A stretch of 64,000 nt of DNA. Source: an uncultured Bacteroidales bacterium. Lineage in GTDB: Bacteria; Bacteroidota; Bacteroidia; Bacteroidales; UBA7960. This document shows positions 1-64,000 of the stretch, piece by piece. The DNA lies in assembly GCA_964348755.1 (NCBI GenBank), contig CAYGDW010000004.1, positions 18,766-82,765 of the forward strand, written 5' to 3'. The position numbers were made by a program, and so were the translations under genes. Below the pieces are notes generated by a model. It was not told the origin of the DNA, did no database searches, and saw only the letters and a list, made by a program, of their open reading frames with translations. How positions within the stretch are numbered: position 1 is the stretch's first letter; every line of letters starts with the position of its first letter.

Positions 1-985
1 TCACTGCTCCGTACATTTCTAAAAGATTCTCATGTACGCCGAGCTGTTTGGTTTTTAATTCGTTAGAGTAAGCAACAATGCTGCCCTTGAAATAAGCGCT
101 GCTTCCTGCCACGCTCGTAATTTTGTGTGCCAAAAAGCCTCCGGTACAGCTTTCGGCCGTTGAAATAGTAAGTTTCCTGTCTTTCAACAGTCCTCCAACC
201 ACTCCCTGCAGGGTTTGGTTATCGAAGCCCCACACGTATTGCGGTATGAGCTTCAGCAACTTTTCCTCTTCATAAGCAAGGGCGCTTTTTAATTCAGATT
301 CGCTCGGACCACTGGCGCTGAGCCTAAGCCTAACCTGGCCCGCCGATGGCAGGTAGGCCAGTTTGCAAAACGGGGGGAGGTTGTTTTCCCAAACGGATAT
401 GATTTCTGAAAGAAATGACTCGCCAATACCCTGGGTTAATATGGTGCGATGAATTATAAACCTGTTTTGTTGGCGTTTTTTAAGCGCTGGCAAAACATGA
501 TCTTCCATCATGGCTTTCATTTCGAAAGGGACACCTGGCATTGCCACACAAATTTTTTGCTGCCTCTCAAACCAGAGGCCAGGTGCGGTGCCTTTTTTGT
601 TGCGTAAAACGCGGGCTCCTACGGGTACCATGGCTTGCTGGTGGTTCAGTTCGGTTATGCCCAGGTTGCGACGGCCAAAAAGTGCAACTACATCTTCGAG
701 CACTTCGTTATTCAAAACCAGGTCTGTATTAAAAAACCGGCAAAGTGCCGCTTTAGTAACATCGTCGCGCGTGGGGCCAAGGCCACCGGTTAGCAGCAGC
801 AGTTCTGTCCGCTCAAAGGCCTCCGAGAGTATTCTAACGATTTCGCCTTCAGTATCTGAAACAACCGATACCTGCCTTACACTTATTCCTACCCCATTGA
901 GCTGCTCGGCAATCCAGGCTGCATTGCTGTTTTCAATCTGCCCAATAAGCAGTTCTTCGCCAATTGTAATTATTTCTGCCTGCAA
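1..985 (-). CDS. cinA: CinA-family competence/damage-inducible protein (MoCF-binding N-domain plus PncC-like nicotinamide-nucleotide amidohydrolase C-domain); 3' end cut by the window edge
   Basis: My own minus-strand translation; the ORF is absent from the track because it runs off the edge. N-terminus reads (TTG)QAEIITIGEELLIGQIENSNAAWIAEQLNGVGI...LLLTGGLGPTRDDVTK...MPGVPFEMK. Near base 1, in the same frame, it reads TAESCTGGFLAHKITSVAGSSAYFKGSIVAYSNE. The TTG start at 985-983 is tentative. Confidence 0.8.
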   Translation of the reverse strand, partial: MQAEIITIGEELLIGQIENSNAAWIAEQLNGVGISVRQVSVVSDTEGEIVRILSEAFERTELLLLTGGLGPTRDDVTKAALCRFFNTDLVLNNEVLEDVVALFGRRNLGITELNHQQAMVPVGARVLRNKKGTAPGLWFERQQKICVAMPGVPFEMKAMMEDHVLPALKKRQQNRFIIHRTILTQGIGESFLSEIISVWENNLPPFCKLAYLPSAGQVRLRLSASGPSESELKSALAYEEEKLLKLIPQYVWGFDNQTLQGVVGGLLKDRKLTISTAESCTGGFLAHKITSVAGSSAYFKGSIVAYSNELKTKQLGVHENLLEMYGAV

Positions 986-1086
986 TTTGTATTTGTATTT
1001 AATGGCCCTAAGGTAGCAAAAATAGGTAATTAAGCAATTTATTAATAAATTTGCCCTTTGTGGGAAACCATTTCTAATCTTGTATT

Positions 1087-1959
1087 ATGCAGCAGTTAAA
1101 AGAATCAGAATTAGTCCTTAATCCCGATGGGAGTGTTTACCATCTTCACCTAATGCCCGAAGATGTTGCCCCTACGGTTATTTTGGTTGGCGATCAGCAC
1201 CGGGTTCCGGTCATTTCAAAATATTTCGATAAAATTGAAATAAAAAAATCGGGCAGGGAGTTTGTTACGCATACCGGGTGGCTAAACGGAAAAAGAATTA
1301 CTGCCCTTTCAACCGGAATTGGCACCGACAATATCGATATTGTAATCAATGAGCTTGATGCAGCCGTTAATATAGATTTGGAGAAAAAAACCCAAAAACA
1401 GGAACATACCTCACTTGACCTTATCAGGCTGGGAACTTCCGGAGCCCTCCAGGTCGGTATTGAAGTTGACAGAATGGTAGCCTCGGAGTATGGTCTTGGC
1501 TTTGATGGGTTGTTAAACTTTTACAGCTACAACGAAACGATCCTTGAAAAGGAGATGTCCGAAGCTTTTATGCAGCATACACTCTGGAGTCCTCGCCTGC
1601 CTTACCCTTATATCGTAAAAGCATCAGGTCAGCTGCTGCATAAACTCTCCTTTGATATGACCAAAGGCATTACGGCTACGGCCAATGGCTTTTACGGTCC
1701 GCAGGGCAGGCAACTCCGCATTCCGCTGGCTTTTCCAGAACTTAACGAGCGAATTGAAAGTTTCAGGTTTCAAAACCATTGCATTACCAATTTTGAAATG
1801 GAAACCTCGGCACTTTATGCATTGGGCCGTATTTTGGGGCATAACACTCTTACAATTTGCGACATTATTGCCAATAGGGTTACAAAGCAATTCAGCAAAG
1901 ATTACAAAGCCTCTGTTGAGAGAATGATTCAAGTGGTGCTTGAACGAATTACTTCTTAA
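1087..1959 (+). CDS. nucleoside phosphorylase (PNP/UDP phosphorylase family)
   Basis: 290-aa ORF. The pattern VILVGDQHRV...TGIGTDNIDIVINEL...RLGTSGAL...EMETSALY fits the PNP_UDP_1 fold. Substrate is not assignable. Confidence 0.65.
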   Translation: MQQLKESELVLNPDGSVYHLHLMPEDVAPTVILVGDQHRVPVISKYFDKIEIKKSGREFVTHTGWLNGKRITALSTGIGTDNIDIVINELDAAVNIDLEKKTQKQEHTSLDLIRLGTSGALQVGIEVDRMVASEYGLGFDGLLNFYSYNETILEKEMSEAFMQHTLWSPRLPYPYIVKASGQLLHKLSFDMTKGITATANGFYGPQGRQLRIPLAFPELNERIESFRFQNHCITNFEMETSALYALGRILGHNTLTICDIIANRVTKQFSKDYKASVERMIQVVLERITS

Positions 1960-1971
1960 ATCCATTTTGCA

Positions 1972-2874
1972 ATGGATAGCGATACTAAAATCAGAGAAAT
2001 GCAGGCGCTGGTAAGCCTGATTGACGACCCCGACCTTGATGTGTTCAGGGAGGTGTCAGAAAAAATTCATGATTTTGGATCCGATGCTATTCCATACCTT
2101 CAAAAAGCCTGGGACAACTGTCTTGATCCCTTGGTGCAAAACCGCATTGAAACACTTATGCACCAGATCAACCTCGATAAAGTAATCGAAGAGTTAATCA
2201 AGGCATTTGATAAAAATTGCAAGGATTTGTTTGGGGCATGGGTGTCGCTATCACGGTTTCAATATCCGGGACTCAACGAAGAAGACCTTCAATACGAATT
2301 AAACCAGATTAGAAAGGATATTTGGCTTGAGCTAAACGAAAATCTCACCGCCCTTGAACAGGTAAAGGTATTTAACCACGTGTTTTTCGATATTCATGGC
2401 TTTGTTGCTAATATCGACAACTATCATTCGGCCGATAACTCATTTATTAACAAGGTATTGCATAGCCGCAAAGGCAACCCGCTCTCGCTTAGTGTGGTTT
2501 ACCTGCTCATTGCCCAAAGCATTGATCTACCCATACATGGGGTAAATCTGCCCGAGCATTTTGTGCTTGCTTATACTGGCCGGGCTTTCGATCCCCAAAC
2601 CCTTCGCATGGAGGATAACAAAGTGTTGTTTTATATTAACCCCTTTAGCCGGGGCATGGTGTTTTCGGCCCAGGAGGTGGAAAAATTTATAAGGAAATTA
2701 AACCTTGAGCCTATACCAGCCTTTGTTGAGCCATGCAGCAATTGCGAGATAGTGCTTAGAATGATCAACAATCTGATAAATGCTTACGAAACCGACGGCA
2801 CACACCTAAAAAAGCGCGAAATGGAGCATATCAGGGCGGTGCTGGTAAAGAAATATAAAAGGGACGCTGTTTAG
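1972..2874 (+). CDS. transglutaminase-like / SirB1-family protein
   Basis: 300-aa ORF. The core RKGNPLSLSVVYLLIAQSIDLPIHGVNLPEHFVLAY resembles the SirB1/transglutaminase-like core as I recall it. Confidence 0.55.
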   Translation: MDSDTKIREMQALVSLIDDPDLDVFREVSEKIHDFGSDAIPYLQKAWDNCLDPLVQNRIETLMHQINLDKVIEELIKAFDKNCKDLFGAWVSLSRFQYPGLNEEDLQYELNQIRKDIWLELNENLTALEQVKVFNHVFFDIHGFVANIDNYHSADNSFINKVLHSRKGNPLSLSVVYLLIAQSIDLPIHGVNLPEHFVLAYTGRAFDPQTLRMEDNKVLFYINPFSRGMVFSAQEVEKFIRKLNLEPIPAFVEPCSNCEIVLRMINNLINAYETDGTHLKKREMEHIRAVLVKKYKRDAV

Positions 2875-2900
2875 TGTCCCTTTGTTAATTCTTGCCTTCC

Positions 2901-4169
2901 TTATTTTGTAAGTTCTTCTTTTATTTTGGCAACCGGCAGTTTATCAGTCATTCCATCTTCTTCAATGGTTTTAAAGATTGACTCTGTGCTTATTATGCCT
3001 GTTTTCAGTGCAAAGTAAAAGATAGAGAAAATGGAGGCATTTCTTGCGCCTATACCCCTGAAGTCATGTAGTATAACTTTTGCACCGGTTTCCGGCACAT
3101 TCAGGCTTTGGTCAATAAACAACAATCCTTCCTTCATTTTTGAGATACGCTGCTTATTGTGGGCAAGGCCATCGGCCGAAGTAATTACTACTATATCCGG
3201 AACAGCAATTCCATGAAAATGAATGTCGTTGGGCGAAAGGTTGATTTCGGCGGTTGAAAAACCTACGCCAACCGTAACTGGGTAACTCCCCTTTTGGGTT
3301 ACTGCAAGCCCCGAACGCATAGCCGCCTTACTAAGAAGGCTGGCCGCCAATTGAACACCCTCGCCTGCCGACCCGCTCAAAATTATAGAAGTGTTATTCT
3401 TTAGGTAGCTATTAAAAGTTTTGGATACAGGTTTTGTTTTGGATAAAAGGTTTGGCGTTTTTTTGCCCTGTTCAATCATAAAGGGGGTGCGTACATTAAT
3501 CCATTCGCCGATGGCTTTTCCTGAGCTGGCAACTACTTCGCTCAGTTTTCTTTTTGGGTTGAGTTTTACCCCATAGCTTGGGCATATTTCCATAACTTCG
3601 GTCAACGAAAACCCGGGCGTGCCAAATGCCAAAGCCAGTTTGTCAGAAAAATCGCCAATTCCCATTATGCGGCTTACATAAGTTGCTCCGGCCGTATGCG
3701 AAAGTGCACAAATATCGTAGCCCGACCAGGGATTACCTTCAAATGAAGTGGTGGTGTTGAATCCAAGTGGGGTAAGGCCGCTGGTTTGCCCTCCGGTCAT
3801 ACCATACAGAAAGTTGTTGTGCACCACAACGGTCATGTTCAGGTTGAGTCGGGCGGATTCAAGAATATGCTGCAAACCAATGGTGGCGCCTCCATCGCCA
3901 ATAAAAACAATTACTTTTTTGCCTGGATTTTCAATACCGAAAGTAATGCCGGCACCAAGGGCCGCCGAGCGGCCGTGAAGCCCATGAACAGTATGTGTAT
4001 TCAGGCACTTGTCAATAATGCCATGGCAGCCAATGTCGGTTACAATAATTACATCAAGTGGCTCGTAACCAAGCTTTTCAAGCGCACGGCTTGTATTTTT
4101 TGCTATCAGGTCGTGGCCACAACCCTTGCAAAACGGAAGGGCATCGGTATTTAAAAATGGTACTTTCAT
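2901..4169 (-). CDS. 2-oxoacid:ferredoxin oxidoreductase, TPP-binding beta subunit fused to a gamma-like C-terminal domain
   Basis: 422 aa. The N-terminus CKGCGHD...DIGCHG...GRSAALGAGI...FIGDGGATIGLQH...NNFLYGMTGGQ is the TPP-binding beta signature. The C-terminal ~180 aa (ILSGSAGEGVQLAASLL...) looks like the OFOR gamma domain. Its start overlaps the upstream stop as ATGA. Confidence 0.75.
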   Translation of the reverse strand: MKVPFLNTDALPFCKGCGHDLIAKNTSRALEKLGYEPLDVIIVTDIGCHGIIDKCLNTHTVHGLHGRSAALGAGITFGIENPGKKVIVFIGDGGATIGLQHILESARLNLNMTVVVHNNFLYGMTGGQTSGLTPLGFNTTTSFEGNPWSGYDICALSHTAGATYVSRIMGIGDFSDKLALAFGTPGFSLTEVMEICPSYGVKLNPKRKLSEVVASSGKAIGEWINVRTPFMIEQGKKTPNLLSKTKPVSKTFNSYLKNNTSIILSGSAGEGVQLAASLLSKAAMRSGLAVTQKGSYPVTVGVGFSTAEINLSPNDIHFHGIAVPDIVVITSADGLAHNKQRISKMKEGLLFIDQSLNVPETGAKVILHDFRGIGARNASIFSIFYFALKTGIISTESIFKTIEEDGMTDKLPVAKIKEELTK

Positions 4170-5284
4170 CGCTTTACCTCCTCAATAATTTCTTCCGGGC
4201 TGATCATTCTGCCAAGACTGCCAACAACGGAAATGTTTGCCGGAATATGATGTCCGAAAAAAAGGCTCCTCAACTGATGGTTTATGTTTTCTTCGGCAAT
4301 CACAACTTTTTCATGTTTCCTGAAAATTTCCAGGTAAACATCTGGGGTGGGGATTAGTGTTTTTGGAATGAGCAAGGAGACCTTCTCATGTTGCTTCCTA
4401 AGCAACTCTACGGCATCAATGGCTGCCGAAGAAGTAATGCCATAAGCCACAACAAGCTTGTTTGCACCTTTTTGTTCATCGAGTGTGTAATAGTTGTGAG
4501 CTTTCATGCGCTGCAATATTTTTTCTTCCAACCTGCGGGTGTTCTCCATCGATTCATTGTTGGAATGCTGCAAAATGCCGGATTGGTCGTGGGTCGAAGC
4601 ATTGATTCGTACCTGGTGTTTGTTGCTCGTAACTGGCAGAAAATCCGGGACTAAATCAGTAGGTTTATATGACTTGTATTCGCAGTCCAACTCGTATTGT
4701 TTAAGTTTTGTTGGTCGAATTTCAGCCAATTTATCAAGATTAAAACTTTTGAATGTCATAACCTCTTCTTTTGATGTAAGCAGCACCACAGGAGTTCTAA
4801 GAGCAACTGCCACTTCGGCTGCTTTGGCGGCCAGGGTCCAGCAATCGATAAAATCGGCTGTGGCCAGCACTGGTATGGGGTGTCCGCCGGAAATCATACC
4901 TTTTAGCAGCAGCAGGTCGCCTTGTGCCCCGCATGTGGCAGTACCGGTTGCAGGCCCCAGCCGCTGCACCAGTATAATCACCATGGGCAGTTCCATCATA
5001 AAGGCCATGTTTATAGATTCAATCATAAGTGCAAAGCCCGGAAACGATGTGGCAGTAACCGGCAGTTTTCCGGTTGCGGCCAATCCGCTCATCCATTGCA
5101 GAGTGGTAATTTCATCTGGGGCCGGAAGCATCAGATCCATCCTTTGGCTGCCATATTGGTATAGCAGGTTGGCAGGGGTAATTGGATATCCGATAAAGGC
5201 ATCGGCCCCTGCCCGGGCCAGCGCCTCAATCATTAGCCGGGACCCATCTATCAATGCACGGTTTCCCTTGGTTTTATCTTGCAT
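4166..5284 (-). CDS. 2-oxoacid:ferredoxin oxidoreductase alpha subunit
   Basis: 372 aa. IDGSRLMIEALARAGADAFIGYPITPAN...QRLGPATGTAT is typical of the OFOR alpha (pyrimidine-binding) domain. The gene is adjacent to, and translationally coupled with, the beta/gamma gene. Confidence 0.75.
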   Translation of the reverse strand: MQDKTKGNRALIDGSRLMIEALARAGADAFIGYPITPANLLYQYGSQRMDLMLPAPDEITTLQWMSGLAATGKLPVTATSFPGFALMIESINMAFMMELPMVIILVQRLGPATGTATCGAQGDLLLLKGMISGGHPIPVLATADFIDCWTLAAKAAEVAVALRTPVVLLTSKEEVMTFKSFNLDKLAEIRPTKLKQYELDCEYKSYKPTDLVPDFLPVTSNKHQVRINASTHDQSGILQHSNNESMENTRRLEEKILQRMKAHNYYTLDEQKGANKLVVAYGITSSAAIDAVELLRKQHEKVSLLIPKTLIPTPDVYLEIFRKHEKVVIAEENINHQLRSLFFGHHIPANISVVGSLGRMISPEEIIEEVKR

Positions 5285-6488
5285 AAACTACTCCTTCCTT
5301 TATAAGGTTTTCTATTTCAGATTCGGAAAATTGCAGCCACCTGCCAAGGATTTCACGGGTGTGCTGGCCATAGTGGGGCGGGGGTGTAAGGTTGGATACC
5401 GTCATTGGGTCGGTGGTCGAAAAAGCAACTGAGCGCACCCCGCTTATTCTCAGGCCTGATTCGTAATTGCCGTGAAGCAACATTTCTTTCGATTCGGGCA
5501 CTTCAAACACTTCTTTCATATTAAATACCCCACCGGCAGGAATGCTTTTTTCTTCTAATGTTTTCAGTATTTCCTCGCGAGTGTACTTTTGCACAAGTTC
5601 CTGAATAATTTCATTTATTTCGGTCTTGTTTTTCACCCTGTCCTGGTTGCGTGCAAATCGGGGGTCGTTTGCCAGCTCATTACGGCCAAGTGCGGTTATC
5701 AGTTCACGGTATTGTTTGTCGGTACCGGCGGCAATTACAATACCTTTGCCATCGGCGGTGTTGTATATGGTACCATAAGGCACAATGTTGGGGTGGTCTG
5801 AGCCAAGCCTTTGCGGAATGGAGCCGCCAACCAGCCAGTTTGTGGCCTGGTTGGCCAATGATGAAATACCCGCCCTGAACAATGATGCTTCAATGTATTG
5901 GCCCTTGCCGGTTCGCTCGCGATAAAGCAATGCCAGCAAAATTGCTTCCTTCAAATGGTGGGCCGCCAAAATGTCCATGAGGGCTACCGGCATTTTGGTA
6001 GGGGGGCCGTCGGCTTCGCCATTCATGTAGGTGAAACCACTCTCGGCCTGTATTATGGCATCGAACCCTGCACGACGATTTTTGAGGCCATAACCTGTTA
6101 AATGCGAGTAAATTATCTTTGGATTGTGTGCCTTCAGGGTAGGGTAGTCAACCTTCAATTTTTCGGCATCGCCTGGTTTGTAACTAACAAGTACTATGTC
6201 GCACTGGCTGGTAAGCTTGTAAATTATTTCGAGCCCTGCTGGCTGGCACAAGTCAACTGCAAAAGAAGATTTTCCCCAGTTTACGCTCGAAAAATATCCC
6301 GAAATGTCGGTGTCGGCAGGTTCTTTGGGTAGTTTCCAGTTGCGCGTTACATCTCCCTGAGTGATAACATTTTCTACCTTTATAACAGTGGCTCCCAACT
6401 CGGCAAAGAACATTCCCACGCTGGGGCCAGCCAGCACACTTGCCAGTTCAAGTACTTTTATTCCCGACAAGGGAGTTTTTTCTGTCAT
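5274..6488 (-). CDS. family III CoA-transferase (CaiB/BaiF/Frc-like)
   Basis: 404 aa. PLSGIKVLELASVLAGPSVGMFFAELGATVIKVE...D is the canonical N-terminus of the family. The substrate is unknown. Confidence 0.8.
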   Translation of the reverse strand: MTEKTPLSGIKVLELASVLAGPSVGMFFAELGATVIKVENVITQGDVTRNWKLPKEPADTDISGYFSSVNWGKSSFAVDLCQPAGLEIIYKLTSQCDIVLVSYKPGDAEKLKVDYPTLKAHNPKIIYSHLTGYGLKNRRAGFDAIIQAESGFTYMNGEADGPPTKMPVALMDILAAHHLKEAILLALLYRERTGKGQYIEASLFRAGISSLANQATNWLVGGSIPQRLGSDHPNIVPYGTIYNTADGKGIVIAAGTDKQYRELITALGRNELANDPRFARNQDRVKNKTEINEIIQELVQKYTREEILKTLEEKSIPAGGVFNMKEVFEVPESKEMLLHGNYESGLRISGVRSVAFSTTDPMTVSNLTPPPHYGQHTREILGRWLQFSESEIENLIKEGVVYAR

Positions 6489-7981
6489 GACACTTTATGG
6501 CTTTCGTTTTCCTTTTCAACCAATGGCTGCAATTTTTTTTTGCTTTTCGCAATAGTATTTCCGATAATAATAAATAACAAGGCTGCACCCACTGCCACAT
6601 AGGTGTCTTCAATGTCAATAATTCCCAAAATGCGAAGCAAAATGTTTACCAGCACGGCGAGTGTACCGCCAAAAAACGCCAGCCTAACGCCTTCAAGGGT
6701 AATCCAGCCGCGTTTATAAATGCCCATCATAATAACAATAGCGCCTATGGCCCTAATGCCGTATGAAATATAGGCCGTGCTGAGTATTGCGCCCGATGCA
6801 AAAAACGCCAGTGGAATAGTAAAAAGGTTGACTATGATAACCAATTTTCGGGCTGTTGAGATTATTTTCTGATCGGGAGCGGTTTTGTTTATCAGTCCGT
6901 GGTAAATGTCTTTTGTTGCTATAGTTACCACTGCAAAGTTTACCGGGCCAACGGTCGAAAGTATAGCTGCAAATATTCCCGAAAGGGCAATGCCTCCAAG
7001 CACCGGGTGTATAAATTCGGGAGTTACCATTAGGGTAGGCAGCACCATTTTGGGGTTTATCGCTTGCAGGGCGCCGTCCCAAAGGGGGCTGCCCGGCCCG
7101 GTGGTGCTAAAAAAGTTTCCGGTTTTTGCCACCAGGCCCAATAGCGCAACCAGAATTCCGAAAGGTGCAATAATAAATGCCGACAGAATTGCTGATTTTT
7201 TTGCTATTGAAGCGCTTCGAGCAGCAAATATGGGTTGTATGCTGGCTTGCCCTGCCATGCCTCCGAGTACGCCTCCCAAAATAAGGCTCCAGGCAAAGCC
7301 CAACCCTCCGCTAAATGGGTTGTAAAGGTTTTCAGGCGACCCCTGGGCAATTAAGGTTTCCCTGAGGGCTGCAAATCCACCAACTTCGTTTACACCAACA
7401 AAAGCGGCTGTGCCAATGCCAAAAAACATTACAATAACATGTATTATGCCTGTAATTGCCAGAGCATGCATGCCACCAACATAGGTATAAATGGTAATTA
7501 CTACAGAAGAAATAATAACCGATTGCAGCCATGAAGTGTCAAACATTGCCGAAATGACACTGGCTGCAGTTTGGAGCTGTACAAAGGCCAGCACAATATA
7601 AGCAAACAGAAAGGCAATGGCCGAGATTGCCCGGGCCCGTTTCCCGAAAAGATTTTCGAGCATTTCGCTGACAGTATGCACATTGTTTTCGCGGTAGTGG
7701 CGCGCCACGGTAAATCCGATAATCACCATGCCAATGGCCGTGGAGATGTTGTAAAGTATGGGCTGCATGGTGCCCGTGGTAAAGGCTTTTTCACTCACAC
7801 CTATGGTGCTCATACCGCCAAGCCATTCAGAAGCTACCACAACCGCACAGGCAATTACGCCAAGGTTGCGGCCGGCAACCAAATAATCGGCAGCCGAACG
7901 GCTTGCAACTTTTTTTGTTAATAATGAAATAATGGTAATAAGGCCAAAGTAGGCTACAACAATAAGCAGGTATATGTTCAT
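6485..7981 (-). CDS. sodium:solute symporter family transporter
   Basis: 498 aa and highly hydrophobic with many predicted TM segments. YLVAGRNLG near the N-terminus is the SSF hallmark. Its stop overlaps the CoA-transferase start as ATGA. Confidence 0.75.
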   Translation of the reverse strand: MNIYLLIVVAYFGLITIISLLTKKVASRSAADYLVAGRNLGVIACAVVVASEWLGGMSTIGVSEKAFTTGTMQPILYNISTAIGMVIIGFTVARHYRENNVHTVSEMLENLFGKRARAISAIAFLFAYIVLAFVQLQTAASVISAMFDTSWLQSVIISSVVITIYTYVGGMHALAITGIIHVIVMFFGIGTAAFVGVNEVGGFAALRETLIAQGSPENLYNPFSGGLGFAWSLILGGVLGGMAGQASIQPIFAARSASIAKKSAILSAFIIAPFGILVALLGLVAKTGNFFSTTGPGSPLWDGALQAINPKMVLPTLMVTPEFIHPVLGGIALSGIFAAILSTVGPVNFAVVTIATKDIYHGLINKTAPDQKIISTARKLVIIVNLFTIPLAFFASGAILSTAYISYGIRAIGAIVIMMGIYKRGWITLEGVRLAFFGGTLAVLVNILLRILGIIDIEDTYVAVGAALLFIIIGNTIAKSKKKLQPLVEKENESHKVS

Positions 7982-8233
7982 AAAATTGCTGCTTTTGGTT
8001 TTTTATTGGTAAATTCAATCTGCATTAAAGAGCCGTATTTTTTTTGGGAATCTACAACCTTGGTATGTTTTTAAACAGTATTTTTTTAAAATAAAGTCAT
8101 TTGGCTCGCCAGTTGTGGCGGCAAAAATAAAGAATTAAATCAACAAGCAAAAGTTTTAAAGAAGGCATTTTGCCACTTAACCACTTTTTCTGATTAACTA
8201 TATTTCCTGAAGTTTTGAAAGTTGAGTGCCGGT

Positions 8234-9553
8234 TCAAAGGCATTCAATAACCTTTTCCATTTGCATACCGCGCGAGCCTTTAACGAGTATATGGTAGCCG
8301 CGAAACGGGTTTTTTAAAAGCCAACTGGCTGCGGCAATTGCTGTATCAAAAACAATGAAGTCTTTGCGGGCGGGGGCAACCGATTTGAATTCGGGTCCTA
8401 CAAGTATAATTAATTCAAACTTCTTTTGTAAAAGCAGGTTTATAATGTGTTTATGTTCCATTGGACTGCTGCTGCCCATCTCAAGCATATCGCCAAGCAT
8501 GACCGCCCTGGGTTTGTTCCCAAATTCCGAAAAACTTTCAATGGCTGCTTCCATACTCGTGGGGTTGGCGTTGTAGGCGTCGAGCAAAATTGTGTTGCGG
8601 CCGTTTTCAATTAGTTGCGAGCGGCTATTGGCCGGAACGTAGCTTTCAATAGCTTTTATAGCTTTTGTGGGGCTTACGCCGAAATAAAGACCAATTGTTA
8701 AGGCAGCCATAATGTTTTCGAAATTGTAAACTCCTACCAGCCGGGTGTTTATATGTCCGGTTGTTCCTTTTAGGGCCTTCCCGAATTTTTTATTTACTTT
8801 AAAACTTATTCCAATAAATGGTTTGTTTTGGTTTACTTGCCCACTGCAATGGTGTTTTTCATTTTGCCCGTAAAAAATCCTGTTTCCTTCCGATTTTTCG
8901 CACAACAGCGGGTTGTCGCCGTTTATAAAAACCAGGCCGTTGTGCCTGTTAACGTGTTTGTATAGTTCTGTTTTAGTCAAAATAATGTTTTCAAGACTTC
9001 CGAAGCCTTCCAGGTGGGCCTTGCCAATATTGGTAATCAGCCCGAAGTTAGGAAGTGCAAATTCTGAAAGTTGCCCAACCTCGCCCACGTGATTTGCCCC
9101 CATTTCAATAATTGCCATTTGGTGCTCAGGCCCCAGGCTAAGCAAAGTAAGGGGAACGCCAATGTGGTTGTTGAGGTTGCCTTTGGTTGCCAGGGTGCTA
9201 AAGGTTGTTGAAAGCACTGCATGCACAAGCTCTTTTGTGGTAGTTTTGCCGTTGCTGCCGGTTATGCCTACTACCGGCAAATTAAAATGTTTGCGATGCA
9301 ACAGGCTAAGATTCTGCAGGGTGGCCAGTACATCATCAACAGTAAATATATTTGGTGCTGAAAATGAGCGATCATCAGCCACAGCGGCTACGCATCCCTT
9401 TTCCAAGGCTAGATTTACAAACAGGTTTCCATTGAAATTATCACCTTTTAGCGCAAAAAAAATGTTGCCGGGTTTGGCCATTCGGCTGTCGGTGCAAACT
9501 GTATGGCCATTTAAAACCAGCTGGTGTAGCTTATTGAGAATTTTAGATTCCAT
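8234..9553 (-). CDS. murF: UDP-N-acetylmuramoyl-tripeptide--D-alanyl-D-alanine ligase
   Basis: 439 aa. Motifs include TDSRMAKPGNIFFALKGDNFNG and VGITGSNGKTTTKE (the Mur ligase P-loop), followed by a Mur ligase C-domain. The gene lies downstream of gldJ, as in flavobacteria. Confidence 0.9.
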   Translation of the reverse strand: MESKILNKLHQLVLNGHTVCTDSRMAKPGNIFFALKGDNFNGNLFVNLALEKGCVAAVADDRSFSAPNIFTVDDVLATLQNLSLLHRKHFNLPVVGITGSNGKTTTKELVHAVLSTTFSTLATKGNLNNHIGVPLTLLSLGPEHQMAIIEMGANHVGEVGQLSEFALPNFGLITNIGKAHLEGFGSLENIILTKTELYKHVNRHNGLVFINGDNPLLCEKSEGNRIFYGQNEKHHCSGQVNQNKPFIGISFKVNKKFGKALKGTTGHINTRLVGVYNFENIMAALTIGLYFGVSPTKAIKAIESYVPANSRSQLIENGRNTILLDAYNANPTSMEAAIESFSEFGNKPRAVMLGDMLEMGSSSPMEHKHIINLLLQKKFELIILVGPEFKSVAPARKDFIVFDTAIAAASWLLKNPFRGYHILVKGSRGMQMEKVIECL

Positions 9554-9568
9554 GGAGCTAAATTAAAT

Positions 9569-9598
9569 AAAAAACCCCATCTGCAAAATCAGACGGGG
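9569..9598 (-). terminator. rho-independent terminator between gldJ and murF
   Basis: The minus strand reads CCCCGTCTG-ATTTTG-CAGATGGGG followed by TTTTTT. That is a 9-bp stem with one A.C mismatch, located 22 nt after the gldJ stop. Confidence 0.6.
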
Positions 9599-9619
9599 TT
9601 TGTTTTGGTTGAATCTCTT

Positions 9620-11086
9620 TTAGTAACCTATGGGGCTTCCTACTCTTATCATAGCGCAACGAAAGCCAATGGTATTGGTACCTTCGTTTTGGTCGAGAAA
9701 CCTGCGGTTGCCCGGCACAATCCAATAAACCCTGTCTTTCCAGCTTCCTCCCTTGTACACGCGCGACTGGTCGTTTATCAGGCTCGAAACGCTATATTCG
9801 TACATCATTTTGTTGGGGTCAACACCATCTTCCTCTCCAAAGAAAAGGCTCGACCTAAGGTCACCATCGCGATAGCTAATGTTGTCGGCATAACGGTAAT
9901 TTCGGCGTGTAACATTTTCTTCAACGGTAACATCGCGCTTAATTAAGCGGCCAAACTCGTCTTTTGGCACAGGGTTTCCTTCGGCATCGAGTTCGAGTGT
10001 CTGAAACACATTTCCACGAAACGGGCGGAAATCAGACACGTCTTCGTGCGAGAGGGGGCGGTACACGTCCAAAACCCACTCGCTAACATTGCCGGCCATG
10101 TTATAGAGCCCGTAGTCGTTGGGCCAGTAAGCATAAACCGGAACCGTAGCTTCTCCGCCATCATTCAGGTTGCCTGCCACCCCCATGTAATCGCCACGAC
10201 CGCGCTGAATATTTGCAAGGAATACGCCCATTGTTTTTCTTTCGCTGCTTCGTACATTATGTCCGCTCCATGGGTATAGGCGTCTTTCTATTACTCTTTC
10301 GTAAACTGTGTTACCAATAAGGCCCAGCGCTGCAAATTCCCACTCGGCCTCGGTAGGCAAGCGGTACGAGGGAAGCAGTATGCCGTCGGTCCAGCGAACC
10401 TGGCGTTCCCCGGTGCCCCGTGGGTCAAGGTCGCGCATATTGCGTCGCACCAAACCTTCGTATTGGCCAGCAAGATAGGCTTCTGTATTAAAGTTGTTTT
10501 CATTTCGCTGATCAGGATTCCATTCAAGGATTCCTTCGCGAATTAGTATCATTTCATTTACCCGGTCAGTACGCCACGAGGCATATTCTGTGGCCTGCAC
10601 CCAGCTAACGCCAACCACCGGATAATCCTGGTAAGCCGGGTGGCGAAGATAATTCTGTACAAAAGGCTCGTTGTAGGCCAAAGGGTCGCGCCAAACAAGG
10701 GTGTCGGGCAGGGCCCTGCGGTACACTTCAGGGTAAGTTTCGCCCAATACACGATGAATCCAATAAAGATATTCAAGGTAATCAAGATTGCGAACCTCTG
10801 TTTCATCCATATAAAATGATGACACTGTAACACGGCGTGGAATATTATTCCAGTCGAACATAACATCCTGTTCAGTGCGGCCCATTACAAAGGTGCCTCC
10901 TTCAATAAAAACCAGGCCAGGGCCTGTTTCTTGTTGCTGTGTGGATGCGACTTCGAAACCGCCGGTTCGTGGATCATTGTGATTCCAGCCAGTAGTTGAC
11001 GAAGTTTGCTTCTTGCAGGAGAAAAGGAATGCAGCAACCAGTATGGCCACAGATACTGCAATCATTTTATTGGAATTCCTTAACAT
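9620..11086 (-). CDS. gldJ: gliding motility lipoprotein GldJ (FGE-sulfatase/SUMF1-like fold)
   Basis: 488 aa. The lipoprotein signal ends in LFSC. TGWNHNDPRTGGFEV...GLVFIEGGTFVMG plus FGE-like repeats are present. The murF neighbourhood matches known gldJ loci. Confidence 0.85.
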   Translation of the reverse strand: MLRNSNKMIAVSVAILVAAFLFSCKKQTSSTTGWNHNDPRTGGFEVASTQQQETGPGLVFIEGGTFVMGRTEQDVMFDWNNIPRRVTVSSFYMDETEVRNLDYLEYLYWIHRVLGETYPEVYRRALPDTLVWRDPLAYNEPFVQNYLRHPAYQDYPVVGVSWVQATEYASWRTDRVNEMILIREGILEWNPDQRNENNFNTEAYLAGQYEGLVRRNMRDLDPRGTGERQVRWTDGILLPSYRLPTEAEWEFAALGLIGNTVYERVIERRLYPWSGHNVRSSERKTMGVFLANIQRGRGDYMGVAGNLNDGGEATVPVYAYWPNDYGLYNMAGNVSEWVLDVYRPLSHEDVSDFRPFRGNVFQTLELDAEGNPVPKDEFGRLIKRDVTVEENVTRRNYRYADNISYRDGDLRSSLFFGEEDGVDPNKMMYEYSVSSLINDQSRVYKGGSWKDRVYWIVPGNRRFLDQNEGTNTIGFRCAMIRVGSPIGY

Positions 11087-11117
11087 AGTGGTTGTTTTTG
11101 AATGTGTACAAAATTAA

Positions 11118-12107
11118 CTAAAAACTTGGACAGTTTAGTATGCGATAACGTTGCTTTTTTGCATTGCAATGCAAATTCAGTAAAACACTTATTTCGTGGG
11201 TGCCATTAAAAATTCCTGAAAACCCCGACAGTGAATGATCGTAGCTGTAGGCTACCCGGTAATTACCCGGGTTGAGGCCTATCATAAAAATAAGGGTTTC
11301 TGGCAGATTTAAATCCTGCCTGAGCCACACTCCGGCAACAAATTGCGAAATGCCAGCATAAATTCCGTAATTTAAGCGGTGGTGGGCACCCTGGTTCTGA
11401 TATATTACGTTTGGAGAAAGAAAAAATTGTTCTGTTGGTGAAGTTGTTGAGCTTTTTTGAATTATTGGAATATGCATTCCGGCATGGGCTGTTATTTTTA
11501 GCGGAAGCGGCTGGTTGTGGCCAAAGAAGCTTTGATTGGGGCGGGTAAGGTGGTGAATGGCTGCCCCGCCATAAAAACGCTCATTAAATAGCAGGACACC
11601 AGCCCCAAAATCTGCGGCATGCCGCCAGGTTTTGTCTGGAGGGGGTTCGGTTTGTGGGTTGATTATCCCGGTGCCTGTATCGAACTGGTCGGCAAAAATC
11701 AGTCTGTCCCAGTTAAGGTCATTGCGAAGATAACCTGCCTGAACCCCAAAATTGAGATAAAAATCGCGGGTAAGCCGTAAATGCAGGCTGTAAATGGCGC
11801 TTATGTGGTTGCGCATTAAAAGGCCGCCTTGGTGGTCGCTGGTAAGCAACACCCCCAACCCGCCTCTGAGGGCATCAACAGCCCGATCGAAAGAAAAATT
11901 GTACGTTGAAAATGTGCCGAAATCGGGCCAAGGCTGGTTGCGGTAATTAAAAACGAGCCTCGGGCATTGGCCCGTGCCGGCAAATGCCGGATTTAAATAT
12001 ACCGGCGCCGAAAAAAATTGCGAAAAAATTGCGTCCTGTCCATGAGCAGGTAACGAATTTGCTGCAAGAAAAAATATGAGAATCAGGTCAATCGGGTTTT
12101 TTCTCAT
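11118..12107 (-). CDS. PorP/SprF-family type IX secretion system membrane protein
   Basis: 329 aa with a signal peptide, followed by QDAIFSQFFSAPVYLNPAFAG, the PorP/SprF family N-terminal motif. The remainder has beta-barrel-like composition. Confidence 0.8.
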   Translation of the reverse strand: MRKNPIDLILIFFLAANSLPAHGQDAIFSQFFSAPVYLNPAFAGTGQCPRLVFNYRNQPWPDFGTFSTYNFSFDRAVDALRGGLGVLLTSDHQGGLLMRNHISAIYSLHLRLTRDFYLNFGVQAGYLRNDLNWDRLIFADQFDTGTGIINPQTEPPPDKTWRHAADFGAGVLLFNERFYGGAAIHHLTRPNQSFFGHNQPLPLKITAHAGMHIPIIQKSSTTSPTEQFFLSPNVIYQNQGAHHRLNYGIYAGISQFVAGVWLRQDLNLPETLIFMIGLNPGNYRVAYSYDHSLSGFSGIFNGTHEISVLLNLHCNAKKQRYRILNCPSF

Positions 12108-12210
12108 TCATTAGCCGGCTTCTTCCTGTTTTCTTAAACGAAAAAAAAAGCCCGTTGTTTCGAAGGCTCAGTTTTTTATCGCTTCAACAGCTAATTTTAT
12201 ATTTTTTTTG

Positions 12211-12416
12211 CACTATTGTCCGATAAAGTAAAAAAGGGTAGAGTTTTATGCATGAGATTCCTCCCTACGTTCGGAATGACAGTCTGTTAGCTTTTTATTA
12301 AGGGGGGTAGGTGATAGCTTCGTCGCCACCTACCCCCCTTAATTGCCAAAATCATTGAAAGCCCTGTCATTACGAGCGGAGCGAGAAATCTCGTAATTTT
12401 TGTCGGCCAGTATTAA
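12211..12416 (+). mobile_element. MITE-like palindromic repeat element, copy 1 (206 bp)
   Basis: The termini CACTATTGTCCGATAAA... and ...TTTTGTCGGCCAGTATTAA form an imperfect TIR. Internal features are the GGAATGACAG and CTGTCATTACGAGCGG boxes and a central hairpin at 12302-12338. The element is flanked by the identical 8-mer TTTTTTTG at 12203-12210 and 12417-12424. Confidence 0.8.
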
Positions 12417-12600
12417 TTTTTTTGAGTAAATACCTTAAAAAGTGTGTCAGGATTGCGAATTTTGTGTGAAAATATTGAAAAGAAAAGGTCGTTATAAACA
12501 AGTAGCCAACCCATTTTGTTGTTAATGCAATTTGGTGGCAGGTTGCTGTTTTTCATGCAGGGTTTTGGGTGCATGGTTATTCCTGGAGAAATTTTATAGA

Positions 12601-15600
12601 ATGTTCAAAAATTTTCTGGTTATTTTTCTTTTGTTGCTGGCTGTGATATGTCATGGCCAGGGCATTACAAGTAAGCATAGTTTAAACTGGCATGCGCCAC
12701 AGCGTGTTATGCCCGAACCGGGTGTTTTTACTGATATTTTGTCGTTTTCAGGGGCTGTTTATGCCGATACACTGCCCAATATTCCCATGTTTTCAACAAC
12801 TTCGGCAAACCCCGCTCCTTTTTATACCACCAATTTTGCTATTGCCAATGCCGGGTTTGAACCGGCAAGTGCCGAAGAATCGCGCATTTTGCACCAAGCA
12901 GGTTTTGAGGCCAACGAAATAGTATTGTTTCAGACCCAACAAACCATCAGAAAAGAGTCGGGCTCGGTGGTTTCGTTTTTTCCTTTCAGAAAAAATCCTG
13001 AAAACGGGAAGTATGAAAAGTTGATTTCTTTCGAACTGACCAAAGAATTAACCTTGCACCCTGAATTCTCTTATAAGTCGTTGCACAATTACCCCGAAAA
13101 CTCAGTGCTTTCGACCGGTACCTGGTTTAAGTTTTGTGTAGATGAAACTGGAGTTTATCAGCTCACTCATTCTGATTTGGCTGCCTTGGGTTTAAACATG
13201 GCTGGTTTGCAAAAAGCCAATATCAGAATTTTTGGCAATGGCGGTGGCATACTTCCTGAAGCCAATAGTAACACGCGCATTACCGACCTCAGAGAAAATG
13301 CAATTTTTATTTCGGGTACCCCTTCAGGTTTATTTGGGCAAAGCGATTTTATTTTATTTTACGGGCAGTCGCCCAACCAGTGGATTTTTGATCCAACAAA
13401 CAAAGTGTTTAATCATCAGGTGCATAATTATACCACCGAAAATTGTTACTTCCTCACTCCTGACAATGGCCCCGGTAAGCGCATAGGATCCCGGGCTGGT
13501 GTTTCGCAAAATCCAACCCATAACGTTACATCTTTTCAGGATTATGCCTATCATCAGCTCGACCAGGTAAACCTGATAGGGAGTGGAAGAACCTGGTTTG
13601 GCGAAGTGTTTGATGCCACGCTAAACAGGGAGTTTAGCTTCGACTTTCCCGACCTGCTCCTAACCGAGCCAGCCCGGATCAAAACTTTTGTAGCCGCACG
13701 CTCAACCGTCAACAGCAGCTTTACGGTTGAGGCAGGTGCCGGGAAAATTACCCAGCAAATTAGCCGTATATTCCCAGCAAACTTTACCGGGGCATTTGCC
13801 AATTTGGCCATCGACTCCTTGTGGTTTACACCAACTCAGGCTGGTCAGATCAGGGTAAATATTACCTATAATCGCCCATTGGCCGGATCGCGCGGTTGGT
13901 TAAATTACATTGCCCTGAATGTAACCCGCCAGCTCAGGTTCAACGCTCCGCAACTTGCCTTCAGAAATGTGCACCTGCCAGGGCCCGAAAATATTGTGCA
14001 ATACAACCTGGCTAATGCCAACAACCAAATAACAGTATGGGATGTAACCGACCGATTTAATGTAACCCAGCAACAGACCTCATTGAGCGGAAACACACTG
14101 CAGTTCAGACTCCAGGGAGGCGGTTTGCCCGAATTTGTGGCATTTGATGGCTCCTCATTTAAAAAAGTAAAGAACAGGGGTCGTATCGAAAACCAAAACC
14201 TGCATGGCATGCAATCTTCCGACATGATTATTGTTGTGCCCGAGGCATTCAGGGCAGAAGCCCGCAGGCTTGCCGATTTTCGTACGCTGCACAATGGCAT
14301 TAGTGTGGCAGTGGTAACTACCAATCAGGTATTTAACGAATTTTCGTCGGGCTCGGCCGACATTGCTGCCATTCGCAATTTCATGAAAATGCTTTATGAC
14401 CGGGCCCAAACCCAGACTCAAATGCCTCGTTATCTGTTGCTCTTCGGAAACGGAACTATCGATAACCGCAACCTTCTTGGATTTGGAGGAAACCATATAC
14501 CAACCTGGCAAAGTATCAATTCGCACCAGTTAGACCGGTCTTACATGACCGACGATTTCTTTGGCCTGCTCGACGATTCGGAAGGCAATAATGCCGACGG
14601 AAGCCTTGATATTGGAATAGGTCGGCTGCCAATCCGCACACTTGATGAGGCCCGGGTAGTGGTAGATAAAATAATAAGGTACAACCAGCGTGTTCCTGCT
14701 TTAAACCCCCTCACAAACGATTTACAGCAAAGCGGCATTATTTCCAACTACGCCGATTGGCGCAACCGGGTTGTTTTAATTGCCGACGACCAGGACTTTA
14801 ACCGCCATTTTATCGATTCGGAAGCCATTGCCAGCATCATGCAAACCAATTTTCCACTTTTTAATGTAGATAAAATTTATTTTGATGCTTACCCGCAGGT
14901 TACCCTTGCTGGGGGTGCACGTATTCCTGATGTGAACAAGGCCATTAATGAGGCCGTAAACCAGGGTGCCCTGCTTATAAACTACATTGGCCATGGAGGT
15001 GCTCTTGGCCTTGGCCACGAAAGGGTGTTAACTTTTGAGGATATTGCTACCTGGAATAATTATTATAACCTCCCTGTGTTCATGACTGCCACCTGCGAGT
15101 TTTCGAGCTTTGACCATCCCAACCCATCAGATGTTACTGCAGGGGTACGTATTTTTATGAAGCCCGACGGGGGAGCCTCAGCCCTTTTTACCACTACAAG
15201 GCTTGCCTGGTCGGGCCCTAACCTTACCCTTAACCGGAACTTTATAGAGGTTGCTTTTGACAAAAACCAACAGGGGCGATATCAAAACCTGGGTGACTTG
15301 ATACGGCTTTCAAAGGTAAAAAGCAGCGGAAGCCTCGAAAGCTGGCGAATTCGCAATTTTGTGCTACTGGGCGACCCTTCAATGCAAATGGCTTACCCCC
15401 AATACCAGGTTATTACCAGCCAAATGCCCGATACCCTGAGGGCATTCCAAAAGGTAACCGTAAGCGGGTTTGTAGCCGATGAAACTGGGAACCCTCTTAC
15501 AAATTACAATGGCATTGTATCGCCCACCGTTTTTGATAAAGAAAGAACTTTTAGAACTCTTGGACAAGACAGCGACAGCTTTGAAGCAAATTTTACAATA

Positions 15601-16455
15601 AGAAACTCCTTGCTTTATAAAGGAAATACAAGTGTTACAAATGGAGAGTTCAGTTTTACGTTTGTTGTGCCCCAGGGGATTGCATACAACTTTGGCAAAG
15701 GCAAAATAGGATACTACCTCGATAATGGGGTAAACGATGGCAACGGATACTTTTCTGACTTTGTGATTGGGGGCACAATGCCTGGTTTTGAACCCGACAA
15801 CCAAGGCCCTCAAATCTGGCTGTTTATGAACGACACAACATTTGTTTCGGGCGGAACCACTAACCAAAATCCAATATTGCTTGCGCTGCTTCGCGACGAA
15901 AATGGAATAAACCTCACAGGTAGAATTGGACACGATATTGTGGCGATACTTAATGAAAATACGGGCAGCCCGATTGTTTTGAACAATTACTACCAGGCCG
16001 ATCTGGATAACTTTATGAGCGGAAGGGTTGCCTATCCTTTTTCCCGTTTGCCCGATGGCAGACACAAACTGTCAGTTAGAGCCTGGGATACACACAATAA
16101 CCCCGCATCAGCCACCATTGAATTTATAGTAAGTTCTACAGCCACGCTTGCACTCGATAACTTAATGAATTATCCAAACCCGTTCTCGCAGCAAACCTTC
16201 TTTAAGTTTACCCATAACCAGCCTTTTTCCGACCTTAACGTTAGGATTGAAATTTATGACCTTAGCGGAAAACTCTTGCAAAACATTGAAACCATAGTAA
16301 ATTCGCCCGGCTACCAATCGGCGCCCATTCAATGGGATGGCCGCGACTTCAGTGGAAGAGCAATTGCAAACGGTATTTACCTTTACAGATTGGTGCTGAG
16401 AACCCCCGATGGAAATGTATCTGCCAGCACCCAAAGACTTGTAATTCTGCGCTAA
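12601..16455 (+). CDS. porU: type IX secretion system sortase PorU (peptidase C25 family) with C-terminal T9SS sorting domain
   Basis: The track ORF begins at 12532. The ATG at 12601 gives the signal peptide MFKNFLVIFLLLLAVICHGQ. The protein is large and C25-like, and it ends in a Por_Secre_tail-like CTD (NYPNPFSQQTFFKF...NGIYLYRLVLRT). porV lies immediately downstream. Confidence 0.8.
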   Translation: MFKNFLVIFLLLLAVICHGQGITSKHSLNWHAPQRVMPEPGVFTDILSFSGAVYADTLPNIPMFSTTSANPAPFYTTNFAIANAGFEPASAEESRILHQAGFEANEIVLFQTQQTIRKESGSVVSFFPFRKNPENGKYEKLISFELTKELTLHPEFSYKSLHNYPENSVLSTGTWFKFCVDETGVYQLTHSDLAALGLNMAGLQKANIRIFGNGGGILPEANSNTRITDLRENAIFISGTPSGLFGQSDFILFYGQSPNQWIFDPTNKVFNHQVHNYTTENCYFLTPDNGPGKRIGSRAGVSQNPTHNVTSFQDYAYHQLDQVNLIGSGRTWFGEVFDATLNREFSFDFPDLLLTEPARIKTFVAARSTVNSSFTVEAGAGKITQQISRIFPANFTGAFANLAIDSLWFTPTQAGQIRVNITYNRPLAGSRGWLNYIALNVTRQLRFNAPQLAFRNVHLPGPENIVQYNLANANNQITVWDVTDRFNVTQQQTSLSGNTLQFRLQGGGLPEFVAFDGSSFKKVKNRGRIENQNLHGMQSSDMIIVVPEAFRAEARRLADFRTLHNGISVAVVTTNQVFNEFSSGSADIAAIRNFMKMLYDRAQTQTQMPRYLLLFGNGTIDNRNLLGFGGNHIPTWQSINSHQLDRSYMTDDFFGLLDDSEGNNADGSLDIGIGRLPIRTLDEARVVVDKIIRYNQRVPALNPLTNDLQQSGIISNYADWRNRVVLIADDQDFNRHFIDSEAIASIMQTNFPLFNVDKIYFDAYPQVTLAGGARIPDVNKAINEAVNQGALLINYIGHGGALGLGHERVLTFEDIATWNNYYNLPVFMTATCEFSSFDHPNPSDVTAGVRIFMKPDGGASALFTTTRLAWSGPNLTLNRNFIEVAFDKNQQGRYQNLGDLIRLSKVKSSGSLESWRIRNFVLLGDPSMQMAYPQYQVITSQMPDTLRAFQKVTVSGFVADETGNPLTNYNGIVSPTVFDKERTFRTLGQDSDSFEANFTIRNSLLYKGNTSVTNGEFSFTFVVPQGIAYNFGKGKIGYYLDNGVNDGNGYFSDFVIGGTMPGFEPDNQGPQIWLFMNDTTFVSGGTTNQNPILLALLRDENGINLTGRIGHDIVAILNENTGSPIVLNNYYQADLDNFMSGRVAYPFSRLPDGRHKLSVRAWDTHNNPASATIEFIVSSTATLALDNLMNYPNPFSQQTFFKFTHNQPFSDLNVRIEIYDLSGKLLQNIETIVNSPGYQSAPIQWDGRDFSGRAIANGIYLYRLVLRTPDGNVSASTQRLVILR

Positions 16456-16682
16456 AAAAAGGTGTTTGCCCATTATAACAATAAGGCCCAACTCACGTTT
16501 CATAAAATATCAGAGGTTTTAATTCGTTATATTTGCACTCTGAAAAAACGCACACAGTTTTACGTTTTTGTGTTTTGTATTTATGCAACCCAATTGAACA
16601 TATTAAAGACCTTCTAATATACCCGTTTAAAGCATTTCGAATTAACTTTTTGGTCGAAAATTTAAAAGTAAAAAACATTCAC

Positions 16683-17900
16683 ATGAGGTTTAAAATTTGT
16701 AGTTTTCTGGTTTTTATGCTATTGGTACTTTCTTCGTTTGGGCTCTTTGCGCAGAACTATACCGACCTGCTGGGGCAAAGACTGAATACAATAACCACAG
16801 CCGTACCATTTTTAATGATTGCTCCCGATTCGCGCGCCGGAGCCCTTGGCGATGCGGGGGTGTCGTCATCGCCCGATGCCAACTCAATGCACTGGAACCC
16901 TGCTAAATATGCCTTTATCGACAAAAATATGGGCGTTACAATGAACTATACCCCATGGCTCAGAGCCCTGGTACCCGATATTAACCTCTCATATCTGAGC
17001 GCATTCAGAAGAATTGACGATTTGCAAACCATAGCCTTTTCACTCACCTATTTCTCATTGGGCGAGATAAACTTTACTGATGAGGCAGGCGAATTTCTTT
17101 TCCCGGTTAAACCTAATGAGTTTGCAGTAAATATAGCCTATGCCCGCAAACTTGGAGAGAACTTTTCGGGGGCCGTGGCGGTAAGATATATCTATAGCAA
17201 CCTAACACAGGGGCAATTTGTTGGCAGTATCGAAACCAAGCCCGGTACGGCCCTTGCAGCCGATGTGTCGGCATTTTATACCCGCGAACTAAATTGGGAT
17301 AGAACACCTGCCATTTTTTCTGCCGGAATCAATATTTCTAATATTGGCAACAAAATATCATATTCCGACGAAATCAATTCAAACTTTATTCCTATAAATT
17401 TAAGGCTTGGGCCTTCGCTAACTTTTAATCTCGACGAGTACAACCAGGTATCATTTATGGTTGACCTGAATAAACTCCTTGTGCCAACACCGCCGGTATA
17501 TCAACGCGATCAAAGCGGCAGGCTTGTGATTGGCTCCGATGGCGAGTATGTAATTGAAGCAGGCCGCAATCCTAACAGATCTGTTGTGTCGGGCATGTTT
17601 GGCTCGTTTACCGATGCACCGGGGGGCTTCAAAGAAGAGTTGAACGAGATAACCTATTCGGTTGGGGCTGAATATTGGTACGATAGGCAGTTTGCCATCA
17701 GAGCAGGATACTTTCATGAACACAAAACCAAGGGCGACCGCAAATACGCTTCTCTTGGCATAGGTCTGAAATACAATGTCTTTGGCCTCGATTTTGCTTA
17801 TCTGGTACCCCTTGCCCAGCGAAGTCCTCTCGAAAACGTGCTCCGGTTTACACTGCATTTCGATTTTGATGCCATTGGAAACCAGAATATGATCAGGTAA
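16683..17900 (+). CDS. porV: type IX secretion system outer-membrane shuttle protein PorV (LptO)
   Basis: The in-frame ATG at 16683 gives the signal peptide MRFKICSFLVFMLLVLSSFGLFAQ. TAVPFLMIAPDSRAGALGDAGVSSSPDANSMHWNPAKYAF is the PorV N-terminal signature. Confidence 0.85.
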   Translation: MRFKICSFLVFMLLVLSSFGLFAQNYTDLLGQRLNTITTAVPFLMIAPDSRAGALGDAGVSSSPDANSMHWNPAKYAFIDKNMGVTMNYTPWLRALVPDINLSYLSAFRRIDDLQTIAFSLTYFSLGEINFTDEAGEFLFPVKPNEFAVNIAYARKLGENFSGAVAVRYIYSNLTQGQFVGSIETKPGTALAADVSAFYTRELNWDRTPAIFSAGINISNIGNKISYSDEINSNFIPINLRLGPSLTFNLDEYNQVSFMVDLNKLLVPTPPVYQRDQSGRLVIGSDGEYVIEAGRNPNRSVVSGMFGSFTDAPGGFKEELNEITYSVGAEYWYDRQFAIRAGYFHEHKTKGDRKYASLGIGLKYNVFGLDFAYLVPLAQRSPLENVLRFTLHFDFDAIGNQNMIR

Positions 17901-17973
17901 ATTTTATAATTCACCTTAGCAGGCCCAGGTTATTTTTTTTTCTAAAATATCCCGGGCCAAATTATTAAACACA

Positions 17974-18450
17974 ATGAATATCAGAATAGGATTTGGTTAC
18001 GATATACACCGCCTTGAAATAGGTTTTCCGTTGGTGATTGGCGGAATATTTATTGAACATGAAAAAGGGGCAGTGGGCCATTCTGATGCAGATGTGCTGA
18101 TACACGCAATTATGGATGCATTGCTGGGCGCCGCCGGCCTGCGCGATATCGGTGTTTATTTTCCTGATTCAGACCCGGGTCTTAAAAATATTGACAGCAA
18201 AATACTGCTTTCCAAAACCATGGAGCTTGTTAAAAGTCAGGGTTTTATAATTGGTAATATTGACGCTACCATTTGTCTTGAAAAACCAAAAATAGCAGCA
18301 TATATTCCTGAGATGAAAATGGTTCTTGCAGCAATTATGGAGATTTCGGCTGGCCAGGTTTCGGTAAAGGCAACAACCAGCGAAGGACTTGGATTTGTTG
18401 GAAGCGAGCAAGGCATTTCGGCCTATGCGGTAGCCCTTTTGAGCAAATAA
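17974..18450 (+). CDS. ispF: 2-C-methyl-D-erythritol 2,4-cyclodiphosphate synthase
   Basis: 158 aa. IGFGYDIHRL...GHSDADVLIHAIMDALLGAAGLRDIG is the IspF signature. Confidence 0.95.
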   Translation: MNIRIGFGYDIHRLEIGFPLVIGGIFIEHEKGAVGHSDADVLIHAIMDALLGAAGLRDIGVYFPDSDPGLKNIDSKILLSKTMELVKSQGFIIGNIDATICLEKPKIAAYIPEMKMVLAAIMEISAGQVSVKATTSEGLGFVGSEQGISAYAVALLSK

Positions 18451-18454
18451 TCTG

Positions 18455-19180
18455 TTACCTTCTTAACTGGAATTTTTCGCCCAGATAAACTTTTCTCACT
18501 TCCTCGTCCTGGGCCAGCTCTTCGGCCGTACCCGCCTTAAGAATTGAACCTTCGAAAAGCAAATATGCCCTGTCTGTTATTGAAAGAGTTTCGTGTACAT
18601 TGTGATCGGTGATCAAAACCCCAATATTTTTGTCCTTTAGCTTCGAAACAATATTCTGAATGTCTTCTACTGCTATGGGGTCAACCCCTGCAAAGGGCTC
18701 ATCAAGCAAAATAAATTTTGGATCAACCGCCAATGAACGGGCAATTTCGGTGCGGCGGCGCTCGCCTCCCGACAAAGTTATTCCTTTACTTTTTCTAATA
18801 TTCTGAAGCCCAAACTCCTCGAGCAAACTCTCGAGCCGCACCTTTTGATCGGCTTTCGGCATTTTTGTAAACTCAAGCACTGCCTTAATGTTGTCTTCAA
18901 CACTCAAATTGCGAAAAACACTGGCCTCTTGTGCCAGGTAGCCTATGCCTTTTTGCGCCCTTCTGTACATAGGTTCAGCTGTAATGTCTTCCTTGTCAAG
19001 AAAAATGCGCCCTTCATTGGGCTTTATCAGGCCTACAATCATGTAAAATGTTGTAGTTTTTCCGGCACCATTGGGGCCAAGCAAACCTACAATCTCACCA
19101 CGGGTTACTTCAACCGATACATGGTTTACAACTACCCTTTTTTTGTATTTCTTAACCAGATTGTCAGTATGAAGCCTCAT
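18455..19180 (-). CDS. lptB: LPS export ABC transporter ATP-binding protein
   Basis: 241 aa. Walker A is [11 protein letters not shown], the ABC signature is LSGGERRR, and Walker B is ILLDEP. Size and N-terminus are typical of LptB. Confidence 0.8.
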
Positions 19181-19242
19181 TGATGTTTAATGAAAATTGA
19201 AAATTGAAAAATAACAAAATCGCTTGTGGTATTTTAAAGAAA

Positions 19243-19590
19243 TTATTTTTGGCCTTCCAGGGCTTCCCAAAATTCAACGGCCCGCCTCAGGTGCGGAATA
19301 ACAATAGTACCGCCTATAATATTGGCAATAGCAAAAACCTCAAATACTTCCACTTTGTTCACTCCAAGTTCGTGGCACTTGCCCAAATGATACTTAACGC
19401 AATCATCGCAACGCAATACCATAGAAGCTGCCAAACCAATCAATTCCTTTGTTTTTGCAGGCAGAGCCCCTTCGGAATACGTGTTTGTGTCGAGATTAAA
19501 AAGCCTTTTTAGCACAATATTGTCGGCTGCCAATATGCGCTCGTTCATTCGTTGGCGGTATTTATTAAAATCGTTGATCAGGTCAGCCAT
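19243..19590 (-). CDS. carboxymuconolactone decarboxylase family (AhpD-like) protein
   Basis: 115 aa. LPAKTKELIGLAASMVLRCDDCVKYH matches the CMD/AhpD-like CxxC helix pattern. Confidence 0.7.
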   Translation of the reverse strand: MADLINDFNKYRQRMNERILAADNIVLKRLFNLDTNTYSEGALPAKTKELIGLAASMVLRCDDCVKYHLGKCHELGVNKVEVFEVFAIANIIGGTIVIPHLRRAVEFWEALEGQK

Positions 19591-19760
19591 TGGGTAGAAA
19601 ATAATATTTGCACCAAAGTTTTATTCATGCTAAATTTACATTGCAAACCTACTGGAATTTTTGCAAATACATCAGGAAAAAATTTGCACAAATTGGGTTG
19701 AGTATTCCCTTTTGCTTTAACTTAGATAATAAATAATCCATTACGGTTCTATTTGGTATA

Positions 19761-21959
19761 ATGGAAGTAAATTCTGAAGTATCGCTTAAAGATCTGCTCA
19801 AAGATATCTTCGGATATGACACCTTTAAGGGTGAACAGGAGCAGATTATCAGCCACTTGCTTGCAGGAGGCGATGCGTTTGTAATAATGCCCACCGGAGG
19901 TGGCAAGTCAATGTGCTACCAATTGCCTGCACTTATCAGCAAGGGCACAGCCATAGTGGTTTCACCCCTTATTGCCCTTATGAAAAACCAGGTTGACGCC
20001 ATTCGCAATTTTGCCTCATACAATGGTATTGCTCATGTACTCAATTCTTCGCTCACCAAGGGCGAAATAATACAGGTAAAAAAAGACCTGAGGGATGGTC
20101 TCACCAAGTTGCTGTATGTGGCCCCTGAGTCGCTAACCAAGGAAGAAAACGTAGAGTTTTTAAAAGATATTGATATTTCGTTTTTTGCCGTTGATGAGGC
20201 CCATTGCATATCGGAGTGGGGGCACGATTTCAGGCCTGAGTACAGGCGGTTGCGGCCCATTATTCAGACCCTTGAAAAAAGGGTCCCGGTTATAGCCCTC
20301 ACTGCCACAGCAACCCCAAAGGTGCAGCAAGATATTCAGAAAAACCTGAATATGGCCAATGCCAGGGTTTTTAAGTCGTCGTTTAATCGGCCCAATCTTT
20401 ATTATGAAATCAGGCCCAAAACCGAAAATTCTATAAAAGATATCATCAGGTATATTAAGGCCCAGGAAGGCAAATCGGGCATAATATACTGCCTTAGCAG
20501 AAAAAAGGTTGAAGAGCTGGCCGAAACTTTAAAAGTAAACGGCATAAGGGCTTTGCCATATCATGCCGGCCTTGACACCCCTGTGCGTGTAAACAACCAG
20601 GATCGGTTTCTAATGGAAGATGCCGATGTAATTGTGGCCACAATAGCTTTCGGCATGGGAATTGATAAGCCTGATGTTCGCTATGTGATTCATTACGACA
20701 TACCCAAAAGCCTTGAAGCCTATTATCAGGAAACCGGGAGGTCGGGCCGCGACGAGGGTGAAGGAAACTGTATTGCATTTTATGCGTACGAGGATATTCA
20801 GAAAATGGAAAAATTTCTGAAGGGCAAACCCGTTGCAGAGCAGGAGATAGGTCAGCAATTATTAATGGAAACGGTAGCTTTTGCCGAATCGTCAATTTGC
20901 CGCCGAAAAACCCTTTTGAACTATTTTGGCGAAGTGTATCGTGGAGAAAATTGCGGATCGTGCGATAATTGTTTAAATCCTAAAGAAAAGTTTGAAGGAA
21001 AAGAATATATTTGCCTGCTGATTGAAGCTGTTTTGGCCACAAAGCAATTATTTAAACCTAAACATATAATTAATGTCCTTATGGGAAAAATGAGCGCAAC
21101 CATAAAAAACTGCAAACACCACCAACTCGAGGTGTTTGGCAAAGGCGCCGACAATGACGAAAAATTCTGGAACGCCGTGTTGCGGCAAAGCCTTGTTGAG
21201 CGTTTGCTCGAAAAGGAAATTGAAGATTATGGCACCCTGAAAGTAACCAAAGCAGGTAAAGAGTTTCTTGATAACCCCCGCCCGGTTAAAATGAGCAAAG
21301 ACCACGACTACGACAATCCTGCCGAAGCAGCCGGCCTTACTGGCATTGGCCAGAAAACCAGCGCAACCGACAAGGTTCTGTTTGCTTTGCTCAAAGACCT
21401 TCGCAAAGAAATTGCCCGCAAAAACAATTTGCCGCCTTTCGTAATCTTTCAGGACCCTTCGCTCGAAGATATGGCAATACAATATCCGGTAAAACTCGAT
21501 GAACTCAAACAAATTACAGGGGTAGGATCCGGAAAGGCAGAGCGCTTTGGAAGACCCTTTGTTGAGCTGATTACACGCTATGTGGAAGAAAACGAAATCG
21601 AACGCCCAATGGATATGGTGGTCAAGTCGGTAGTAAACAAGTCGGGCCTTAAGGTCTATATTATTCAAAACATTGACCGTAAGGTATCTTTAGAAGATAT
21701 TTCATTGACCAAAGGGATTGAATTTGATGAGCTGCTTCTTGAAATTGAAAGCATTGTAGCTTCAGGAACCAAAATTGACATTCGATACTATATAAACCAG
21801 GTTATCGAAATTGACAAGCAGGAAGAAATCTTCGACTATTTCAAGACTGCCGAAACCGATTCGTACGAAACCGCATTGCGCGAGCTTGGAGAAGACGACT
21901 TTACTCAAGAAGAGGTACGTCTTATGCGAATAAGGTTTATGTCGGAAATGGGCAATTGA
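19761..21959 (+). CDS. recQ: ATP-dependent DNA helicase RecQ
   Basis: 732 aa. Motifs include PTGGGKS and DEAHCISEWGHDFRPEY, a zinc-binding C4 cluster (CRRK...CGSCDNC) and a C-terminal HRDC-like region. The gene ends in TGA. Confidence 0.95.
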   Translation: MEVNSEVSLKDLLKDIFGYDTFKGEQEQIISHLLAGGDAFVIMPTGGGKSMCYQLPALISKGTAIVVSPLIALMKNQVDAIRNFASYNGIAHVLNSSLTKGEIIQVKKDLRDGLTKLLYVAPESLTKEENVEFLKDIDISFFAVDEAHCISEWGHDFRPEYRRLRPIIQTLEKRVPVIALTATATPKVQQDIQKNLNMANARVFKSSFNRPNLYYEIRPKTENSIKDIIRYIKAQEGKSGIIYCLSRKKVEELAETLKVNGIRALPYHAGLDTPVRVNNQDRFLMEDADVIVATIAFGMGIDKPDVRYVIHYDIPKSLEAYYQETGRSGRDEGEGNCIAFYAYEDIQKMEKFLKGKPVAEQEIGQQLLMETVAFAESSICRRKTLLNYFGEVYRGENCGSCDNCLNPKEKFEGKEYICLLIEAVLATKQLFKPKHIINVLMGKMSATIKNCKHHQLEVFGKGADNDEKFWNAVLRQSLVERLLEKEIEDYGTLKVTKAGKEFLDNPRPVKMSKDHDYDNPAEAAGLTGIGQKTSATDKVLFALLKDLRKEIARKNNLPPFVIFQDPSLEDMAIQYPVKLDELKQITGVGSGKAERFGRPFVELITRYVEENEIERPMDMVVKSVVNKSGLKVYIIQNIDRKVSLEDISLTKGIEFDELLLEIESIVASGTKIDIRYYINQVIEIDKQEEIFDYFKTAETDSYETALRELGEDDFTQEEVRLMRIRFMSEMGN

Positions 21960-21989
21960 TTTTATTTGAATTTACCTAACAAATAATCC

Positions 21990-22021
21990 GGCCTGTGAGG
22001 AAGCCTCAAGCAGGCCTTTTT
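21990..22021 (+). terminator. rho-independent terminator after recQ
   Basis: The sequence is GGCCTG-TGAGG-AAG-CCTCA-(AG)-CAGGCC followed by TTTTT. This gives 11 paired bases with a 2-nt bulge. Confidence 0.7.
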
Positions 22022-22034
22022 AATTAAAAAACCA

Positions 22035-22718
22035 ATGATCAACCAAACCCAAGACCAAATGCAGTTTGAAGCTGCACCAGCTCAACAAAAAACTGCCAAA
22101 CCAAAAATTAACCTTCAATGGGTGCTGAATATTGTGCTTTTAGGCGGCCTCCTTGTTTTGTTTGCATTGCATTTTTTTGGCAACAGGCAAACCAAAGACA
22201 AAGCACAAGGAGATCAAATTACCGAATTGGCTGAAAAAATTTCGGAAGGGAAGGCCAGTATTGCCTATATCAATTCTGCCAAACTTATGGAGGAGTATGA
22301 ACTGGCAAAAAAATTGCGCCAGGATTTTGAGGCCGAGCAAACCCGGCTCGACAACGACCTTTCGCGCCGCCAAAGGAGTTTTCAGGCTGAAGTAGAAAAA
22401 TTTCAACGCGATGTTCAGGCTGGCAGTATTGGTATGGAGCGTGCACAGGCCCTTGAACAGGAACTTATGGCCAAACAACAGGAGCTAATTCAGCTAAACG
22501 AGCAATTTACCAACAGACTTATGCAAAAAGAGGTTGATATGAATAATGAGCTTCTTGAGAAAATATCAGAGTTCCTTAGCCGTTACAACCAGGCGTACAA
22601 CTATGACTTCATTCTAGGTTATACTCGCGGGGGTGGCATTTTATATGCCAGCCAACAGCATGACATTACGGCCGTTGTGCTGCAGAAACTGAACGCCGAA
22701 TATTTGTTGAATCAATAA
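22035..22718 (+). CDS. OmpH/Skp-family periplasmic chaperone
   Basis: 227 aa with an N-terminal hydrophobic anchor. A long coiled-coil region (AYINSAKLMEEYELAKKLRQDFEAEQ...) is typical of OmpH. Confidence 0.7.
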   Translation: MINQTQDQMQFEAAPAQQKTAKPKINLQWVLNIVLLGGLLVLFALHFFGNRQTKDKAQGDQITELAEKISEGKASIAYINSAKLMEEYELAKKLRQDFEAEQTRLDNDLSRRQRSFQAEVEKFQRDVQAGSIGMERAQALEQELMAKQQELIQLNEQFTNRLMQKEVDMNNELLEKISEFLSRYNQAYNYDFILGYTRGGGILYASQQHDITAVVLQKLNAEYLLNQ

Positions 22719-22731
22719 ATTAACTTGTTTT

Positions 22732-23721
22732 ATGAGAAAACTCCTTGCCATCATTTTTGCTTTGGTATTTATGGGAAGCAGTTTTGCCTTTTCCCAGGGT
22801 AATTACACTATTGTGGTTCACGGTGGTTCGGGCAATATTTTGCGCGAAAATATAAGCCCGGAGCGCGAAGCAGAGTTTGTTGGCAAGCTAAATGAGGCCT
22901 TGTATGCGGGCCACGCCATACTCAGGGCCGGAGGCAGTGCCCTTGATGCCGTAGTTGCGGCAGTAATGATATTGGAGGATTCACCATTGTTCAATGCAGG
23001 TAAAGGAGCGGTTTTCAACTTTGAGGGCCGCAACGAACTTGATGCCTCCATTATGGATGGCAAAAGCCTTAATGCTGGTGCTGTTGCCGGAGTTACAAAC
23101 ATTAAAAACCCTATAACCGCCGCACGTAAAGTTATGGAAAACTCTCCACACGTAATGCTTACGGGCAGGGGAGCCGAGCAGTTTGCATTTGAACAGGGCC
23201 TTGAAATTGTTGATCCGATTTATTTCTTCGACCAGAGGCGTTGGGATCAGTACCGCGATTTTTTGAGGGGCAACGCCCAAATGCGAGGGCAAACCAACCC
23301 CGAAATAAAAATGGGAACCGTAGGTGCAGTAGCTTTAGACCAGAAAGGAAACCTTGCTGCAGCCACCTCAACAGGCGGAATGACCGGAAAAAGGTTTGGA
23401 CGAATTGGAGACAGCCCCATAATTGGTGCTGGAAACTATGCCAATAACCAAACGTGTGCCGTGTCAGCAACCGGACATGGCGAATATTTTATTCGCAATG
23501 TGGTGGCCCATGATATATCTGCACAAATGTTATACAAAGGTGTTTCACTTGAAGAAGCCGCAAATAACAATGTAATGGAAAAGCTTAAGGTTCAGGGAGG
23601 GTTTGGTGGCGTTATAGCGGTTGACCGCCAAGGTAATGTGGCCATGCCATTTAATACCTCAGCCATGTTTAGGGGATACCTGAAATCGACTGGCGAAACA
23701 GAAGTGAAAATATTCAGATAG
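22732..23721 (+). CDS. isoaspartyl peptidase / L-asparaginase (Ntn-hydrolase, asparaginase 2 family)
   Basis: 329 aa with a signal peptide. GTVGAVALDQKGNLAAATSTGGMTGKRFGRIGDSPIIGAG contains the autoprocessing Thr motif. Confidence 0.9.
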   Translation: MRKLLAIIFALVFMGSSFAFSQGNYTIVVHGGSGNILRENISPEREAEFVGKLNEALYAGHAILRAGGSALDAVVAAVMILEDSPLFNAGKGAVFNFEGRNELDASIMDGKSLNAGAVAGVTNIKNPITAARKVMENSPHVMLTGRGAEQFAFEQGLEIVDPIYFFDQRRWDQYRDFLRGNAQMRGQTNPEIKMGTVGAVALDQKGNLAAATSTGGMTGKRFGRIGDSPIIGAGNYANNQTCAVSATGHGEYFIRNVVAHDISAQMLYKGVSLEEAANNNVMEKLKVQGGFGGVIAVDRQGNVAMPFNTSAMFRGYLKSTGETEVKIFR

Positions 23722-23722
23722 C

Positions 23723-24226
23723 TTACTGGTTGTGGTACTTAAGCACCTGATCAGTAAAATACGAAAGTTCCACGCCGGCCTCAGCAAACATTTGTTCTGA
23801 TTCCTGGCCGGCGTGGTATTTTTTTTCGCATACCACACGCTTTATTCCACAGTTTATAATTAGCATGGCACACACCCGGCAGGGTGTCATGCGGCAATAA
23901 AGGGTTGCACCTTCTATGCTTATGCCAAGTCGGGCAGCCTGACAAATGGCGTTTTGCTCGGCATGCACCGTGCGCACACAATGCATGGTGGTTTGTCCAT
24001 CCTCATGCATTACCTTTTTCATTTGATGCCCCACATCATCGCAGTGTGGTAGCCCTATGGGCGATCCGACATAGCCCGTAACCAGTATCTGTTTGTCGCG
24101 GGCAATCACACTACCGCTGCGGCCACGGTCGCATGTGGCCCGCTTACTTACTGTATGGGCAATTTCCATAAAATATTCATCCCAGCTTGGGCGGCTGTAT
24201 GGCCGGTTTACTGTTACCTCTGACAT
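23723..24226 (-). CDS. deoxycytidylate (dCMP) deaminase
   Basis: 167 aa. The zinc motifs are HAEQNAI and TPCRVCAMLI (CMP/dCMP deaminase PCxxC). Confidence 0.85.
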   Translation of the reverse strand: MSEVTVNRPYSRPSWDEYFMEIAHTVSKRATCDRGRSGSVIARDKQILVTGYVGSPIGLPHCDDVGHQMKKVMHEDGQTTMHCVRTVHAEQNAICQAARLGISIEGATLYCRMTPCRVCAMLIINCGIKRVVCEKKYHAGQESEQMFAEAGVELSYFTDQVLKYHNQ

Positions 24227-24238
24227 TCTTTTGCTGTT

Positions 24239-24808
24239 TTAGCGGTTTTGTACAAACTCCAGAAAAGCTTCGGTTTCTTGGTTTAATTGTTCGGGGTTGC
24301 CATTGTTGTTTATTACATAATCGGCCTGCCTTATACATTCGGCCAGATTTTGTTTGTTCGAATCATCAGAATTCATTTCGCGTTGCTCGTTGCTCAAAAA
24401 GGTGTCGAAAGATACATTGTCGGTTTCAGAATTTCTTTTCCTTATGCGTAGGTAGCGAATTTGAGGGTCGGCATCAACGGCCAGCAAAAAAAATCCGGGG
24501 AAACTTCTTAGGGAAGCAATTTCGCCGGGGGTTCTGATGCTCTCAATAATACAGTTCTGATTTAGGGTGGCGGCCTCCTTGTACAGCTGCTCAATTATGT
24601 ATGAGGGGCTGTTTTGTGCCCGAAGTTCATTGGCAAGCGCCGTAAGGGTGTCGCGGTTTACGGGCAGGCCGCGCGCATTAAGCTCGCGCGCAATAAAAGC
24701 CCGCACCGAAAAGTGAGCAAACCCTTTGTTCTGTGTAAGGTAATCGACCACAGTGCCCTTTCCTGCACCCAATGTGCCTGTTATTCCAATTATTATCTTG
24801 TCTTTCAT
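24239..24808 (-). CDS. P-loop nucleotide kinase-like protein (dephospho-CoA kinase / dNMP kinase-like)
   Basis: 189 aa. The P-loop GITGTLGAGKGTV lies at the N-terminus. Size and layout match small nucleotide kinases, but specificity is not assignable. Confidence 0.55.
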   Translation of the reverse strand: MKDKIIIGITGTLGAGKGTVVDYLTQNKGFAHFSVRAFIARELNARGLPVNRDTLTALANELRAQNSPSYIIEQLYKEAATLNQNCIIESIRTPGEIASLRSFPGFFLLAVDADPQIRYLRIRKRNSETDNVSFDTFLSNEQREMNSDDSNKQNLAECIRQADYVINNNGNPEQLNQETEAFLEFVQNR

Positions 24809-24964
24809 TAACCAAAAATACTTATTTTAACACCATTGTCCGATTGAAACGTACATGTTTGCGAATTAAACACAAACACCTTTGAACCGAAAGTCAGCGA
24901 AACTAACCGAAGTTCAGCGAAGCTAAAATAGCAAACATGGAGTTCCATCCGACCTTAATTTAAA

Positions 24965-25168
24965 AATTATTTACGGATGAAAATGACGGGATTTCTCGCT
25001 CCGCCCCAAATAACGAGGTTTTCAGCGGTTTTGGGGAAGATCGGTGGTTGGAGGCGGCCAAGCCGCCGCCAACCACCGATCAAAAAACTTACTGTCTGTC
25101 ATTCCGAATGCAGTGAAGAACCTCAACCACGTAATTCTTCCGGTATTTGATTTTGTCGGGAAATAATG
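24965..25168 (-). repeat. degenerate copy 2 of the MITE-like palindromic element
   Basis: It has the same order of parts as copy 4: AAAATGACGGGATTTCTCGCTCCGCC, then the hairpin at 25039-25081, then CTGTCATTCCGAATGCAGTGAAGAACCTC, then TTTTGTCGGGAAATAATG. The termini have diverged and I could not define a clean flanking duplication. Confidence 0.65.
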
Positions 25169-25239
25169 TTATTTTAATAAAACCATCAGGTATAAAGGCA
25201 AGGTGGGCTAAAGAGTCCGGAAAAGCCCAGGAGATTCAA

Positions 25240-25902
25240 TTAACGAGAACCGAAAATAGCACTCCCAATACGTACAATGGTACTTCCCTCCTTTATGGCA
25301 ACTATGTAATCGTCAGACATGCCCATCGATATTTCTGAAAACTCAGGCTGTTGGGCAAAATATTTCTTTTTCAGCAACTCAAATATGTTTTTAAGATTTT
25401 TAAATTCCTGCCGTATCTGTTCAAAATTTTCTGTAAAAGTAGCCATACCCATTACTCCCCTTATCTCCACATTTTTAAGCGTTGCAAATTCTTCTGAGCT
25501 TAGTAATTCGGCTGCTTCCTCAAGGTATAGCCCATATTTTGTTTCTTCCTGGGCAATGTAAATTTGAATAAGGCAGGGAATAATGCGCTGGTTTTTTACA
25601 GCCTCCTTATTAATGGTTTTAAGTAGTTTAATGCTGTCAACGGATTGAATTAGAGCTACAAAAGGTGCAATATACTTCACTTTGTTGGTTTGCAAATGAC
25701 CTATCATGTGCCATTCAATATCTTTGGGAAGAGTTTCCTGTTTTTCAACAAGTTCCTGCACCTTGTTTTCTCCGAAAAATCGCTGACCGGCATTGTAAAT
25801 TTCCAAAATTTCTTCGGGGGTTTTGGTTTTGCTTACAACCACCAGTTTTACAGCTTTGGGCAGTTTGCTTATAAACTCTTTGTAATTTTGGGCCGCTGGC
25901 AT
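25240..25902 (-). CDS. yggS: YggS-family pyridoxal-phosphate homeostasis protein
   Basis: 220 aa. VVSKTKTPEEILEIYNAGQRFFGENKVQE...HMIGHLQTNKVK is the YggS/PROSC signature. Confidence 0.85.
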   Translation of the reverse strand: MPAAQNYKEFISKLPKAVKLVVVSKTKTPEEILEIYNAGQRFFGENKVQELVEKQETLPKDIEWHMIGHLQTNKVKYIAPFVALIQSVDSIKLLKTINKEAVKNQRIIPCLIQIYIAQEETKYGLYLEEAAELLSSEEFATLKNVEIRGVMGMATFTENFEQIRQEFKNLKNIFELLKKKYFAQQPEFSEISMGMSDDYIVAIKEGSTIVRIGSAIFGSR

Positions 25903-26006
25903 TGTTTTTGTCTTTAGGATCAGTGCAAAATTACTAAATGCATGGAATTGTTTGATATTATGAATAAATGGGTTATAAGTAATCTTTCAGTTAATTATCT
26001 TTGTGC

Positions 26007-27536
26007 ATGCAAGAAAAAATACTTATCCTAGATTTTGGTTCGCAGTACACCCAGCTGATAGCCAGGCGTGTAAGGGAACTTAACGTTTATTGCGAGATTC
26101 ATCCTTACCACCATATACCCGATGATCTTTTGTTTGTGAAAGGTGTGATCTTATCGGGCAGTCCATACAGTGTTCGCGATGCCGGCGCACCCCGCATCGA
26201 CCTGTTGAAATTTGATGGCAAGGTGCCATTGCTGGGCGTATGCTATGGTGCACAACTGCTTGCTCAGGAAAATGGGGGAGAAGTGCAGGCATCTTCAATA
26301 CGTGAATACGGGAGGGCCAACCTCTCGTTTGTTGAACAAACCGAACCTTTGTTGCACAGCATCGAAATGCAATCGCAGGTGTGGATGTCGCATGCCGACA
26401 CCATTACACGCCTTCCTCAAAATTTCAGGGTCGTTGCCCGCACCAACGATGTGGGCATTGCTGCATGGCGCGCCTCCGACCGCCCTACTTTCGGCCTGCA
26501 GTTTCACCCCGAAGTATATCACTCTACCCAAGGCCAGGAGTTGTTGTATAACTTTATTGTTGAAATCTGCGGCTGTAAGCAGCAATGGACACCCGAGTCG
26601 TTTATTCAAAGCACGGTTCATGCACTAAAAGAAAAGATAGGCACCGACAAAGTTGTGCTTGGCTTATCGGGAGGTGTCGATTCAAGTGTGGCAGGGGCGT
26701 TGCTCCATAAGGCAATAGGTGAGCAATTGTATTGTATTTTTGTTGACAACGGATTACTTCGCAAAAATGAGTTTGAGCAAGTGATTGAATCTTACCGCGA
26801 CATGGGCCTCAATGTAAAGGGGGTACGTGCAGCCGACCGGTTTCTTAATGCCCTTAAAGGAATTAATGATCCGGAGTTGAAACGCAAGACCATTGGCCGG
26901 GTATTTATCGAGGTGTTTGATGAAGAAGCTCATTCCATTAGTGAGGTAAGCTGGCTAGCCCAAGGAACTATTTACCCCGATGTTATTGAGTCTGTTTCGG
27001 TAAAAGGGCCCTCGGCCACTATTAAATCGCATCACAATGTTGGTGGGTTGCCCGACTTTATGAAACTAAAGGTGGTAGAACCCCTTAGTTCCCTTTTTAA
27101 GGATGAAGTTCGCAGGGTTGGTACCTCTCTGGGCATTTCGCCCTCTTTGTTGCAACGGCACCCGTTTCCCGGGCCCGGGTTGGGGGTGCGCATTCTGGGC
27201 GAGGTTACAGCCGACAAGCTGAGGGTGTTGCAGGAGGTAGATTTCATATTTATTAAGGCACTGCGCGATCATGGCCTTTACCATAAAGTATGGCAGGCAC
27301 TGGCTGTTTTGCTCCCAGTGCATTCTGTTGGGGTTATGGGCGACGAAAGAACTTATGAAAACGTGGTGGCCCTTAGGGCAGTAGAATCAACAGATGGTAT
27401 GACAGCCGATTGGGTGCACCTTCCTTCCGATTTTCTGGCAAAAGTCTCTAATGAGATCATTAACAAGGTAAAAGGGGTTAATAGGGTGGTTTATGACATT
27501 AGCTCCAAGCCGCCTGCTACTATCGAATGGGAGTAA
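26007..27536 (+). CDS. guaA: glutamine-hydrolysing GMP synthase
   Basis: The ATG at 26007 gives [24 protein letters not shown]. Also present are [10 protein letters not shown] (PP-loop) and the C-terminal ATIEWE. Confidence 0.95.
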
Positions 27537-27588
27537 ACATTTTTTATAACGCTCTTTTGCAAAAATTTAGTAACATAAAATAAATATA

Positions 27589-29535
27589 GTGAACAGAACA
27601 GTATTTTTTCTGGCAACTCTCTGGCTTGTTTTGTTTTCATTCTGGGCATCAGCCCAGTTTGAACCAGCCCCTGTGGTCAAGTCTGAAGTAAGAGAAAACA
27701 TTAACGGACGTACATATTTTGTGCATACTGTAACACAGGGTCAGACTTTATACAGCATTGCCAGGGCTTATGAAGTAACCCCCAGCGAAATTGCCATAGC
27801 AAACCCTAAATACACAGATTTGCTTCAGGTGGTGCGTTTGGGCCAGGTGCTGCGGATTCCGGCAGCACAGCCTGCACGAGGCGAACGATCAGCACAGCAT
27901 GTAGCTAGCGGCACAGGTGGGCAAGAATCCAGGCAACCCAGGCAGGTAAACTCATACAATGTTGTTACTACAGAATTTTTTGAACACAAGGTTGCACGCC
28001 GCGAAACCCTTTTCGGAATTGCCCGAAAACATGGAGTTACCCAGGAGGACATTCTTCAACATAATCCTGAAGCCCGCAATGGATTGCGCTTCAAACAAAT
28101 CCTAAGAATTCCGGTTCGTAAAACAAAAACCGTTGAGTATTTTTATCATACTGTGGCCCCCGGCGAAACACAATTTGGCCTTGCAAACCGCTTCGGAATT
28201 ACCATTGAAGAGCTTTCCGAACTGAATCCTGAAACTATACAACTTGGCCTCCAGGCAGGCCAACGAATTAGGGTACCTGCAAGGAATGGACGCCTACCAA
28301 ACGGGCAAGTGCCGCCCGAAAGTCATGTTTATCATGCAGTGGAGCCTGCTGCCGGCACCGATCCGTATTGTTTAAACCCTCAGTTAAAACCGCAATACAA
28401 TGTGGCATTGCTTATTCCGCTTTTTCTCGATCAGTTTAGCAATGCTTCTATATCAATTAATGCCGAGCACCAATCATTTACTTTTCTTCCTTATTATCAG
28501 GGAGTACTCATTGCACTCGATTCAATAAGGCAAAAGGGAATAGATATTACCCTGCATGTATTCGATGTGGCCCGCGACCTTTCTGCAGCGCGGGGCATAA
28601 CCCAAAGAGCCGGTTTTGAAAACATGGACCTTATCATCGGGCCGTTTTATCCTGAAACCATTACGTTTGTAGCCGGGTTTGGAATGCGGCACGGCATTCC
28701 GGTGGTGTCGCCTTTGCTAGATGACCCTGCACTTCTGAAAGGTTTTTCAAATCTTTTTCAGGTAACACCCTCACTCGAAACCCAAATCGCCAATTTAGGC
28801 AAATACATTTCCAAGACTTTTTCTGGGCAAAATATTATCCTGGTACATAACAATCAACCTCAGGCTCAGGGTCTTATTAAAGGATTTAAGGAATCGATGG
28901 GCGAAAGAAACTTACTTGCAGTCAACCAGGGCGAAATCCCTAACCAGGAAGAACATTTACGAAACAGGAATGCTTTGCAGGTAAAGGAGGTAGTTTTCAG
29001 AACCAGCGGAATGAGCGGATTGGCAAATTACTTTGACCGGTCAAAGGAAAATGTGCTGGTAACCCTAATTGATGGGGAGGCTTTTCTTTCAAACTATTTG
29101 CGCGAACTAAACCAGCTTTCGCCTCAATTCAACATAACTGTTTTTGGTATTCCGCAATGGAGCGATTATCAAACCATTGACCCCCGTTATCTTGAAACCC
29201 TCAAAGTGCATATTTTCACACCTGAATTTATTGATTACAGTGAGCCTCACATTAGGGATTTTGTTTACCGGTATCGCGAGGTTTTCAAAACAGAGCCTTC
29301 AGATTATGCCTTTTTGGGGGTGCAAACCGGCTACTTCTTTTTCAATGCAATTGGAAAGTACGGGAAGGAGTTTTCCCGATGTATAAACAAAATAAATGTG
29401 TCAGACTTTACCATTCCGTTTGGCTTTGAGAGGTTGAAAACTAAAGATGATGGATGGGAAAACACAAGCTTTAACCTATTCCGCTACCAGGGCTTCCGAA
29501 AAGTAAATGTATTTCGTCAGGTAATAAGTAATTAA
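27589..29535 (+). CDS. secreted protein with three LysM domains and a C-terminal periplasmic-binding-protein-like domain
   Basis: GTG start followed by a signal peptide. Three LysM units are present (YFVHTVTQGQTLYSIARAY..., HKVARRETLFGIARKH..., HTVAPGETQFGLANRF...). The C-terminal ~380 aa resembles type-1 PBPs. Confidence 0.75.
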   Translation: MNRTVFFLATLWLVLFSFWASAQFEPAPVVKSEVRENINGRTYFVHTVTQGQTLYSIARAYEVTPSEIAIANPKYTDLLQVVRLGQVLRIPAAQPARGERSAQHVASGTGGQESRQPRQVNSYNVVTTEFFEHKVARRETLFGIARKHGVTQEDILQHNPEARNGLRFKQILRIPVRKTKTVEYFYHTVAPGETQFGLANRFGITIEELSELNPETIQLGLQAGQRIRVPARNGRLPNGQVPPESHVYHAVEPAAGTDPYCLNPQLKPQYNVALLIPLFLDQFSNASISINAEHQSFTFLPYYQGVLIALDSIRQKGIDITLHVFDVARDLSAARGITQRAGFENMDLIIGPFYPETITFVAGFGMRHGIPVVSPLLDDPALLKGFSNLFQVTPSLETQIANLGKYISKTFSGQNIILVHNNQPQAQGLIKGFKESMGERNLLAVNQGEIPNQEEHLRNRNALQVKEVVFRTSGMSGLANYFDRSKENVLVTLIDGEAFLSNYLRELNQLSPQFNITVFGIPQWSDYQTIDPRYLETLKVHIFTPEFIDYSEPHIRDFVYRYREVFKTEPSDYAFLGVQTGYFFFNAIGKYGKEFSRCINKINVSDFTIPFGFERLKTKDDGWENTSFNLFRYQGFRKVNVFRQVISN

Positions 29536-29541
29536 TTTGCC

Positions 29542-30201
29542 CTAACGCAGATCAACCACTTCTATGCCCGGAAAATTAGCTGCACTGAAAGTGAATTGCC
29601 CGGCCGCAATTGTAGGATTTGTTTCAATCCTATCCATTGTATAAGTGTATGTGCTGCCTTCGCGGTCATGGGCAATGGTATAAACCAGCATTTTGGTAGA
29701 GGCGTCCAATGCCACGCGGTATTTGTAAAACAACTGTGGTGCCCGCGGCACCAGGTCAATAATTTCAACTCTTCTTCCCATGTGAGTTTCCTGCCTAATA
29801 TGCTTTGCACGAAACTGGCCCTCAAAATCATTTAATATTGAAGTTGGCGTAATGCCGCCTTCGCTGTTTGCAAGGGTATTGATATATACCTCGTTCATGT
29901 CTTTAAGGTAGGTCCAGGTATTGGTGCCGTCGGAAATAAACAAATTTCCCGATAGGCTCATGTGGTACCGGTCGCCTTGCGAAATCAACTCCCCTTTCAT
30001 CGATTCCTTTGTGTTTTTGCTGGTGTTCTCCATGTCGTAGGAAAAGAAAATCTTTAAGGCCCTGAAGGATTTGATGTGCTGGCTGGCCTCCATCATTAAC
30101 TGATTGCCTTTTGCCTCAGCCGCACGCTCCTGTTGGTTCTGGGCACTTGCAAACGAAAATAGAAAAAGCGAGGTAATTGCTATAATTAAATTTTTGTTCA
30201 T
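29542..30201 (-). CDS. LolA-like outer-membrane lipoprotein carrier protein
   Basis: 219 aa with a signal peptide. Its size and its position directly downstream of ftsK match the conserved Bacteroidota ftsK-lolA pair as I recall it. Confidence 0.6.
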   Translation of the reverse strand: MNKNLIIAITSLFLFSFASAQNQQERAAEAKGNQLMMEASQHIKSFRALKIFFSYDMENTSKNTKESMKGELISQGDRYHMSLSGNLFISDGTNTWTYLKDMNEVYINTLANSEGGITPTSILNDFEGQFRAKHIRQETHMGRRVEIIDLVPRAPQLFYKYRVALDASTKMLVYTIAHDREGSTYTYTMDRIETNPTIAAGQFTFSAANFPGIEVVDLR

Positions 30202-30222
30202 ATCAGTATGTTTTCAAATTTA

Positions 30223-32667
30223 TCAATTGCCACGCAAAATCTGTTCCAAAGCAACGGGGTCTTTAATTTTAACCTCGCGTGCCTTGCTGCCTTCAAACGA
30301 ACCAACAATGCCGGCGGCTTCAAGCTGGTCAATAATCCGTCCTGCTCGGTTGTATCCAAGTTTTAGTTTTCGCTGTAGCATTGATGTTGAACCCTGCTGC
30401 GTTGCAACAATTATTCGGGCGGCTTCGTCAAAGAGGCTGTCGCGTTCTGAGGGGTCGATGGGTTCGGCTTCTCCGCCTTCTTCATCAAAGTATTCTGGCA
30501 GCAGAAAAGCATCGGGGTAAGCGCGCTGCGAACCAATAAAGTCGGTAATCCGGTCAATTTCGTGGGTGTCGATAAATGCGCACTGCAAACGTATCAGGTC
30601 GCTGCCTGTCGAAAGGAGCATGTCGCCACGGCCAATGAGTTGCTCGGCACCGCCGCTATCTAAAATTGTTCGCGAATCAATTTTTGATGTTACCCTAAAG
30701 GCAACCCTTGCCGGGAAATTGGCTTTTATGGTGCCAGTTATGATGTTTACCGATGGTCTTTGGGTAGCAATAATAAGGTGTAAACCCACCGCCCGCGACA
30801 ACTGTGCTAGCCGGGCAATGGGCAGTTCTATTTCTTTGCCTGCTGTCATAATCAGGTCGGCAAATTCGTCGATAAATAGGATTAAATATGGAAGGTAGCG
30901 ATGCCCGTGGTTTGGATTTAACCGACGTTCAACAAACTTGGTATTGTATTCTTTAATGTTGCGCACCTGTGCATCTTTGAGCAGGTCGTAGCGATTGTCC
31001 ATTTCAATGCAAAGAGAGTTGAGGGTACGTATAACCTGTCGGGTATCGGTTACAATGGCCTCTTCGGCATCGGGCAGTTTGGCCAAAAAGTGCCGCTCAA
31101 TTTTCGAAAACAGGGTTAGCTCAACCTTTTTAGGGTCAACCAAAATAAATTTTACCTGTGCCGGGTGCTTCTTGTAAAGTATTGATGCCAGAATGGCATT
31201 TAACCCCACCGATTTGCCCTGCCCGGTAGCACCAGCCATAAGCAGGTGGGGCATTTTTGTAAGGTCGGTAATAAAGGTTTCGTTGGCAATGGTCTTTCCT
31301 AACCCTATTGGAAGTTCAAAGGTAGAATTTTGAAACTTTTCGCTGGCCAGAATCGACCGCATTGATACAATTTCCGGAGTGCTGTTGGGCACCTCAATGC
31401 CTATGGTACCCCTTCCGGGGATGGGTGCAATAATGCGTATTCCCAGGGCTGAAAGGCTCAGGGCAATGTCGTTTTCCAAATTGCGAATGCGCGATATGCG
31501 TACACCGGGAGCCGGAATTATTTCGTACAAAGTTACCGTTGGGCCCACAGTGGCTTTAATACGCTCAATCTGAATGGAGTAGTTGCTGAGGGTTTCAATA
31601 ATTTTGTTTTTATTGGCCTCCAGTTCTTTTTTGTTTACCATTATAGAGTTGCTGCCACGCTCATCGAGAAGTTCAAGATCGGGAATCTGATACTTGGGCA
31701 GGTCTAAGGTAGGGTCGTATTGGCCAAGGTGCGAAAGGTCGGGCAAATCGCCTTCTGTGCCAAACTGTCCTGGAATCTCAACAGGTTGGTAATTATTGCC
31801 TGTAACATTTTTATCAGCTTCAATAATTTCTAATTCCGGATTGCTTTTTACAGGAATTTTTTCGGGTAGAGAAACAGGAGCGTCAAAATAAGTGTCCTCC
31901 TCACCAAAATTTACCTCAATGGGGAAAGGTTGTTCTGATTGTTCATGGTTTTCCACTTCAAGCACTATGTTGCCTCCTTGTATATCATCTCTGCTTTTGC
32001 CATAAAACAATTGGGTTATGAACTTGCCAATGGCGGCAAAGTTGGCATCGTAGGCCAGTATCAGAAAACTTCCCAATGAAAAAATCAGAAACATTATTGT
32101 GCCAAATCGCCCCAATACCCCATCGAGCCATACGTTGGCCTGAAAACCAAAAACTCCACCCAGAATGAGCATTGGCCCAGAGCGAATTATTGCCCCGAAG
32201 AACAGTGAAATCCATACCAGGTAAAAGAGGGAATAACGGATGGTTTTCCAGCCAGGTAGCAGGCTGTGTTCAAATAGCCATTTAAACCCTGCAATAAACG
32301 AAATTAAAACAAAAACAAACGAAGAAATACCAAACCATTTTTTAATAAAAAGGTGTGCAGCAATGGCACCCAGGCGGCCCATTACATTTTCTGTCGTAAC
32401 GCTTTCGTCAACTAACAGGCTCCAGTTGAAAGCTTTTGTGTCGAGCAACGAATCGTCGGCCTTCCAGCTAAAAAGGTAGGATATAAAAGAAATTAACAGA
32501 AACAATGAAAGCAATATAAAAAACAACCCAATGGTTTTGCGCAGGCGTTTGCTGCGCAAAAACTCCTTGAACGACTTCCCTGTAAGCTCATTGCCACTGA
32601 GGTCGGATCGGGTTTCTTTAGTTCCTCTGAAAGTGTTTTTTTTTATATTTCTGGGCTTTCTCTCCAT
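30223..32667 (-). CDS. ftsK: DNA translocase FtsK/SpoIIIE
   Basis: 814 aa with N-terminal TM segments. Walker A is GATGQGKSVGLN, and a C-terminal gamma/winged-helix region is present (QRKLKLGYNRAGRIIDQLE). Confidence 0.9.
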   Translation of the reverse strand: MERKPRNIKKNTFRGTKETRSDLSGNELTGKSFKEFLRSKRLRKTIGLFFILLSLFLLISFISYLFSWKADDSLLDTKAFNWSLLVDESVTTENVMGRLGAIAAHLFIKKWFGISSFVFVLISFIAGFKWLFEHSLLPGWKTIRYSLFYLVWISLFFGAIIRSGPMLILGGVFGFQANVWLDGVLGRFGTIMFLIFSLGSFLILAYDANFAAIGKFITQLFYGKSRDDIQGGNIVLEVENHEQSEQPFPIEVNFGEEDTYFDAPVSLPEKIPVKSNPELEIIEADKNVTGNNYQPVEIPGQFGTEGDLPDLSHLGQYDPTLDLPKYQIPDLELLDERGSNSIMVNKKELEANKNKIIETLSNYSIQIERIKATVGPTVTLYEIIPAPGVRISRIRNLENDIALSLSALGIRIIAPIPGRGTIGIEVPNSTPEIVSMRSILASEKFQNSTFELPIGLGKTIANETFITDLTKMPHLLMAGATGQGKSVGLNAILASILYKKHPAQVKFILVDPKKVELTLFSKIERHFLAKLPDAEEAIVTDTRQVIRTLNSLCIEMDNRYDLLKDAQVRNIKEYNTKFVERRLNPNHGHRYLPYLILFIDEFADLIMTAGKEIELPIARLAQLSRAVGLHLIIATQRPSVNIITGTIKANFPARVAFRVTSKIDSRTILDSGGAEQLIGRGDMLLSTGSDLIRLQCAFIDTHEIDRITDFIGSQRAYPDAFLLPEYFDEEGGEAEPIDPSERDSLFDEAARIIVATQQGSTSMLQRKLKLGYNRAGRIIDQLEAAGIVGSFEGSKAREVKIKDPVALEQILRGN

Positions 32668-32818
32668 TAGGGCAGGAAGTGTTTATTAATACTGGCAAAA
32701 TTAAGAAAAGAATTGTAAAGCAGAAATTATAAGCATGCTACGCCTTTCTAATAATAAAAACGAAAAAGGGAACTGAATAGCTCCCCTTTGGTGTTTTTTC
32801 GGCGAAAGCCCCAAAAAA

Positions 32819-34216
32819 TCAAAAACCCAATGTTTTGAGCATAGATTTATAGCTTTGCTCTTTTGCAAAAAGTTTTGTGGTATATTCGCCTTCGTCGTCC
32901 TTGTCGATAATAACCAATTTTGGTGCTGGCATTAGGCAGTGCTGAATACCCCCGAAACCACCCAGGCTTTCCTGATAGGCACCTGTATGAAACATGCCGA
33001 TATATTGTGTTACTTCTTCGCGTATTTTTGGCAGAAATATGGCATTTGCGTGCGACTCGGCATTGTAGTAGTCCTGGCTGTCGCAGGTAAGCCCTCCAAG
33101 GTTTACACGCTGGTATTCGCTATCCCAGTTGTTTATGGCAAGCAAAATAAAGCGTTGTTTGGCAGCCCATATATCGGGCAGGGTGGTCATAAAACTGCTG
33201 TCGATCATATTCCAGTGTTCGCGGTCGTTCTGCTGTTTCTGGTCAAGAATCGAATAAAGCACTGCACCACTTTCGCCAACGGTAAAAGCGCCGAATTCTG
33301 TAAAAATATGTGGTTCCTGAACCCCGTTCTGGTTGCAAATATTCTTGATCTGGGCAACAATTTCCTCGGTCATGTATTCATAATCGTACTCGAAGCCAAG
33401 CGAGTTTTTTATTGGAAACCCTCCGCCAATATTCAGGCTGTCGAGATCGGGGCATATTTTTTTCAACTCGCAATAAACGTTTACACACTTCGAAAGTTCG
33501 TTCCAGTAGTAAGCGTTGTCTTTTATACCGGTATTGATGAAAAAATGCAGCATCTTTAACGTGAAGCGCGGGTCATTCTCTATCTTTTCGCGGTAATATG
33601 GCAAAATATCGTTGTAGCGTACGCCCAGGCGCGAGGTGTAAAACTCGAACATAGGCTCTTCTTCTGCTGCAATGCGAATACCAAGCTTAACTTTTTTGTT
33701 TTTGTCAATCAGTGCATCGTAAGCCTTGATCTCGTTTTTGTTGTCAATTACAGCAATGGTGTTTTCAAAACCATTGTTAATCAACTCGCTGATTTTTTGT
33801 GTGTAAAGCGGGCGTTTGAAACCATTGCAAACAATATATCTGTTCTTATCTATTAAACCCAGATTATACAACTCTTCAATAATATAAATGTCGAAAGCTG
33901 ATGAGGTTTCTATGTGAATGTCGTTTTTGAGCGCTTCTTCCAATACAAAACTGAAATGCGAACTTTTGGTACAGTAACAGTAATGGTATTCGCCTTTATA
34001 ATCGACCCGGGCCATGGCTACATTAAACATTCGCTTGGCCTTTTGAATTTGCTGACTGATTTTTGGGAGGTAGCTTATCTTTAGCGGAGTGCCGTATTGT
34101 TTAATGATATCCATGAGGCAGATATCGTGAAAGTAAAGCTCGTTGTCAATTACTTTAAACTCTTCCTGAGGAAACTCAAAGGTTTGTTCAATCAGGTCGA
34201 TGTATTTGTTTTTCAT
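32819..34216 (-). CDS. speA: arginine decarboxylase (PLP-dependent, Orn/DAP/Arg decarboxylase fold)
   Basis: 465 aa. YGTPLKISYLP...YKGEYHYCYCTKSSHFSFVLEEAL parallels the SpeA pattern Y-G-Y..Y.IK.N. The CDSQDY region is typical of fold-type III decarboxylases. Confidence 0.7.
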   Translation of the reverse strand: MKNKYIDLIEQTFEFPQEEFKVIDNELYFHDICLMDIIKQYGTPLKISYLPKISQQIQKAKRMFNVAMARVDYKGEYHYCYCTKSSHFSFVLEEALKNDIHIETSSAFDIYIIEELYNLGLIDKNRYIVCNGFKRPLYTQKISELINNGFENTIAVIDNKNEIKAYDALIDKNKKVKLGIRIAAEEEPMFEFYTSRLGVRYNDILPYYREKIENDPRFTLKMLHFFINTGIKDNAYYWNELSKCVNVYCELKKICPDLDSLNIGGGFPIKNSLGFEYDYEYMTEEIVAQIKNICNQNGVQEPHIFTEFGAFTVGESGAVLYSILDQKQQNDREHWNMIDSSFMTTLPDIWAAKQRFILLAINNWDSEYQRVNLGGLTCDSQDYYNAESHANAIFLPKIREEVTQYIGMFHTGAYQESLGGFGGIQHCLMPAPKLVIIDKDDEGEYTTKLFAKEQSYKSMLKTLGF

Positions 34217-34391
34217 TTCCTTTCAAACAGGTTTTTAGTGAAATGCAAAAAGTAGATGAGTTACTTTTGAAAAAAATGGCAAATCGAGTTGAAGTACTTT
34301 TAAAGAAAAGTTTTGCAAAGATAAAAATTACACTGAAAACAGAAACCCAAAACAATCGTATTTTTGCCACGTTATTAAATCAAATTTAAAT

Positions 34392-34820
34392 ATGCAACCC
34401 ATGATTCGATTAGGTGCATTTGCTTTTTTTTTGTTTGCTACAATGGCGTTTTCCAATAATTTAACCGCCCAGCGTGGTTTTGACCAATTTGGCACCGAGC
34501 AGGGTATTCGTATCCAATACCGCTGGGCAAGGCACAATCCGGTTGATCCAACCAGCAATGCCGCCCTTTCGCTTCGCCTTACCAACGAACACCCTCATCC
34601 GGTAAATGTAACCCTTACGGTTACATTTTACCGCAACCATCAGATCATGTTCGAAAGCCGCGACAATAATTACTGCTTTGAGGCAGGGCAGAGCCTGCGT
34701 GGCTCCCTGGCCAACCTCCGTTTTATGGCCGAAGGCATTTCACTTGATATGGTGCGCGAGCCGTGGTTTTCGTGGAAGATTTCGGCCATTGAAGTGAAGC
34801 CGGTAGGTAGTTGTAAATAA
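34392..34820 (+). CDS. hypothetical secreted protein
   Basis: 142 aa with a clear signal peptide (LGAFAFFLFATMAFSNNLTAQ). I recognise no other motif. Confidence 0.5.
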   Translation: MQPMIRLGAFAFFLFATMAFSNNLTAQRGFDQFGTEQGIRIQYRWARHNPVDPTSNAALSLRLTNEHPHPVNVTLTVTFYRNHQIMFESRDNNYCFEAGQSLRGSLANLRFMAEGISLDMVREPWFSWKISAIEVKPVGSCK

Positions 34821-34887
34821 GCTTTATTTTTGGCCTCATAGGTCATTGCCTGCCCCGCAAAAGTGTATTTTTGCATAAAAATCATCT

Positions 34888-36894
34888 ATGAGCCTAAATG
34901 ATCTTCATCGTGCAATTCTGGCTGGAATTCCCAATGAACTTCCACCTGCACGGCCTTACGACTTAACGGTAAATCATGCGCCCCGCCGCAAGGACATATT
35001 GTCGGCAGCCGAAAAAAAATTAGCCGTTAGAAATGCTTTGCGTTATTTTCCGGATACGTTTCACGAAGAACTTGCCCGAGAGTTTGCACAGGAGCTTATT
35101 GATTACGGCCGCATTTATATGTACCGGTTCAGGCCCTGCTACCCGATAACGGCCAGAAGTATCAATGATTTTCCTCATCAAAGCCTTCAGGCTGCAGCCA
35201 TTATGCTAATGCTGAGCAATAATCTTGATTATGCCGTTGCCCAGCATCCACATGAACTTATAACCTATGGGGGCAATGGGGCTGTATTTCAAAACTGGGC
35301 GCAATACCTGCTCTCCATTAAATACCTTGCCGAAATGACCGATGAGCAAACATTGGTGCTATATAGCGGTCATCCTATGGGCCTTTTTCCGTCGCACCCC
35401 GAAGCGCCCAGGGTTGTGGTAACCAACGGCATGATGATTCCCAATTACTCAAAACCCGACGACTGGGAGCGCTTCAATGCCATCGGTGTAACCCAATATG
35501 GGCAAATGACTGCAGGCTCGTTTATGTACATTGGCCCCCAAGGCATTGTGCATGGCACCACCATTACCGTACTCAATGCCGGGCGCAGGCTGCAGGGCAG
35601 CGATGGAACCCTGGCGGGTAAAGTGTTTGTTACCAGTGGGTTGGGCGGAATGTCGGGAGCACAGGCAAAAGCAGCAGTTATAGCAGGGGCTGTGGGTGTG
35701 CTGGCCGAAGTTAATCCAAAGGTTACAAAAATCAGGCACGAACAGCGCTGGGTCGATGAGGTGTATAACGACCTCAGTACCATAATTAACCGCATAAAGG
35801 ATGCAAAAAACCACAAAGAGGCAGTTTCGCTGGCATACCAGGGAAACATTGTTGATCTTTGGGAGGCTCTGGTAAAGGCAAATATCCACATTGACCTTGG
35901 CAGCGATCAAACTTCTCTGCACAACCCTTGGGCTGGCGGTTACTACCCGGCCGGCCTTACTTTCAACGAGTCGAACGAAATGATGGCCCATGCACCCGAA
36001 GAGTTTAAAAAACATGTGCAAGCATCGCTCATCAGACACGTGAATGCAGTAAAAACAATGACTTCCCGCGGTATGTACTTTTGGGACTACGGCAATGCAT
36101 TTTTACTTGAAGCGGGCAGGGCCGGGGCAGATGTGTTTAAGGAAGATGGCACATACATATATCCTTCATACGTTCAGGACATTATGGGGCCAATGTGCTT
36201 TGACTATGGCTTTGGCCCTTTTCGTTGGGTGTGTGCCTCGTCCGATCCGGATGACCTGCGCACCACCGACCTCCTGGCCGCAGAGGTAATTGAGGGTATG
36301 ATGGAGAATTCCCCTGCCGAAATAAAACAACAATTGGCCGACAACCTTCTGTGGATCAGGCAGGCTGAGGAAAACAAACTGGTTGTTGGTTCGCAGGCTC
36401 GCATTTTGTATGCCGATAGCGAGGGTCGTATTCGCATTGCCAAAGCCTTTAACAATGCTATTGGTGAAAAGCGCCTCAAAGGTCCGGTAATTTTAGGCCG
36501 CGACCACCATGATGTGAGTGGCACCGACAGCCCCTACCGCGAAACATCAAACATATACGACGGTTCGCAGTTTACCGCCGATATGGCCATACAAAATGTT
36601 ATCGGCGACAGCTTTCGGGGGGCCACCTGGGTAAGCATTCATAATGGCGGCGGAGTAGGATGGGGCGAAGTAATTAATGGCGGCTTTGGCCTACTGCTCG
36701 ACGGCAGCCCCGAAGCCGAACGCAGGCTCGAATCGATGCTCTTTTGGGATGTAAATAACGGAATTGCCCGCAGAAGCTGGGCAAGAAACCCTGAAGCCAT
36801 TTTTGCAATAAAAAGAGCTATGCAAGCCGAACCTAAGCTAAAGGTTACTTTGCCCTATATTGTATCCGACCATTTGCTCGATGGGCTATTTTAA
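34888..36894 (+). CDS. hutU: urocanate hydratase homolog (long form, 668 aa)
   Basis: Urocanase signatures are present: TYGGNGAVFQNW, MTAGSFMYIGPQGIVHGT and SGLGGMSGAQ. Confidence 0.8.
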   Translation: MSLNDLHRAILAGIPNELPPARPYDLTVNHAPRRKDILSAAEKKLAVRNALRYFPDTFHEELAREFAQELIDYGRIYMYRFRPCYPITARSINDFPHQSLQAAAIMLMLSNNLDYAVAQHPHELITYGGNGAVFQNWAQYLLSIKYLAEMTDEQTLVLYSGHPMGLFPSHPEAPRVVVTNGMMIPNYSKPDDWERFNAIGVTQYGQMTAGSFMYIGPQGIVHGTTITVLNAGRRLQGSDGTLAGKVFVTSGLGGMSGAQAKAAVIAGAVGVLAEVNPKVTKIRHEQRWVDEVYNDLSTIINRIKDAKNHKEAVSLAYQGNIVDLWEALVKANIHIDLGSDQTSLHNPWAGGYYPAGLTFNESNEMMAHAPEEFKKHVQASLIRHVNAVKTMTSRGMYFWDYGNAFLLEAGRAGADVFKEDGTYIYPSYVQDIMGPMCFDYGFGPFRWVCASSDPDDLRTTDLLAAEVIEGMMENSPAEIKQQLADNLLWIRQAEENKLVVGSQARILYADSEGRIRIAKAFNNAIGEKRLKGPVILGRDHHDVSGTDSPYRETSNIYDGSQFTADMAIQNVIGDSFRGATWVSIHNGGGVGWGEVINGGFGLLLDGSPEAERRLESMLFWDVNNGIARRSWARNPEAIFAIKRAMQAEPKLKVTLPYIVSDHLLDGLF

Positions 36895-36954
36895 GCATTG
36901 TTTCTGGCAGGAAATTTGAAAGAAGGTCATTGAAACTCTTCAACAAGATCTGAA

Positions 36955-37377
36955 ATGAAAAACCGAATATTTTTTCTGATTCTTCTTTCCATATTTTTCG
37001 CATTCATTCTAACCTCCTGTGTCGATGGCTGGGAAGACCCTTTCGGCGATCCTGTAGAAAAGTTTCTTGGAAACTGGAAAGTAAACGAGGTAAGCACACT
37101 TTATGGTGGTCAGTACAATTACGATGTTTCAATAAGCCGCAACCCGGCCAACAGCGCCGAAATTCTTATTTCAAACTTCTATATGCAGGGGCCAGGCGAA
37201 TTTGCACGTGCACTGGTGTCGGGCAATACAATTACCATAGTGCAGCAGACCATTTGCAATGGCACCATAGCTATTAAAGGAAGCGGACAGTTTAATGCCG
37301 GTGTAATTACTCTGGTTTATACTGCCAACGATGCTGCCGATCTTGACAATGTTTCGGCCACCTACCGGCGGCCCTGA
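36955..37377 (+). CDS. hypothetical lipoprotein
   Basis: 140 aa. The signal peptide has a lipobox (FILTSC). No recognisable domain. Confidence 0.5.
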   Translation: MKNRIFFLILLSIFFAFILTSCVDGWEDPFGDPVEKFLGNWKVNEVSTLYGGQYNYDVSISRNPANSAEILISNFYMQGPGEFARALVSGNTITIVQQTICNGTIAIKGSGQFNAGVITLVYTANDAADLDNVSATYRRP

Positions 37378-37979
37378 CTATCTTTAATGCGGCCCTGGGT
37401 ATTCTTAATGAAAAACAAGGGAGGTTTTGGCGTAGGAAACCATTCGACAGAAAGCGAATCAGGAGAAATAAAGTCGGTAGCCAGCGAATCGGTAGCCAGC
37501 GAGTCAGCGAGCAATAGCTCTTCTTCCTGGCGGCGAATAAAGCGCTGAAGCTCAGCCTCGGCCTCCGACATTTTAAGGCTTAACCGCTTAAGGATTTCTT
37601 CATGAATCTGTTCCATCTCTACCTCAAAAAGTAAATAACAATCCAGTGCCTGCTTGAATTCGAGCCTACTTACTCCGTGTTTATGAAAAATTCCTGCATA
37701 GTAGTAATCCACAGAGTCGCTGTATTCGGGGTGCCTGGTCAGGTGGTCAGAGAGGTAGCCTTCCATCAAATAAATGTCAGCCAGGATGTTGGTTAGCTGC
37801 TCGCGTGGTAAAATCTTCTGACATCGCTCGCGGTCGGGCGAATGGAAAAATCCGCAGGAGCTAACCATTAGCAAAACCAAAACCAATGTTAGGTATTTAA
37901 GGTAAGACAACCGGGCAATAATTACTGAAAGATTTGTTTTCATTTCATGATGCTCAGCAAATCGGTGTTTATCTTTCAA
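37362..37979 (-). CDS. hypothetical lipoprotein (DUF4296-like by memory and context)
   Basis: 205 aa. The internal start MKTNLS... gives a signal peptide with lipobox MVSSC. The gene is coupled downstream of dihydroorotase and contains the in-frame DSLAT-DSLAT repeat. Confidence 0.5.
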   Translation of the reverse strand: MKDKHRFAEHHEMKTNLSVIIARLSYLKYLTLVLVLLMVSSCGFFHSPDRERCQKILPREQLTNILADIYLMEGYLSDHLTRHPEYSDSVDYYYAGIFHKHGVSRLEFKQALDCYLLFEVEMEQIHEEILKRLSLKMSEAEAELQRFIRRQEEELLLADSLATDSLATDFISPDSLSVEWFPTPKPPLFFIKNTQGRIKDSQGRR

Positions 37980-39321
37980 AAATCAGGGGCTGGCCTTTTA
38001 CGGTTTCGCGGAATGTACCATTTTCAAAAACAGGTATTCCATTTACAAAGGTATAAATCACGCTCGATTTAAAGGATGTGCCTTCGAAGGGCGACCATCC
38101 ACATTTATACAATGTGTTTTCCCGGGATACGGTCTGGGGTTGGTTTAGGTTAACAACAGTAAGGTCGGCAGCATAGCCTTCCCGAATAAATCCCCGGTTT
38201 TTAACTGCAAAGCATATTGCGGGGTTATGACACATCCATTGAATTACTTGTTGGAGAGTAAAAACTTTTTGGTGTACCATTTCGAGCATTGCGGGCAGAA
38301 AATGTTGCACTAGGGGTGCTCCAGACGGGCACTGAAGGTAATTATTCTGTTTCTCTTCGAGGGTGTGCGGGGCATGGTCGGTAGCAACCACGTCGATAAA
38401 CCCGCCAATCAATGCCTGGCGAATAGCTTCGCGGTCGGCCTGAGTCTTAATTGCAGGATTCCATTTTATCAGGCTTCCTCTTTGGGCATAATCGGCATCG
38501 GTAAACCACAAGTGATGAAGGCATGCTTCGGCCGTAATTTGCTTGTCTTTTAGCGGGGTGTTGTTTTCGAGCAGGGCCATTTCGTGGGCGGTGCTCAAAT
38601 GAAGCAAGTGAAGCCGGGTACCATGTTTTTTAGCCAGATTTACCGCCAGTGTTGAAGATTTGAGGCAAGCCTCATGGTTGCGAATTACCGGGTGTTGGCT
38701 TACCGGAATGTTTTCGCCAAATTTTTCTTTTGCAATTGAAAGGTTATGAGCAATGGTGGCCTCGTCTTCGCAGTGCACTGCTACAGGCAAGCGAGCATTA
38801 CTGAATATTCCCGAAAGGGTATCAGGATTATCAACAAGCATATTTCCGGTAGAGGCACCCATGAATATTTTTATGCCGCAAACGTGTCTGGGGTCAGTAG
38901 CAACAACCTCGTCGAGGTTATCGTTGGTAGTACCCATGTAAAACGAAAAATTTGCAAGGCTCTTTTCCTGGCCAAGTCTGAACTTGTCTTCCAATAATTT
39001 TTGGGTAACCGCTTTTGGCACGGTGTTGGGCATTTCCATAAAACTTGTAATGCCACCGGCTACTGCCGCCCGCGACTCGCTATAAAGGTCGCCCTTATGG
39101 GTAAGCCCGGGGTCGCGAAAATGCACCTGACCGTCAATAATACCTGGCATCAAAACCAAACCGTTGAGGTTTATAATAGGAAGGTTTTGTGAAATTCCTT
39201 CGGGAAGGTTTCCGCGAAAAATTTTCTCAATCTTGCCATTGCTTACAAGTAGGCTGCCCCCGAAAATTTGTCCTTCATTGACAATGGTGGCGTCTTTCAG
39301 AATAAATTTGTCAGTAGTCAT
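37969..39321 (-). CDS. pyrC: dihydroorotase (amidohydrolase superfamily)
   Basis: 450 aa. PGIIDGQVHFRDPG (HxH metal site)...AAVAGGITSFMEMPNT...VATDHAPH matches dihydroorotase/allantoinase-class enzymes. Confidence 0.8.
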   Translation of the reverse strand: MTTDKFILKDATIVNEGQIFGGSLLVSNGKIEKIFRGNLPEGISQNLPIINLNGLVLMPGIIDGQVHFRDPGLTHKGDLYSESRAAVAGGITSFMEMPNTVPKAVTQKLLEDKFRLGQEKSLANFSFYMGTTNDNLDEVVATDPRHVCGIKIFMGASTGNMLVDNPDTLSGIFSNARLPVAVHCEDEATIAHNLSIAKEKFGENIPVSQHPVIRNHEACLKSSTLAVNLAKKHGTRLHLLHLSTAHEMALLENNTPLKDKQITAEACLHHLWFTDADYAQRGSLIKWNPAIKTQADREAIRQALIGGFIDVVATDHAPHTLEEKQNNYLQCPSGAPLVQHFLPAMLEMVHQKVFTLQQVIQWMCHNPAICFAVKNRGFIREGYAADLTVVNLNQPQTVSRENTLYKCGWSPFEGTSFKSSVIYTFVNGIPVFENGTFRETVKGQPLIFER

Positions 39322-39368
39322 ATTTGTTTGGTATTATATAAGGTAAAGCAAAATGCAAGGCTTGTATT

Positions 39369-40106
39369 TTATTTCATCCGTTTGTATTTCCTGAATAAAC
39401 TCTGCCAGCGTAGCATTATAACGCCCAGTACCGCCTCTTTAAAAATACCTTTACTCATTTTTGAAACTCCTTCGGTGCGATCAGTAAAAATAATGGAAAC
39501 TTCTTTGATTTTAAATCCCAGTTTCCAGGCCAGGAATTTCATTTCAATCTGAAAAGCATATCCTACGAACTGAATCTTTTCGAGGTCGATGGCCGCGAGC
39601 AGCTCGCGCCGGTAACATTTAAAACCGGCCGTAGTGTCGCGAATGCTCATACCTGTTACTTTTCTAACGTATGTTGAAGCAAAATACGACATCAACACTC
39701 GTTCAATGGGCCAGTTTACCACATTAACCCCGCCAATGTATCTTGAACCAATGGCAAGGTCGCACCCCCCGTTTTGGCAGGCCTCAAGCAGTCGGGGCAA
39801 GTCTTCGGGGTTGTGCGAAAAGTCGGCATCCATTTCAAAAATATAGGGGTAGTTGCGCTGCAAAGCCCACTTAAAGCCCATAATATAAGCGGTGCCAAGG
39901 CCTAGCTTGCCAGGCCTGGTTTCGATAAACAAACGATCAGGGAATTCTGAAAGCAAGGAGCGAACAATGGCAGCGGTGCCATCGGGCGAGTTATCATCAA
40001 TAATCAATATATGAAACCCATCCGAAATGGAGAAAATCCTCCGGATCATTTTTTCAATGTTTTCCTTTTCCTTGTAGGTTGGAATAATTACCAGGCTATT
40101 GGCCAT
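39369..40106 (-). CDS. polyprenol monophosphomannose synthase (GT2 family)
   Basis: 245 aa. VIIPTYKEKENI...ILIIDDNSPDGT...FEMDADFSH are dolichol/polyprenol-phosphate mannosyltransferase motifs. Confidence 0.8.
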   Translation of the reverse strand: MANSLVIIPTYKEKENIEKMIRRIFSISDGFHILIIDDNSPDGTAAIVRSLLSEFPDRLFIETRPGKLGLGTAYIMGFKWALQRNYPYIFEMDADFSHNPEDLPRLLEACQNGGCDLAIGSRYIGGVNVVNWPIERVLMSYFASTYVRKVTGMSIRDTTAGFKCYRRELLAAIDLEKIQFVGYAFQIEMKFLAWKLGFKIKEVSIIFTDRTEGVSKMSKGIFKEAVLGVIMLRWQSLFRKYKRMK

Positions 40107-40281
40107 TAAATCTTTATTTTGCAGGAAAACTCATCCTGCCAGGGTTAAAATTTTTGGTTTCCGGGCTTGGCATTAAATCCCGAAGCATCAAAATTAATGT
40201 TTTGAACTGAGATTTTTTGAAAAATCACATTTTTTGGCAAAAAGGTCTGGTTGTCAATGTCATTATGTATATTTTTGCCCT

Positions 40282-41421
40282 GTGAACCAGCAAGTAATAT
40301 ATTTTGACAATGCTGCCACCACACGGGTTTTGGCGGAGGTGGCTGAGTTGATGTTTCATTCGCATCTGAATAATTTTGGTAATCCATCTTCGCCCCATGA
40401 GGTTGGGCGTCATGCCCGGGCAGCGGTAGAGCAATCGCGCCGCTCCATTGCCAGCCTGCTCAATACGCAACCTGGCGAAATATTTTTTACCTCGGGAGGC
40501 ACCGAAGCCAACAACGCCATTTTATTGGGTTGCATCAAATACCATGGACGAAAACATATTATTACGAGCCGTTTGGAGCACCCATCCGTGCTGCAAACCA
40601 TACTTTACCTCCAGAAAAAATCGGATTGTACATGTCATTTTGTAAAAACCGATGCAAAAGGGGTTGTTGATCTGGGCCACCTTGAGCAATTGCTTGCAGC
40701 CAACCCTGGTGCTATGGTTTCGCTAATGCATGCAAACAATGAACTTGGAAACCTTCTTCCTTTAAAAGTAGTGGGTGGGCTGTGCCAGCAGTATAAGGCT
40801 TTTTTTCATAGCGATACAGTGCAAACCATTGGCAAGGTTTTGCTCGACCTGAAAGAAATACCCCTTGATTTTGCGGCTTTGAGTGCCCATAAATTTCATG
40901 GCCCCAAGGGAGTAGGGGCAATGTTTATTAGGGCAGGAAAGGTTTTTTTGCCATTTATGCAAGGAGGGGCCCAGGAGCGCAATATGCGGCCTGGCACTGA
41001 AAATGTGCAAGGAATAATGGGTATGGCTAAGGCCTTAGAATTAGTGCATTGGGATATGGATGCTGTTACCCTGAATATTACGGCCATAAAAAATTTTCTA
41101 ATAAAAGCTCTTTCAGAATCGATACCGGGTATTGTCTTTAATGGCGATATATTTGGTGATGCCTTGCCTACAATTTTAAATATTTCGCTTCCCTTGGGCA
41201 TTGATGCTGGCTTGCTGCTACCGAGGCTCGATCTGGAGGGTATCTGCGTTTCAACCGGAAGCGCCTGCTCATCGGGCAGCAGCAAACAATCGCAAGTTTT
41301 GGCTGCACTGGGTGCCGACCCGAAAATACCAAACCTGCGCATTTCCATAAGCCGGTTCAATACTCCTGAGGAGGCAAAACTACTGATTAAGGCTTTGACA
41401 AAGATTTGCAACAGTCCGTGA
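40282..41421 (+). CDS. cysteine desulfurase (NifS/IscS class V aminotransferase)
   Basis: The track ORF starts at 40234. An in-frame GTG at 40282 gives MNQQVIYFDNAATT, the usual N-terminus. Also present are GNPSSPHEVG, SAHKFHGPKG (PLP lysine) and STGSACSSG (active-site Cys). The gene ends in TGA. Confidence 0.85.
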   Translation: MNQQVIYFDNAATTRVLAEVAELMFHSHLNNFGNPSSPHEVGRHARAAVEQSRRSIASLLNTQPGEIFFTSGGTEANNAILLGCIKYHGRKHIITSRLEHPSVLQTILYLQKKSDCTCHFVKTDAKGVVDLGHLEQLLAANPGAMVSLMHANNELGNLLPLKVVGGLCQQYKAFFHSDTVQTIGKVLLDLKEIPLDFAALSAHKFHGPKGVGAMFIRAGKVFLPFMQGGAQERNMRPGTENVQGIMGMAKALELVHWDMDAVTLNITAIKNFLIKALSESIPGIVFNGDIFGDALPTILNISLPLGIDAGLLLPRLDLEGICVSTGSACSSGSSKQSQVLAALGADPKIPNLRISISRFNTPEEAKLLIKALTKICNSP

Positions 41422-41742
41422 ATTGAAATTTTTCACGGATTTAAGAAGACTCAGGCTGGTATTAGAAATGTTTCAGGTCGTTTTGGCCAAAATTTAAATA
41501 ACTGAAATACTTAAAATGTTTATTTTTGGAAGGGCTAATTCCTGAAACTTTAAATTGTTCTTTTAACAGCCAAAAATTAATTTGTTCTGGTGCAAAGTTT
41601 ATAATTAAGCACGACAATTGCATAGCCCTAAAGTTGTCGCACTTAACTTCAATATGACTTCTTTTAAGAAATGTTTTTGTTTTTGGCCAAAGCGGGCCTT
41701 CCCAACCAATTATTGTGTCGGACTGAATAATACCATATTGCC

Positions 41743-42009
41743 ATGCCTAAAGTAAATCTGTTAAAATCGTTTGAGAATAAGGCCATAAAAAGGCCAAAGC
41801 CTAAATCGAAGCGCAAAAGGGTAAAGTACCGTAAGATGGCATTTAAACTCACTGAGGTGCAATACCGGGCATTGCTGATTTATTGCCATAGGCAAAAAAC
41901 CACGCCTGTAAGGTACCTTAAATTCCTTGTAAACCAGCAGGTTGAAAGATACAAGACAGAGCTGCCGTCCGCATCAGTTGTTTCGGAAAATCAGTTGAAG
42001 CTTTTTTAG
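41743..42009 (+). CDS. small basic hypothetical protein (possible ribbon-helix-helix DNA binder)
   Basis: 88-aa ORF in an otherwise non-coding, AT-rich gap. A Lys/Arg-rich N-terminus (KRPKPKSKRKRVKYRK) precedes a strand-helix-helix-like segment FKLTEVQYRALLIYCHRQKTTPVRYLKFLV. Coding status is uncertain. Confidence 0.35.
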   Translation: MPKVNLLKSFENKAIKRPKPKSKRKRVKYRKMAFKLTEVQYRALLIYCHRQKTTPVRYLKFLVNQQVERYKTELPSASVVSENQLKLF

Positions 42010-42013
42010 GGGT

Positions 42014-44440
42014 TTATTTGAAATCCACTATTGTTGCGCCTGCTCCACCCCGGTCGGGGTGTTCGTCTCGGTACCCACTTACCTCTGGTATTCCCTGAAG
42101 CATAACGCGGGTAGCTTCGCGCAAAATACCATCGCCCTTTCCGTGCAGTATCTTTATCTGTTTTGCGCCAAGCAGCAAAGCATCGTCAATATAGCGTCGT
42201 AGTTTTTCAAGTGCATCAACCACCCTTTCTCCTTTTAAATCAATCTGTGGGTTAAATTCTGCTGCCTTTTCATTTATGTCAAAAGCCAGTTTTATCCTTA
42301 CTTTCCTGTCTTCTGCCGGAGGAAGGCTGCTTTTTTTTATCTTTTCCAGGGCAGTAATTTTGGTTTTAAATTTTATGCTGCCAAAGCTAATTATGACATT
42401 TCCCCCCGACACTTCAATCACTTCGCCAATGGTTTGCTGATCTTTTACACGCACAGCGTCTCCAACTTTAAAGGGTGTGTTATCGCGTTCGGCAACAGGT
42501 ACTGGCTTTTTTTCGGACGGAGTTAAGGGTTTTGGTTTTAAAAATTTTTCTTCCTGGGAGGCAATAAATTGATCCATTTCTTGCCTGGCCTGCCTGGTTT
42601 CTTCTTTGCCTGCCTGGGCTTCCTTTATTTTTCTTATGGTGTTCTCTATCATTCGGTTGGTTTCGGCCAGCAACTTTTTTGCTTCAAGGCGAGTTTGGGC
42701 CATTATTTCAGACTTGCGGGCCTCGAGGTCGCCGCTAAGTTTTTCGTAGCGGTCAATCATTTCCGAAAGAAATTGATCGGCCGAGCGAAGTTGTTTTTCT
42801 TTGTCTTCCAATTCGGCCTTCCTGAGGTCAAGATCGTGCAGTTGCCTGTCGAAGTCGAGTTCCTGCATCCCCGCATAAACTCCGGCTTGCTGAAGTATAT
42901 TTTCGGACAACCCTATGCTTCGGGCAATTTCGAATGCAAAACTGCTGCCCGGGTTTCCGGTTTTAAGCCTAAAAAGGGGCCTCATGCTTCGCGTATCGAA
43001 AAGCATTGACCCATTAGCAATTCCCTTGTGGTTAGCTGCCATTAGTTTCAGGTTGGCGTAGTGGGTGGTTATTACTCCAAAGGCACCTTTCTGGTTCAAC
43101 TTTTCAAGTATGGCCTCGGCAATGGCGCCACCAAGGCGTGGCTCGGTTCCGGCACCAAATTCATCAATCAAAAACAAGGTTTTTTCATTGCAACGCTCCA
43201 TGAAATATTTCATATTATGTAGGTGCGAGCTGTAGGTGCTCAGGTCGTTTTCGAGCGATTGCTGGTCGCCAATGTCAATAAAAATCTGTTCGAAAATGCC
43301 AGCCTCCGAATAATCGGCCATTGGAACAAGCATGCCGCATTGTAGCATGTATTGAAGCAGGCCGCAGGTTTTCAGGCAAACCGACTTGCCACCAGCATTG
43401 GGGCCCGAAATGACCAGAATGCGATTTTCATGGGTGAGGATTATGTCAAGGGGCTCAACGTGTTTGTTTTGCGTTTTGTGCGAAAGGTACAGCAAGGGGT
43501 GTATTGCTTTGATCCATTGCATACCCGGGTTTGCGTTGATGCGGGGTTTTTGTGCTTGCATTTCAATAGCCAGCAAAGCTTTTGCCCGAATAGAATCTAC
43601 AATTGCGAGCATTCGATAGCAATGGTTAAGTTGCGGCAAAAGAGGCCTGAGACGGTCGGTAAAAGCTTTGAGTATGCGAATGATCTCCCGGCGCTCGGCC
43701 ATTTCGAGTTCACGAATCTCATTGTTTATTTCAAATACCTCTTCTGGCTCTATATAAACTGTTTGCCCTGAGGCCGACTGGTCGTGTACTATGCCCCTTA
43801 TTTTGCGTTTGTGGCCAGCCGCAATAGGTATTACTTGTCGTCCATTTCGTAGGGCCAGTTCCACATCGCCCGCCACCAGCCCCTGGCTTTTGGCATATTG
43901 CAGCAACTGGGCTATTTTGCGGTTGGCGTCAATTTCGAGTTTGTGGCATCGCTCACGTATTTCGAGCAGGGCCATTGATGCACTGTTGCGAACCTGGGCT
44001 CTATCATCAATTATATGTGCAATGTAGGCTGGTAGTTTAGCCTCGGTTTCAAGCTGGGAGATAAGAACCGCCAGCGCCTTAAATTTAAGGCTTTCTTTGC
44101 CATCGTGCTGGCAAAGAAAAGAAACTATGCCCAGAATGGTTTCATAAGAGTTTTTCAGGTCAAGCATTTCCTCGGCTTCCAGAAAAGTGTCGAGGGGTTT
44201 TATGCGCCTGAAAGTCTCGGTAGGGTCAAAATAATTTGATTGGGGAAAGGGGAGGCCCTGAAGCAATATTTGCCTGAACTCCTCAGTTTGGTCCAGAAAC
44301 TGTTCAATTTTTTCCTTGCCCTTGAGCATACCCATGCTCCCAATTTGGCCCTGGCCCAAAGTGCTGATGCACCGATTATGCAACATTGCCCTGATGCGGT
44401 CAAAGCCAATTTTAATTTCAAAGTCTGCAGGGTAAATCAA
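42014..44440 (-). CDS. mutS2: endonuclease MutS2 (MutS domain plus C-terminal Smr)
   Basis: 808 aa. Walker A is GPNAGGKSVCLKT, with DEFGAGTEP and a C-terminal Smr domain (LHGKGDGILREA...). Confidence 0.9.
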   Translation of the reverse strand: MIYPADFEIKIGFDRIRAMLHNRCISTLGQGQIGSMGMLKGKEKIEQFLDQTEEFRQILLQGLPFPQSNYFDPTETFRRIKPLDTFLEAEEMLDLKNSYETILGIVSFLCQHDGKESLKFKALAVLISQLETEAKLPAYIAHIIDDRAQVRNSASMALLEIRERCHKLEIDANRKIAQLLQYAKSQGLVAGDVELALRNGRQVIPIAAGHKRKIRGIVHDQSASGQTVYIEPEEVFEINNEIRELEMAERREIIRILKAFTDRLRPLLPQLNHCYRMLAIVDSIRAKALLAIEMQAQKPRINANPGMQWIKAIHPLLYLSHKTQNKHVEPLDIILTHENRILVISGPNAGGKSVCLKTCGLLQYMLQCGMLVPMADYSEAGIFEQIFIDIGDQQSLENDLSTYSSHLHNMKYFMERCNEKTLFLIDEFGAGTEPRLGGAIAEAILEKLNQKGAFGVITTHYANLKLMAANHKGIANGSMLFDTRSMRPLFRLKTGNPGSSFAFEIARSIGLSENILQQAGVYAGMQELDFDRQLHDLDLRKAELEDKEKQLRSADQFLSEMIDRYEKLSGDLEARKSEIMAQTRLEAKKLLAETNRMIENTIRKIKEAQAGKEETRQARQEMDQFIASQEEKFLKPKPLTPSEKKPVPVAERDNTPFKVGDAVRVKDQQTIGEVIEVSGGNVIISFGSIKFKTKITALEKIKKSSLPPAEDRKVRIKLAFDINEKAAEFNPQIDLKGERVVDALEKLRRYIDDALLLGAKQIKILHGKGDGILREATRVMLQGIPEVSGYRDEHPDRGGAGATIVDFK

Positions 44441-44490
44441 ATTCGTTTTTTTGCAAATGTAATAAGGTTAAAAATATACAGGGTTGATAA

Positions 44491-44524
44491 AAAGAAAAAA
44501 GCCAATGCTGGTAAGCAAAGGCTT
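44491..44524 (-). terminator. rho-independent terminator after the tRNA
   Basis: The minus strand reads AAGCC-tt-TGCT-tacc-AGCA-tt-GGCTT followed by TTTTTTCTTT. It begins 8 nt after the tRNA 3' end and separates the tRNA from mutS2. Confidence 0.55.
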
Positions 44525-44531
44525 TTTGAAG

Positions 44532-44605
44532 TAGCGGGGACGAGAGTTGAACTCGTGACCTTCGGGTTATGAATCCGACGCTCTAACCACCTGAGCTACC
44601 CCGCC
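44532..44605 (-). tRNA. tRNA with CAU anticodon (elongator Met, or Ile2 if lysidine-modified)
   Basis: I folded the cloverleaf by hand: acceptor GGCGGGG/CCCCGCU (G1.U72), D arm GCUC-AGGUGGUUA-GAGC, anticodon arm UCGGA-UUCAUAA-CCCGA (31-39 is A.C), variable loop AGGUC, T arm ACGAG-UUCAACU-CUCGU, discriminator A. CCA is not encoded. Confidence 0.85.
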
Positions 44606-44698
44606 GTTTTGAGTGTGCAAAATTAACAAACTATTTTTATAAACAAGAACCCTATGTATTTTTTTCAGGAGAAAACCCTTCTATAGCCTCATTTCAAA

Positions 44699-45598
44699 TT
44701 ATTTAAAAAATTTCAGCTTTTTGCCAATCCTCGTAAATTGAGTAAGGAAAAGCCCTGAAAGCACCACTGCCATTCCTATTAGTTTGCCCTGGTCAATGGC
44801 CTCTTTGAGCAAAAGGAATGATGTTATGGCGGTGATTACCGGTATAAGATTGGTAAAAATGGAGGTTCGTGCAATGCCAATTACCCTTACGCCTGTTGTG
44901 TAAAACATAAAGGCCAGTGTTGATGCAAAAATTGCCAGGGCAAGCAATGATCCTAATGCCTGGGCCGAGGGCCTGATAATAAGAAACTGACCGAAATCGA
45001 ACATTACAAACAAGGGCATAAACAACAAGGCACCCACGAGGTTTTGCACCGAAATAATTGTAAAAGAAGTATATTTTGCTGTGAGCTTTTTTAGAAATAT
45101 AATATTAATGAGTGCCGATAGCACCGCAAAGAAAAGCAGGCCAAGGCCCAGAGGCGATGCGGTAAGTTTCATGTCGGCATCGAGTACCATAATCAATACC
45201 CCGGCAAACGAAATTGCAAAACCGGCAATATTTATCATAGACAAACGCTCCTTGAATGCAATTAGCCCCAACAGAGGCGTAAAAACGGGTATGGTAGCAA
45301 TGATGACCGCCGCCACCGTTGCCGAAACATGCAATAGTCCGAAACTTTCGCCAAGAAAATAGCAAAATGGAGAAAGAAACGAAAGAATGAAAAATGAAGG
45401 ATAATCCTGCCTGTCAATTTGCTGCCGGCTTTGTCTGAAAAGGATGTATATTAAGGCTGTTGAAATACTTAGCCGTAAAAACATGGTAGTAATTGGCGAG
45501 TAATACTCCAAAACCACTTTCATCCAAACGTATGAAATGCCCCAAAATGTAGCCGCCAGTATAATCTGAAGGTAAACAAGATGTTTATTGTTGCTCAA
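44699..45598 (-). CDS. DMT-superfamily (EamA-like) transporter
   Basis: 299 aa with about 10 hydrophobic segments arranged as two repeated EamA-like halves. Confidence 0.7.
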   Translation of the reverse strand: MSNNKHLVYLQIILAATFWGISYVWMKVVLEYYSPITTMFLRLSISTALIYILFRQSRQQIDRQDYPSFFILSFLSPFCYFLGESFGLLHVSATVAAVIIATIPVFTPLLGLIAFKERLSMINIAGFAISFAGVLIMVLDADMKLTASPLGLGLLFFAVLSALINIIFLKKLTAKYTSFTIISVQNLVGALLFMPLFVMFDFGQFLIIRPSAQALGSLLALAIFASTLAFMFYTTGVRVIGIARTSIFTNLIPVITAITSFLLLKEAIDQGKLIGMAVVLSGLFLTQFTRIGKKLKFFK

Positions 45599-45772
45599 CC
45601 GGTTTTTTTTTGAGCCGCAAAAATAGTGAAATTAACTGTGTTTTACCAAGTAAAACACCGGAATACTATCCGTACCATTTCGCATGAATTGTTTATAAAA
45701 ACTTATTAATTGAAACATGCATTGCATTTATTTTTTGTATATTGCGGAGTATGGTTCCAACTCCTAGCAGCC

Positions 45773-46156
45773 ATGAGTGCTTTAGAAAAGTTTACCCTTG
45801 AATTTCATATCGAAACAACCCCCAAGCTATTATACACTCTTATAGGTACACCCGACGGATTAACCCGCTGGTTTGCTCGCACTACTTTTAGGGCACCCGA
45901 TATATTTCTTTTTCATTGGGAAGGCAAAGAACAACCTGCCCGGCTTTTTCAGAGCAAGGAAAATGAATATGTAATTTTTCAATGGCTTGAAGATTATCAT
46001 AAGGATTATTTTCTTGAAATGCGCATAGAGAGAGGGGTAAACACCAGTGGAGTTACCCTGTTTATCTCTGATTATTCCGACGCGGTGGATGTTGATGTTT
46101 CAAAACGACTCTGGCAATTGCAGGTGGGCCACCTACAGAGGCTTTTTAATGCATAG
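45773..46156 (+). CDS. SRPBCC/START-like (AHSA1-type) domain protein
   Basis: The in-frame ATG at 45773 gives MSALEKFTLEFHIETTPKLLYTLIGTPDGLTRWFA, the usual opening of START-like/AHSA1 domains. The upstream part of the track ORF looks non-coding. Confidence 0.55.
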   Translation: MSALEKFTLEFHIETTPKLLYTLIGTPDGLTRWFARTTFRAPDIFLFHWEGKEQPARLFQSKENEYVIFQWLEDYHKDYFLEMRIERGVNTSGVTLFISDYSDAVDVDVSKRLWQLQVGHLQRLFNA

Positions 46157-46564
46157 CCTGGCAGTTTAAAATCAAACCCAAGGCTCAAAAGGCCGCAGCG
46201 TTTTTTTTCAAATGCCATAAAACTAGTGTTATTAAATGCCCGAACCATACTTACTATGGGCAGTTTCTGGAAAGTCTGAGTTTTTTTCAGCTCTTTAAAA
46301 TTTTATGAGTCTTTTGTTAAGCTGACGCAAATTTTCCAAAATATAAAATCATTACCTTTGATAAATGCCTCCGGGTTTCTGCCTAGGTAAACCGCCGGAA
46401 AAAGATTTGCTTTCGTTTATTTTTTCAACAATTGCCGTTTATAGTTTGTTAATATTTTGGCTTAACCTGCTATAAAGGAATAATTTTTGCAGTTCTTTTA
46501 TTGTTTTTAATTTTTTGGGGTTTAAATTCGGGTATTGAACGTATTGTCAACAATTTCCTCAATT

Positions 46565-49500
46565 ATGCAAAAGAAAAATTTGGTTCTGATTGCTATTCAC
46601 ACATTTGTTTGTGCACTGGTTTTTTTACTCACAATTTCTGAAATCCAGGCACAGTATTTTGGTCGCAACAAGCCTGCCTACCGTCGGTTCGATTTTAGGG
46701 TTTTCCAGTCACCCCATTTCGAAATTTACCATTATTTAGAAAACGACTCGGTGGTTCACGCCCTGGCAAATTCGTTCGAAAAGTGGTATCAAAGGCAAAT
46801 GCCATTATTTAAGGATACGTTCGACACTCGCAGCCCTATTATAATTTATGCCAACCATCCCGATTTTCAGCAAACACGAGCCATTAGCGGCACCATTAGC
46901 ATTGGAACGCAGGGAGTTACAGAAGCCCTGAAAAACAGGATTGTTATTCCGGTGCTTGAGACCAATGCCCAAACCGACCATGTGATTGGTCACGAGTTGG
47001 TTCACGTTTTTCACTTCAGGGCCCTGTTTATTGACGACAGTCTTTCGCTAAATTCGCTCAGAAACCTTCCATTGTGGCTTGTTGAGGGGATGGCCGAATA
47101 TTTTTCGATTGGAAGTGTTGATGCCAATACGGCCATGATCATGCGCGATGCCATTCATCAAGACGACTTCCCCACGCTGAATGATATGACACGTGATTTC
47201 AGTTACAACCCCTATAGGTTTGGGCACAGTTTTATGGCATTTTTTGGACGCACCTGGGGCGATTCATTAATTGTGCCACTCTATCGCGAAACGGCCAAGT
47301 TTGGCTATGAACGTGCCCTCGAAAGGGTTATCGGGCTGAGCGAAGGTACTGTGTCAACCTTATGGAAGAGCTCCCTGGCCAACTATTACCAGGCGCTTAG
47401 GGCCGACAGCGCCCGGCACTTGCCAATTGGGCGCAGTCTTATTTCGGACAAAAATGCCGGTGAAATGAACATTTCTCCCTCTCTGAGTCCCGATGGAAAA
47501 TTTATTACTTTTTTTTCGGAGCGCGACCTTGTGAGCCTCGACCTTTTTCTGGCAAATGCGCAAACGGGTCGGATTATCAGAAAACTTTCAAGTTCTATGC
47601 GCAACCAGGATATTGATGGGTTTAACTTTTTTGAATCGGTTGGCACCTGGTCGCCTCAGGGCGATCGTTTTGTATATGTGGCCGTTAAACGTGGCCGCAA
47701 CCAACTTATGATGGTCGATGTTAACCGGCCCCAGCGCACACACGAAATTGTAATTCCGGGTGTTCCTGCCATTAACAATCCCAGCTGGTCGCCCGATGGT
47801 AAGTATATAGTATTTAATGGTATTGTAGATGGAGTTACCAACCTTTTTATATACGACCTCGAAACCCGAAAGGTTGCAAACCTTACCAACGACCGTTATT
47901 CATATATTCACCCAAGCTGGTCGGCCGATGGCCGCTACCTGACCTTTGCTACCGACAGGCCTCAGACAACCCAGAAAAATAAAGGGGTTAATTTCAGATT
48001 TAATTTGGGAATGATTGATATGCAAGACCCAACCCGGACCATAAAAGTATTCGATATTTTTCCGGAAGCCGATAACGTTAACCCGATTTTTAATCCGGAG
48101 CAAACCGGCCTTTATTTTCTGTCGAACCGCGATGGGTACCGGAATTTGTATTTATTAAACCTTGAAGATGAAACGGTTTTTCAACTTACCGACTTTTATA
48201 CCGGTATAAGCGGCATTACTCAGCTCTCGCCAGCCATAAGTGTGGCACGCCAAACCGGCGAAGTGGTTTACAGTCATTTTCAGGATTCAAAGTTTACAAT
48301 TTTCAAGGCCAGCCCCAACGATTTTCTGCGCAGGCAGGTCGATGCGTTGCATACTGACTTTACTGCAGCAATCCTTCCTCCATTTGAGCGGGCAAACCTA
48401 CCAGTAATCGATGCCAAGCTGAGCATCGAACCTCAGGCACCAGTGTTTCCGGTAGATTCCTTTTCCGAACGACCCTTTGAGTCGCGGTTCAGCCTGGCAT
48501 ATATCGGGAGTTCCGGTGTAGGTATGGCAACCAACCGCTTTGGCACAGGAGTAGCTGGCGGTGTTTCAATGCTTTTTAGCGACATTACGGGCGATAACCA
48601 ATTGTTTGCCGCACTTGCCGTAAATGGCGAAATATATGACTTTGGTGGACAGGTGGGTTATATGAACCAAAAGGGCAGGATTCGATTTGGAGGTATGGTA
48701 TCGCACATACCCTATCCTTTTGCTTTTCTTAATTACAGGCTCGACACTTTGTCCACAAGCACCGGCCCCGTTACGGTCGAGAATCTCCAAATTATTCAAT
48801 ACCGCACTTTTGAAGACCAGATAACCGGCTTTGCCTTTTACCCGATTAGTACAACCAGGCGTATTGAGGCAACTGCCAGTGTGGCATGGTATTATTTTAG
48901 AATTGATGCCTATAACAATTATTATTACCAGGGTTTTAAAGTAGGGCAGGACCGCGAGCGCCTCGATGCCCCGCCCGGATTTAACCTGCAAAGGGTAAGC
49001 CTTAGTTATGTTGGCGACAATTCTTTTTTTGGTATTGCTTCGCCCATTAGGGGGCAGCGTTACCGCTTCGGCGCCGAGCAGATATTTGGCTCTGTAAACA
49101 TGACCAGCATTACCGCCGACTACAGGCGTTACTTTCACCTCAGGCCTTTTACCCTTGCTTTCAGGGGCACTCATTATGGGCGTTATGGTAGTCAGGCCGA
49201 AAACCAAAACCTGTTTTATCCGCTCTACCTCGGATATCCGGGCTTCGTAAGGGGTCTCGACTATAACTCCCTTTACAAATTGCAGGGTTCGAATTTGCTG
49301 GTTGACAACCAAATATTTGACTACCTGTTGGGAAGCAAAGTAATACTGGCTGGAGCCGAAATCCGTTTCCCATTTACAGGGCCTGAGCGACTTGCCCTTA
49401 TCAAAAGCGGCTTTTTTTTCACTGAATTAACCCTGTTTTTCGATGCCGGCGTGGCCTGGAGCAGAGGCCAATCTCTTACCCTCAACCCGGATTTTGTCAG

Positions 49501-49657
49501 GTCGCCCGATAAAAGGTATCCATTCTTTTCAATTGGACCTTCGCTGCGCATTAATGTGTTTGGCGCCCTAATACTCGAACCATTCTTTGCATTTCCATTT
49601 CAATCCGGTTTTCCAAGCCGTGGCGTATGGGGATTGAACTTTTTGCCGGGTTGGTAA
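46565..49657 (+). CDS. large outer-membrane protein: N-terminal zincin-like HExxH region, TolB/PD40-like beta-propeller repeats, C-terminal Omp85-like beta-barrel
   Basis: The ATG at 46565 gives the signal peptide MQKKNLVLIAIHTFVCALVFLLTISEIQAQ. HExxH occurs in VIGHELVHVF. Repeated motifs (SPSLSPDGKFITF, NPSWSPDGKYIVF, HPSWSADGRYLTF) fit a PD40 propeller. The C-terminus has TLFFDAGVAW and an aromatic terminal residue (..LPGW), like Omp85/BamA barrels. Confidence 0.6.
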   Translation: MQKKNLVLIAIHTFVCALVFLLTISEIQAQYFGRNKPAYRRFDFRVFQSPHFEIYHYLENDSVVHALANSFEKWYQRQMPLFKDTFDTRSPIIIYANHPDFQQTRAISGTISIGTQGVTEALKNRIVIPVLETNAQTDHVIGHELVHVFHFRALFIDDSLSLNSLRNLPLWLVEGMAEYFSIGSVDANTAMIMRDAIHQDDFPTLNDMTRDFSYNPYRFGHSFMAFFGRTWGDSLIVPLYRETAKFGYERALERVIGLSEGTVSTLWKSSLANYYQALRADSARHLPIGRSLISDKNAGEMNISPSLSPDGKFITFFSERDLVSLDLFLANAQTGRIIRKLSSSMRNQDIDGFNFFESVGTWSPQGDRFVYVAVKRGRNQLMMVDVNRPQRTHEIVIPGVPAINNPSWSPDGKYIVFNGIVDGVTNLFIYDLETRKVANLTNDRYSYIHPSWSADGRYLTFATDRPQTTQKNKGVNFRFNLGMIDMQDPTRTIKVFDIFPEADNVNPIFNPEQTGLYFLSNRDGYRNLYLLNLEDETVFQLTDFYTGISGITQLSPAISVARQTGEVVYSHFQDSKFTIFKASPNDFLRRQVDALHTDFTAAILPPFERANLPVIDAKLSIEPQAPVFPVDSFSERPFESRFSLAYIGSSGVGMATNRFGTGVAGGVSMLFSDITGDNQLFAALAVNGEIYDFGGQVGYMNQKGRIRFGGMVSHIPYPFAFLNYRLDTLSTSTGPVTVENLQIIQYRTFEDQITGFAFYPISTTRRIEATASVAWYYFRIDAYNNYYYQGFKVGQDRERLDAPPGFNLQRVSLSYVGDNSFFGIASPIRGQRYRFGAEQIFGSVNMTSITADYRRYFHLRPFTLAFRGTHYGRYGSQAENQNLFYPLYLGYPGFVRGLDYNSLYKLQGSNLLVDNQIFDYLLGSKVILAGAEIRFPFTGPERLALIKSGFFFTELTLFFDAGVAWSRGQSLTLNPDFVRSPDKRYPFFSIGPSLRINVFGALILEPFFAFPFQSGFPSRGVWGLNFLPGW

Positions 49658-49764
49658 AATTGCATTATTTAAAGTTTAAACTTAACCAACCTTTTTAGTA
49701 TAAGGCAATAAATGAAATCCTGCAGTCCAATTCAATCCTTAAACTAAGAAGATAGGTTTAATAA

Positions 49765-49971
49765 CACTATTGTCCGAAACAGTAAAATAGGATAGGATTT
49801 TATGCATGAGATTGCTTAATACGTTTGGAATGACAGTTAGTTAGCTTTTTATTAAGGGTGGGAAGGTGGCAGCGAAGCCGCCACCTTCCCCTCTCTATTG
49901 CCAAAACCAATAAAAGCCCTGTCATTTAGAGCGGAGGGAGAAGTCTGGTAATTTTTATCGGCCAGTAGAGA
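49765..49971 (+). mobile_element. MITE-like palindromic repeat element, copy 3 (207 bp)
   Basis: It is collinear with copy 1 along its full length, with a hairpin at 49860-49890. The identical 8-mer TTTAATAA flanks it at 49757-49764 and 49972-49979. Confidence 0.8.
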
Positions 49972-49980
49972 TTTAATAAT

Positions 49981-50018
49981 AAAAAAAGAGGCGACCTGGG
50001 CAGGGTCGCCTCTTTTTT
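49981..50018. terminator. bidirectional rho-independent terminator between convergent genes
   Basis: A perfect 10-bp stem AGAGGCGACC / GGTCGCCTCT encloses a 7-nt loop. AAAAAAA precedes it and TTTTTT follows it. It lies 15 nt beyond the stop of the MFS gene. Confidence 0.8.
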
Positions 50019-50032
50019 GTAAAAAGGTTGTT

Positions 50033-51715
50033 TTATTTATGGTTTGAAGGCAGTTCCAGCCCGTAACCTTGCTCTTTATCTGCTTTTTTGAGCATAAAAG
50101 CCAGGAATATGGAAATAATGCCACAGACTACAAGCATTAGAATTGGCCAGGTATAATCGTAATATGGCACTTCACCTGCAGCCTGCATAGCTTTTAGCTG
50201 GTAAGCAATTTCACCGCCCGTAAGACCCTGAGCCGAAAGGTTTGCTCTTACATCGTCGATGGTTTTTACTACAACCGGATTTACTTTGTAAAGCAAAGCA
50301 CCAATGCCCCAGAAAAATGCGCCAAGTCCCCAGTTTTGTACAGTAAACATGGTGGCATAGGCTGTTCCGAGCCGGTTTTCGGGAACAATCTTGGCTACCG
50401 ATGGCCACATGGCTGCCGGTACAAGTGAAAAAGCAACCCCCAGGCTTAGCAAACCAAAATATGCCAAAATCGGAGATTCAAAAATAGAGAGCGAAAGGTG
50501 AGCAAATATAAGAAGCAACGAACCAAGGATCATTAGCGATGCAGCTTTGCCTTTGCGGTCAACATAGCTGCCAAAAATAGGCGTGAAGATTATGGTGCCC
50601 AGCGGAATCAGAGAGGCTGTCTTTGGCCCGTTGACCAGCCAAATACCGAGCGTATCGCGAACCAGGTAAACAGCAATGGCAAAAACACCTATAATGGTAA
50701 ACAGAGCAAGCCTTTTGGCGCTCTTTTCCCTGAGGTATTTTGGAACAAGGGTTACCGAAAGTGCAAACAAGAATATTACCAGATAAACTGCGGTGCTGCC
50801 AAGAGCTTCACTGCCAAAAAGAATTACAGCTGCCCCTTCGGGAAGCACATAACTAAAGCCAAACTTATTTACCAGCAGATCGGGTGCATATTGAATAAAG
50901 GGGAATACGGCCGAGTAAAAGGCCACGCAGAGCAATGCAATAAAAATAAACGATTTGTTGGTTACCAGCTTCACCAGGTCGGAGAATTTGAATTCATCAT
51001 CGGCGGCCTGGGCCTTTTCTTTGGCATCCACTGCGTCCTGGTCAAGCCCTTGTTCCTTATAAAGTGCAGCCTTATTGGCTTTTACCTGCTTGTCAATTTT
51101 AATGTCGAAGAAAAGGTAAGTAACAAAGAATATGAGTGACAAGCCTATGAGCGAAGCGGCAAACACCGCTGCCGGCGATACCTGCACCCCTGCAATGTCG
51201 AGCGAAATAGCAATGGCAAGGGCCGAACCCAATCGACCAAAAGCCATATTGATAGCCATGGCAAGTGCCAACTCATACCCCTTAAACCATTTTACAATGG
51301 TGCGGCTTACCACCACGCAAACCACTTCAAGGCCAGAGCCAAAAAGGATACGCCCCACAATAAGACCGGTAAGAACAGTAGATTTTTCCTCGCCAAAAAA
51401 GCCCGACGATGCCAAAGCTGTAATGAGGCCACCAACTGCGGCCAAACTGCCAAATGCCAGACCGGCCAGTCGAATGCCCCATTTATCAAGAATAATGCCT
51501 CCGATAATTATCATGCCAAACACGTTGGCTATGGTGGTTAGACCTATTATTCTTCCAAACTCCTCGCTGTTTATACCCAGGTCGGTCTCCATCAGGCTGC
51601 GAAGTGGCGAAAAGAAATCCTGAAAATAATACGTGGAGAACATTAAACTGCTCACCAGTACAAGCACCAGCCAGCGGAAAGCCGGAGTCTCATTGATTAG
51701 TTTTTGTCGTTGCAT
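50033..51715 (-). CDS. MFS transporter with a long central hydrophilic loop
   Basis: 560 aa arranged as 6+6 hydrophobic segments, split by a charged loop (KQVKANKAALYKEQGLDQDAVDAKEKAQAADDE). Confidence 0.7.
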   Translation of the reverse strand: MQRQKLINETPAFRWLVLVLVSSLMFSTYYFQDFFSPLRSLMETDLGINSEEFGRIIGLTTIANVFGMIIIGGIILDKWGIRLAGLAFGSLAAVGGLITALASSGFFGEEKSTVLTGLIVGRILFGSGLEVVCVVVSRTIVKWFKGYELALAMAINMAFGRLGSALAIAISLDIAGVQVSPAAVFAASLIGLSLIFFVTYLFFDIKIDKQVKANKAALYKEQGLDQDAVDAKEKAQAADDEFKFSDLVKLVTNKSFIFIALLCVAFYSAVFPFIQYAPDLLVNKFGFSYVLPEGAAVILFGSEALGSTAVYLVIFLFALSVTLVPKYLREKSAKRLALFTIIGVFAIAVYLVRDTLGIWLVNGPKTASLIPLGTIIFTPIFGSYVDRKGKAASLMILGSLLLIFAHLSLSIFESPILAYFGLLSLGVAFSLVPAAMWPSVAKIVPENRLGTAYATMFTVQNWGLGAFFWGIGALLYKVNPVVVKTIDDVRANLSAQGLTGGEIAYQLKAMQAAGEVPYYDYTWPILMLVVCGIISIFLAFMLKKADKEQGYGLELPSNHK

Positions 51716-51994
51716 TGTCTGTTTAAGTTATGTTTGTAATAATTTGGAATGCACAAAAATAGAAATTTTAAATCACCATCCTTATTAATTTGGTAAGGGG
51801 TTGTTAATTTTTTATCAGCCAAATTTTTTTCGAATCCCTTCATCGCTATTGTTTTTGGGGCATTTGTTAGGCGAAAAATTTAATTGCTTTTAAAAACTTT
51901 TCAGTTTTACAAAACAAATTGAAGGTATGGCTGGCCGCACACATTTAATTTTATAAATTTGCCGGCTCAGGGGCAATCTGTAAATTTATTTGAT

Positions 51995-53098
51995 ATGATA
52001 CAGGATATTAAAAACAGGATAACTGGCTTGTCGAGCCTGATTGGCAACACTCCTATGCTGGCTGTTTTCTTTAGGTACAAAGGTTCTTCAAGGGTTATTT
52101 ATGCAAAGATGGAAAGCCTTAATATGACAGGTAGCATAAAAGACCGAATGGCTTTTCATATTCTAAAAAAGGCACTTGAGAGGAATGAACTTATGCCCGG
52201 CCAGCGAATCATTGAGGCAACAAGTGGAAATACCGGCATTTCGTTTTCGGCCATAGGGCGCGCTCTTGGCCACCCGGTTACCATTTATATGCCCGATTGG
52301 CTGAGTGCCGAACGGATAAATCTGATTAAGAGCCTGGGTTGCGAAATAATTTTGGTTAGCAAGGAAGAGGGTGGTTTTTTGGGAAGCATTGAAATGGCTG
52401 AACAAAGGGCTGGCAAGGAAGGCGGTTTTCTTCCCCGCCAGTTTTCTAATCAGGATAATATAGAAGCGCATTACCTTACCACCGCTCCCGAGCTGTGGTG
52501 GCAGTTAAAGTACCGGAAACTAAGCCCCCACGCTTTCGTGGCAGGGGTTGGAACCGGCGGAACGGTTATGGGCGTTGGAAAATATCTTAAAGAGTTAGAC
52601 CCATCAATTCTGGTGCACCCGGTTGAGCCTTCAAATTCGCCTACGCTTACCACCGGCTATAAAGTAGGGAAGCACCGGATTCAGGGTATTTCTGATGAGT
52701 TTATTCCGGCCATTGTAGATTTGACCAAGCTGGACAATGTGATAAGCGTTGATGATGGCGACTCAATAATTATGGCTCAAAAGCTTGCAAATATTGGCAT
52801 TCCGGTGGGCATTTCGTCAGGAGCCAATTTTTTGGCAGCTTTAAAGGTACAGGAAGAGATTGGCCCCGAAAAAGTTATTGTTACTGTTTTTTCTGACAGC
52901 AACAAAAAATACCTGAGTACCGACTACGCCAGGCAAGAACCCGTAAAAGAAGACTTTTTGTCAACAGGGGTTGAACCCGATTATTTTGCCTCCTTCAAAA
53001 GGGTTTGTTTTACGTGTTGCGATCCGGCCACATGCATTGAGGCCTCGTGGGAGGATGAAAGCGGGCCTAAATTGCCCCCATGTACCCGTCGCGGATAG
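51995..53098 (+). CDS. cysteine synthase (CysK/CysM)-family PLP enzyme with a ~57-aa Cys-rich C-terminal extension
   Basis: The ATG at 51995 gives [22 protein letters not shown]. Also present are [10 protein letters not shown] (PLP lysine), TSGNTG and [12 protein letters not shown]. The CysK-like end ..KKYLST is followed by an extra tail containing [10 protein letters not shown]...PPC. Confidence 0.75.
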
Positions 53099-53149
53099 TC
53101 ATTCAGACCAAAATAAATAGCCTAACCTCACAAAAAAATTAATCACCTT

Positions 53150-55279
53150 TTAAAATCTCACCCTCAATTGGGCCTTAATTTCGGTGCGGGTATTGCCTTC
53201 AACAATGTCGAGGCCACTTCCTGTAGAGTTGCGGTTTGAATACCAGGTCTGTGCCAGTCGGGCATACAGGTCTATATTTCTGGTTAGTTTGTAGCGTACA
53301 AGCAGGTATGCGCGTGTACCCTTGTCGGCATAAAACGGAAATGAAAATGCATAAAGTACGTCGTTTTCAAAGGCATAAATGCGCGAGTCGTACCCATCGG
53401 TATCAAAAAGGGCATATCTTGCTGTTATTGCCCAGGGGCTTGAGAGATTTCTAAAAACCACATCTTTATAAATCATATACCCTGTTTCAGTCTTTTGCCC
53501 AAACCTGTAGGTAATATACTCAACCCGGTTTCGCAGGGTAATAGATGGCGAAATCTGGTAGCTGATATGAAAACGGTAATTCTCTCTCCTCACATCGTCC
53601 AAATGCCTTATCATACTTGGGTCTTGTGTATTGAGGGGTTTGTTTTTTATCCGGAATCGGGCATACATTTCGGTGCCTCGTCTGGGGCGGTAATTTACCT
53701 GCAACAGATATTCATAGCCTTTGCTTGGCAAATAGGTCTGAAACTTCATCCAGGGGAAGGAAAAGTGGTCGGCATAGGCCGATATGCGCCACTGCGGCGA
53801 TAGTCTGGCATTTATACCCAGGTAAACCCCTTCTTCGTTTACTACCCTTGTATTTTCACTGAAAGCGGCGGCAAACAACGACTGGTAATCCTTGCTGAAT
53901 TTTCGGTGCAGCAATGCCAGCGACAGTCTTGGGTCGAGGCTCATCATAGCCCCATTAAGGATTGCATAGCCACCGTTTTCGCTCATGGCTGCCTCGCCAA
54001 AAAAATTGAAGTTGCGAAAAATGTAGTTATAGTCGAAGCCAAAATTGGTATTTGTCTGGCTGTTGAAATCGAACTGGTTGTAGAAAGACAGATTGCGCCT
54101 GAATTCAGCTCCAAGTTCCATGCGATAAGCCGTAAGTCCCAAATTTAAGTTGTTGTTTTTCCATGCCATGCGCCCACCATAAATGGTTTCCTTTACCGAA
54201 TTTTTGTCCTCGAGTTCGCGGGGAGTGCGATGCAGGCCGGCTAATTGCAGGCTAGTAATTACTAGTGCTTCGCCGCTTACCGTATCAGTTTCCAATACAT
54301 TGGCATCGCGGTGCTTTGACGAAAAAAAGCCGGTAACCTCAATTGGTCCAAGTTCAACGGTAATGCCCGCCCCTCTCATAAAGTTGTTCTCATCAACCGA
54401 GGTATAAGGGCGCAGGCCCAATCCGTTTTTCTTTAAAGTTACTGCTTCGCTGCTTTTTCCAAAAGCCAGCCCAGACCAAAGTGTAAGTCCCTGTCCAAAT
54501 TGCACCTGAAAATCGCCCACCACGGCTGCCCTAACCCGTCCAAAATCTCTTATAAAGGCATGTGCAGAGTAAAAGTCGAAACCAGTGGGTTGGCTTAGGC
54601 CGAAAAATTCCTCGCCAGGGTCTTTTTCTGCCGTAAGGCCGATGCTAACATTATTGTAATAAGTAAAACGGTAGCGCGACAACATTCGGTAGGGGCTGCC
54701 CAGGTAGCGGGCGTTTGGGTTAGCCTCAAGTTCAGCGGAGTCAATGGGGCTAAAGCCTTGCTGCTGCTCGAAAAGGCGTTGGTAGCGCAAAAAATACTGG
54801 CTGTTGCCTTCGCGCAGCATGTCGTCGAGTTGGAAATGACGCCTGACCCTTTGATCGCCCACCCTGACATAAGGTAGCATTGCCTGAATGGTGGCCATAT
54901 CGAAGCCTTCAACGCTTTGTAGTTCGTAAATGCTTATTAGCCGCCCAAACTTGCTAATATGGTTTATTAGGTTGTTTATCTGTATATCTGTAAGAAAAAA
55001 AAGCTGTCTCAGATCGTTGAATGTGGCAAAATTCAGGTTTATGGGGTTTCGTTGAAAAATTTCAAGTTCTTCAATAAGTTCGGAATAATCAATTTCCTGG
55101 TCGGTTTCTTCAGCGAGGTTTTCAATTCTTTGCTGAAAAAGTTCCTCGTTGATAGGGGGGGGCAGAAGAGTGTCGGGTAATTCGGGCTGCTGGGCTAAAA
55201 TGCCTGTGCCCGAAAACACCAGAACGGCCAATAGGATTATGGCCAACGATGCTTTGTTTTCGATTGCCGGCGACCTCAT
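53150..55279 (-). CDS. outer-membrane beta-barrel protein with N-terminal ComEA-like helix-hairpin-helix domain
   Basis: 709 aa with a signal peptide. NLNFATFNDLRQL...SIYELQSVEGFDMATIQAMLPYV resembles tandem HhH (ComEA-type) motifs. The remaining ~550 aa have alternating beta-strand composition and a terminal Phe (QLRVRF). Confidence 0.6.
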   Translation of the reverse strand: MRSPAIENKASLAIILLAVLVFSGTGILAQQPELPDTLLPPPINEELFQQRIENLAEETDQEIDYSELIEELEIFQRNPINLNFATFNDLRQLFFLTDIQINNLINHISKFGRLISIYELQSVEGFDMATIQAMLPYVRVGDQRVRRHFQLDDMLREGNSQYFLRYQRLFEQQQGFSPIDSAELEANPNARYLGSPYRMLSRYRFTYYNNVSIGLTAEKDPGEEFFGLSQPTGFDFYSAHAFIRDFGRVRAAVVGDFQVQFGQGLTLWSGLAFGKSSEAVTLKKNGLGLRPYTSVDENNFMRGAGITVELGPIEVTGFFSSKHRDANVLETDTVSGEALVITSLQLAGLHRTPRELEDKNSVKETIYGGRMAWKNNNLNLGLTAYRMELGAEFRRNLSFYNQFDFNSQTNTNFGFDYNYIFRNFNFFGEAAMSENGGYAILNGAMMSLDPRLSLALLHRKFSKDYQSLFAAAFSENTRVVNEEGVYLGINARLSPQWRISAYADHFSFPWMKFQTYLPSKGYEYLLQVNYRPRRGTEMYARFRIKNKPLNTQDPSMIRHLDDVRRENYRFHISYQISPSITLRNRVEYITYRFGQKTETGYMIYKDVVFRNLSSPWAITARYALFDTDGYDSRIYAFENDVLYAFSFPFYADKGTRAYLLVRYKLTRNIDLYARLAQTWYSNRNSTGSGLDIVEGNTRTEIKAQLRVRF

Positions 55280-55288
55280 TTTTTCTGG

Positions 55289-56110
55289 TTATCTGAATTC
55301 ATAAATCAGACTAGCCTGGGGCGAATATCCAAGCACATGGTGAAAAGAAGTGGCCAGGTCTATTCGCAGGTTGCCAAGTGCCATTCCAAATCCAAAGGCG
55401 TTGGTTGTGGGCTGGGTCCCCACGCCTCCACGCAAATAAATGGTTTCGGTAATTCCGTATTCAATTCCTACCCTAAATACGGCCTCACGGTCCAGGTCCT
55501 TTTCTGTTTCGAAACTAAGGAGTACTCTGTCAGAGAAACTGTAGGCAAACCCCATGCGCATAATGGTGGGAATTCGTTCCTGGTTAAAGGTGGCTACTTT
55601 TGCCCTGGTGGGGTTAAAAATATGTGCTCCGATTTGCAGCCTGGGCAGGAGTTCATAAATTACGCCCAATTCAGCCGCCAGGTTGCCTGTACGGCCATAA
55701 CCCTCGCCAATAAAGGTATAAAGGTAATTAAGCTGAACACCTGCCGAGAGCCTGTCGCCAAAAGTTCTGGCATAGGCTAAACCCAATTTGCTCTCGTGGT
55801 ATTGCGAGTAGCCAAAATAGGTAACACTTAACCCGAATACTCCGGCGGCAGCAGGAAATGCAAATGCGGCAGCCCCAAGCCCCATTTCCTTAGTAAGGTA
55901 ACGGTTCTCGAAATAAAAGCCTCCGGTGGCATGGCTCTGCCTTGCGAGTCCAGCCTGATTGTGGCTCAAGGCCCAAAAATCATAAACGGCCACCCCCGAA
56001 TTGCCCATGCCAGCCTGCCTTCCCCCAACAGGGAAATTGTCGTTGGCAGCATACAGAAGGTTTGAAAAAAAAAGGCTAATGAATGCAAAAACAATAATAA
56101 TTTGCCGCAT
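55289..56110 (-). CDS. small outer-membrane beta-barrel protein, PorV/PorQ-family-like
   Basis: 273 aa with a signal peptide. GGRQAGMGNSGVAVYDFWALSHNQAGLA resembles the N-terminal motif shared by PorV/PorQ-type barrels. The assignment is tentative. Confidence 0.45.
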   Translation of the reverse strand: MRQIIIVFAFISLFFSNLLYAANDNFPVGGRQAGMGNSGVAVYDFWALSHNQAGLARQSHATGGFYFENRYLTKEMGLGAAAFAFPAAAGVFGLSVTYFGYSQYHESKLGLAYARTFGDRLSAGVQLNYLYTFIGEGYGRTGNLAAELGVIYELLPRLQIGAHIFNPTRAKVATFNQERIPTIMRMGFAYSFSDRVLLSFETEKDLDREAVFRVGIEYGITETIYLRGGVGTQPTTNAFGFGMALGNLRIDLATSFHHVLGYSPQASLIYEFR

Positions 56111-56211
56111 TGATTATAAATTGAATAAAGTAACACAAACCATTGGGGCCGCAATATAATGAAAAAAAAATTGTAAATAATACCCATAACCGGGTCTGAT
56201 ATAAAAAAAGT

Positions 56212-57165
56212 CTAAATATTTTTCCAGTTATATTCGGCTTTTCGCAAACGATCCATAATGGCTAATCCAATACCTTTTTCCTGAACAGGCTCAGCCAAAA
56301 TGAGTTCAATTTCGCCATCCTCCTCAAAAGAGTGCATGGCCGCAAACATATTTACTGCATAATCTTTCAGATCATTTTTTTCGGAAACCCTTATTATTTT
56401 ATAGTGCCCTTTTTCATATTTTCCGGAAAAAGAAATAAATCCTGTCCTGACTTTATCAAAGACTCCCGGGTGGCTAATATCTGCTATAAGCATTTTTTTT
56501 GCTGGGCTGTAATGCGATTTGAGCATGCCGGGAGCCGAAAGTTTTTCGGAATAAATGGTGGGGTCAAATGCCAGCACCGATTCCAGGTCTTCCTGGGTAA
56601 TTATGCCATTTCGTAAAATTTTAAAACCCTTTTCAGATAACTGGATGATTGTGGATTCGATGCCAACGGTAGTGCTGCCTCCATCGAGTATATAATCTAT
56701 ATTTGGCAAATTTTTTTTTACGTGAGATGCATTGGTAGGGCTTATTCTTCCAAATTTGTTGGCGCTTGGCGCTGCAATGGGGCATTTTGAAGCCCTGATC
56801 AGTTGCAAGGCCATTTTATTGGCAGGCATTCGAATGCCAACCGTGGGCAAGCCGGCAGTAACTATATCAGGAACAATTTCACTTTTGGGCAATACCATGG
56901 TCAAAGGCCCCGGCCAGAACTTTTCGGCCAGCCGATACACCTGCTCAGAAATATTGACGGTTAGCTTTTGCAAATCGCCAATTTCGGCAATATGAATTAT
57001 TAGCGGATCAAATGATGGGCGCTCTTTTACTTCGTAAATTCTGGCTACCGCAATTGGGTTTAGGGCATTGGCGCCAATGCCATAAACTGTTTCTGTTGGA
57101 AAGGCAACCAGCTTGCCCTCTTTAATGTAGCCGGCTGCCTTTTTAATTTGGTCTGACAGGTTCAT
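56212..57165 (-). CDS. tsaC: L-threonylcarbamoyladenylate synthase (YrdC plus Sua5 domains)
   Basis: 317 aa. VAFPTETVYGIGANA...SANKFGRISPT matches the YrdC core, and a C-terminal Sua5 domain is present. Confidence 0.9.
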   Translation of the reverse strand: MNLSDQIKKAAGYIKEGKLVAFPTETVYGIGANALNPIAVARIYEVKERPSFDPLIIHIAEIGDLQKLTVNISEQVYRLAEKFWPGPLTMVLPKSEIVPDIVTAGLPTVGIRMPANKMALQLIRASKCPIAAPSANKFGRISPTNASHVKKNLPNIDYILDGGSTTVGIESTIIQLSEKGFKILRNGIITQEDLESVLAFDPTIYSEKLSAPGMLKSHYSPAKKMLIADISHPGVFDKVRTGFISFSGKYEKGHYKIIRVSEKNDLKDYAVNMFAAMHSFEEDGEIELILAEPVQEKGIGLAIMDRLRKAEYNWKNI

Positions 57166-58351
57166 TTTTTCTTAAATAAAAAAATTGAAACAGAAAAAGC
57201 AAACTTCCGGCAAAACTCATAATGCTTGCCAAAAGTATTGCGTAGGTATAGGACCCGGATATATCAAACATAAGCCCACCGCTAAACGGGCCTGCAATAC
57301 CTGCAATTGCATATCCTAAAAACACGTAAGGATAAACAATACCCAGGTTTTTAATGCCAAATACATTGGCAGTTTCTTTGGCAAAAAGCACAAAATTGCC
57401 CCCAAAACCAAATCCTATCAGCAATGAGAGGGCCAGGTACGAGGTTTCAGTCATGTCCACAATATTTAGCAAAATAATAGCAACAGCTTGTACCATTAAA
57501 GCCATAAATATGGTTAAGCTGGCTCCGATAAAATCGCTCAAAAAGCCCCATGAAAGCCTGCCTGCAAAATTTGCCACAGCAAACAACGAAACCCCCAGCA
57601 CCAAAATAGGAAGGGGAATATTGCTTTGGTCGCCAATAATTTTTAAACTGCCAATAATAAGCAGGCCTGCAAAAGTTCCCAGAAAAATGCCGGTAAATAG
57701 CTTATAAAAGATTGGCGATTTAATAAAACCTGATATTTTGATTTTTTCGTGGGCATGGGTAGGGGTCTTTTGTACAATAAAGTTTGATAAAACTATTATT
57801 AAAGAACCATATAAAACTCCTATAAATGACAGCACCTGAAGCACATTTTTGCCGTTCGACAATAAATTTTCGGCCAGTTCTGACATAAAAACAGCCCCCA
57901 GGCCAAAACCTGCTGCAGCAATTCCGGTTATGAGGCCCTTTTTGGTCGGAAACCATTGTACTGGAGTAGTGAGCGCGGCCCAATAACCAAAACCTGTGGC
58001 AATACCACCCAAAACGCCTATTCCCATCAATACAATCAAGAAACTTCCCTGCGAAAAACCTGCGGCAAGATAACCCAACAGAAAAAAAACTCCTGAAACA
58101 TACCCCAAGATTCTCGCCTTGATTTTTACGCCAAGTTGCCCAACAAAAATCATTGTTGCAGGAAAAATGGCAATCAAGGCACCAAAAATAATTTGCGACT
58201 GAGCCGCCGAAAAATTATAATTTGCAATCAGTTCAGATGCAATGATGCTCCATCCATACACGCTTCCTATACAAAGCATTATAACAAATGAGGCCATTAC
58301 CGTAAAATACTTTCTCATGTTTTCTTTTTTTATGGGTTGCAAAAATCGCAA
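57143..58351 (-). CDS. MFS transporter (oxalate/formate antiporter-like subfamily)
   Basis: 402 aa with 12 hydrophobic segments. LCIGSVYGWS near the N-terminus is OFA-like. An alternative start (MRKYFTV, at 58318) would remove the overlap with the upstream gene. Confidence 0.65.
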   Translation of the reverse strand: MRFLQPIKKENMRKYFTVMASFVIMLCIGSVYGWSIIASELIANYNFSAAQSQIIFGALIAIFPATMIFVGQLGVKIKARILGYVSGVFFLLGYLAAGFSQGSFLIVLMGIGVLGGIATGFGYWAALTTPVQWFPTKKGLITGIAAAGFGLGAVFMSELAENLLSNGKNVLQVLSFIGVLYGSLIIVLSNFIVQKTPTHAHEKIKISGFIKSPIFYKLFTGIFLGTFAGLLIIGSLKIIGDQSNIPLPILVLGVSLFAVANFAGRLSWGFLSDFIGASLTIFMALMVQAVAIILLNIVDMTETSYLALSLLIGFGFGGNFVLFAKETANVFGIKNLGIVYPYVFLGYAIAGIAGPFSGGLMFDISGSYTYAILLASIMSFAGSLLFLFQFFYLRKNEPVRPN

Positions 58352-59172
58352 AATTGTGGATCTTCCTGCTGTTTGCCATTTGGATACATTTTTTCAGCCT
58401 GAAAATTGCATTTCTGGCAAACCAAAATGTGTTTCAGGGTAGAGTTGGTAGGCAATCCGCACATTAGGCATGGCAAGCCCTTTATAGCTTCGTACACATC
58501 GAAACCTGGGGTGTTGCATTTGGGGCAAACCGATTTGGCCTTTGTAACAAGTTTTTCTGTGGCTTTTTCAATATTTTTCATGCGGGTAGGATTGTTCATT
58601 GCCCTCATGTCGGTTTCGGCATAGGCCGTGCCAAAGGTGTTTATTAAAGTATTAAAATGTTGTATCAACTCTTCAGCTGAAGGATTGTTTTTAAAAATTA
58701 AAGAGTAATTATTTTTGGCAGGTTTCAGAATTATGCCATGCGATGGGAAACCGATTTGCCGGGCAAAACCAAGCAATTCTTCCTCTGATTTTATCTCAGC
58801 TCCATTAAAATTTGTTTCTGTACTTATTTCGCGGGCTATGATTTCAATATTGTTTTCCTGGTCGAGGAGCATTACCAGTTCATCGTTGGCTTGTGCAAAG
58901 AATATTGTTGGGTGGGGGCCAAAGGAGCCTTCGTTTGCAATTGCAAGGCTTATGCCGGTTGCCTCAATGGCCATGATACACTTTTTGCGCAATGTGGTTA
59001 CCGGATCATCAACCCTTTCTATTTCGCCCGAAAATGTACCAAGTAGGTCGGTGTTGAGTTCTTCGGGTATAATGCAAATCAACCCAAGCTCCTTTTCAAA
59101 TATTGGGGCAATTACGGTATCCTTTTTATGCTTGGTGGCTATTACAGCTTTTCTCCCTTTGAAAAAATCCAT
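58330..59172 (-). CDS. conserved hypothetical protein with C-terminal double zinc ribbon (4 CxxC pairs)
   Basis: 280 aa. The N-terminal region KAVIATKHKKDTVIAPIFEKELG...DLLGTFSGE has no function I can assign. The C-terminus carries CPKC..(15)..CLMC..(14)..CQKC..(17)..CDFC. Confidence 0.6.
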   Translation of the reverse strand: MDFFKGRKAVIATKHKKDTVIAPIFEKELGLICIIPEELNTDLLGTFSGEIERVDDPVTTLRKKCIMAIEATGISLAIANEGSFGPHPTIFFAQANDELVMLLDQENNIEIIAREISTETNFNGAEIKSEEELLGFARQIGFPSHGIILKPAKNNYSLIFKNNPSAEELIQHFNTLINTFGTAYAETDMRAMNNPTRMKNIEKATEKLVTKAKSVCPKCNTPGFDVYEAIKGLPCLMCGLPTNSTLKHILVCQKCNFQAEKMYPNGKQQEDPQFCDFCNP

Positions 59173-59667
59173 TTATTCGGTATCGAATGTTTTTGATTTG
59201 CTGAGCACTTGTTCTTTGAGTTGGTTTTTAAACTCAATTATTTTTTCTCTAACCGAATTGTCTTTTATAGAAATAATTTGGGCTGCAAGTATTCCGGCAT
59301 TTTTGGCTCCGTTTAATGCAACGGTTGCAACTGGTACTCCTGCGGGCATTTGCAAAATAGAAAGAACGGAGTCCCATCCATCAATAGAATTGCTTGACTT
59401 TATTGGCACACCAATAACGGGCAAAGGCGAAATTGCGGCCGCCATTCCCGGAAGATGAGCCGCCCCACCTGCACCGGCTATGATTACCTCAATTCCGCGC
59501 TTATGTGCATTCGAGGCAAACTCAAACATTTTTTCGGGGGTGCGGTGGGCCGAAACGATATCCAATTCAAATTCAATTCCGAAATCTCGAAGAATTTCTG
59601 CTGCCTGTTTCATTACCGGCAGGTCTGAATCTGACCCCATAACAATACTCACCAGTATTGGCTTCAT
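59173..59667 (-). CDS. purE: 5-(carboxyamino)imidazole ribonucleotide mutase
   Basis: 164 aa. [14 protein letters not shown]...SAHRTPE...[14 protein letters not shown] is the PurE signature. Confidence 0.95.
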
Positions 59668-60818
59668 GTTTTTACTTTTATTAGTTGCTTTACCTTTTCT
59701 GCTTTGTCAAGTGCGCTTTCAATTGTTTCTGCAAGTATAGTAATATGGCCCATTTTGCGGTACGGCCTGGTAAATTTTTTGCCGTAAAGGTGAATTTTAA
59801 CGCCCTCAAGGGCCAGGCATTCGGTTAAGCCAATGTATTTTACCGGGCCTTCGCATCCTTCAGAACCCAGTAAGTTGACCATAACCGATGGCATTTTTAG
59901 CCTGGTGCTTCCAAGGGGCAGGTTTAATATAGCCCGCAAATGCTGCTCAAACTGCGATGTTATCAGGCTCTCGATGGTGTGATGTCCGCTGTTGTGTGGC
60001 CTAGGTGCCATTTCATTTACCAGCACCTGGCCTTTGGAGTCAATGAAAAACTCAACGGCAAGCAATCCCTCCATTTGAAGCGAATCAATGATGCGGCTTG
60101 CCATTTCTTTTGCCTGCTCTGCCTGGTATGCAGATATGGCAGAAGGACAAACTAATTTATCGACCAAATTTGCATGCGGGTCAAAAACCATTTCAACAAC
60201 CGGATAGCATGCAATTTCTCCAAGTTTGTTGCGGGCAGCAATCACCGATATTTCTTTTACAATGTCAATTTTTTCTTCAATTATTGAAGTGCCCGGAAGC
60301 AATTTGCCAAGGTCGGCTTTATCATTAATAATTGAAACGCCCCGTCCGTCGTATCCGCCTTTTCGCAATTTCTGAACAAACGGGTAACTGATTTCACCTT
60401 GTTTTAAACCATCTTTAATGTCAATGATGGTGTGGTAGCATTTATATGCCGAGGAAGGAATGCTGTTTTCGGCATAAAAGGCTTTCTGCAGCCCTTTGTC
60501 CTGAATCAATTCCAGAATTAAAGGGTCAGGAACAATTCTCAATCCCTCGGCCTTCAGTTTTTTTAATGCTTCAATATTAACGCTTTCAATTTCGAAAGTA
60601 AGTATATCAACCATTTTCCCAAAATGATATACCGAGTCAAAATCGAGGCGGCTGCCTTTTACAAAATGTGTGGCAATACTACTGGCAGGGCAGTTTTGGT
60701 CATCGTCCAAAACATAACTAATTATATCCCACTTACTGGCTTCCTGTATTAGCATTTTGCCAAGCTGCCCGCCGGCAATAATTCCGAGTTTTAAATTGGA
60801 TGTTACAAGTTGTTCCAT
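59664..60818 (-). CDS. purK: 5-(carboxyamino)imidazole ribonucleotide synthase (ATP-grasp)
   Basis: 384 aa. [13 protein letters not shown], an ATP-grasp core and [12 protein letters not shown] are present. The stop overlaps the purE start as ATGA. Confidence 0.9.
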
Positions 60819-61210
60819 AATCCCCTAAAGGGTAAGATGTTTTAAATTGTCCCAACAGTCAGTTTATTTCTTTTATTTTATTGGGTTTACAGCCCAATGA
60901 AATAAATCTTTGTGAAGCGAGTCAGGTGTGGTTTTTTCGCAAATCGGGGTTAAAGATATTACCGCACAGTCAAATTTCAAAGAAAAATATGAAAGAATCT
61001 GGTTTTCAGTAAATTAAAACCATCGCAATCTGGTTCGTTTTATAATGAATAATTGTTTTGGGAAATAGTTGAAGAGTTTCCTCAATTGGGTCCGAATAAC
61101 CGGGCTTAAAATGGCTTTTTGCAAGGTTTTGAGCTGGCCAGATTGCCCGTTTGGGCTTAAACTGCCTTGCCGCACCAATTTTGCTATGTTTAATAATTTC
61201 TGTTATAGAA

Positions 61211-61415
61211 TCATCATTGTCCGATAAAAATGACGGGATTTATCGCTCCGCTCTAAATGACAGGGCTTTTATTGGTTTTGGCAATTTGGGGGGTAGGTGG
61301 CGGCTTCGCCGCCACCTACCCCCCTTAATAAAAAGCTAACTGACTGTCATTCCGAACGTATTTAGCAATCTCATGCATAAAATTCTACCCTTTTTTACTT
61401 TATCGGACAATAGTG
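61211..61415 (-). mobile_element. MITE-like palindromic repeat element, copy 4 (205 bp, inverted relative to copies 1 and 3)
   Basis: It has a perfect 13-bp TIR (ATTGTCCGATAAA at both ends) and a perfect 17-bp hairpin stem at 61288-61324. The flanking 8-mers TTATAGAA (61203-61210) and CTATAGAG (61416-61423) match at 6 of 8 positions, with an identical TATAGA core. Confidence 0.8.
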
Positions 61416-61527
61416 CTATAGAGTAGTGAAAGAAATAATTCAGGAATTATTTTTCGGAAGGTATTTGGGATTAACTGAAGTTGGCCTTTGCGATGAGACT
61501 GTTTTTTTTAATGGTTATTAGTGCCAA

Positions 61528-62928
61528 TTATTTCCTTTTGCTTAAAATGCTACCGGCAACCATCCCTGTAATGCTTGCACCCAGCCCAAATATTATTGGT
61601 TCAATTTGGGTATTGATTATCAGGAAAATAAGCCATACAGCCGTTCCTGCAATAATTGCTGCCAATGCCCCTTTGGTTGTTGCTTTTTTCCAGAAAAGTC
61701 CGGCTGTAAGCGGAACAAATAGAGAAACCAGCCCAACTGAGGCTGCTTCGCCCACCAACTCGTAAATGTTTCCCCGTCGCAAGGCCATTATCAGGGCAAT
61801 GGCCGAGACCACCAGCACCGAAAAGCGTGATATCCAGAGCAATTGCCTGTCAGTAACTTTTTTAAGGCGGGGTCTGATAATGTTCTCGCCGAAAATGGCC
61901 GATGGCACCAGCAGGGCCGAACTGGCCGTGCTTAAAATGGCCGACAGGAGCGCCCCGAAAAGGAGTATTTGCACCAATGGAGATGAGTACCGTGCAACCA
62001 GATTTGGGATAATCATCTGGCTGTCTTGCCCGGGATTAAGCAAGTCGGGTGCAAGGGTGCGGGCGGCCAGCACCAAAAGTAGCGGTATCATGGCCACCGA
62101 AATGTACATAAAAGCTGATATAAACGAGGCCCTTGCGGCAACCTTTTCTGAACGCGAAGCCATTACCCGCTGAAAAATATCTTGTCCGGCAACAGAGCCC
62201 AGCCCGATAGTGATCCAGGCTGCCACATAATTCAGGCTATGGTGCAGTTGGGGGTCAGGATATAGCCTAAAAAAACCATCAGGCGCATTTGCAAAAACTT
62301 CGCGAAAGCAAACAATACTGAAAATTTCCAGTGTTGCTGCAACCAGACCGGCCAGGATAAAAATCACCTGCATAAAATCAGTTACAGAGACCGACCACAT
62401 TCCCCCGATAAAAGTGTACATTGTAACCAGCAGACAGCCAATCAGTATCCCGTTTGTCAGTCCAACTCCGGTCAGGGTATCGGCAATTATGCCGAAGGCC
62501 ACCATTTGTGCAGCGGTTCAGGCCAGGTAAGTGAGCATTATGCAAATGCCGGCAAGGAGTTCGGTTAGCTGCCCATACCGGTTGCGGTAAAAGTCGCCCA
62601 GTGTAAGAAGCTTCATGCGGTAAAGCGGCTTTGCATAAAACAACCCTACCAGCAGCAGGCACAATGCGGCTCCAAACGGATCTCGAACAACGGCAATAAG
62701 CCCGCCATGGGCAAATTCAGAAGAAGCTCCTAAAATGGTTTCAGACCCAAACCAGGTTGCAAACAGGGTTGCGGTAACAATATATAGCGGCAAGCGACGG
62801 CCGGCAAGCAGGTAGTCTTCGGTATTGTGTACCAGCCGTGCAGCTAAAAGACCTACAATAATGGTTACTACAACATACAAGACCACAAAAAGAACCATGG
62901 TTTGCAAAATAATGGATAAGAAAAACAA
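61528..62928 (-). pseudogene. sodium:solute symporter family gene interrupted by one in-frame TGA (at 62520-62518)
   Basis: Track ORFs 62518..62928 and 61528..62505 are in the same frame. The junction reads ...MLTYLA-TGA-TAAQMVAFGIIAD.... Both halves are hydrophobic SSF-like sequence (YLLAGRRLP near the N-terminus). Confidence 0.75.
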
Positions 62929-63113
62929 AAATAATTAATAGAACGGATGCTTTCAAAAGCTTAAAATGAACAAAACTTTAAAAATTATAACGCACTGCAC
63001 CGCAGTAAATCAATACAGTAACAGCTTGTGTGTCAGAAAACTAATATGCCATTGTGGGCAATAGCTTTTTCAGGCTGACGCACAAGCCGCGATAGGTTAT
63101 AACTTTGCAACCG

Positions 63114-64000
63114 CTATGCCCCCGGCACCGGCGGTATGGCAGGAATATTCACGATGCCGAATTCCAGCCTTTCAGGACCCAGCCGAAGGTTTGAGTTCAT
63201 CATTTCTTCCATGGTAACCTCCTTGCCGGTGTATGCCGAAATGCGTCCCATTATGCCTGCCATGGTTGACATGGCGCATTCGGAGGCCTGATTTAGTGAG
63301 TCGTTATTGCGAATAGCTGCAACCAGATTCACCATTTCCTGGTCGAATGGGCTTTTCATCATTTGATCGGATGGCTTTCCATTTTCGTCGGGAGGGTACT
63401 GGAATGTCCAAATCTGCTCACCTTTGTGGTCGCGAATGGTATTTTGCAGGTTTGAAGTGCCATTGGTGCCTACAATAAGCTCGGCATTATGGTTTGCACA
63501 ATTGTTTATTTGCCGGCACATACTAAGAAGGTGTGTGCCATCGTCATACACAAAATCGGTGGCAAAAAAGTCGAATTGGTCACCGGTTTGCCTCCGGTGT
63601 CTTGCTCCGAATGCCAGTGCTTTTATGGGGTGTTTTCCTTTAAACCAGCTAACTGCATCGTAGTTATGCACGTGTTGTTCTACAATATGGTCGCCCGAGA
63701 GCCAGGTCCAGTTAACCCAGTCGCGCAGCATGGCCTCCATATCGCTCCAGCCTGGCTGTCGGTTTACAAACCAAAGCTGGGGTTGGTTCCAGTAGCAGTT
63801 GGCGGCCACTATATTGCCAATTGCGCCGCTTTTAATGTGCTCGTAAGTGGTAAGGTAGTCGCGCTGGTGTCGGCGTTGTGTGCCTGCCACTACTTTAAGC
63901 CCTGCATTGTCGGCCATTCGTGCGGATGCCATTATTGAACGCGCCCCTACCGGGTCAACGGCCACCGGTTTTTCCATGAATACATGCTTACGGGCCCTAA
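63114..64000 (-). CDS. Gfo/Idh/MocA-family oxidoreductase, 5' end beyond the window
   Basis: The track ORF starts at an internal Met (MEKPVAVD). The frame stays open to base 64000 (..RARKHVFMEKP, the EKP motif that ends the Rossmann domain). The C-terminal alpha/beta domain lies within the window. Confidence 0.7.
   Translation of the reverse strand, partial: RARKHVFMEKPVAVDPVGARSIMASARMADNAGLKVVAGTQRRHQRDYLTTYEHIKSGAIGNIVAANCYWNQPQLWFVNRQPGWSDMEAMLRDWVNWTWLSGDHIVEQHVHNYDAVSWFKGKHPIKALAFGARHRRQTGDQFDFFATDFVYDDGTHLLSMCRQINNCANHNAELIVGTNGTSNLQNTIRDHKGEQIWTFQYPPDENGKPSDQMMKSPFDQEMVNLVAAIRNNDSLNQASECAMSTMAGIMGRISAYTGKEVTMEEMMNSNLRLGPERLEFGIVNIPAIPPVPGA

Follow-up and report, generated by a model that had tools for sequence, protein, structure and literature searches.

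Within the 64-kb window (the whole stretch of DNA analysed here), a gene for a PorP/SprF protein (11118-12107, minus strand), whose closest named relatives belong to uncultured Bacteroidales, is separated by a spacer from a gene for a PorU-type C25 peptidase, which is followed by porV. We placed the start of porU at the ATG at 12601 rather than at the TTG at 12532, since the PorU proteins of relatives are 1284-1285 aa long. The spacer holds a repeat element, copy 1, separated by 103 bp from the start of porP and by 185 bp from that of porU. It has the following parts:

12202-12210, no strand: left target-site duplication of copy 1, TTTTTTTTG; 8 of 9 positions match the right one, the inner 8 bases being identical
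12211-12415, plus strand: copy 1 of the element, a putative MITE, 205 bp
12211-12228, plus strand: left terminal inverted repeat, CACTATTGTCCGATAAAG; 1 mismatch to the 18-nt pattern CACTAYTGNCCGAYAAAA
12255-12280, minus strand: left NTS-like hairpin box, GTCATTCCGAACGTAGGGAGGAATCT on the minus strand
12298-12342, no strand: central GC-rich hairpin, TTAAGGGGGGTAGGTG...CACCTACCCCCCTTAA
12366-12391, plus strand: right NTS-like hairpin box, GTCATTACGAGCGGAGCGAGAAATCT
12398-12415, minus strand: right terminal inverted repeat, TAATACTGGCCGACAAAA on the minus strand; 2 mismatches to the 18-nt pattern
12416-12424, no strand: right target-site duplication of copy 1, ATTTTTTTG

The initial annotation had delimited the element at 12211-12416, starting CACTATTGTCCGATAAA and ending TTTTGTCGGCCAGTATTAA. 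Re-reading the sequence returned the same letters, and a symmetric alignment of the terminal inverted repeats puts the right boundary one base inside 12416. The 8-mer TTTTTTTG that had been proposed as the duplication is present on both sides (12203-12210 and 12417-12424), but it constitutes the inner part of a duplication of 9 bp rather than 8 bp, a register set by 40 further family members (below). The description of the interior as self-complementary, with a GGAATGACAG box, a GC hairpin and a CTGTCATT box, agreed with our inspection and folding, and BLAST of copy 1 against the window also matched the interior to its own reverse complement. The right end is degenerate in that its outermost three bases are TAA, not CAC, and the terminal ...TAGTG-3' conserved in the family is gone. 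This right-end decay, the 8/9 duplication and an identity of 83-87% to the nearest sister copies mark copy 1 as a probable old relic, and with its terminal ...TAGTG-3' lost it is probably no longer mobile.

BLAST of the window with copy 1 returned three further copies, in agreement with the four-member family described initially. The matches were 61218-61415 (minus strand, 87% identity, E 9e-67), 49765-49967 (83%, E 5e-57) and, as the fourth member, 24980-25168 (minus strand, 69%, E 1e-15). A 19-base pattern drawn from the left ends of the copies occurred three times against 0.15 expected, a count reached in 0 of 100 shuffles. These copies and their duplications are arranged as follows:

24822-24830 and 25169-25177: duplication of copy 4, TTATTTTAA, a perfect 9 bp
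24831-25168, minus strand: copy 4 (putative MITE), a 338-bp variant whose core homologous to copy 1 is 24980-25168
49756-49764 and 49971-49979: duplication of copy 2, GTTTAATAA and ATTTAATAA, 8 of 9 matching
49765-49970, plus strand: copy 2 (putative MITE), between convergent genes, 83% identical to copy 1
61203-61211 and 61416-61424: duplication of copy 3, TTATAGAAT and CTATAGAGT, 7 of 9 matching
61212-61415, minus strand: copy 3 (putative MITE), 87% identical to copy 1

Copy 2 had been annotated at 49765-49971 between two perfect 8-mers. The 8-mer TTTAATAA does occur on both sides, and the 9-bp register moves the right boundary to 49970 with 8 of 9 bases matching. For copy 3, reported at about 61211-61415, the inverted copy itself was confirmed, but the perfect 8-mer was not, the two flanking words TTATAGAA and CTATAGAG agreeing at six of eight positions. 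Copy 4 owes its length to an extra module of about 135 nt (24831-24965) that ends in a terminal repeat of its own, so that 24831-24848 pairs with 25151-25168. Decay has affected the right-hand end of every short copy (TAA.., CTC.. and CAT.. against CAC..). The only ORF of at least 80 aa that overlaps a window copy (49852-50124, over copy 2) also overlaps the neighbouring MFS gene and looks spurious. By extrapolation, four copies in 64 kb suggest a high copy number in the host. Imperfect 9-bp duplications (8/9, 8/9 and 7/9) are common to the window's three short copies, which we counted against the MITE reading.

We then scanned species-representative genomes (one per species) with a pattern made of the two internal boxes, and metagenomes with a pattern made of the right box and the right end. 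The first scan yielded five full-length copies, at four sites in a Saprospiraceae genome and on one Lentimicrobiaceae contig. Of its remaining three loci, those in Falkowbacteria and Dehalococcoidia have the box alone; the Ignavibacteria locus was discarded as a family member, since it lacks both the box and any BLAST similarity and its match to the pattern looks accidental. The second scan added 41 metagenome loci. Across the family, elements measure 202-356 bp and end in symmetric terminal inverted repeats of 18-20 bp, with the 20-nt consensus CACTAYTGACCGACAAAAAT at both ends of 38 copies; the left consensus end differs from the right one at position 6 alone (C versus T). Target sites are duplicated over 9 bp, with 9/9 positions matching in 22 of 40 complete elements and 8/9 in four more. 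As a control we compared the same left flank with the right flank shifted by 12 bases, which gave mostly 2-4/9 matches and a maximum of 6/9. The duplicated words are different at every distinct insertion site. Thus the expectation under which the initial reading would have failed, that copies elsewhere lack flanking duplications, was not what we found: independent copies carry their own, different 9-bp duplications. The perfect duplications are 95% A+T with a trend towards AT-N5-AT (A at position 1 in 14/20, T at position 2 in 16/20, A at position 8 in 13/20 and T at position 9 in 17/20). All 38 elements checked are intergenic, none lying in an ORF of at least 150 aa (0/38), and their gene contexts comprise 16 tandem, 9 divergent and 2 convergent pairs.

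The porP-porU locus provided a comparison with sites lacking the element. Four syntenic relatives (PorP identity 82, 80, 74 and 70%, with the same gene order on both sides) have a porP-porU spacer without it, and BLAST found no trace of the element in their 21-kb loci. The initial annotation had allowed that both 8-mers might pre-exist in relatives without the element; this was not the case, the element being absent from all four spacers, and the 82% relative has a single CAAATAAAT at the site that is duplicated in the window. Because the nearest relative has just 82% PorP identity, the spacer aligns in blocks only and gives no base-perfect empty site. The alignment contains two conserved promoter-proximal blocks, one per gene, and copy 1 lies in the variable middle with both blocks intact. 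Scanning for the Bacteroidetes promoter consensus TTTG-N17-23-TAnnTTTG, we found no site in copies 1-3 or at the junctions of copy 1; the extra module of copy 4 gave a single weak match. Having landed in the variable middle, outside both conserved promoter-proximal blocks, copy 1 is probably neutral with respect to both genes, and an influence on their expression is possible but unsupported. For the type IX secretion genes the message is reassuring, as the insertion falls between the conserved promoter-proximal blocks and not within them.

To find the source of mobility, we searched both the window and other DNA for a transposase or parent element. A Pfam scan of about 39 major window ORFs found no transposase domain, returning housekeeping domains only and leaving six ORFs without a match; ORFs left of 22.7 kb were identified by synteny instead, and over these two sets the earlier statement that the window contains no transposase gene holds. 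Viral contigs yielded no autonomous partner, giving seven isolated matches to the terminal repeat that lacked both a partner repeat and homology to the element. Over about 667 kb of fetched flanks, pairing terminal-repeat-like sequences 0.4-6 kb apart with a 9-bp duplication revealed no autonomous element. A generic scan of the fetched loci for inverted repeats with a duplication gave chance 10-mers only, and a blastn search of plasmids was negative. Among the candidates set aside, one pair from the terminal-repeat pairing search (locus L048) proved to be a segmental duplication and not a parent element, and the search of the fetched loci for a transposase among multi-copy ORFs gave a rhodanese/sulphur-transport gene only.

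The initial reading of the elements as non-autonomous and MITE-like is borne out by their own duplications, their intergenic positions, their absence from the four relatives, the missing transposase and the lack of an Rfam match. We are confident that the element is a MITE, that is, a short non-coding DNA transposon of about 205 bp mobilised in trans by a transposase encoded elsewhere. Movement in trans is suggested by the absence of a transposase gene from the window and of a parent insertion sequence from the DNA searched; since no autonomous element with these ends was found, we infer both the transposase family and trans-mobilisation from anatomy only. In the mechanism we propose, a transposase encoded elsewhere would move the element by cut-and-paste or copy-and-paste, recognising the 18-20-bp terminal inverted repeats (consensus CACTAYTGACCGACAAAAAT) and making 9-bp staggered cuts in AT-rich target DNA of the rough form AT-N5-AT; repair of these cuts would leave the 9-bp duplication. 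A transposase of the DDE type acting in trans is indicated by three features, namely the ends, the 9-bp staggered duplication of fixed length and the symmetry of the AT-rich target. Candidate families that make 9-bp duplications include IS4 (IS10/IS50 groups), IS256, IS1, ISAs1, the IS903 group, IS66 and ISLre2.

We compared the family with known systems of similar anatomy. Correia elements are small foldback MITEs of Neisseria, abundant intergenically in a genome that also carries NTS/dRS3 repeats. They resemble this family in being small, intergenic and foldback, and differ from it in having 26-bp ends and a TA duplication; Correia elements are not known to contain dRS3/NTS boxes. The best mechanistic analogue is MITEAba12 of Acinetobacter, which is short and non-coding, has 16-bp terminal inverted repeats and 9-bp AT-rich duplications, and is moved in trans by a DDE transposase (MITEAba12/ISAba12, PMC6382973). 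Its ends (GGCTTTGTTGCACAAA) are unrelated to those of this family, and it measures 113 bp and lacks internal hairpin boxes. Its parent insertion sequence, ISAba12, is known, while the parent of this family was not found in the searched DNA. BrickBuilt and other Porphyromonas gingivalis MITEs (PMC4596501) occur in the same order, are intergenic and have a variable internal array of short tandem repeats. BrickBuilt, however, has IS5-type ends (GAGACCTTTGCA) and irregular duplications, and its internal repeat is a 23-nt minisatellite, in contrast to the hairpin units inserted in NTS-like boxes here. We excluded the IS5-derived P. gingivalis MITEs (BrickBuilt, MITE239/464/700) as an identity for this family, whose ends read CACTAYTGACCGAC... 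and are not of the GAGACCTTTGCA type.

Searches of literature text turned up no relevant paper for either the terminal-repeat strings or the GA-type box strings. The family is apparently new, in uncultured Bacteroidota, and the kind of element is well known. Taken as a MITE family, it is well bounded for uncultured Bacteroidota (Bacteroidales, Lentimicrobiaceae and Saprospiraceae), and its ends, duplication length and target preference can be used for genome annotation and as a signature in the search for a parent insertion sequence.

We next turned to the two inverted 26-nt boxes inside the element, which follow GTCATTYC-GA-RC-GNA-GY-GA-GRAATCT. Their outer four base pairs covary between arms and between genomes (TTCC/GGAA, TTTC/GAAA, TCCC/GGGA, TCTC/GAGA). 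The GA/GA positions are constant save in one degenerate box at locus L006, and most loops are a G-N-A triplet with a closing C:G pair. The motif d(C-GNA-G) is a very stable DNA mini-hairpin, and such stability fits a single-stranded-DNA role for the boxes. The initial annotation had likened the GTCATTCCGAA boxes to short intergenic repeats of other Bacteroidota genomes and could cite no named family; they can now be tied to a named class, NTS or the Ssn-related motif (PMC11893778), by resemblance only. In Neisseria, NTS is CGTCATTCCCGCGMAVGCGGGAATCYRG, and the wider class is termed "Ssn-related motif" (SRM) (Chenal et al. 2025, PMC11893778). SsnA, a 94-aa GIY-YIG nuclease of the cd10448 type, binds NTS and cuts a few bases upstream, on single-stranded DNA only; for both activities the decisive positions are reported to be the C that follows the palindrome and the three bases that precede it (PMC11893778). 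In Neisseria, NTS-type hairpins are targets of a single-strand nuclease that modulates natural transformation.

The boxes of the family share with Neisseria NTS the oriented frame GTCATTCC-hairpin-GGAATC, and with it the C that follows the palindrome and the bases that precede it. Compared directly with NTS (GTCAT(T) at the 5' side and (A)ATC at the 3' side), boxes of the forms GTCATTCC...GGAATCT and GTCATTTC...GAAATCT both fit this frame. In the Falkowbacteria and Dehalococcoidia loci, canonical NTS-type boxes lie beside GA-type boxes. The stems differ, with tandem G.A positions and mostly a GNA triloop in the MITE boxes versus CGCG...GCG in Neisseria NTS. They also differ in setting: the window's boxes occur only inside the four elements, as transposon cargo, whereas Neisseria NTS are free repeats. 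The published SRM pattern, HGTCWYN(0-2)YYVSBRHN(0-5)WNVSBRGN(0-2)RNCYNB, matched neither the window nor any of the MITE copies, while the same expression does find the canonical boxes in loci L006 and L009. A motif search for a GIY-YIG ORF was negative in the window and in every fetched locus. A consensus GIY-YIG query retrieved a genuine family, which may not be the Ssn clade; GA-type boxes were near the gene in one of six loci, and the GIY-YIG genes of those six loci lay mostly within tRNA-like sequences or other genes. Given the pattern mismatch, the lack of free boxes and these GIY-YIG results, we use the term NTS-like for the boxes and do not count them among the SRMs. Because their frame is shared with a motif that a GIY-YIG nuclease binds in single-stranded form, the boxes may act at the single-stranded-DNA level, which by this analogy is a lead and not a result.

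The boxes are also where the family varies in length. The differences consist of hairpin units of 24 nt (ACCTGTCCTGACCGCAGCGTCAGG) and 32 nt (ACTTGTCCCGATCGAATAAAATGAGCATCGGG) that sit in the boxes, always between ...TTCGG and AATGACAG, or on the box strand directly after GTCATT. They occur as one to four tandem copies in either arm, are found in none of the window copies, and in all fetched DNA are confined to the elements. Loci L036 and L037 have the same 9-bp duplication and near-identical proximal flanks, and differ by one 32-nt unit and a few point differences; in L042 and L064 the flanks and the rest of the element are 100% identical and the units are different. These units look like a second, smaller layer of mobility, although such differences could also be an assembly artefact in a repeat.

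Covarying box stems and extra 24/32-nt units at one fixed position in the boxes would both be expected of a palindromic repeat domesticated by the host, like REP/BIME or NTS/NIME, and spread by an HUH RAYT or a GIY-YIG Ssn-type enzyme that recognises internal hairpins, and not by a DDE transposase acting at the ends. The sharing of GTCATTCC...GGAATC with Neisseria NTS and the adjoining canonical and GA-type boxes in the Falkowbacteria and Dehalococcoidia loci speak for the same explanation. However, such systems make no target-site duplication (REP/BIME and IS200/IS605-derived elements insert without one, by a short specific target), and this family has 9-bp duplications and 18-20-bp terminal inverted repeats. 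The failure of the SRM pattern on the boxes, the GIY-YIG ORF not found in the window or fetched loci, and the restriction of the window's boxes to four elements also count against it. A palindromic-repeat mechanism could account for the internal units; as the cause of whole-element movement, which it does not explain, we regard it as very unlikely.

The structure of the element raised a second alternative, namely that the copies are structured small-RNA genes or cis-regulatory RNA (a terminator, attenuator or mRNA stabiliser) and that the repeats at their flanks are incidental. Taken as a whole, the element is a long foldback, predicted to fold at -40 kcal/mol as DNA (z -8.1) and, very stably, at -83 kcal/mol as RNA (z -8.5). 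From the outside in, each arm consists of the terminal repeat, an AT-rich stretch of about 25 nt and an inward-pointing 26-nt box, and the arms enclose a central GC hairpin of 21 bp. Over 35 distinct copies this hairpin is 89% paired, with compensatory double changes at 12 of 21 pairs (48 cells); 0 of 500 shuffles reached the observed values, and sliding the partners gave 10-14 cells. These shuffle and sliding controls indicate that the pairing is maintained. Covariation in a DNA palindrome can arise without selection, through template-switch correction of quasi-palindromes. The pairing may be kept by structural selection or by such correction, and the sequence fits either.

The fold, the strong covariation in the central hairpin and the intergenic position of all copies would suit an RNA, but several observations do not. 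At the gathering threshold, Rfam 15 matched only a tRNA (44532-44605) in the whole window, and with E up to 10 the element itself gave only sub-threshold, chance-level microRNA hairpin matches. Neighbouring genes and their orientation vary (the 16 tandem, 9 divergent and 2 convergent contexts above), so that the conserved structured RNA gene with fixed context considered in the initial annotation did not emerge. The 9-bp duplications are copy-specific, the element is absent from orthologous loci, no T-run follows the hairpin on either strand, and the covariation is of the kind that template-switch correction can produce in a DNA palindrome. We consider an RNA identity to have even less chance than the palindromic-repeat explanation; an RNA-level side effect of some copies is possible. 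Lastly, chance 8-/9-mers in AT-rich spacers around plain dispersed repeats spread by recombination are refuted by the flank comparison across 40 elements and carry negligible probability, for although the flanks are rich in A+T and TTTTTTTG has low complexity, 22/40 elements have perfect 9-mers at one fixed offset where the control never exceeds 6/9, and the duplicated words differ at every distinct insertion site.

If the element is taken as a MITE moved in trans, anything new could come only from its NTS-like cargo and the nested hairpin units. A speculative extension, which we think improbable, is that the MITE serves as a vehicle for NTS-like hairpins in Bacteroidota and that an Ssn-type nuclease of the host or another hairpin-binding enzyme recognises the boxes and drives the insertion or exchange of the 24/32-nt units. 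If this were true, the family would constitute direct sequence evidence that NTS/SRM-type hairpins move at the single-stranded-DNA level, and a DDE-moved transposon would be spreading nuclease target sites through a genome. If the boxes work as in Neisseria, a transposon would be dispersing such nuclease sites, and the way in which NTS-type repeats spread would become directly testable.

The family also helps to account for breaks between contigs, since a contig assembled from short reads of another sample stops 29 bases inside the element, as expected of a dispersed repeat.

The 26-nt NTS-like boxes of the MITE family, which form hairpins, can carry further small hairpin units at a single fixed site, directly 3' of GTCATT. 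These units, of 24 nt and 32 nt, stand in tandem with one to four copies per site, and throughout all DNA fetched from public genomes and metagenomes (L-numbered loci) they are confined to the elements. The loci carrying them are as follows.

L036:12792-12994 versus L037:184-418, loci compared for hairpin units
L042:12947-13198 versus L064:617-876, loci compared for hairpin units
L035, L041 and L043, further loci with hairpin units

Loci that otherwise match differ by one unit or have a different unit present. The 24- and 32-nt units may constitute a second layer of mobility, or else an assembly artefact. Two related organisms each have an element of the family at the same orthologous site (L043:7520-7786 and L045:357-703), where the downstream proteins share 79% and 92% identity and the A-rich flanking words are alike. 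Because the element lengths differ at this site (267 nt in L043 versus 347 nt in L045), the sequences suggest an old common insertion with continued internal change.

At L006:1490-1850, L006:7090-7166 and L009:3766-6100, boxes of the canonical NTS type (GTCATTCCCGCGAAGGCGGGAATCT) and of the GA type are clustered, frequently arranged as inverted pairs. These loci come from one genome each of Falkowbacteria and Dehalococcoidia, so this class of box extends across very distant phyla. Small GIY-YIG genes of 84-89 aa were found in candidate-phyla-radiation and other uncultured bacteria.

L066:1823-2092, small GIY-YIG gene
L068:3001-3270, small GIY-YIG gene
L071:3001-3261, small GIY-YIG gene
L075:2001-2261, small GIY-YIG gene
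L077:2001-2261, small GIY-YIG gene

They lie within tRNA-like sequences or interrupt other genes; one cuts a YhcG/DUF1016 gene into 282 and 75 aa, and in one case an integrase fragment is followed by the GIY-YIG gene. In this, the genes behave like homing endonucleases. Among these loci, L066 alone has GA-type boxes close to the GIY-YIG gene.

Within the window, copy 4 of the MITE, the 338-bp variant, has a unique extra module.

24831-24965, extra module of copy 4, ~135 nt

This module holds GCAAACATG as a 9-bp inverted repeat, together with two ~20-nt direct repeats. The ATG of an AAA_18 kinase-like gene (24239-24808, - strand) lies 22 nt from the end of copy 4 (24808-24830), and a weak match to a Bacteroidetes-type promoter, TTTG-N19-TACGTTTC (24876-24846, - strand), is directed at this gene. 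Adjoining copy 3, a sodium:solute symporter gene is present as two ORFs (61528-62928, - strand), with 62518-62928 corresponding to positions 1-93 of Pfam SSF and 61528-62505 to positions 105-406; the split reflects either a true frameshift or stop, making the gene a pseudogene, or an error in sequencing. Just past copy 2, between convergent genes, a GC hairpin at 49985-50015 has an A-run on one side and a T-run on the other (aaaaaaagaggcgacc...ggtcgcctctttttt) and looks like a bidirectional intrinsic terminator. The hairpin of the MITE itself has no comparable T-run.

Finally, alignment of the porP-porU spacer, which holds copy 1, with syntenic relatives revealed two blocks (12136-12183 and 12471-12513) that are conserved in five genomes, even where PorP identity falls to 70%, reading TCCGTAACAA...TTTT.CGTTAAAG on the porP side and CGTTATAAACAAGTA...AAAATATTGA on the porU side. 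Both probably serve the type IX secretion genes as promoters or as sites for a regulator.

Follow-up and report, generated by a model that had tools for sequence, protein, structure and literature searches.

The Chunjie MITE of Geobacter uraniireducens is 178-235 bp long and A+T rich, with 21-bp terminal inverted repeats and 9-bp direct repeats (PMC3184786). The bcr1 repeats of the Bacillus cereus group are mobile, keep their structure through compensatory changes, and have repeatedly been lost (PMC3184786). REP elements and REPINs are GC-rich palindromes tagged by GTAG or CGTC (PMC3733652). Complementary changes are routine both in REP families (PMC3733652) and in bcr1 (PMC3184786). Template-switch mutations generate multi-base compensatory changes and loop inversions in hairpins, bacterial examples included, and bacterial rRNA hairpins provide documented cases in which only the loop is inverted (PMC8794818). 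In the spacers of chloroplast DNA, inversions of 4-50 bp bounded by hairpins are likewise pervasive (PMC12371153).

The DNA analysed here, referred to as the window, is a stretch of 64 kb from an uncultured Bacteroidales bacterium related to Prolixibacteraceae and Marinilabiliales. Type IX secretion genes are present in this organism, whose PurK shares 72-78% identity with proteins of Prolixibacteraceae, Mariniphaga, and Carboxylicivirga. Repeat finding, a pattern search, and an nhmmer profile locate exactly four copies of one repeat in the window (Table 1), a density that would correspond to about 100 or more copies in the genome. This repeat is a 202-206-nt non-autonomous, non-coding fold-back MITE with a GC hairpin at its tip, the two halves of which are termed the A-half and the B-half. 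When each copy is compared with the family profile, scores reach 185-227 bits in the forward orientation and 34-67 bits as the reverse complement, a gap large enough for the orientation calls to be safe. Copies 1 and 4 have flanks that are ~90% identical (A-half plus stem). The family adds a previously undescribed MITE, with direct evidence of mobility, from uncultured Bacteroidales.

Table 1. Positions of the MITE copies, their tip hairpins, and associated features, numbered along the window unless a contig is named.
Feature	Position	Strand	Remarks
Copy 1	12211-12415	+	222.7 bits; divergent promoter region between a PorP/SprF gene and a C25 peptidase gene
Copy 2	24965-25168	-	185.5 bits; most divergent window copy, ~70% identity to the others
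Copy 3	49765-49970	+	211.3 bits; between convergent genes, just inside the terminator at 49985-50020
Copy 4	61212-61414	-	227 bits; A-half first on the minus strand
Tip hairpin, copy 1	12297-12343		17-bp perfect outer stem; inner stem decayed through four GC-to-AT transitions; TTC loop
Tip hairpin, copy 2	25039-25081		20-nt arms, one C/T mismatch; loop CAA on the plus strand, TTG in element orientation
Tip hairpin, copy 3	49856-49893		loop GAA; one bulged T, one G.T pair, one A.C mismatch
Tip hairpin, copy 4	61288-61324		17-bp stem; loop TTC on the plus strand, GAA in element orientation
Terminal inverted repeat, copy 4	61399-61415	-	CACTATTGTCCGATAAA
Terminal inverted repeat, copy 4	61212-61228		CATCATTGTCCGATAAA
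Target-site duplication 1, copy 4	61203-61211		TTATAGAAT; 7/9 match to its partner once oriented
Target-site duplication 2, copy 4	61415-61423		CTATAGAGT
Inverted central segment	L006 3107-3277 vs. L001 2378-2470
Orthologous site, empty	L047 3713-3830
Orthologous site, filled	L012 5068-5287; L048 2289-2335

Further members of the family were sought in sequence collections. A metagenome contig collection scanned with a pattern of both flanks yielded one further copy, L012, from another species. A genome contig collection scanned with an A-half pattern gave 11 loci, three of them related and all from one Bacteroidales MAG (L001, L002, L006), and none of the 11 has the hairpin of the window. The window species is absent from both collections. 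Two pattern scans of a viral contig collection returned one chance match and nothing else, and no copies occur in 132 kb around purK in three relatives (~75% amino-acid identity). The three loci of the MAG form a distant branch with the same terminal repeats and A- and B-halves around different centres; L002 has an A-half for which no matching B-half was found.

The element resembles the published description of Chunjie in its length of ~205 nt, its ~20-nt terminal inverted repeats, its 9-bp AT-rich duplications, its intergenic and non-coding nature, and its folding into a stem-loop that spans the whole element. It differs in its host phylum and in its tip, a distinct GC-rich palindrome whose loop occurs in both orientations. 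The bcr1 repeats differ in having 5-bp duplications, and they are known to be transcribed. The short GC-rich stem, the 2-3-nt loop, and the complementary changes between members are REP-like. However, the tetranucleotide at the site of the REP tag varies (GTAG in copies 1 and 4 and L012, GAAG in copy 3, GTTG in copy 2), and the lack of a conserved GTAG or CGTC tag means that the hairpin is not a REP element. Its palindrome is also always found inside an element that has terminal inverted repeats and target duplications, features absent from REPs, and no RAYT gene was seen in the ~80 kb of genome covered. A REP/RAYT identity was therefore rejected on account of the unconserved tag and the embedding of the palindrome in a MITE.

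The terminal inverted repeats are ~20 nt long and start with CACTAYTGNCCGA. Imperfect inverted ends resembling CACTAYTGNCCGAYAAA are present on both sides of copies 1, 3, and 4, L012, L001, and L006, while the terminal inverted repeat of copy 2 is degenerate. The 9-mers flanking copy 1 (TTTTTTTTG and ATTTTTTTG) and copy 3 (GTTTAATAA and ATTTAATAA) match at 8/9 positions, and those of copy 2 at 7/9. With the ends set by the same rule in all seven elements compared, each element's own AT-rich 9-bp flanks match at 6-8 of 9 positions (49/63 overall), whereas mismatched pairs drawn from different elements match at a mean of 4.05/9 (permutation p = 0.00035). Stop codons occur in all frames of the element. 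A protein search for spurious ORFs with the concatenated six-frame translation of five copies, from which the L013 hybrid frames were left out, gave 8000 candidates, none with E <= 10, and a 44-aa translation of the element had no match among 1.84 billion representatives. Evidently, these repeats are not annotated with ORFs by gene callers. No autonomous transposon bearing the same type of ends was encountered in the sequences examined.

The element is mobile, as it is present in one genome and absent from another at an orthologous site. In L012, a 202-nt element (5077-5278) occupies the 340-nt spacer between a kinase-like gene and a beta-lactamase-family gene, where the sequence reads TAAACAAAT, the element, and then TGAAAAAAT. 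In L047, the flanking kinase is 86% identical to that of L012, and the spacer is 118 nt long with a single TAAACGAAT and no element. An empty site reconstructed from the L012 flanks and one copy of the duplication aligns collinearly to L047. In L048, an 84% relative, the element is present at the same boundary.

Each half of the element is an imperfect reverse complement of the other, which lets the whole element fold back on itself. Copy 4 forms one long stem-loop whose tip is the GC palindrome (-86.3 kcal/mol, z = -8.7). In the consensus fold of six copies, the A-half (…TTCGGAATGACAG…) pairs with the B-half (…CTGTCATT…), and nine pairs have changed on both sides, five of these within the tip hairpin. 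All copies have the hairpin at the same site, flanked by ...TTAGCTTTTT and CCAAAA..., with shifts of no more than 1-2 nt. In copy 4 it reads GGGGGGTAGGTGGCGGC-TTC-GCCGCCACCTACCCCCC, a stem with no mismatch, and the folding energy of the single-stranded DNA is -24.8 kcal/mol (z = -8.1). The G+C content of this stem is 88% (15/17 arm bases); a 60-nt window containing the hairpin has 57% G+C compared with 28-35% in the windows on both sides.

The same position is held by another hairpin in one member of the distant branch. Adjoining the B-half of L001 (2483-2525) is an unrelated GC palindrome, CAGGGGCGAACACTGGCCGC-AGA-GCGGCCAGTGTTCGCCCCTG, with a 20-bp stem free of mismatches, and the centre of this element also has ~110 extra nt. 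A different GC hairpin at the same position indicates that stable pairing is conserved and not the sequence. The recurring central feature is thus a GC-rich stem, strong and perfectly paired, that closes a 3-nt loop, and not any particular sequence. In L006, an 18-bp inverted repeat (GGTGAGGCTGTCTCAAAA / TTTTGAGACAGCCTCACC) encloses ~125 nt that are inverted relative to the homologous segment of L001. This is either a larger-scale flip of the centre or a nested element inserted both ways.

Covariation in the tip stem was examined in five distinct hairpins, those of copies 1-4 and L012. The set is limited to five by the absence of the window species from the scanned genome and metagenome collections and of copies from the relatives examined. 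Across 22 pairs, the paired cells amount to 89.8%, whereas shuffles give 78.4 +/- 2.1%; pairing falls to 35-62% when partners are slid by 1-3 columns. Both sides have changed in seven pairs, a number reached by 0/500 shuffles. Columns 11/48 appear as G-C, C-G, and A-T, and columns 15/45 as G-C, T-A, and A-T. Columns 18/42 hold T:A in copy 4 and A:T in copy 3, which is the double substitution that the sequence-only reading had pointed out, and further changes on both sides are found at columns 19/41 and 22/38. The L012 stem has no mismatch although its pairs have changed. The earlier proposal that structure is kept rather than sequence is thus supported by paired changes above chance, on five sequences, and with the unrelated GC hairpin at the same place in L001.

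That reading did not recognise the family as a fold-back MITE, and two of its details require correction. The mirrored five-base insertion proposed for copy 2 is unnecessary: in a gap-free alignment of the arms the differences are substitutions, three of them compensated, and the arms seem longer because pairing extends outward, GATC with GATC. The outer stem of copy 1 is indeed kept with no mismatches, but it measures 17 bp rather than the 12 bp first described, as ATTAA/TTAAT extends it. The inner five positions of copy 1 contain two A.C and two G.T oppositions. All six single-sided changes in copies 1 and 3 put A or T at positions that are G or C in the consensus. They comprise five mismatches at core pairs and the bulged T of copy 3 (column 14); five of the six are transitions, and the column-14 T is a G-to-T transversion or an inserted base. 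Single-sided changes toward A or T are the pattern of neutral decay in an AT-rich genome.

When all copies are read in a common flank orientation, the loops are TTC in copy 1, TTG in copy 2, GAA in copies 3 and 4, and GAT in L012. The reversal between copies that the sequence-only reading reported therefore persists after orientation by profile. The loops of all four window copies are reproduced in independent ENA and Logan assemblies of the same species: that of copy 1 in L039, where the tip has the same sequence, those of copies 2 and 3 in L022-L024 and L017, respectively, where the entire tip hairpin is identical, and that of copy 4 in L013/L027. The loops of copies 1 and 4 are exact reverse complements at 3/3 positions, so that the loop of copy 1 is flipped relative to copies 3 and 4. 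The change has the footprint of a template switch, with CTTCG in copy 1 against CGAAG in copies 3 and 4 while the other flanks are ~90% identical. By our own estimate, the chance of obtaining a reverse-complement loop through three independent substitutions is ~4e-5. Whatever the tree of the five copies, it requires at least two flips.

An A.C mismatch at columns 26/34, in the same arm, is common to copies 1 and 3 despite their opposite loops. This weakly suggests that only the loop with 1-2 bp on either side was inverted and not the whole palindrome (p ~0.1 for coincidence). In other samples the orthologous copies have identical loops with no flip, an observation of little weight in either direction given how nearly identical these samples are in sequence overall. 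In copies 3 and 4, the loop together with its closing pairs reads GCGAAGC on the A-to-B strand (49870-49880 and 61301-61311). GCGNAGC is described as an "extraordinarily stable" DNA mini-hairpin motif (PMC13037366). Since copy 1 has its GAA on the opposite strand, the flip alters which DNA strand can form the most stable tip.

These observations are probably best explained by a stable tip that is kept in transposing lineages, with template switching copying changes between arms and inverting the loop, and with inserted copies left to decay. Under this explanation, only lineages with a stable tip hairpin would go on producing new copies. A template switch within the palindrome during replication could copy a change in one arm onto the other and so restore a perfect stem, and a switch of the same type, equivalent to a tiny inversion bounded by an inverted repeat, would reverse-complement the 3-nt loop while leaving the flanks intact. 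Once inserted, copies would be neutral and would decay by GC-to-AT transitions, as in copies 1 and 3. Template switching as a cause, also raised by the sequence-only reading, is plausible by analogy, given that compensatory changes and loop inversions are documented for it elsewhere (PMC8794818). In E. coli, template switching at quasi-palindromes is elevated in strains deficient in exonucleases (xonA, exoX). On its own it leaves an 88% GC stem in an AT-rich element unexplained, hence some selection for stability is needed, and we infer that this acts on the source copies. A requirement for a stable tip in transposing copies would explain the GC richness and perfect stems across species as well as the unrelated hairpin sequences.

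The flipped loop resembles published template-switch hairpins (PMC8794818; PMC5453318) in the exact reverse-complement loop between paired arms and in the stem changes on both sides. The hairpin-bounded small inversions of chloroplast DNA (Kelchner & Wendel 1996, cited in PMC12371153) involve the same loop reversal. Those cases come from rRNA genes, microRNA genes, or plastid spacers, whereas here the hairpin is the tip of a bacterial MITE and paralogous copies are compared. A loop flip combined with a covarying stem is known mutational behaviour and not a new system; the family provides a natural example from a bacterial repeat in which the loop flips while the stem co-varies.

An alternative is an RNA element selected by the host, either a terminator or a stabiliser of 3' ends like some REP, ERIC, and Correia elements, in which selection on the transcript would keep the pairing and leave the loop free to vary in sequence. 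In its favour, the hairpin has a very high stability, three of the four window copies start 75-108 nt 3' of the stop codon of a co-directional gene when read from A to B, and reviews state that some MITEs affect mRNA stability (PMC3184786). The small B-half hairpin of copy 1, which is followed by TTTTT and called terminator-like by a terminator scan, is also in keeping with such a role. However, copy 1 lies in a divergent promoter region, and the L012 copy is read from B to A by its upstream gene. The tip shares a strong GC-rich intergenic hairpin with Rho-independent terminators but differs by the T-tract missing after its stem. Past the stem, copy 4 continues with AAATTG in the A-to-B direction and with TTAATAAAAAG on the other strand, and copy 1 with TTAATTG; with no T-run on either strand, the scan gives no call for the GC hairpin. 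It is thus not a canonical terminator, and this role, one of those suggested from the sequence alone, was rejected for want of a T-tract. The companion suggestion of an RNA stability element is not indicated either. The stem has 3 G.U and 3 A.C cells on the A-to-B strand, and because each G.U becomes an A.C on the opposite strand, this symmetry favours neither strand, carries no RNA signal, and renders the G.U test uninformative. In Rfam, the element has no match at the gathering score and no relevant match at E <= 10 (its best score is 23.9 bits against a gathering score of 155), and the only match at threshold in the window is a tRNA. Copies 1 and 3 are moreover decaying, and free drift of the loop would not yield an exact reverse complement. 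A host-selected RNA element is accordingly unlikely. The case serves as a warning that covariation and seemingly "compensatory" pairs in palindromic DNA repeats can come from arm-to-arm copying and selection on source copies, so that a significant result of the R-scape type in such repeats is no evidence of a functional RNA.

The remaining alternatives concern how the loop comes to be reversed. If the flip were coupled to transposition, a single-stranded or hairpin-primed intermediate would give each new copy a random loop orientation, as in the flip/flop of parvoviruses. Such a route would suit a quasi-palindromic element with a very stable tip that matches the GCGNAGC motif in copies 3 and 4 (PMC13037366), and it is compatible with the roughly equal orientations (2 vs. 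3) and with orthologous copies being the same between samples. Against it, the numbers are tiny, no transposase appears among the Pfam matches listed for genes on the loci that overlap the window (36.9-49.6 kb lies outside those loci), and the common A.C mismatch suggests that the lineages of copies 1 and 3 acquired it before the flip. The 9-bp duplications and CA...TG-type ends also presumably reflect a DDE transposase of the ordinary cut-and-paste or copy-paste kind that works on double-stranded ends, which counts against a flip during transposition. This coupling is improbable, and slightly more so the specific version in which the ultra-stable GC tip (GCGAAGC) nucleates a hairpin or single-stranded intermediate that randomises loop orientation at each copying. 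If true, the randomised loop would be a bacterial counterpart of parvoviral and poxviral terminal-hairpin flip/flop, and the transposition or replication route would be one not described for MITEs that have terminal inverted repeats and duplicate 9 bp of target. That the palindrome is a separate small mobile unit, inserted independently into the MITE backbone in either orientation, would fit the modular centre of the family, with another hairpin in L001, an inverted segment in L006, and a lone A-half in L002. Yet it sits at the same position in every copy to within 1-2 nt, has no flanking duplication, never occurs outside the element in the ~527 kb examined, and carries an arm-specific mismatch common to copies 1 and 3. 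A nested insertion was rejected given the fixed position, the lack of a duplication, and the absence of lone palindromes, and is very improbable. Finally, a palindromic repeat could yield false loop orientations in assembly, and contigs do often break in or next to the element, with L013 joining the halves of two copies. The same loop is nevertheless found at each locus in the independent ENA and Logan assemblies, and a 37-nt palindrome is far below both the read length and k = 141, making an artefact scarcely credible.

Metagenome contigs of the window species repeatedly break within the element. One ENA contig, L013, contains at 11088-11296 (= L027 1981-2184) the SSF-transporter flank, A-half, and hairpin of copy 4 joined to a different B-half. 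Past this second B-half, the contig continues with PGM, TRCF, FBPase, CinA, and the first part of the window. Compared with the window, L013 thus has ~68 kb in the opposite orientation, bounded by copy 4 and an unseen inverted copy. Another contig from this sample begins exactly at the point where the B-halves diverge (loci: 61212-61414; L017 1-81). The junction is either a real inversion polymorphism, produced when inverted MITE copies recombined, or an assembly chimera. The element thus breaks metagenome assemblies and may mediate a ~68-kb inversion, both of them relevant to how good assembled genomes of this lineage are.

Several minor features lie within or beside the copies. A sub-motif recurs in both halves of all copies, as GTCATTnnGAGCGGAGCGAGAAATC in the B-half and as a relative of it in the A-half, and could form a small hairpin of its own; in copy 1 it is located at 12252-12280 and 12366-12395. 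Directly outside copy 3, a bidirectional canonical terminator, AAAAAAAGAGGCGACCTGGGCAGGGTCGCCTCTTTTTT, lies between the convergent genes at 49985-50020 and illustrates the form that terminators take in this genome. An ORF of 90 aa on the minus strand (49852-50124) spans this terminator and copy 3 and is most likely spurious. At 24831-24847 on the plus strand, ~120 nt outside the degenerate B-end of copy 2, is a lone sequence resembling a terminal inverted repeat, CACCATTGTCCGATTGA (repeat family D10). A 46-aa ORF is called across the intervening stretch, 24808-24948, in one metagenome annotation (L022 10955-11095). Together, this lone sequence and the ORF stretch may be the remnant of a second or interrupted element.
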